Shown here: positions 1-64,000 of the stretch, piece after piece
How positions within the stretch are numbered: position 1 is the first letter of the stretch
How the letters are laid out: each line of letters begins with the position of its first letter
Assembly (NCBI GenBank): GCA_963693365.1
Contig: CAVNZM010000010.1
Location: 5,090,060-5,154,059, forward strand
Length of the DNA stretch: 64,000 nucleotides
Source: Amoebidium appalachense
Lineage: Eukaryota > Protista > Ichthyosporea
Direction of reading: 5' to 3'
Program-made: the position numbers and the translations under genes
Notes under the pieces: generated by a model
The model's database searches: none
What the model was told of the DNA's origin: nothing
The model's input: the letters and a program-made list of their open reading frames with translations, nothing else

Positions 1-451
1 TCTCTTATATCCAAGGGTCACTTACATGTGATATTTTTTTATGGGCCCCGTCGGTGTGCCGCGGACAAAATAAATTTCTTCCTGTTTTCCCGTGTTTCAG
101 TATAGTCACCCATGCAGCTTTCAAGGCCTACTACTCTCTGTTTCACTCCTTTGCTATTCATACACACCCACACACTCACACTTACACTCTCACTCGCACA
201 GGCACGTGCGCACGCGCACGCACACATAGATACACACGTACGCATCACGCACGCAAGCACAAACACTCACATTTAGCACTCCTTCTATTGGCTCCTTCCC
301 CGAACCAGGCTCCCTCAAACACACACACCCACACAAACACATACTACAGGTACGCACACATGTAACCAACCTTCCCCCCTTCTTCTCCCCCTTCCGCACG
401 AATGCACACGGGTGCACACACGCAGCACGCGCACGCACACACACACACACG

Positions 452-575
<124 letters not shown>

Positions 576-579
576 ACAG

Positions 580-10249
<9,670 letters not shown>

Positions 10250-11750
10250 GCCTAGCGTGGATGTATGAATGCAATTCCTAATATTAATGTATAATTGCTA
10301 ATTTATTTCTATTGCTAAGCGTATTGTGTGTCTGTCTCTGGTCGTAACTGATATTTTGCCTAGACTCCTTGTTCTCTAAGAGTGTGACGGTTTTGATGCT
10401 TTTGATTGAGATGCAGTTGCAAATCTAAAACAACCCCGAATGAAGGTCAGGTGTAGGTTAGAAATTCAAAATTTAAACAGGTTTATGGCAGGAAAGAAAG
10501 ACACATCGATATTCGAATGTCAGGGGTTATATTTTGGGAATATATGCGGGAGACTTCACTTTTACTTCGATCTCTTAGCTGTCACGTCAGCTTTGTTTCC
10601 CGATTCTTCACCATGGCAGGTATATAAAGGCTTTCGTTTTTTCTTTTTGTGGTGGGAACGGGTCCCACTCAGGGGAACGTGACACTGTGTGTGTGTAGTG
10701 CGGCCTTGTCTATTCCTACTGCTGTGAGAGTGTGGGGACATCTCCCTTCCGCGGAGTTTCTCGCTTGAGGAGTGGTTTCTTCGACATCTGGTGGCCCACT
10801 GCAACTTATGGTGACTACTCCATGCCATCAACGCTTCTACGCGAGCTATTGGCGGTGGGCTGCTGCAACTTCTTCAACTGCTTCTGCGCTGCATGAGTGG
10901 AGGGGTAGCTACTGGGTCGTCGAGGAGCTTTCCTTGTGGCTGCCGTGTTTTCAGCCTTCAGCAGTATGGCAATGACTGGGTTTGCTTGCATGCATTCTAT
11001 AGTTGTGTTTTCCTGTGTGTCCTGCCACAACTAGGCCACCTTATCAAAGAGTTAGAGACAGCTTCTGCGGGTTTTCTAGGGGACGGGCCCGTGGGGATTG
11101 TTTTCTCGCTCGGATTTGGTCTGCATTGCTCTTTAAAGGGCTGACTTGCTTGCTTTGACCCGGTAGGTTTTGAGGGGGCCTGTTGGGGGGCAGCAGTAAT
11201 GATGTCTTCTTGCGGAGTGTGGCCTAGTCATCATCGCTGCATATGACTAGTTGGAGCAAACTAGTTTCACGCATACACGTGCACTTGTACCTTTGCCCGC
11301 TGGTGTCCTTTGGTCACTTGTTGTTTTATTTTTTATTTCATCGCTGTGGCTCTTTCGAAGTCGGTTATTTTGGTGGTCATGTAGCCTGTGGCTGCACGTT
11401 GCCTTCATATCCACTGGATCACTGATCAATAAATCCCAGTCGAGAGAAAAATATTCCTCTTTTTTTTTGTTGTTTTATAAAGTATTGGGTGAATTAATAA
11501 AGTACGGACAGCCTGTTGCTGTGCATGCTCATAGACCAGACAAGTAATAGTACTGTTTACTACTCCTTCATGACATGGTGGATCGTTGCCTACTTTCCTA
11601 CCTTTGTTCGTATATATAATAGTATCTTGAATTGTTTTGGGTAGGAACACCTACATAATAAAGTTTGTGGCTGAAATACTGAAGCTTCAACAAGAGAGTA
11701 ACCATGAAAAAAAATGAAATGGACAAATCTAGTACAACTTTTCTGTCTTT

Positions 11751-11786
<36 letters not shown>

Positions 11787-11810
11787 CTGGGCTCATGGAC
11801 GGAGTCCGTC

Positions 11811-12115
<305 letters not shown>

Positions 12116-12428
12116 ACTCCCCCCCCCCCCCCCCCCCCCCCCCTCCCCCCTCCCCCCTCCCCCCCCCCCCCCCCCCTCCCCCTTCTCTTGCTCTGGGTTC
12201 GTTAGCAATACACACTTTCAAAGACAGGTATGATCATTGAAAGTATATTTTTACTAACAGTAAAAGTGAAAATCGTTTGAAAAAAGGTACATTATCGGCG
12301 ACAAGTAAGGAGACTAGAGCGGGAGCCTCGGAGGCTTGAAACCACAAAAAAAAGTCTGTGATATCTCGCATGCTTTTCTTGAATAAAGTCATTATAAAGA
12401 AAAAAAAGGTTACTAAAGCTTAAGGCTG

Positions 12429-13067
12429 TTAAGGGGGATATATCGGTGGGGCGGGCCGGGGGGTCCCCCGGTTAAGCTAATTCGTGATCACGTACCAATC
12501 GGCATGCCGGATTGATCACTCATTGGAAAAAGTTCTGATAAAGATCGGTGAGCCAGATGACCAATGGAATGCATTTAATGAAATGACGTATTGCCGGTTT
12601 TGTATTTTCGGTGTAAGGCCTTGCATGAAAAAACGGTCTCAACGAGCAACAAACATGTTGATAATTGTTTATATATATATATATATCTAGTGCTCTATAC
12701 AAAGCAAAACACTATTACTAATGTCGTTTGTGATACCTTCTCTATTGATTACTGAATTTACTTAGTCAAGCAGGAACAAGAGAGGGCGAATAAAGAACCG
12801 GTTTGTATAGAGCACTAGAGGATATAAAAAAATGAATTTTGAGCCCACATGTTGGGGGGGTCCATCCCGAACCTTGCCCAGCATTTTGCACGGAAAATAA
12901 AACAAATCGGCAATCATCTAAGTTTACAAAATGTCTCCCATTGGTCATCTGGCTCCCGGATCTAGGATGCTTTTCTTATCAGTGATCATTCGGCGCACAG
13001 ATTGGATCGTGATCACGCACGCCTTTAACCGCCGGCCAGCCGCACGGTCCCGCACCGGTATATCCCT
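12429..13067. mobile_element. Non-autonomous DNA transposon (MITE) with long imperfect inverted repeats; TTAA-GGG termini, Kolobok-like
   Basis: Left end TTAA-GGGGGATATATCGGTG and right end CACCGGTATATCCC-T. Internal inverted matches: GAGCCAGATGACCAATGG (12550-12567) with CCATTGGTCATCTGGCTC (12938-12955), and 12484-12520 with 12981-13016. No ORF. The superfamily is inferred from the termini only. Confidence 0.65.
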
Positions 13068-13425
13068 TAGGGGATGGTTTGCCGGCAATGTGATCGGGGG
13101 ATCCAATTGATCGGAATCGATCAAATTCCAGTCAGTGAGCCGGCTAAAATTGTCACTTTCGGGGCTTTTGATGACAGCTGTCTAAGTTTCGACGCTAGAT
13201 CCAGAGAGAATGACTGCATAAATATGCCCTGAAAATAGAATCCTACTAATAAAGTGGGGGGTAATTACATAATTTTTTTTATAATTAAAGCCCCTCGTAA
13301 GGTCTTATTATACCCTCTATATAACTGCTCTCTATAATTGCTTATGCTAAGTCTGGCGTCTATGTCATGGTAGACTAGCCGGACATAGGTCAGCCCGAGC
13401 AGACTGCCTAAAAAAATATAGTCCC

Positions 13426-14030
13426 TGTCGTGGCAACAAACAGAGTGTATATGAACTACTCTAACTATCTGCACGCTTAAAGGGGCTCGAAACCGTGTAT
13501 ACGTATAAACTTTTCTTTGAGTTGGGTGGGAAGCGAGTTTTTTGTGTTCTGAGAAGAACTTCCAAAAGCCCGCGACCCCGCGAGACACTTCACAGACACG
13601 CGGCCCACTGGCCAGACAAATACCACAGTGACATTCAGCCAATCACAACACTCCCTCCCCCACAGACTACACGCACTCCACACCATTGGCTACCGCGACC
13701 TCAGACACCCCTACAGCACTACAACACGTACACACGTTTACTCACAATACATATAAGCATACACACACGCGAGCAGGCAACATGGGTCTCGCCACGCACA
13801 CAGCAAGAAGCAATACAACATTTAACATGGAGAGTACGCAGAGGCATGGGGCATGCACGCGCGCACCAAACAATCAGCCGCCGCTGCATCAGATTCTCCC
13901 CATACCACTGATTAATCTCCTCATACCCCATTTAGACCCCGGCATCACTATGCAAGAAAACCCCCGAAATTAACTCACCAAAACACAAAATATAGAAGTA
14001 AACTAATACGAATCAGCTCAGCACATGACA
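13426..14030 (-). repeat. 3' LTR of the non-autonomous LTR element
   Basis: Direct repeat of 15518-16122 with TG...CA ends and adjacent PPT. Confidence 0.9.
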
Positions 14031-15517
14031 ACTCCCCCCTCGCACAGAAAATAACTGAGTTCCACCTCAGTAAAAACTACCTAAAAACAAAATAAAGTTA
14101 TGTGCTGAGCGACTACAACTACCGCTACCCATGCAGGAAGCAACATTTAACATATAACATAAAACATATACATACATCCACACACCACCCCACCATGGTT
14201 AATACCCAACCCAACCCCAAAACAAGGATAAGAACCGCCACTGACGTTGCCCTGTAGATGCACCTCTGCCCCCGTCCACAACCTGCACCCAAAACCCCAT
14301 GCCCCTGGCACAATGTTATATCGAGTGGAACATAGCAACAGACATGATAACAGACACCATCCATACAACCACACTCAGCATGCCCCATCCACAAAGAATT
14401 CCTAGCAAAACCTAACATGCCACTGACGAACACCTCCAGACTCATGTGACGTACACCTCCAGACTCTCTTGCTGGCCATTCCTCTACCCGACAAAGACTC
14501 CTACTACGTAGGTCCCGGTGGTTTGGGAATGCCTCCGCCCCAACCGTGCCCTACCCAGCGGTGTGTCTAAGGCCTACTGCTGCACTGGGCACCACAACAC
14601 TACTCAACAACACTACGGGCAGCCACTCCAAAGGGCCTCAACACCAGGCCCAGGGCAGCCACTCCAAGGGGCCTCAGCACCAGGCCCTTTGACGACGGGG
14701 GTTCACAACAGTGGGGGCCTGCCACTGCCATGACTACACTTCGACCCCCCCCCAGCCCCCTCGTCAGAGGGCCGAGCTCCCAGACAGCAGCAGGACTTTC
14801 TATTCCACTGACCCTAATCACACACGTCGCCAACACAGGACTCATACACACGTCGAAAACGCCAGGCACCAGTAGAAAACTCGCCGAAAAATAACACCAC
14901 ACAACAGTTACTCCCATAGTATTACAACAACAACAACCCAAGAGATGGCCTACCCCCTAATAAAACCTTCATACCAGCAACACGGTCACCGACGTCCCTG
15001 CCCCCCACGACGGGGCTGTTTACACCACGCGTTGCCCCCGCTCCTTGCAGTTGTCGCAGGTGCACACCTGGGAAAGAGCCTGGCGCCGGCTCTTGCTGTC
15101 CCGCCCAAAGACGCTAGTCTGGCCCATCTGTTATCCCGTTGTGGCCGTGGCTGGTAGGGCTGGCAGTAGCGCCGTGGGGAGGGTGACCGCCGCCGGTCCC
15201 CTCTGAGGCCTCTGCTGGGCAAACGGCCCTGAGCTTGCTAAGTCACCTAGGGAGGTCAAGGTCCTTAGCGAGGACTAAGTCCCCTGTGATACTAGTCCTA
15301 CTGCTCATGTTGCCTATGCCAACTGTTGCTAGCTGTAGGTCTGTGTGTGCGTATGTTTCTTCTACCTCTAACCGTCGAAAAAGGCCTAAGACAAAACCAC
15401 TCATAACCGCTAGGCGTGAAAAAAAAAAAAAACTAGGGGTGAAAGCAACAGCCCAGAAGGACTAACAGTGCGTGTGCCCCCTCCCTGCAAAAAACTGCAG
15501 AGAAAGGGGGTGTAGCT

Positions 15518-16122
15518 TGTCGTGGCAACAAACAGAGTGTATATGAACTACTCTAACTATCTGCACGCTTAAAGGGGCTCGAAACCGTGTATACGTATAA
15601 ACTTTTCTTTGAGTTGGGTGGGAAGCGAGTTTTTTGTGTTCTGAGAAGAACTTCCAAAAGCCCGCGGCCCCGCGAGACACTTCACAGACACGCGGCCCAC
15701 TGGCCAGACAAATACCACAGTGACATTCAGCCAATCACAACACTCCCTCCCCCACAGACTACACGCACTCCACACCATTGGCTAAAGCGACCTCAGACAC
15801 CCCTACAGCACTACAACACGTACACACGTTTACTCACAATACATATAAGCATACACACACGCGAGCAGGCAACATGGGTCTCGCCACGCACACAGCAAGA
15901 AGCAATACAACATTTAACATGGAGAGTACGCAGAGGCATGGGGCATGCACGCGCGCACCAAACAATCAGCCGCCGCTGCATCAGATTCTCCCCATACCAC
16001 TGATTAATCTCCTCATACCCCATTTAGACCCCGGCATCACTATGCAAGAAAACCCCCGAAATTAACTCACCAAAACACAAAATATAGAAGTAAACTAATA
16101 CGAATCAGCTCAGCACATGACA
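15518..16122 (-). repeat. 5' LTR of the non-autonomous LTR element
   Basis: Direct repeat of 13426-14030 with TG...CA ends. Confidence 0.9.
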
Positions 16123-16305
16123 GTCCCCAGCCAGAGGCTCGCACATGGGTGCAATAGGTCCATGGCCAAGGGCTTACCCAGATCGGCCAAAACTTTTGAC
16201 ATTGCCGCTGGGGGACAGCGACTGCTATATCTTATGACATCTATGTAGTACCGCCTGGGATAGAACAACCCTATGTTGAAACTACCCTGAGATAGAACAA
16301 CCCCC

Positions 16306-16336
<31 letters not shown>

Positions 16337-16367
16337 AAAAAAAAAAAAAAACGTTCGATCCCCGACC

Positions 16368-16405
<38 letters not shown>

Positions 16406-16613
16406 AGTCGCAAAACACTGTCTTCTTGTAGCCAGTACAGTACAATGGTGCAGTGTAGTCGCAGCCCAGGCCATGCATGGCAGATGTCGGTCGACGTCCG
16501 TGCTGGCGCAGGCACATGAATTCGAGCGCTACATAACCCTTTAAATGCTAGCTATATGCAGTGTGTCCCTTGGTGCTCATGGGGTTTCCCCCCTTTTTTT
16601 ACCCTTTTAAGAA

Positions 16614-16929
16614 AATTTGTGTCCCTCTTGATCACTCCATATAACATCTCCATCTTGCAGTTGCTAGCCGGGCATGGTGGCTTTCCAACTATTCAACTAC
16701 TACCTTTGCGCAATCACTGTGGCACTATGTTTGCGCCATCACCTACGATAGACCTACCTGGGGGGTTTACGCTGTTTACTAGAGGCAAAGAGAAACCAGT
16801 CTCAGGTATGGGGGGGTTTTTGCTCGGAATATCCCTTTAGATAGAACGACCCCCAAGGGGGGAAACGAAGGCCCTGGTTGTTTTAGCCCAGGCGTAACTG
16901 TATACCATACTAAACAAAAGATGGGTGCC
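16614..16929 (+). repeat. Left copy of 316-bp direct repeat flanking the copia element
   Basis: AATTTGTGTCCCTCTTG...AAGATGGGTGCC, identical by eye to 20505-20820 (offset 3891). Confidence 0.92.
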
Positions 16930-17282
16930 TGTCGAACAGGATAGCCATCCGGTATGCCCTGCGTTAGCGTAGCACTAGTGATCGGGAATATTCGAGATAT
17001 TCGGGATAAACTGGTGGATAGGTTCACGATAGATCAGGATAGATCTAGAAGAGTCTAGAAGAATCTATTGGAGTGTTTTGATTGGTAGCGACTAGATCCA
17101 TAGCGGCGGGTAGACCAATCGGGAATAGTATGTAACATTCCAGTGAGCCAGACCACAAGTATATAAAGGTCCCGGTGGGCCAGTCAATGTAAGTCAGCAA
17201 ATAATAAAGTCTCACAGAGAAACCTCTAAGTTACGGTTACGGACCCAGTACAACGCTACGATCAAGCGACTGTTGAGACAAG

Positions 17283-19958
17283 ATGGGAAGAGCAAAATGT
17301 CCAGTTCCCATGTATGAAGGAGAAGGCAAGGGCAAAATCTCCTACTCAATGTGGGCCATGCGCATGAAGTGCTTCCTCGAGGGCGAGGAATTATGGTACA
17401 CGATTGAAGACGTGGCTCCTGAAGTGATAGGAGAGGACGGCGAACCGGTGGAGCAACCTCCGGTGGAGATCGACCCCTTGGATCAGAAGAAGGCGACTTC
17501 CTACCTGGTGGAGACACTAGGTGATGTACCTGCAAGCCTGTGTCGGCGAGCTATTGCCGTAGGAAATCCCAAGGACATATGGGATACGGTAGCATCATAC
17601 GCTGCGCGCAACACAGATGAGCACAAGAGAATGTTGATTCAACAGTTCTGGCGTGCTGATATGATGCCGACGGAAAGCGTGCTGGAGTATGCGGCCCGCC
17701 TGGAGTGCATTGTGCAGGATCTTCTTCATATCGATCCCAATGGAGTTAGTGAGGACATGGTTGCCGAGAAATTCCTGGACGGTGTAGGCGCTGACGACCG
17801 ATTCCGCACCGACGTTAGGACCATTCAAGCTTTACCAGCAGCTGAGAAGACAATGGAAAAGATAATCGCCAAGCTGCGTGGTTTTGAGGAGAACGAGGCT
17901 GCAAGGGAACAGCAGCGGGTGATGATGACCAGCACCCAATGGCGCGGCGGTACGCCACGACAGGACACCGGCAAGCCGCGCGTGACTGACATATCCAAGG
18001 TGGAGTGTTACAAATGTCACAAGTTTGGGCACTACAAGTCACAGTGTCCAAAGAAGAAGAAGGGCGGCAATCGCGGCGACAAGGCGAAGCAGAACGGAGC
18101 TTCCAAGGAGATACTCGCCATGGCGGTAAACAGCGGACTCCCTTCTTCAACTGAGTGGTATTGGGACTGCGGCGCAACCTCCCATGTCACATGCCGAAAG
18201 GACTGGATGGAAGACTTCCGGTCGATCACACCCAAACCCGTCGCTCTGGGTAACACCCCGGGTGTGATGGCGCTAGGAATAGGCGTCGTAAGATTAACAA
18301 GTGAGTTCCAGGGCAACAGCATGACATTTAGACTGCAGAATGTGCTGTACGTGCCAGCATTTGGAACTAACGTGATGTCGGCTTCAAGCGCCGGCAAGCA
18401 CGGGTTAAGAATCATCACCGACGGTCGACAGTGTACGATTGAGAGTGCCACAGATGGCCAAGTTGTGGCCCGTGGGGTAGTGGAGGGAGGCCTGTATCGT
18501 CTCCTAGTGAAACCCGTATGTGAGAGCGTGAACATGGTGACCACTGCAGTCGGCGGCAGTGGGGGTAACACCGTGTGTGAGCCGGTAAAGGGCAGCGCCA
18601 GTTTATGGCACCGGCGGTTTGGTCATGTGGCAATAAACACGCTACAGAAGATGGTTAAAGAAAACATCGTCGAGGGTCTGTGCATCGACTGCAAAACCCA
18701 GGATGACGGTGTGTGCGAGGGATGCGCGAGAGGGAAGCAAGCCCGGCTCTCTTTCAGTAAGCTACCCCGCAAGACAGCGCCAGCGAAGCTCGACAGAGTT
18801 CATTCTGATGTGGCAGGACCGTTCAACAAGGAGTCGCTGCAAGGTTCCAAGTATTATGTCACCTTCATCGACGACAAGACAAGGTTCACTACGGTGTACT
18901 TCATGAAACATAAATCCCAAGTGCATACTTACTTCAAGAAGTACAAGGCACACGTAGAGAAGCAACACGGTGCCAGCATCAAGATTCTGCGTTCCGACAA
19001 CGGGGGTGAGTACACCTCCACTGAGTTCAAGTCGTTCCTGGAAGCGTGCGGCATTGAACATGAGGCGACAGTCCCTTACACACCAGAGCAGAATGGTGTA
19101 GCAGAGAGGGCTAACAGGACCATTGTCGAGACGGCGCGCTGCATGCTGCAGTCAGCAGGCATGAGTATGGGGTTCTGGCAGCTAGCAGTACAGGCAGCTG
19201 TGTACATCAAGAACCTGACGCCAACCACAGTACTGGGTGGCATGACACCTTGGGAGGCATGGTATGGAGAGAAGCCCGATGTTAGCCATCTACGTGTATT
19301 TGGTAGCAAGGCATTTGTCCATGTGCCGAAGGACGAGCGCAGGAAGCTAGACGCCAAGAGTCGGGAGTGTAAATTCGTCGGCTACACAGGTGACAGCAAG
19401 ACGTACTTGTTGTGGGACACCGAGGCGCGCAAGACTATCGTCGGGCGAGATGTGGTGATCGACTCGGATGAATCATGCACCCCAAAGGCCGGTATTCCGG
19501 TGGTGCAAGATGAGCCAATGGAATTGCTGATGCATAAGCCAATCGGAAATCAGCAGAGCTTGGAATCGAGGAATCCAATCAGCGTCAAGAAGCAACATTC
19601 CTTTCGGAAGCCTGCAATCGGCACTGACAGTGGATATGATTCAGATGCTATCGGCGACGGCGCGGGCGAGGACAGCGGCGATTCGGACGCGGCAGGGTCA
19701 GGAGACGAGGAAGATAGTGCAGAGTTGCAGGTTGCAACCAGAAGTGCCTATCCGTCTATGACTACAAGGCGCGGTGGGACCTACGGCATCAACGCAGGTG
19801 TAGTAGAGTACCGCGACAGTATCAGCATGGCAATTGAGAGTGCTGATAGCAATGAGGATGACCCTGTGACACTGGAAGAAGCAATCTCCAGGCCAGCATC
19901 AAACACATCGACGTTCAGTACCACTACACCCGTGAGTGTGTGGAGAATGGGGATGTAG
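17283..19958 (+). CDS. Copia Gag-protease-integrase polyprotein (891 aa), truncated before reverse transcriptase
   Basis: CCHC knuckle CYKCHKFGHYKSQC; protease WYWDCGATSH; GAG-pre-integrase LWHRRFGH...CEGC; integrase DDE (HSDVAGP, RSDNGGEY, NGVAERANR); SH3-like RVFGSKAFVHVP. Ends shortly after DPVTLEEAISRP. Confidence 0.95.
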   Translation: MGRAKCPVPMYEGEGKGKISYSMWAMRMKCFLEGEELWYTIEDVAPEVIGEDGEPVEQPPVEIDPLDQKKATSYLVETLGDVPASLCRRAIAVGNPKDIWDTVASYAARNTDEHKRMLIQQFWRADMMPTESVLEYAARLECIVQDLLHIDPNGVSEDMVAEKFLDGVGADDRFRTDVRTIQALPAAEKTMEKIIAKLRGFEENEAAREQQRVMMTSTQWRGGTPRQDTGKPRVTDISKVECYKCHKFGHYKSQCPKKKKGGNRGDKAKQNGASKEILAMAVNSGLPSSTEWYWDCGATSHVTCRKDWMEDFRSITPKPVALGNTPGVMALGIGVVRLTSEFQGNSMTFRLQNVLYVPAFGTNVMSASSAGKHGLRIITDGRQCTIESATDGQVVARGVVEGGLYRLLVKPVCESVNMVTTAVGGSGGNTVCEPVKGSASLWHRRFGHVAINTLQKMVKENIVEGLCIDCKTQDDGVCEGCARGKQARLSFSKLPRKTAPAKLDRVHSDVAGPFNKESLQGSKYYVTFIDDKTRFTTVYFMKHKSQVHTYFKKYKAHVEKQHGASIKILRSDNGGEYTSTEFKSFLEACGIEHEATVPYTPEQNGVAERANRTIVETARCMLQSAGMSMGFWQLAVQAAVYIKNLTPTTVLGGMTPWEAWYGEKPDVSHLRVFGSKAFVHVPKDERRKLDAKSRECKFVGYTGDSKTYLLWDTEARKTIVGRDVVIDSDESCTPKAGIPVVQDEPMELLMHKPIGNQQSLESRNPISVKKQHSFRKPAIGTDSGYDSDAIGDGAGEDSGDSDAAGSGDEEDSAELQVATRSAYPSMTTRRGGTYGINAGVVEYRDSISMAIESADSNEDDPVTLEEAISRPASNTSTFSTTTPVSVWRMGM

Positions 19959-20065
19959 AACTTGTGTATTGCAGCACGAACAGTAACGTGGCCGACATGT
20001 GCACCAAAGCTTTAGGGAGACTTAAGTTGATGCAGCATCGGCAGGCCATCGGCATGGCTGAGTAA
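19898..20065 (+). pseudogene. Out-of-frame C-terminal RNase H remnant of copia Pol
   Basis: Translates IKHIDVQYHYTRECVENGDVELVYCSTNSNVADMCTKALG..*, containing the KHIDxxYH...ADxxTK copia RNase H motif. Confidence 0.9.
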
Positions 20066-20504
20066 GAACTACAATTAGTGTAGTGTTAATGTTCGTGTAG
20101 TAGGTGTTATATGTGTTAGTATAGTAGCATAGTTTTAGAGTTGCATCTTAGGTTTAGGTTGCATGCGGTAGATAGATAGAACACAGTGCAAGTGGGGGTG
20201 TCGAACAGGATAGCCATCCGGTATGCCCTGCGTTAGCGTAGCACTAGTGATCGGGAATATTCGAGATATTCGGGATAAACTGGTGGATAGGTTCACGATA
20301 GATCAGGATAGATCTAGAAGAGTCTAGAAGAATCTATTGGAGTGTTTTGATTGGTAGCGACTAGATCCATAGCGGCGGGTAGACCAATCGGGAATAGTAT
20401 GTAACATTCCAGTGAGCCAGACCACAAGTATATAAAGGTCCCGGTGGGCCAGTCAATGTAAGTCAGCAAATAATAAAGTCTCACAGAGAAACCTCTAAGT
20501 TACG

Positions 20505-20820
20505 AATTTGTGTCCCTCTTGATCACTCCATATAACATCTCCATCTTGCAGTTGCTAGCCGGGCATGGTGGCTTTCCAACTATTCAACTACTACCTTTGC
20601 GCAATCACTGTGGCACTATGTTTGCGCCATCACCTACGATAGACCTACCTGGGGGGTTTACGCTGTTTACTAGAGGCAAAGAGAAACCAGTCTCAGGTAT
20701 GGGGGGGTTTTTGCTCGGAATATCCCTTTAGATAGAACGACCCCCAAGGGGGGAAACGAAGGCCCTGGTTGTTTTAGCCCAGGCGTAACTGTATACCATA
20801 CTAAACAAAAGATGGGTGCC
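20505..20820 (+). repeat. Right copy of 316-bp direct repeat flanking the copia element
   Basis: Identical by eye to 16614-16929; abuts the 3' LTR directly. Confidence 0.92.
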
Positions 20821-21901
20821 TCAACCGAGGCCTACCACTCCCCCGGACAAAATTTTATTAGGTTACTACCCCCACTTTCTAATGAATTTTCATTTTTCTC
20901 CCAAACTTTATGCGGTCAATCGTCCGGGATCTACGCAGGGTTTATAGTGCAAATTGAACTCCCTCCAGGATAGTATCTGCTACACTAGCTGGCAATGTGA
21001 ACACTTTAGACTTTTTGTTGAATTCTGTTGGTCGTCACATTGAGTATTTATATGATTTTCACAGTGTTCAGGTATCTCAGTATGCACTTGTTACTGGCTA
21101 ACTCGTGAAGTTTTTATTGTCTTCTCAGTATGCCGTGCATACTTGCATATCTTTCCGTCGAATAAATCCAGTCAAAAGAAAAAAAAAAACTTTCGGACAG
21201 TTCGGCATCAATTGATCGACTGGATCGATTATGGAATTTGGTCGATCTCGGTTTGTTGCGCACCCCCAATTTTTAACTTAAATCCATCCCCTAGGTTCCC
21301 TTAAACTCAAAAAATAACTCAAACAGGTGTTCTGGGGTGAGCCTAGTAGTATGGGGAGAATTATAAACAACTCCTTATATAGCGAACTGTTGTTACATTG
21401 ATTGGTGATTGTATTTGGTCATCAGCTGACTATGTAGTTGTCCATCAACAATGAATCCGCAGAAAAAATCTTAAACCATACCCTACTGTATATTACTGTA
21501 TATAGTATTTATCATGTTATCTCTGTACATCTATAAGTGCATATAACACAATCACTTGCCGAATTGTTTTGCTGAAATGACAGCCGGCTGCTTCACCTTA
21601 TTCTCCCACCTGTTCGCAGGAATCTGCCCGATGCAATGTGAACCAATCACAACGCACCAGCCCGGAAATTCTTCTAGCCCAAAAGTATAAACACGAGCAC
21701 CATCACCGTGCGCTTTCAGTTCCGCCCCAAAAATAAAAGCAGTGACACAGAAACACGCTATTCCACCCGCCTTTTTTTAAATTTGGACACCCTAGAAAGT
21801 CAAGTCAAGTAACAAAGTGAAACGACGTTCAACAGCTAGCTAGATTACCATAACTGATATAGCTGGTAGTCTGACGCGTTTCATCATTATCAAGACGAAA
21901 A

Positions 21902-22131
21902 ATGGCAACAGAGATTCACGGTGAGCATCGCTGCTTCTCCCCCCCCCCCCCCCCCCCCCCCCCTCCCCCCCCCCCCCCCCCCCCCCTCCCCCTTTCGCTT
22001 CTTTCCCGCGGCAACTTCACAGCCTTCCTCCCCCCAGTCCGCAAAAGCTTTACCCACCCGTTCAGGCCCTATGGTGCTCCGTGTCATACCTTGCTCTCCT
22101 CCTCCTTACACCTACACCTACATGCACATTC

Positions 22132-22177
<46 letters not shown>

Positions 22178-22183
22178 TCACAA

Positions 22184-22214
<31 letters not shown>

Positions 22215-22251
22215 TACATAAAAGCACACACACACACACGCACACTCACAA

Positions 22252-22282
<31 letters not shown>

Positions 22283-22593
22283 TACATAAAAGCACGTCCG
22301 AACTCAAACAAGCACGAAACGACCCCTTCCTCCCCCCCCCCCCCCCCCACCCACCCACCCACCCATGCATCCACCCACCACGCACACACACGTACACACA
22401 CGCGCGCTCACAGGAAAAGCGGCAGAGAGAAACACACACACAGGCACACACATGCTGCCACCTGCAGGAACACATATACCTGCCCACATACATGGCTAGC
22501 AAACGAGTCTTTTTTGACTGCTTTGACCTCCTGAACCCTCCTTTCCCCCCCTCCCACATCCCCGCATGTTCCTTCACCCCCTCCATCCAGCCC

Positions 22594-22628
<35 letters not shown>

Positions 22629-23257
22629 TTCTTCCTCTTTCATCTCAATGGTTTATGGTCTCCTTTGTTCCTTCCTCCCTCTCCGTCCTCTCGCTGTAGT
22701 GTTTCTAGGAAAGAGTGAGAAGAGGCGGCGCGGGGGGCAGCGGGTGGTGGTGGTGGGGGGAGGGGGGGGGGGGGGGGAGGGGGGGGGAAGAGAGGGGGGG
22801 GGGGGGTGAGGGGTAGGTAGGTGGAAGAGAGGGCCGAGGGGACTTGTTGGGGGGTGGGGGGGCGAGAGAGGGGGTGGGGGTGGGGTTGGGGGGTTGGGGG
22901 GGGGGGGGGGGGGGCACGGGAGGAGGGGAGGGATAGGATCTACTGTACTTGAGACGTCGGAACGTAACTAGTCAGTGCTAGTGAGAGGAGAGGCAACACA
23001 TTGGTTAAGTTCGAGCCTTACCCTAGCTCATCTTACTTCTGTTGGCAACAAAATTAATGGCAACAGAAAATGGATGATATAAGTCTATATGTGCTTTTAC
23101 CTTTACTGCAGTCGTGGGTGACTGCTTTGTGGATATCCTTGTGGGGCCTATGGAGAGGCTGCCAACGTGGGGCACAGACACCATCTGTGAGAGTGTGAAG
23201 AGAATGGCCGGGGGTAGTGCACTGAACGTTGCGGTGCACCTGGCTTCACTGATCAGC

Positions 23258-23348
<91 letters not shown>

Positions 23349-23517
23349 GGGGGGGAGCAGACGGGGGGAAGGCGGGGGAGGTTGGGGAGGATGGGGGTGA
23401 GGAAGGGGGGGGGAGGGGGGAGGGAGGGGAGAGGGGGAGGAGGGGGGGGGGGGGGAAGGAAGGGGGGAGGAGGTGGGTGTTGGGTAGGTGGGTGGAGGGA
23501 GGGGGGCAGGCGGGCTT

Positions 23518-23596
<79 letters not shown>

Positions 23597-23770
23597 GGGG
23601 GGGGAGCAGAGGGGGGGAGGCGGGGGAGGGGTGAGGAAGGGGGGGGGAAGGGGGGAGGGAGGAGGTGGGTGTTGGGTAGGTGGGTGGAGGGAGGGGGACA
23701 GGCGGGCTTGGGTGGGTGTGTGTGGGGGGGGGGGGGGGGGGGAGGGGGGGGAGGGGAGGGGGGGGAGGGG

Positions 23771-23807
<37 letters not shown>

Positions 23808-23915
23808 GTGTGTGTGGGTGTTGGTGGGTGGGTGGGTGGGTGTGTATTTGAAAGGGGGGGGGGAGGGAGGGGATGTGTGGTGAGGAGGAAAGCAAAGGGC
23901 CGGTAGGGTAGGGGA

Positions 23916-23969
<54 letters not shown>

Positions 23970-24656
23970 TGGTGGTGGTGGTGGTTGGAGGTGGGGGGAG
24001 TTGGGGGCAGAGAGGGAAGAGGAGGAAAGCACCTGGGAAGGGGGGGGGGAGGGGGGGGGGGGGGCTACAACAGTGCCAAAATCTGTCCTTGGATTTGGGG
24101 TAATCAGGAGATAAACTGGAGACTTCGGAGTTTCTGTGTAGTGTGAATGGGCCCCCCCGGGGGGAGGGGGGGGGAGGTAGGGGGTGGGGGGGGGGGGGGG
24201 GGGGGGGGGGGGAGAGAGATAATGAGGCCACGAACTTGGGGATTAGGGCCGATGCTGAGAGAGAGGACTCTGTGTTTGTTCATGAACTCGTGTTCTAGGA
24301 ACCACCTTTGGAACAAATTCAGGCGTCAAAGTCCGACCAATAATCTAACAGCAATCATGGTGTGTATGTTCCAGTGCACAGCAGCAGGGGTTAGCACAAA
24401 ATACCTCCGTCACATTCCATTCCATCGTCGGGGCCGACGATTTCGGCGAGTTTTCGCGTCAGCGCGTTGACAGGGTACCAGGGTTGAGAAATTCTATGGT
24501 CACATCAGAGAGATGGGGCACCGGAGTGTGTGTGATTCTCTCTAGCAAGGATGACAGGGCTTTTATAACCCAGCCTGGGGCGGTTAGTCGGTTTACTTCT
24601 GCCGATCTTCCTGAATTGGCAACCCTACCCAGACCTGTAAGTTTGCCTTTGGCATC

Positions 24657-24701
<45 letters not shown>

Positions 24702-24916
24702 CCCCGCCCGCCCGCCCGCCCACCACCACCACCCACCCACCCACCCCCACCCCCACAACCGCCATCACATTCGCCACCGCTGTCGTATGTTTGTCTAAAC
24801 AATTGATCACCCCTTCCCCTCTCTCTTTCCACCATCCCCTCCCACCCCTCTTCCCCTCTCTCCACCACCACCACAACCACAACCACAACCACAACCACCG
24901 CCGCCACAACCACTCC

Positions 24917-24958
<42 letters not shown>

Positions 24959-24972
24959 CTCACACACGCGCG

Positions 24973-25014
<42 letters not shown>

Positions 25015-25445
25015 ACACATACATCGTCTTCCTTAACTGAAATACTAGCACCATCTTCCTCACAAAACTTTACAGAAAGCAAGAAAAACAGCAACAGAAG
25101 CCTATTATAGGTGTAGACAAAAAGCACAACTACCCCTTTTGCATGAGTGATAAGATTAACCAATAGGCTATAGGTTTCATTAATTATGCCCATTATCCAG
25201 GCATGCGCTAGTTAGATCTCTGACACGAAGATTTCCTTTTTAGCTCTTTTTTGACACGCTTTTGTTTCTTTTGTAAGTCTCTGACCCCAATATTTCTTTT
25301 TAGGGCGTGACACGGACCCACATCCACCTTGCAGGGTACTTTTCAACAAACGAATTCCAAAAGGATTACCCGGCCATGATTCAAGGCATCAGGCAGAGGT
25401 GTGTGTTTTTGTGTGTGTGTCCGTGTGTGTGTGTGCGTGTGTGGG

Positions 25446-25476
<31 letters not shown>

Positions 25477-26425
25477 AGGGAGGGAAGGTGTGGTGGTGGT
25501 GCTGGGGAGGGGGGAGGGGGGAGCTGCCTGCAAGTTCATGCTTGCCTTCTTGTGTTTCTCGGCTCCCCGCTTTTCTTTTCCCCTCGTTTTTCTTTTTCTC
25601 CAACTGAACCTTTGCAAACCTAGCTTTCAGCCAACTAATGATGTTCAGCCGGTCCCCCCACCCTTCCTGCTGCCCTATGGCAATGCCAGTTTTTTAGGCG
25701 GTTTGCACAAAACAGGAAACTCAGTTTGAGCAGGCTGCGACAGCATTGTGAAATGAAAAGAGATATGTTGCCCACCCCCCCCCCCCCCCCCCCCCCCCCT
25801 TCCCTCCCCCCCCCCCCCCCCCCCCCCCCTCCCCTCTTTCCCGCTGGCCCCTCGTCTTTCCCTTACCTTACGTCCATACCCGTCCTCCCCCCTCCCTCCT
25901 CCCCCACCCCTCACTTTCGTCCCCCCTTCTCCCCTAACAAAAAATAAACAAATATTAAATATAAATATGTATAAAATAGGGCATCTGAGCAGGGCAGCAT
26001 AGTGACGTTTAGTTTCGACACCAATTATGATGCCAGCGAGAGTTGGGTGAGCGCCCTGGACATCCTGCCCCTTATCGACGTGTTTTTGCCAAATGAGGTA
26101 AGAAACTTTGTGTTATGATTGGTCCGAACGGTTTTGTGGGGCTTTTTCTGGTTATTTTGCCATTAGCATACACACAGGAAAGGGCGCGGATTTTGCCGTA
26201 GTGCCATAGGGGGTGTTTCATGTTTTTGGTTTTGTGTGGCTGCCAGATTCGGGGTGGGTTGAAAGATTTGATATGTTCAATCTTTGTGTTTGCACTTTCA
26301 AACTCTCCCCTTTTACCCCCCCCACCCCCCCCCTCCCCGCCCCACCCCCCCTCCACCCCACGCCTCCCCCTCCCGCCCTCCCACACCCACCCACAAAAAC
26401 ACATACCCCTTTCGCTTCCCTTCCC

Positions 26426-26472
<47 letters not shown>

Positions 26473-27175
26473 ACACACACACGGACACACACAACACACA
26501 TACCACCCCACCCAATCCTCACCCGACACCACCATCATCACCACCGCCGCTATCCTCCCATACCCTCCATTGTGAATCTTTATGTTTTAAACTGTCTAAA
26601 TGATTCTAACAAAGAGAAAGAAACAAGACAAAAGTGAAGGGGGGGGGGGGAAGGGGGTAAAATCGTGTTCATTTTCCCGGCCACTTTTCCGTTGCTTCAT
26701 TTCTAACCATTTGCCCCGTCCTCCCCCCTCCCCCCCCCCCCCCCCCCCCCTCCCTCCCTCCCTCCCTCTCCCCCCCCCCCCCCCCCTCCTACCTCCCTCC
26801 CTCTTTCCCCTCCCCCCCCCCCCCCCCCCTCCCCCCTCCAGACGGAAGCAGAGCTGATCGGTGGTGTTAAAGGCTTCGAGGAGTCAGCTTTAAAACTAGC
26901 CACATACGTTAAAGACTCCGCCGTTGTAACGTGCGGTTCGCGAGGGGCGGTAGTTGCCAAAAATGGTAATGAGGGAGTGTCGTGGGTCAGCGCCGTGCCC
27001 GGTGTGCAACCAGTCGATAGTACGGGGGCTGGGGATGCTTTTGCGGCCGGATTTTTGGCACAGTGGGTGGGTGGGGTGATGGATGAGGTACCGACCATTG
27101 AAAATGCTACAAGGTGTGTATGTGTCCGTGTGTTGTGTGTACGTGTGGGTGTTTGCATGTGTGGGGTGTGGGCGT

Positions 27176-27212
<37 letters not shown>

Positions 27213-27219
27213 GGGGGTC

Positions 27220-27275
<56 letters not shown>

Positions 27276-27623
27276 TGTGTGCTTCGTGTGAACATGGTGT
27301 GGCCTTGAGACGTGTACATGTATGTCTTTTCCCTTTTCTTTTGGTGTGAGTGTGGGCGGAAGGAGGGGGGGGGTGGGGGGGGGAGGAGGGGGGGGGGGGG
27401 GGGGGGGGGGTGGGGAGGGGGGAGGGAATGTGGGTGGATGTGGGTGAGTAGGCCAATGATTGGCTGTTCATGTGTGTGTGGTTGTGAGGTTGTATAAGAG
27501 CGTGTGTAAGTGGGTGTGGGCGGCACTGTACATAACTACACGTATATGTGTGCGCGGTGGACGTATGAATATGTGGAAATGCTGAGTTTTATTTTTACGT
27601 CTGAGGTTTAATGGGGGGAGGGA

Positions 27624-27662
<39 letters not shown>

Positions 27663-27897
27663 GAAGATCGATGTGGGCATGTGAACATTTAAATCCAATT
27701 TTTGTTCAAGAATATGATAACAACCTCCAATTCAAATAGGCTAACAACCCCCCCCCCCCCCCCCAACACACACACACACACACAAACGCAGGTACGGCAA
27801 CCAGGTTGCTGCGCTGGTGACTACGATATTTGGCGCCAACACCGAACTGGCAACAGTCGACAGAATCAACCAGTTTTTGGCTGGCCAAATGAGCTAA
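21902..27897 (+). CDS. PfkB/ribokinase-family carbohydrate kinase, 7 exons
   Basis: MATEIH|VVGDCFVDILVGP...AGGSALNVAVHLA (signature 1)|HSIVGADDFG...TGVCVILSSKDDRAFITQPG|THIHLAGYF|SFDTNYD...DVFLPNE|TEAE...VVTCGSRGA...VDSTGAGDAFAAGFL (signature 2)|YGNQVAA..QMS*. Splice phases are consistent. Substrate not determinable. Confidence 0.9.
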
Positions 27898-28634
27898 TAT
27901 CGTGATATATTTACTATTGTTACTAACTTCATAATCAAGCCGTGAAGATATTTATTGTTACATGGCAGAAAGAAAGTGTTAAGCTTTGATGCGGTGTAAG
28001 GAATTTGGGCTAAAGACGGGAAATGAAAGAGATCAGTGAAAGGAGGTTTTGCATTTCAAGTTCATGCATGGAATGTGCGCACATGTTTGTTTGGGGGAGG
28101 CCTGGGGGAGGGGGGAGGGGGGGGGGATAACTTGGGTGGTAGATAGATTTACCGATGAAGGGGAGAATTCACGACCCAATGTCTGCGGGCCAGACATAGG
28201 GCAAAAATGAACAGAGAATGAACAGAGACTGGTTCGAGAGGTGTTGTAGCATATTGAAGAAATATGCATTAAAGCAACGAAAGAGAAGGTTTTTAACCGT
28301 TTTGGTTGTGTATCTGGAGGCCACGAAATTCGTAGTGGCTTTCATGTATTTTTGCGCTAATCAGGGGGGATCCGTGGATTATATTAAATGCTAAGGGAGC
28401 TACGTATACATAGGTATATAACAATGAGAATTCTAGTTTTTTCGATCGATCCATTGCCATTGTATTAAAATTGAAATAATAAAGCGCTTCTAGGTCAATG
28501 CCGACTTTAAATTTTCGCAGCATGATGCATGCCAGGCGATGACGTCAGTGTGTCAATATAGCGTCAGTATGCGTGACGTGTGTCACAATAGTGACCTCTA
28601 TATGTTACCCACATGTTGTCGAGCACATTCGAAG

Positions 28635-28678
<44 letters not shown>

Positions 28679-29568
28679 CGCCCGCCTGCCTGCCCGCCCG
28701 TCCCCGACACACATGTGTACACACGACGATGTACGCATACACGTATGTACCATCACACAACATCCAGTTGAGTCTGAACACAAACACACACACGCGCACG
28801 TGCGCGCAAACGCACGCATGCACACACTCACGCACACACACACACAAAAAAAACACAGCACCATACCGTATAGTGTGTGCGAATATAGCCAAGCACACAT
28901 ATCACGGTCACAGTTTATCTCGATGATATTATTGGTGGAGCTAAAACCAAATGGGCACCACAGGCACCGACCGTTCACCTTTCAAGGCTACCCCATACAA
29001 AATTCCGAATTTACAGCCTATATATCCAAACATAACCATTTACAAGGCTCTGGGGACTATGGTTTTCACACCCGGACGCAATCTATGATAATAGCTCGTG
29101 AGATGTATATCCCTTATACCAGTCCAGCCTGCATGTGTGTGTGTGTGTGTGTGCTTTTCGCGTACATGTGTGTTTGTGCCTGACCATAATATGCGCATCG
29201 CTTGTACGGAAAAAAATAAGCATACGGGCTTTACACATAGTATAAACCCATCCAACTCTCAGCCACAAACAGCAACACTAAATATTAGGAAATGGACCCC
29301 AACTGCCTGACCATTGAATTCCTCTGCCCAGACGATGTAATGAGCCACGATCCCCTGTTGTATATTTCTAAAAAACGGAGTACTTATTACTTATTAGATA
29401 TATTGCAACTGTAAATCAGTAATGCAGGAAGACCCCCTCTCACATCTAAGATAAAAGCACTTTGTGTACAAGTCTTTCCGAGAATCCCCTCCCCCCCCCC
29501 CCCCCCCCCCGCCCCCCAAGACCATGAAGGACATATAACCCAGTCTACACGAAACACCACAACACCAC

Positions 29569-29604
<36 letters not shown>

Positions 29605-29721
29605 TTTCACCCACGCACAAATCCCCTCACACCCACCAACTCTGCCAACATCACCGTACACACATGAACATAACCCCCCCCCCCCCCCCCCGCGCAAAAA
29701 GCCCCCACCACACATCCAAAT

Positions 29722-36875
<7,154 letters not shown>

Positions 36876-37004
36876 TTTTAAAAGATAGGTGCATGTGCAG
36901 TAGAAAATAGTACCAGGCGACGGGAGATTATTCACCTATGTGTAGAACTATTGGGGTCGGATGGGTGGCTACTAAAACCTTGATAAGTCTGTGTGTGATG
37001 TGTT

Positions 37005-37277
37005 TGTGTTTGTGTGTGTGTAAGGTGGATGGAAATGGGAGCAAAGTTAAAACCCTCTACCAGTCCGTGGCTCAGCTTGCACTGCCAAATATAGGCACTA
37101 TTGAAATAAAAGCTTGTTTAAGTAAACCATGCAAGAAAACTTGTGTTTGTGTGTGTGTAAGGTGGATGGAAATGGGAACAAAGTTAAAACCCTCTACCAG
37201 TCCGTGGCTCAGCTTGCACTGCCAAATATAGGCACTAATGAAATAAAAGCTTGTTTAAGTAAACCATGCAAGAAAAC
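37005..37277. repeat. Tandem duplication with 137-bp period upstream of the CHAF1B ATG
   Basis: TAAGGTGGATGGAAATGGGA...CCATGCAAGAAAAC at 37021 and 37158; 2 substitutions seen. Confidence 0.9.
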
Positions 37278-37379
37278 ACGTATACGTGAGTTCTGGCCCT
37301 TTCCAAACTTTTTTCACAGTGCCGGACGTCTGTGTTTTTGATTTCTGGCCGGCTGCGGAGCTTGAATCTGTGGGGCGGC

Positions 37380-37530
37380 TTTTAGCGACATCCCGCCAAA
37401 ACCACACATCCAATAGGAAAATTTTATATCCGCCTCCTACACCAATGAAATAAACGTTAAATACTGTATTGTTTACTATTGGGTTTTAGTCAGCTCGCGC
37501 GTAAAGCCACTTCTGCGGTTATGTTGGCGC
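37380..37530. promoter_or_regulatory. Putative bidirectional promoter (CHAF1B / SETD9-like) with E2F-like site and CCAAT boxes
   Basis: TCCCGCCAAAA at 37391-37401 (TTTTGGCGGGA on -), CCAAT at 37410 and 37442, between divergent genes, free of microsatellites. Confidence 0.5.
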
Positions 37531-37680
37531 ACCACTTGAAAACGTGCCCCGCCGTCGTTTTTCAGTTCTTCCTCACCTGGACCACCCCGCACCTTGCTCC
37601 CGTAGTACATACGTATACATAAACATGACATTTCTGATGTACACTACACTAAGCGAGAAAACCGTAAAACAGATATCACT

Positions 37681-38670
37681 ATGGCGGCCATTCCTTTCAG
37701 TTCGTTTTTTCGCAGCAACTTAAAGGGAAACACACTCCTAAGGATCATTACAGCAGCTGCTGAAAGCGGGGAGCTTACACGCACACTACCACACACCCCT
37801 CTAACACTCGCAGACATACACACAAGTACGAATTTGTTACTATCTCCTCTTGCCCCCTTAGCATGGCTTCGTGGGGATACAAGAAAGATAAGAGAGACCA
37901 TGAACTTATATGCAAACATGCAAGCAATACGGCTTCTACAAGCAGCAACACAAACAACTACCCCAAGCTTTACCATAACACGCAGGCCATCTATTATCCC
38001 AGGGGCAGGGGATGGGGTTTTCATCGCTTCTGGAAAAGTAACCAAAGGCGCCGCTGTAGTTCTATATGCTGGAACGGCTACTATACCTCCACCTTCAGAT
38101 GTTGATTACCTCCCTGTTTCGGCGAGAATGGATGACTTGGAAGCGGCGAAAAGCGCTACAGATGAGGCGGATCAGACACCAAAAGCAATCGGAAAGGGAA
38201 GCGATAAGATACTCGTACGCTTGGACGGGGTTCACCTTGATGGAATGCCGTGGGAGATTGAAAGGGAAGGAAAGATAGCTGGAAATGAGCACGTTAGCAA
38301 TTGCGTTGACCTGAGAGAACACGGGTACCCTCTCTTATCACAGGTGCAGAATTCATTTGCATTAGGACACCTGGTAAACCACCCACCCAAGGGATATAAA
38401 ACCAATGTAGAATGTTGGCCCATAGATCTAGAACTAACATCTCTCGACAGGAATCTAAGAAAAGCAGTGCCATACGCCATGAACAGATACTGGTACACAT
38501 GCGCGCTTTCGCTCGAAACCATCTCAGTACCCCCCGAGATACCCTTGAGTAGGATGCCTGGTATGGCAATGTTTGCATTAGAGGATTTGGAGGAGGGGCA
38601 AGAGCTGTTTTTTGACTACCGACTAGACCCAAAAACTGCCCCTGAATGGTACACACCCTACAAGGAATAG
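37681..38670 (+). CDS. SET-domain protein, SETD9-like; single-exon ORF (329 aa)
   Basis: SIIPGAGDGVF...GKVTKGAAVVLYAGT, RLDGVHLDG, NSFALGHLVNHPP...NV, ALEDLEEGQELFFDY..PEWY (SET motifs GxG, NH, ELxxDY). Confidence 0.85.
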   Translation: MAAIPFSSFFRSNLKGNTLLRIITAAAESGELTRTLPHTPLTLADIHTSTNLLLSPLAPLAWLRGDTRKIRETMNLYANMQAIRLLQAATQTTTPSFTITRRPSIIPGAGDGVFIASGKVTKGAAVVLYAGTATIPPPSDVDYLPVSARMDDLEAAKSATDEADQTPKAIGKGSDKILVRLDGVHLDGMPWEIEREGKIAGNEHVSNCVDLREHGYPLLSQVQNSFALGHLVNHPPKGYKTNVECWPIDLELTSLDRNLRKAVPYAMNRYWYTCALSLETISVPPEIPLSRMPGMAMFALEDLEEGQELFFDYRLDPKTAPEWYTPYKE

Positions 38671-38736
38671 TAGTTTAAAGGTTGGAAAATGGAAGGACAG
38701 GGGACAGCCCGGGGGATGGGTGGAGGAGGGGGGGGT

Positions 38737-38773
<37 letters not shown>

Positions 38774-39493
38774 GGGGTGGGGGTAATGCAACATGATCCC
38801 TGTAGAAGATAAATGCTGGGTTGGCATATTCTTGGTATGAATAGTAATGATTAATGCTCTCGGCAAAGCAGCTGGCCTGCAGACAGAAAAGTGATGCGGT
38901 TGTGGATCCTCTCCATGCAAATGACCGGCCAAGTGTATCCTGTGGCATTTGCTCCTGTAGGCCGGGTGGTTTGCCACTGGGGTTGAACTGGATGCTTTAT
39001 GTTGTAGTTTGTGTTTGTGATGCGTGCGAACATATGTGGGTGTGGATGTTTCTGTTTCTGTGTGTGTGTGCTCGAGCGCCTAGGTATCATATTGGCTAGC
39101 CATTTGTGCGGTAGCAAAATCAAAGGCGTGTATATCGTAACGTAGGTAATTTCAGCCTTTCGGAAACTACATAGAGAGAACATGTACACGTTTGTGTCTG
39201 CTAATTGTGCTGTGTTGCACAAGTGTGCTTGCTTGGGTTCATGCCGGCTATGTTTAGAGGCGGGATAGGGCTGGTGTGAGCCCGTGTTCATGTACATATT
39301 TGCCATGGGAAGGGCTTGTGTGCGTCCGTGTGTGCGTGTCTCTTTCACTTTCTCAGTGTGTTTGTTTTGGCTTGGTGTGTGAGTGTGTCCTTGTTTGTGT
39401 TTTTCCGTGTGTAATATGCGGTGCTGTGTGTGTGTGTGTGTGCTGGCGAGGATCCGGAGGAGGCGGAGGGGGAGTGGGGGAAGGGGGTGGGGT

Positions 39494-39526
<33 letters not shown>

Positions 39527-40190
39527 GTTCGGAAATACTCTTGATCAAACCTTAGTCTAGAGGCCAAAAACAGTTGTTTTGGGGTGCTTATATATAGAAA
39601 ACCAACAATCAATCGTAGCAGTGCACACATGTGTAACCCTGCATAGTTTACGAGCTAATGATACAGTAGGTAATATTGAATCCATTCATCTACAGTGAAA
39701 ACGGTTACCACTTGGGTCAGAAAAATTCAGTAAAAGGCCGAAGCAGACTTGCACAACCAAAGTCACTATAACGTTAACTATATTAGTTGCTGAACCAATC
39801 CATGTCATTATTAGGGTTTAATGCGTTTCAATGATTGGGCAAAATCCACGACAAGGGAGCTCGAGAGAAGCTTGAGAATGTACGCGAGGATTGGGGTGTG
39901 TTTGTGTGTGCGCGCGCGCGTGTGTGCCCGTGTGCCTGTGTGCCTGTGTGCCTGTGGGTGGGTAGGTTGTGTGGATGTGGGTGTATGCATGTAACGTAGC
40001 TTCTCCCAGGCCAATTACCTGACATTATTATCCCACTTCGGGGGGAAAAGAAAAGATGAATAAGAAGAATCAAAAATGGGCGCTTTCCCGGTATACCCCT
40101 TTGGCATTCGCTCTGTCCGTTGATGTCCAATCCAATTACCGACTGCCAGTCGAAGCACACTTGATTATTTCACTGTCGGGGAGGAAGGGG

Positions 40191-40259
<69 letters not shown>

Positions 40260-40476
40260 TTGAAGGGGAAGGGAGGGGGGGGGGGGGGGGGGGTTAGAAG
40301 AAGGGATTAGTGTGCCTTAGGCAGACGGGCAGCCCAACTGTGCTCAGGCGAGGTAGGAGGTCTGCGACAGAGGGAGGGCAAGGGCGGAAGGGAGACGGGG
40401 AGGGGGGGGGGAGGGAGGCGGGAAAAGGGGGGGGGGGGGAGGGGGAAGGGGGGGGTGGCTGGGTGGGTGATTGGTT

Positions 40477-40513
<37 letters not shown>

Positions 40514-40599
40514 AGGAGGGGAAGCATAATGCAGTGTGTATACAGGTGCATGCAGAAAGGAAAGCATTGCGGTGAACCTGGTGCAAGTGCGCCGAAAAA

Positions 40600-40636
<37 letters not shown>

Positions 40637-40752
40637 GGGGGGGGGGGGACTCTCCAAAACACCGAGGCACAAAATGTGGTGAGTACAGTGGTGGTTGTGG
40701 TGTGGCTAGGTGGGTGAATAGGTGGCCATGGGCAGAGGAGCGGGAGGAGGAA

Positions 40753-40794
<42 letters not shown>

Positions 40795-41190
40795 TGGCAG
40801 GGTTGTAGGTAGACCCGTAACGTGAGTGAGCTGAAATTTGAGTGTGGGAAGGGGGGGAGGGGGAGCGGTGGGGGGAGGGGGGAAAGAGAGGGTGGGAGGG
40901 GGAGAGGGGGGGGGGGGGGGGGTTAGTTTGCCCTGGGTGAGGTACTTGTGTCTTCTGCCTGCCCAACTGCTTTATCCAATATTGACAGGGAAAGGAGATG
41001 AAGATCGTTTCCGGAGGGAGAGGTGGGTATGGAGAGGGCAAAGGAAAGGCAGGTATGGGACAAAGGGGATGAGAGGGAGAGAGACGGGGGGTACGGGGGG
41101 CAGGGGGGGCAGAAGAAGGAAAAACTAAATAGACAGGGGCGGGAGGGGGGGGGGGCGCGGGGGGGAGATATAGGACAGACGAGCGAGGAG

Positions 41191-41221
<31 letters not shown>

Positions 41222-41230
41222 GACACATAC

Positions 41231-43207
<1,977 letters not shown>

Positions 43208-43399
43208 GGTGGCTGTATGTGTGTGTGGGTGGGTGTGTTGGGGGAAGGGGGAAGGAGAGCGGGGAGGGGAGGTGATTTGTGGGTGGTTGTGTGGGTGCAA
43301 AGGGGGTGAGGGGGGGTGGGAGAATGGGGTGGGGGGGAGGGGTTGTGTGTGTGTGTGTGTTGTGTGTGTATGTGTGTGTGTGGGTCTGTGTCTGTGTGT

Positions 43400-43536
<137 letters not shown>

Positions 43537-44701
43537 CATGCGTGTGTGCATGTCAGTGTTTGGGTGTTAACGAGAGAGCATGTGTGGTGTTTGTGTGTGT
43601 GCGTGCGTGTGTGTGCGTGCGTGTGTGTGTGTGTGTGTGTGTGGTGGTGCACATGTGTGTGTTAGTGTGGTGTCCCCTCATTCACTTACGAGCACGTGTG
43701 CATAAGTATACCAGCAGCACGCTAGAATGTGCTCATAGCAGTTCCCTTCAACTTGGTGCTGCAAGAACAACTGATGGGAAAGATGTGTTCATTATCACTA
43801 GTGGTATGAAGCCTTAGGAGCATGTAAAGAAAACAGAAAGTTGAGTGAAGCTTTCTCTTAAAAGAAACAGCACCTCAACCAGACTGTGCTCTTCTGAGCA
43901 CGATCCCAACCACGCTTTTCCTTACAGGGTTAGAAGGGTGTTCAAAGGTTGTGGAAAAATTTATGTCGACAGAGTGGTTTCAAGTAATACGCATTAAGTA
44001 TGAACATTAGATTTTGTTCCGTGTTTAAAAGGTTGTTCTCGTATGTGGGTGTGCGTGTGTATGGTTAGGTGCGTGTGTACTCTAGGGTATGATGCTAGTG
44101 AGCATGACTCAGGTGCAGTACAAATGTGGAAACAGCAAGCACCTGCGCGTGTGTGGAACCGTGAAAAAAGGGTAGGGAAGAAAGCAGACAGCGCGTGGGG
44201 TTGGCATATACAGGTGCCATACCTGTGGGCAGTACACGATTTAAAGGTCCTATATCAGTTGGGAACTTGAAGTCTTTGGCTAGTGGAGACTTTCTACTTC
44301 GTAGTCCGCTGTTGACCAGAAAACGCGCGATGTTAGGGCTCACGATCTACGTAGTTTGTAAAATATGGACACCCGAATGTGAGAATTTTTCATGTGGTTT
44401 TCTATCCTTCAGACGTATTGATGAAGTGCTGACGCAGTTGGGCGTTCTACGTCCACAGATGAGTACAGAAGTGAGTTATCAAGATGCAGAAGCAAGAGCG
44501 CAAATAGCTTCCGAAAAATAAATAGGGCAGCAGAATATGGAAGTAGCTTTGCTCATAAATTTTTAAGTGTGATTAAACCCTCATTATCTGTTATTTTACA
44601 AACCCGCCACTACTACGTGCAACATCTTTTGCTACTTTTTTCTCTTTCTCTGTTCTCTCCGTTCGTTCCGCCGCGCCGCGCACAGAGAAGAGCAGGAAGC
44701 A

Positions 44702-44732
44702 TTTTGGCGCCAAAAGTGTGACATATGATTGG
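44702..44732. promoter_or_regulatory. Palindromic E2F-like site plus inverted CCAAT box, upstream of CTF8
   Basis: TTTTGGCGCCAAAA at 44702-44715; ATTGG at 44728-44732. Confidence 0.5.
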
Positions 44733-45485
44733 CTGCAAGCGCACTAAGTAAAGCTCCACAAACTTTCAACAGACGTATTTCCAAATTTTCGAATACTGTC
44801 CGAATTGTCGTTGTCAAGCCTAGTCAAGTTTTTAGTTTTTGTAATTTAGACAAGATTTATCTTTTTAATATAGTTCGTTAAAAATTGCTCTGTACTCGTA
44901 ATTTTTTAAGGTACATTTGAAAAGATTGTACTAATTTTCCCATGGATGGAAAAAACGAAAAGCCCCACTATTCAAAGGTTTTGGGGGATCCAGTACGTTC
45001 AGAACACAATGCATACGATAAAACACTGTTCTGCGTTTACTCCACCCTCCCTTCGCTTCCCTACAATACTGGGCCTCAGTCGCCTCCTGCAATGCTTATA
45101 AATACTTAGTGCACATGTGGTTACCAAAACAAAAAGAAAAAAATACGGAGGCCAGTTATTTCAAACGTGGTGCTGTCGCCCCGCATCCAGACCCCTTTAT
45201 CTGTTTGTGCTCCTTGAGGCCAATAATAATCCTACTACATTTTTTCTACTTTTTTGGTCGTTTTATAAACCTTTTTTACAAGGTAGCCGGATCATGATTC
45301 AGTCTTGAATTTCAGTCACCTATGATTGCACATCATAATGTGTGCCTTAGGCTACATGGCCCGGGGGGAAAGATCGATGTATACTTATTATTTTTGGCCG
45401 CTTCTTCTTGTATAGCACACTCAAGCTGCGCATGCTCGAGCTCCGGAAGGTTCGAATGGCGTCAACAGTCGACGCAAAACTTCCA

Positions 45486-45519
<34 letters not shown>

Positions 45520-47026
45520 TTCCCTCAACTGCAAGCCCTCGTCAACGTCCTAATAATAATATTGTATGCCCCCCCCCCCCCCCCCCCCCCCCCCTCCCCC
45601 CACCCACCCAGACTGAGTGGCACCCACCCACACACTACACACATACACACACACACACACACACACATCCTCTCCAGCCCCCTGCAGCCGTTGCACATAT
45701 ACACTCTAATAGGTGGCTGCATGTCACAGTGTTTCCTGAAGCCCGGCCCAGTTTTGAGCTGGTTTACACACACTGTCAGATCCAGATGCACTCCTTGGGA
45801 ATTTTGTCTAGATACTGGCAGGTGATTACCATGCCAGCCGCTATAGCTACTGTATCATAGTGCAGTATGGCAGGGTACGTTGGACTCAATTTTGTCACAG
45901 AGTGATTATGTGCTTTACTATGATCTCAAGCTCCGGAAGCTTACGGTGAGTGTTAGCTGATGACCGGCAGTCAATTGCTGCTGCAGCAACCAAAAAAAAT
46001 TCGTGAGTTGAAGTGAGGGCATGGTGGGTCACATGATACACCTGAAAAGTACCTTTGCCACGTGTGTGTGTTGTCATTTTCTTTACGTCACTTGCTGCAG
46101 CATCAGCAACAGCTGCATATCTGCGCAGCTTGAAGTCATTGGGACATGCACACTGTACATAAGCCACAGAGACTACTATTTCGGCCCAATGTACCTCGTA
46201 GTAAATTGCAAATAAATACTCGTCGGCACCGCAAAAAAAGGAAAAACTCTGAGCTGTCCACAAGTTAAGAACTCCAAGCTTTCCGCAAGTTGTTGTGCAG
46301 CAATTGCAACATGAAAACAGTGCACAAACCTTAGTTTATACAACATTAGGCATCCTTCACCACATAGCTCATATGCATGTATAATCATTAAAAATGCATA
46401 TATTCGAAACGCTTGCAATCTAACGTATTGTCAACGATCCTTCTGCAACCCAACTAAACCATGTATGTACCGCTTGATTGGCACACCCTGCATATATGCT
46501 AATATTATCATGATATGTAACATCGTTCGATAAACAAAGTGGACGGGACATCAACAACTTTCTAACAATTTTTACTATTTTGCTCGACACGAAACATTCA
46601 GCTGTAAAACAAAAGCAACCTAAATATGTGACTACTATTTTTTTCGATTAACACAGGCAACTGCGTGTGCGCCAAGATATTCTTTCAAACAACAACGGAA
46701 AGTCTTGCATAGTCATACATCTAACGTTACACCATGACTACATATACAAATATTGTGTATGTATATATAAATTGATCAATCCAGAAATGGGCTGAATGTT
46801 CATTCAGTTCATTATATTATATGGCACCACAGCAACTTCAAAGAAAGAGGACAAATGTCCTCACAGATGTCCTTCGCAAATAGACCAACTCCGGACCCGA
46901 GCTCAATCGTCAACTTGCTGGAGGGTGACAGAAATATAGAAAGGCTTCATTTGTCAAGCTGAAACGGACCCCCTACGCCCTTCCCGCCTGCACCAGATGC
47001 AAGGGAGGTTAGGGTCACACTTGGGA

Positions 47027-63141
<16,115 letters not shown>

Positions 63142-64000
63142 GCCCTTCGCGGCGTTTGCTTGCTTGGTTGCTTGAAGGTCTGGTGGCTCATGCCATCACA
63201 CTCTCCGTTCTAATAAGTTCTCTACTTTTACGTGTGCGCTAATGCTGTTCCATCATGAGAGCTATTCTCTTTCAAACAACATACAACCACTTCATATAAC
63301 ATTCACAACTTTAACACAACCAAAACCATTCTTTTGGTTAGCCCCTCCATGACAACACCTTCCTAGCCACCACATGAGCATGTAATTCGCAGTTCACAAA
63401 AAAACTTTGAAAACGAAAGACTGTGAGGAACTGTGGTGATAAAACTGCAAGCTCACAGCACGTGTGACGTCAATGGATCGGCAATGGATCTAGCGTTCAC
63501 ATTCCATAAAGTTTAGGCCGCCAATCACATGCAGGACGAGAAACTCCCCCTAGACATTAATCACCAGGGTGTGACATTGTGTTGCGGGTTACCAAGATGC
63601 AGCGGGTATTTGGTGAGCGACAAGGGCTCCTTGCTGGTTGTTTACATCAAACAATAAATAAAGCTTACATGTGAATGCTCTCAAGCTGCTCTTTTAAAGC
63701 TCTTTAAGCTAAACCACCTGGTTACAAAATAGTTGACAACATTTGACTGCATTCAAGGCGCGGCTCATGCTTCCGGATAAGATGGCAGTTCGAATTTACG
63801 CTTTGGCTATCTCATGATTTGCCCATAGTACTGAGAAGAAAATTTGAAATAATACATATTGTATTCGCACATGTATAGCGGGTCTCGTCTGAGTGACTTT
63901 CATGGGAAACATTTAATAACTTAATACATGGCTATTAAAAGTGCATTACAATTTTGGTTAAAGTTGATATGTATGCGTATCTTCTTTTTAACAGCTTATC

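What the first reader, a model, noticed from the sequence alone, without database searches (positions are those of the whole stretch)
16614..20820. Copia element with a non-canonical CG U5 end flanked by a 316-bp target duplication
Seen: the structure is A-LTR-interior-LTR-A, with A = 16614-16929 = 20505-20820, and there is no 4-6-bp TSD (flanks GTGCC / AATTT). The left end is canonical TG, but both LTRs end ...AAGTTACG, not CA. Known: retroviral-type integrases need the terminal CA and normally make ~5-bp duplications for copia; att-mutant retroviral DNA can integrate with one end joined by integrase and the other by host repair, leaving large duplications. Inference: this is a natural one-ended integration. 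Because the CG is in both LTRs it predates reverse transcription, so the whole subfamily may duplicate host DNA each time it inserts.
Basis: partly seen in the sequence, partly recalled or inferred. Interest (0 to 1): 0.78.

Follow-up and report, generated by a model that had tools for sequence, protein, structure and literature searches.

The report
Copia insertion with 316-bp host duplication
A young, reverse-transcriptase-less copia retrotransposon sits between two identical 316-base copies of host DNA, most likely because this one copy went in with a faulty right end that host repair joined, a kind of accident already described for retroviruses.

Summary
The A-LTR-interior-LTR-A layout is exact in the sequence. 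Contigs of one public run (X2) branch at both ends of A and hold A at about twice the flank depth. Two other runs (X1, X15) cross A's end unbroken into plain host DNA, which fits an empty allele. So the duplication is probably real and came with the insertion. The 'CG in both LTRs' is a boundary error. G17235 is the first base of a half-tRNA(iMet) primer site (other copies read GGTTATGGGCCCAG), and the family LTR is 305 bp, ending TTAC. The G at 20504 is one extra base that comes neither from the shared LTR nor from the host. Best reading (0.62): a one-off one-ended or uncoordinated integration of a cDNA with a faulty U5 end, as described for XMRV (273 bp), HIV/ASLV and HERV-K (250 bp). The claim that the whole subfamily duplicates host DNA is unsupported, and I could not test it directly. 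What stays odd is a family of about 14-30 copies whose U5 ends in AC, not CA or TA.

The parts
16614..16929 (+). A, left copy of the 316-bp host duplication; part of it (about 16760-16835) is a high-copy repeat piece
   Evidence: exact repeat; depth up to about 30,000 in bin 16714-16870 of X1 and loose ends at 16761/16835
16930..17234 (+). 5' LTR, 305 bp, TG...TTAC; TATA-like motif at 17160, AATAAA at 17203; rare variant A at 17063
   Evidence: X15 LTR contig 16930-17234; A>T at 17063 in all four runs; motifs
17235..17248 (+). primer-binding site of the half-tRNA(iMet) type, GGTTACGGACCCAG, 12 of 14 to the canonical form
   Evidence: variants 17240T/17243G in X2, X6, X15; the motif lies in a tRNA-Met(i) antisense oligo in PMC1797187
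17283..19958 (+). gag-protease-integrase ORF, 891 aa, D-D-E motifs present, running out of frame at the deletion
   Evidence: Pfam DUF4219, Retrotran_gag_2, Pol_BBD, gag_pre-integrs, rve, SH3; 56% identical to P0001; motifs
19886..19895 (+). joint of an internal deletion removing RT and most of RNase H (P0001 residues 885-1332)
   Evidence: tblastn: residues 1-884 at 17283-19895, 1333-1391 at 19886-20062
19886..20062 (+). RNase H C-terminal remnant, another frame
   Evidence: 83% identical to P0001 1333-1391; no Pfam hit on its own
20187..20198 (+). purine-rich tract before the 3' LTR (PPT, inferred)
   Evidence: sequence; PPT|LTR contigs in X6 and X15
20199..20503 (+). 3' LTR, 305 bp, identical to the 5' LTR
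   Evidence: X15 contig 20199-20503
20504..20504 (+). one extra G, not host (16613 is A), the same letter as PBS base 1; likely a copied primer base or a non-templated base
   Evidence: junction print-out; X1 contig 16568-16718 with 0 differences
20505..20820 (+). A, right copy of the duplication
   Evidence: X2 contig starting at exactly A's first base, depth 45.5 against 23.8 for the flank

Best explanation
A non-autonomous copia element (RT and most of RNase H deleted) lies between two identical 316-bp host copies, most likely from a single faulty integration in which integrase joined the clean TG (U3) end and the U5 end, carrying one extra G, was joined 316 bp upstream by host repair or by an uncoordinated second strand transfer. 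Shown: the layout, the deletion, the 305-bp family LTR, and that the G is not a host base. Inferred: RT supplied in trans by full-length copies; the G copied from an unremoved base of the half-tRNA primer (or added without template); which end integrase joined; that the event is a one-off.
For: Exact A copies and identical LTRs point to a recent event. X2: a contig begins at exactly 16614, depth 45.5 against 23.8 in the flank, and 37.8 of extra depth begins at exactly 16901, the first 31-mer that tells A|LTR from A|host. X1 crosses both A ends unbroken (16568-16718, 20699-20835) and X15 crosses the right end (20678-21002), which fits an empty allele with one A. Both LTRs carry 17063A while contigs of all four runs read T, which fits one reverse-transcription event. 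The defect is at one end only. Precedents: XMRV 273-bp duplication with one damaged end, 1 of 15 sites (PMC2857682, passages); host-polymerase model for one-ended integration (PMC5041404, Discussion).
Against: No contig showing the LTR|A or A|LTR joint letter by letter was listed (tables were cut, and no loose end behind 17234/17235 appears in any of 4 runs), so the junction evidence is indirect. No listed piece spans the whole stretch. X2 may be the sample the window was assembled from. There is no microhomology at the right joint, although the published model usually shows some. Contig cleaning can drop low-depth branches, which weakens the empty-allele and no-G readings. Single-copy depth in X1 is assumed from A itself.
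Confidence: 0.62

Rival explanations
1. Pseudo-TSD: two independent insertions 316 bp apart on sister or homologous chromosomes recombined unequally, leaving one element between two copies of the interval.
For: It gives exactly A-element-A with unlike 5-base flanks. The family has about 14-30 copies (depth ratios). Recombination-made pseudo-TSDs are discussed for HERV-K (PMC5488345, passages).
Against: It needs two hits within 316 bp of mostly low-depth DNA. Both LTRs share a rare variant. It does not explain the non-host G, and no parental allele showed in the listed loose ends.
Confidence: 0.13
2. Integrase-independent or later event: a cDNA or circle carrying A recombined into the site, or a normal insertion was followed by a local template-switch duplication.
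For: No short TSD is left, and A contains a high-copy repeat piece.
Against: Both element ends are full length to the base, and A abuts them with no scar except one G.
Confidence: 0.09
3. One reading: the whole subfamily has an unusable U5 end and duplicates long host stretches at each insertion.
For: U5 ends in AC in the copies seen in 4 of 4 runs, whereas 16 of 18 primer sites of this type in distant copia loci follow CA or TA and none follows AC or CG. TSDs of other copies were not seen.
Against: The CG is not shared by the LTRs. X1 shows no G-branch after TTAC (chance 0.056 if 10 flanks survive in the contigs, 0.00075 if 25). The family has reached about 14-30 copies.
Confidence: 0.08
4. 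Assembly artefact, or a chimera of two haplotypes.
For: Both repeats are 100% identical, the window is rich in homopolymers and microsatellites, and no spanning piece was listed.
Against: Read-derived contigs of X2 branch at both A ends with A at 1.9 times flank depth, while a two-haplotype chimera would leave A at 1 times.
Confidence: 0.08

Closest known systems
XMRV clone C-3 provirus (PMC2857682; passages read)
   Same: 273-bp target duplication with one end lacking the conserved CA; a rare event (1 of 15 sites) in an otherwise normal family
   Different: Cell-culture retrovirus; the damaged end is U3 with a 5-bp deletion, here U5 with one extra base
ASLV U5-mutant and HIV-1 aberrant proviruses (PMC5041404; Discussion and passages read)
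   Same: One normal joint, one host-made joint, with duplication of flanking host DNA
   Different: Experimental; the aberrant end is often truncated and usually has short homology, neither of which is seen here
HERV-K (HML-2) long TSDs, 250 bp at 7p21.2 and 111 bp at 6p25.2 (PMC5488345; abstract, first quarter and passages read)
   Same: Natural, inherited, polymorphic insertion with a pre-integration allele and a duplication of similar size
   Different: Retrovirus; a word search for 'mechanism', 'aberrant' and 'integrase' found nothing in its main text
Half-tRNA-primed Pseudoviridae (Hemivirus: copia, 1731, Ty5, Osser; PMC1181622, passages)
   Same: gag-PR-IN-(RT-RH) order, primer site matching the iMet anticodon stem-loop, directly abutting the LTR
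   Different: U5 ends in AC; many copies carry a 2-mismatch primer site; this copy lacks RT
Non-canonical (non-TGCA) copia LTRs (bioRxiv 10.1101/137141; passages)
   Same: Short LTR, copia type, altered terminal dinucleotide
   Different: Those have 5-bp TSDs; 'TGAC' does not occur in the main text, and the supplementary motif table could not be seen

Membership tests
Ty1/copia | Integrase upstream of RT/RNase H in one gag-pol ORF | tested here: met
   Pfam order; RNase H tail lies downstream of integrase
Ty1/copia | Direct LTRs, PBS and PPT | tested here: met
Ty1/copia (autonomous) | Intact RT and RNase H | tested here: not met
   P0001 residues 885-1332 have no match in the window
Ty1/copia (normal insertion) | TG...CA ends | tested here: not met
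   TG...AC, plus one G at the right end
Ty1/copia (normal insertion) | 5-bp TSD | tested here: not met
   GTGCC vs AATTT (or GAATT); 316-bp duplication instead
Half-tRNA-primed copia (Hemivirus type) | PBS complementary to the tRNA-iMet anticodon stem-loop | tested here: met
   14 of 14 in variant copies, 12 of 14 here, against a tRNA-Met(i) oligo in PMC1797187; the host's own tRNA was not seen
Half-tRNA-primed copia (Hemivirus type) | RT phylogeny with copia/Ty5/Osser | not tested
   RT is missing from this copy; no tree was built
One-ended (aberrant) integration | One normal end and one defective end | tested here: met
   the family's normal right junction was not seen, so 'defective' rests on the non-host G
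One-ended (aberrant) integration | Pre-integration allele with a single copy of the duplicated DNA | tested here: inconclusive
   unbroken contigs in X1 and X15 favour it, but they are cleaned contigs, not spanning reads
One-ended (aberrant) integration | Short homology at the host-made joint (usual, not required) | tested here: not met
Subfamily-wide long duplication | Long duplications at other copies | not testable with these tools
   no genome held; no right flanks listed
hAT host element | 8-bp TSD and transposase | tested here: not met
   5 of 8 match; no long ORF in the host stretches examined

The most novel reading that the evidence does not exclude
This copia family does not encode its right-hand attachment site. 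The transcribed U5 ends TTAC directly on the primer site, and the terminal base that integrase needs (A, making CA) is added without template at each round of reverse transcription. Normal copies would read TTAC|GG at the 5' LTR and TTACA at the 3' LTR. When G is added or the primer base is kept, as here, integration goes one-ended and duplicates host DNA. Hints: no G-branch after TTAC in X1, and one X1 variant contig (depth 152, about 3 copies) runs one non-G letter past TTAC before it ends (the letter is not shown).
Probability: 0.2. Interest if true: 0.68.

Novelty: new member of a known kind. Interest (0 to 1): 0.35.

Why it matters
As it most likely stands, this is a clean natural example in a copia retrotransposon of an accident known from retroviruses, and a reminder that annotation tools demanding TG..CA and a 5-bp TSD miss such copies. 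It would matter more if the family's AC-ended U5 is completed by a non-templated base, or often misintegrates. Then the CA attachment site would be made rather than inherited, and the family would be a steady source of small host duplications. One table of junctions from the genome would decide this.

Tried and rejected
No whole genome is held, so other copies could not be tabulated. The window holds no other copy of the LTR (20-mer scan; blastn). An exact 31-base LTR search of metagenome contigs gave 0 matches. The window protein is not in the protein collection by exact look-up, and the cluster of its nearest relative P0001 (5 members) has no names. The 80 loci are distant copia elements (26-48% identity to P0001), not this family. 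In one search, 20 of 80 loci gave 22 primer-site hits, and I dropped the 4 hits with two mismatches before counting 18. X6 has no cover over A and X13 almost none; neither is evidence either way. 5 of the 22 listed runs were laid (X1, X2, X6, X13, X15). I rejected the reading 'LTR ends TTA and CG is an unprocessed dinucleotide', because the X15 LTR contig runs to C17234; low depth in X15 leaves some doubt. I also rejected 'A is part of the LTR', since the order is A-L on the left and L-A on the right. Paper searches for a non-templated or primer-derived U5 end and for atypical large duplications at LTR retrotransposon insertions gave no relevant paper in an open-licence library that lacks most older virology papers, so absence from print is not shown. 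Earlier-findings look-ups by sequence, genome and relatives were empty.

Full report
Observation. An exact-match scan gives A at 16614-16929 and 20505-20820 (316 of 316) and a second repeat at 16930-17235 and 20199-20504 (306 of 306). Between them lies an 891-aa ORF with copia gag, protease, pre-integrase, integrase and SH3 domains, 56% identical to the unnamed full-length P0001. P0001 residues 885-1332 (RT and most of RNase H) are missing, and the last 59 residues resume in another frame at 19886. This copy is non-autonomous; that it was copied by RT from full-length relatives is inferred.

The LTR boundary. No genome is held, so I used read-derived contigs of public runs (20 of 22 listed runs hold half or more of the words). 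In X2, X6 and X15 other copies read T at 17240 and G at 17243, which gives GGTTATGGGCCCAG from 17235. That string lies in a tRNA-Met(i) antisense oligo (PMC1797187, one passage), and copia, Ty5, 1731 and Osser prime from nucleotide 40 of a half tRNA (PMC1181622, passages). In distant copia loci this site follows CA in 9, TA in 7, AA in 1 and TT in 1 of 18 hits with at most one mismatch, so it abuts the LTR with no spacer. The X15 LTR contig is 305 letters and stops at C17234. So G17235 is primer site, the family LTR is TG...AC, and the match of G17235 with G20504 is not LTR identity. G20504 is not host either: the base before A is A16613, and X1 reads 16568-16718 with no difference.

Is the duplication real? 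In X2 a contig starts at exactly 16614 with depth 45.5, against 23.8 for the flank contig 16407-16597. Depth rises by 37.8 from exactly 16901, the first 31-mer that separates A|LTR from A|host. X1 is flat at 41.6 there and crosses both A ends, and X15 crosses the right end. This fits two A copies in X2 and an empty allele in X1 and X15. The limits: the joint contigs themselves were not listed, no piece spans the locus, X2 may be the source of the assembly, and contig cleaning can remove low-depth branches.

Is it family-wide? Interior depth over A or flank depth gives about 30 copies in X1 (1346 / about 45), about 20 in X2 (about 500 / 23.8) and about 14 in X15 (49.4 / 3.65) (rough). The X1 contig over the LTR/PBS joint runs unbroken from 17205 to 17502, so no 3' LTR followed by G shows there. 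If flanks were random this has chance 0.056 for 10 surviving flanks and 0.00075 for 25. Only 3 left-flank contigs were listed in X1, so the weaker figure may apply. The CG right end therefore looks particular to this copy. What normal right junctions read, and their TSDs, was not seen.

Mechanism. Both LTRs carry A at 17063/20332 where contigs of all runs laid read T, which fits one cDNA. I infer that its U5 end kept one G, most simply the copy of the first primer base (a non-templated G would match by chance about 1 time in 4). Integrase joined U3 at 16929|16930, and the U5 end was joined 316 bp upstream. PMC5041404 (Discussion read) describes this for ASLV and HIV: host polymerase extends the free 3' end on nearby DNA, and recombination leaves a duplication or a deletion. 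The short homology it usually finds is absent here, so an uncoordinated second strand transfer, as proposed for the XMRV 273-bp case (PMC2857682, passages), fits as well. Rivals are unequal recombination between two insertions (0.13), an integrase-independent or later duplication (0.09), family-wide misintegration (0.08) and artefact (0.08).

Comparison and novelty. Natural long TSDs are known in HERV-K (250 and 111 bp; PMC5488345), and non-TGCA ends are known and mostly copia (10.1101/137141, passages; its supplementary motif table could not be seen and may bear on whether TG..AC is listed). It works like a one-ended integration; the empty-allele test is favourable but indirect. It is a copia by domain order and primer site, and not a normal or autonomous insertion. 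My searches found no copia case and no paper on a non-templated U5 terminal base, in a limited library. An earlier unreviewed note on another genome (e1-9866335) reached a like verdict for a Gypsy element; it is not evidence.

Verdict. The structure is real in the sequence and probably in the genome, the CG is a misplaced boundary, and the event is likely a one-off. Interest 0.35. The open lead is the AC-ended U5 of an abundant family (novel case 0.2, interest 0.68 if true).

Noticed in passing
window 13426-16122: A second, unrelated LTR element: 605-bp LTRs (602 of 605 identical), TG...CA ends, perfect 5-bp TSD GTCCC, about 1.5-kb interior without a long ORF. It is an ordinary insertion 0.5 kb from the aberrant one.
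   Followed up: partly
window 17235-17248: X1 shows only the two-mismatch primer site (depth 1124), while X2 and X15 hold both forms and X6 only the canonical one. A mismatched site seems to have spread without being corrected from the tRNA; that Ty1 inherits its PBS from the RNA is recalled, not checked.
   Followed up: partly
window 12435-13066: MITE-like element with about 180-bp imperfect inverted ends (70% identical, E 3e-11), directly abutting the GGGGATGG end at about 13070.
   Followed up: no
window 13068-21293: Short inverted ends TAGGGGATGG / CCATCCCCTA enclose both LTR elements; no 8-bp TSD, superfamily not settled.
   Followed up: partly
window about 16760-16835 and 20976-21097: Pieces of very high-copy repeats (depth about 30,000 and 80,000 in X1, against about 45 for the unique parts of A).
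   Followed up: no
window 19896-19900: Family contigs in X1 and X15 stop at 19896 and resume at 19900, so other copies differ from the window at the deletion joint; whether the deleted form is multi-copy was not seen.
   Followed up: no
L078:239 and 5312: Two identical LTR end plus primer-site stretches about 5 kb apart, suggesting tandem copia elements sharing an LTR.
   Followed up: no
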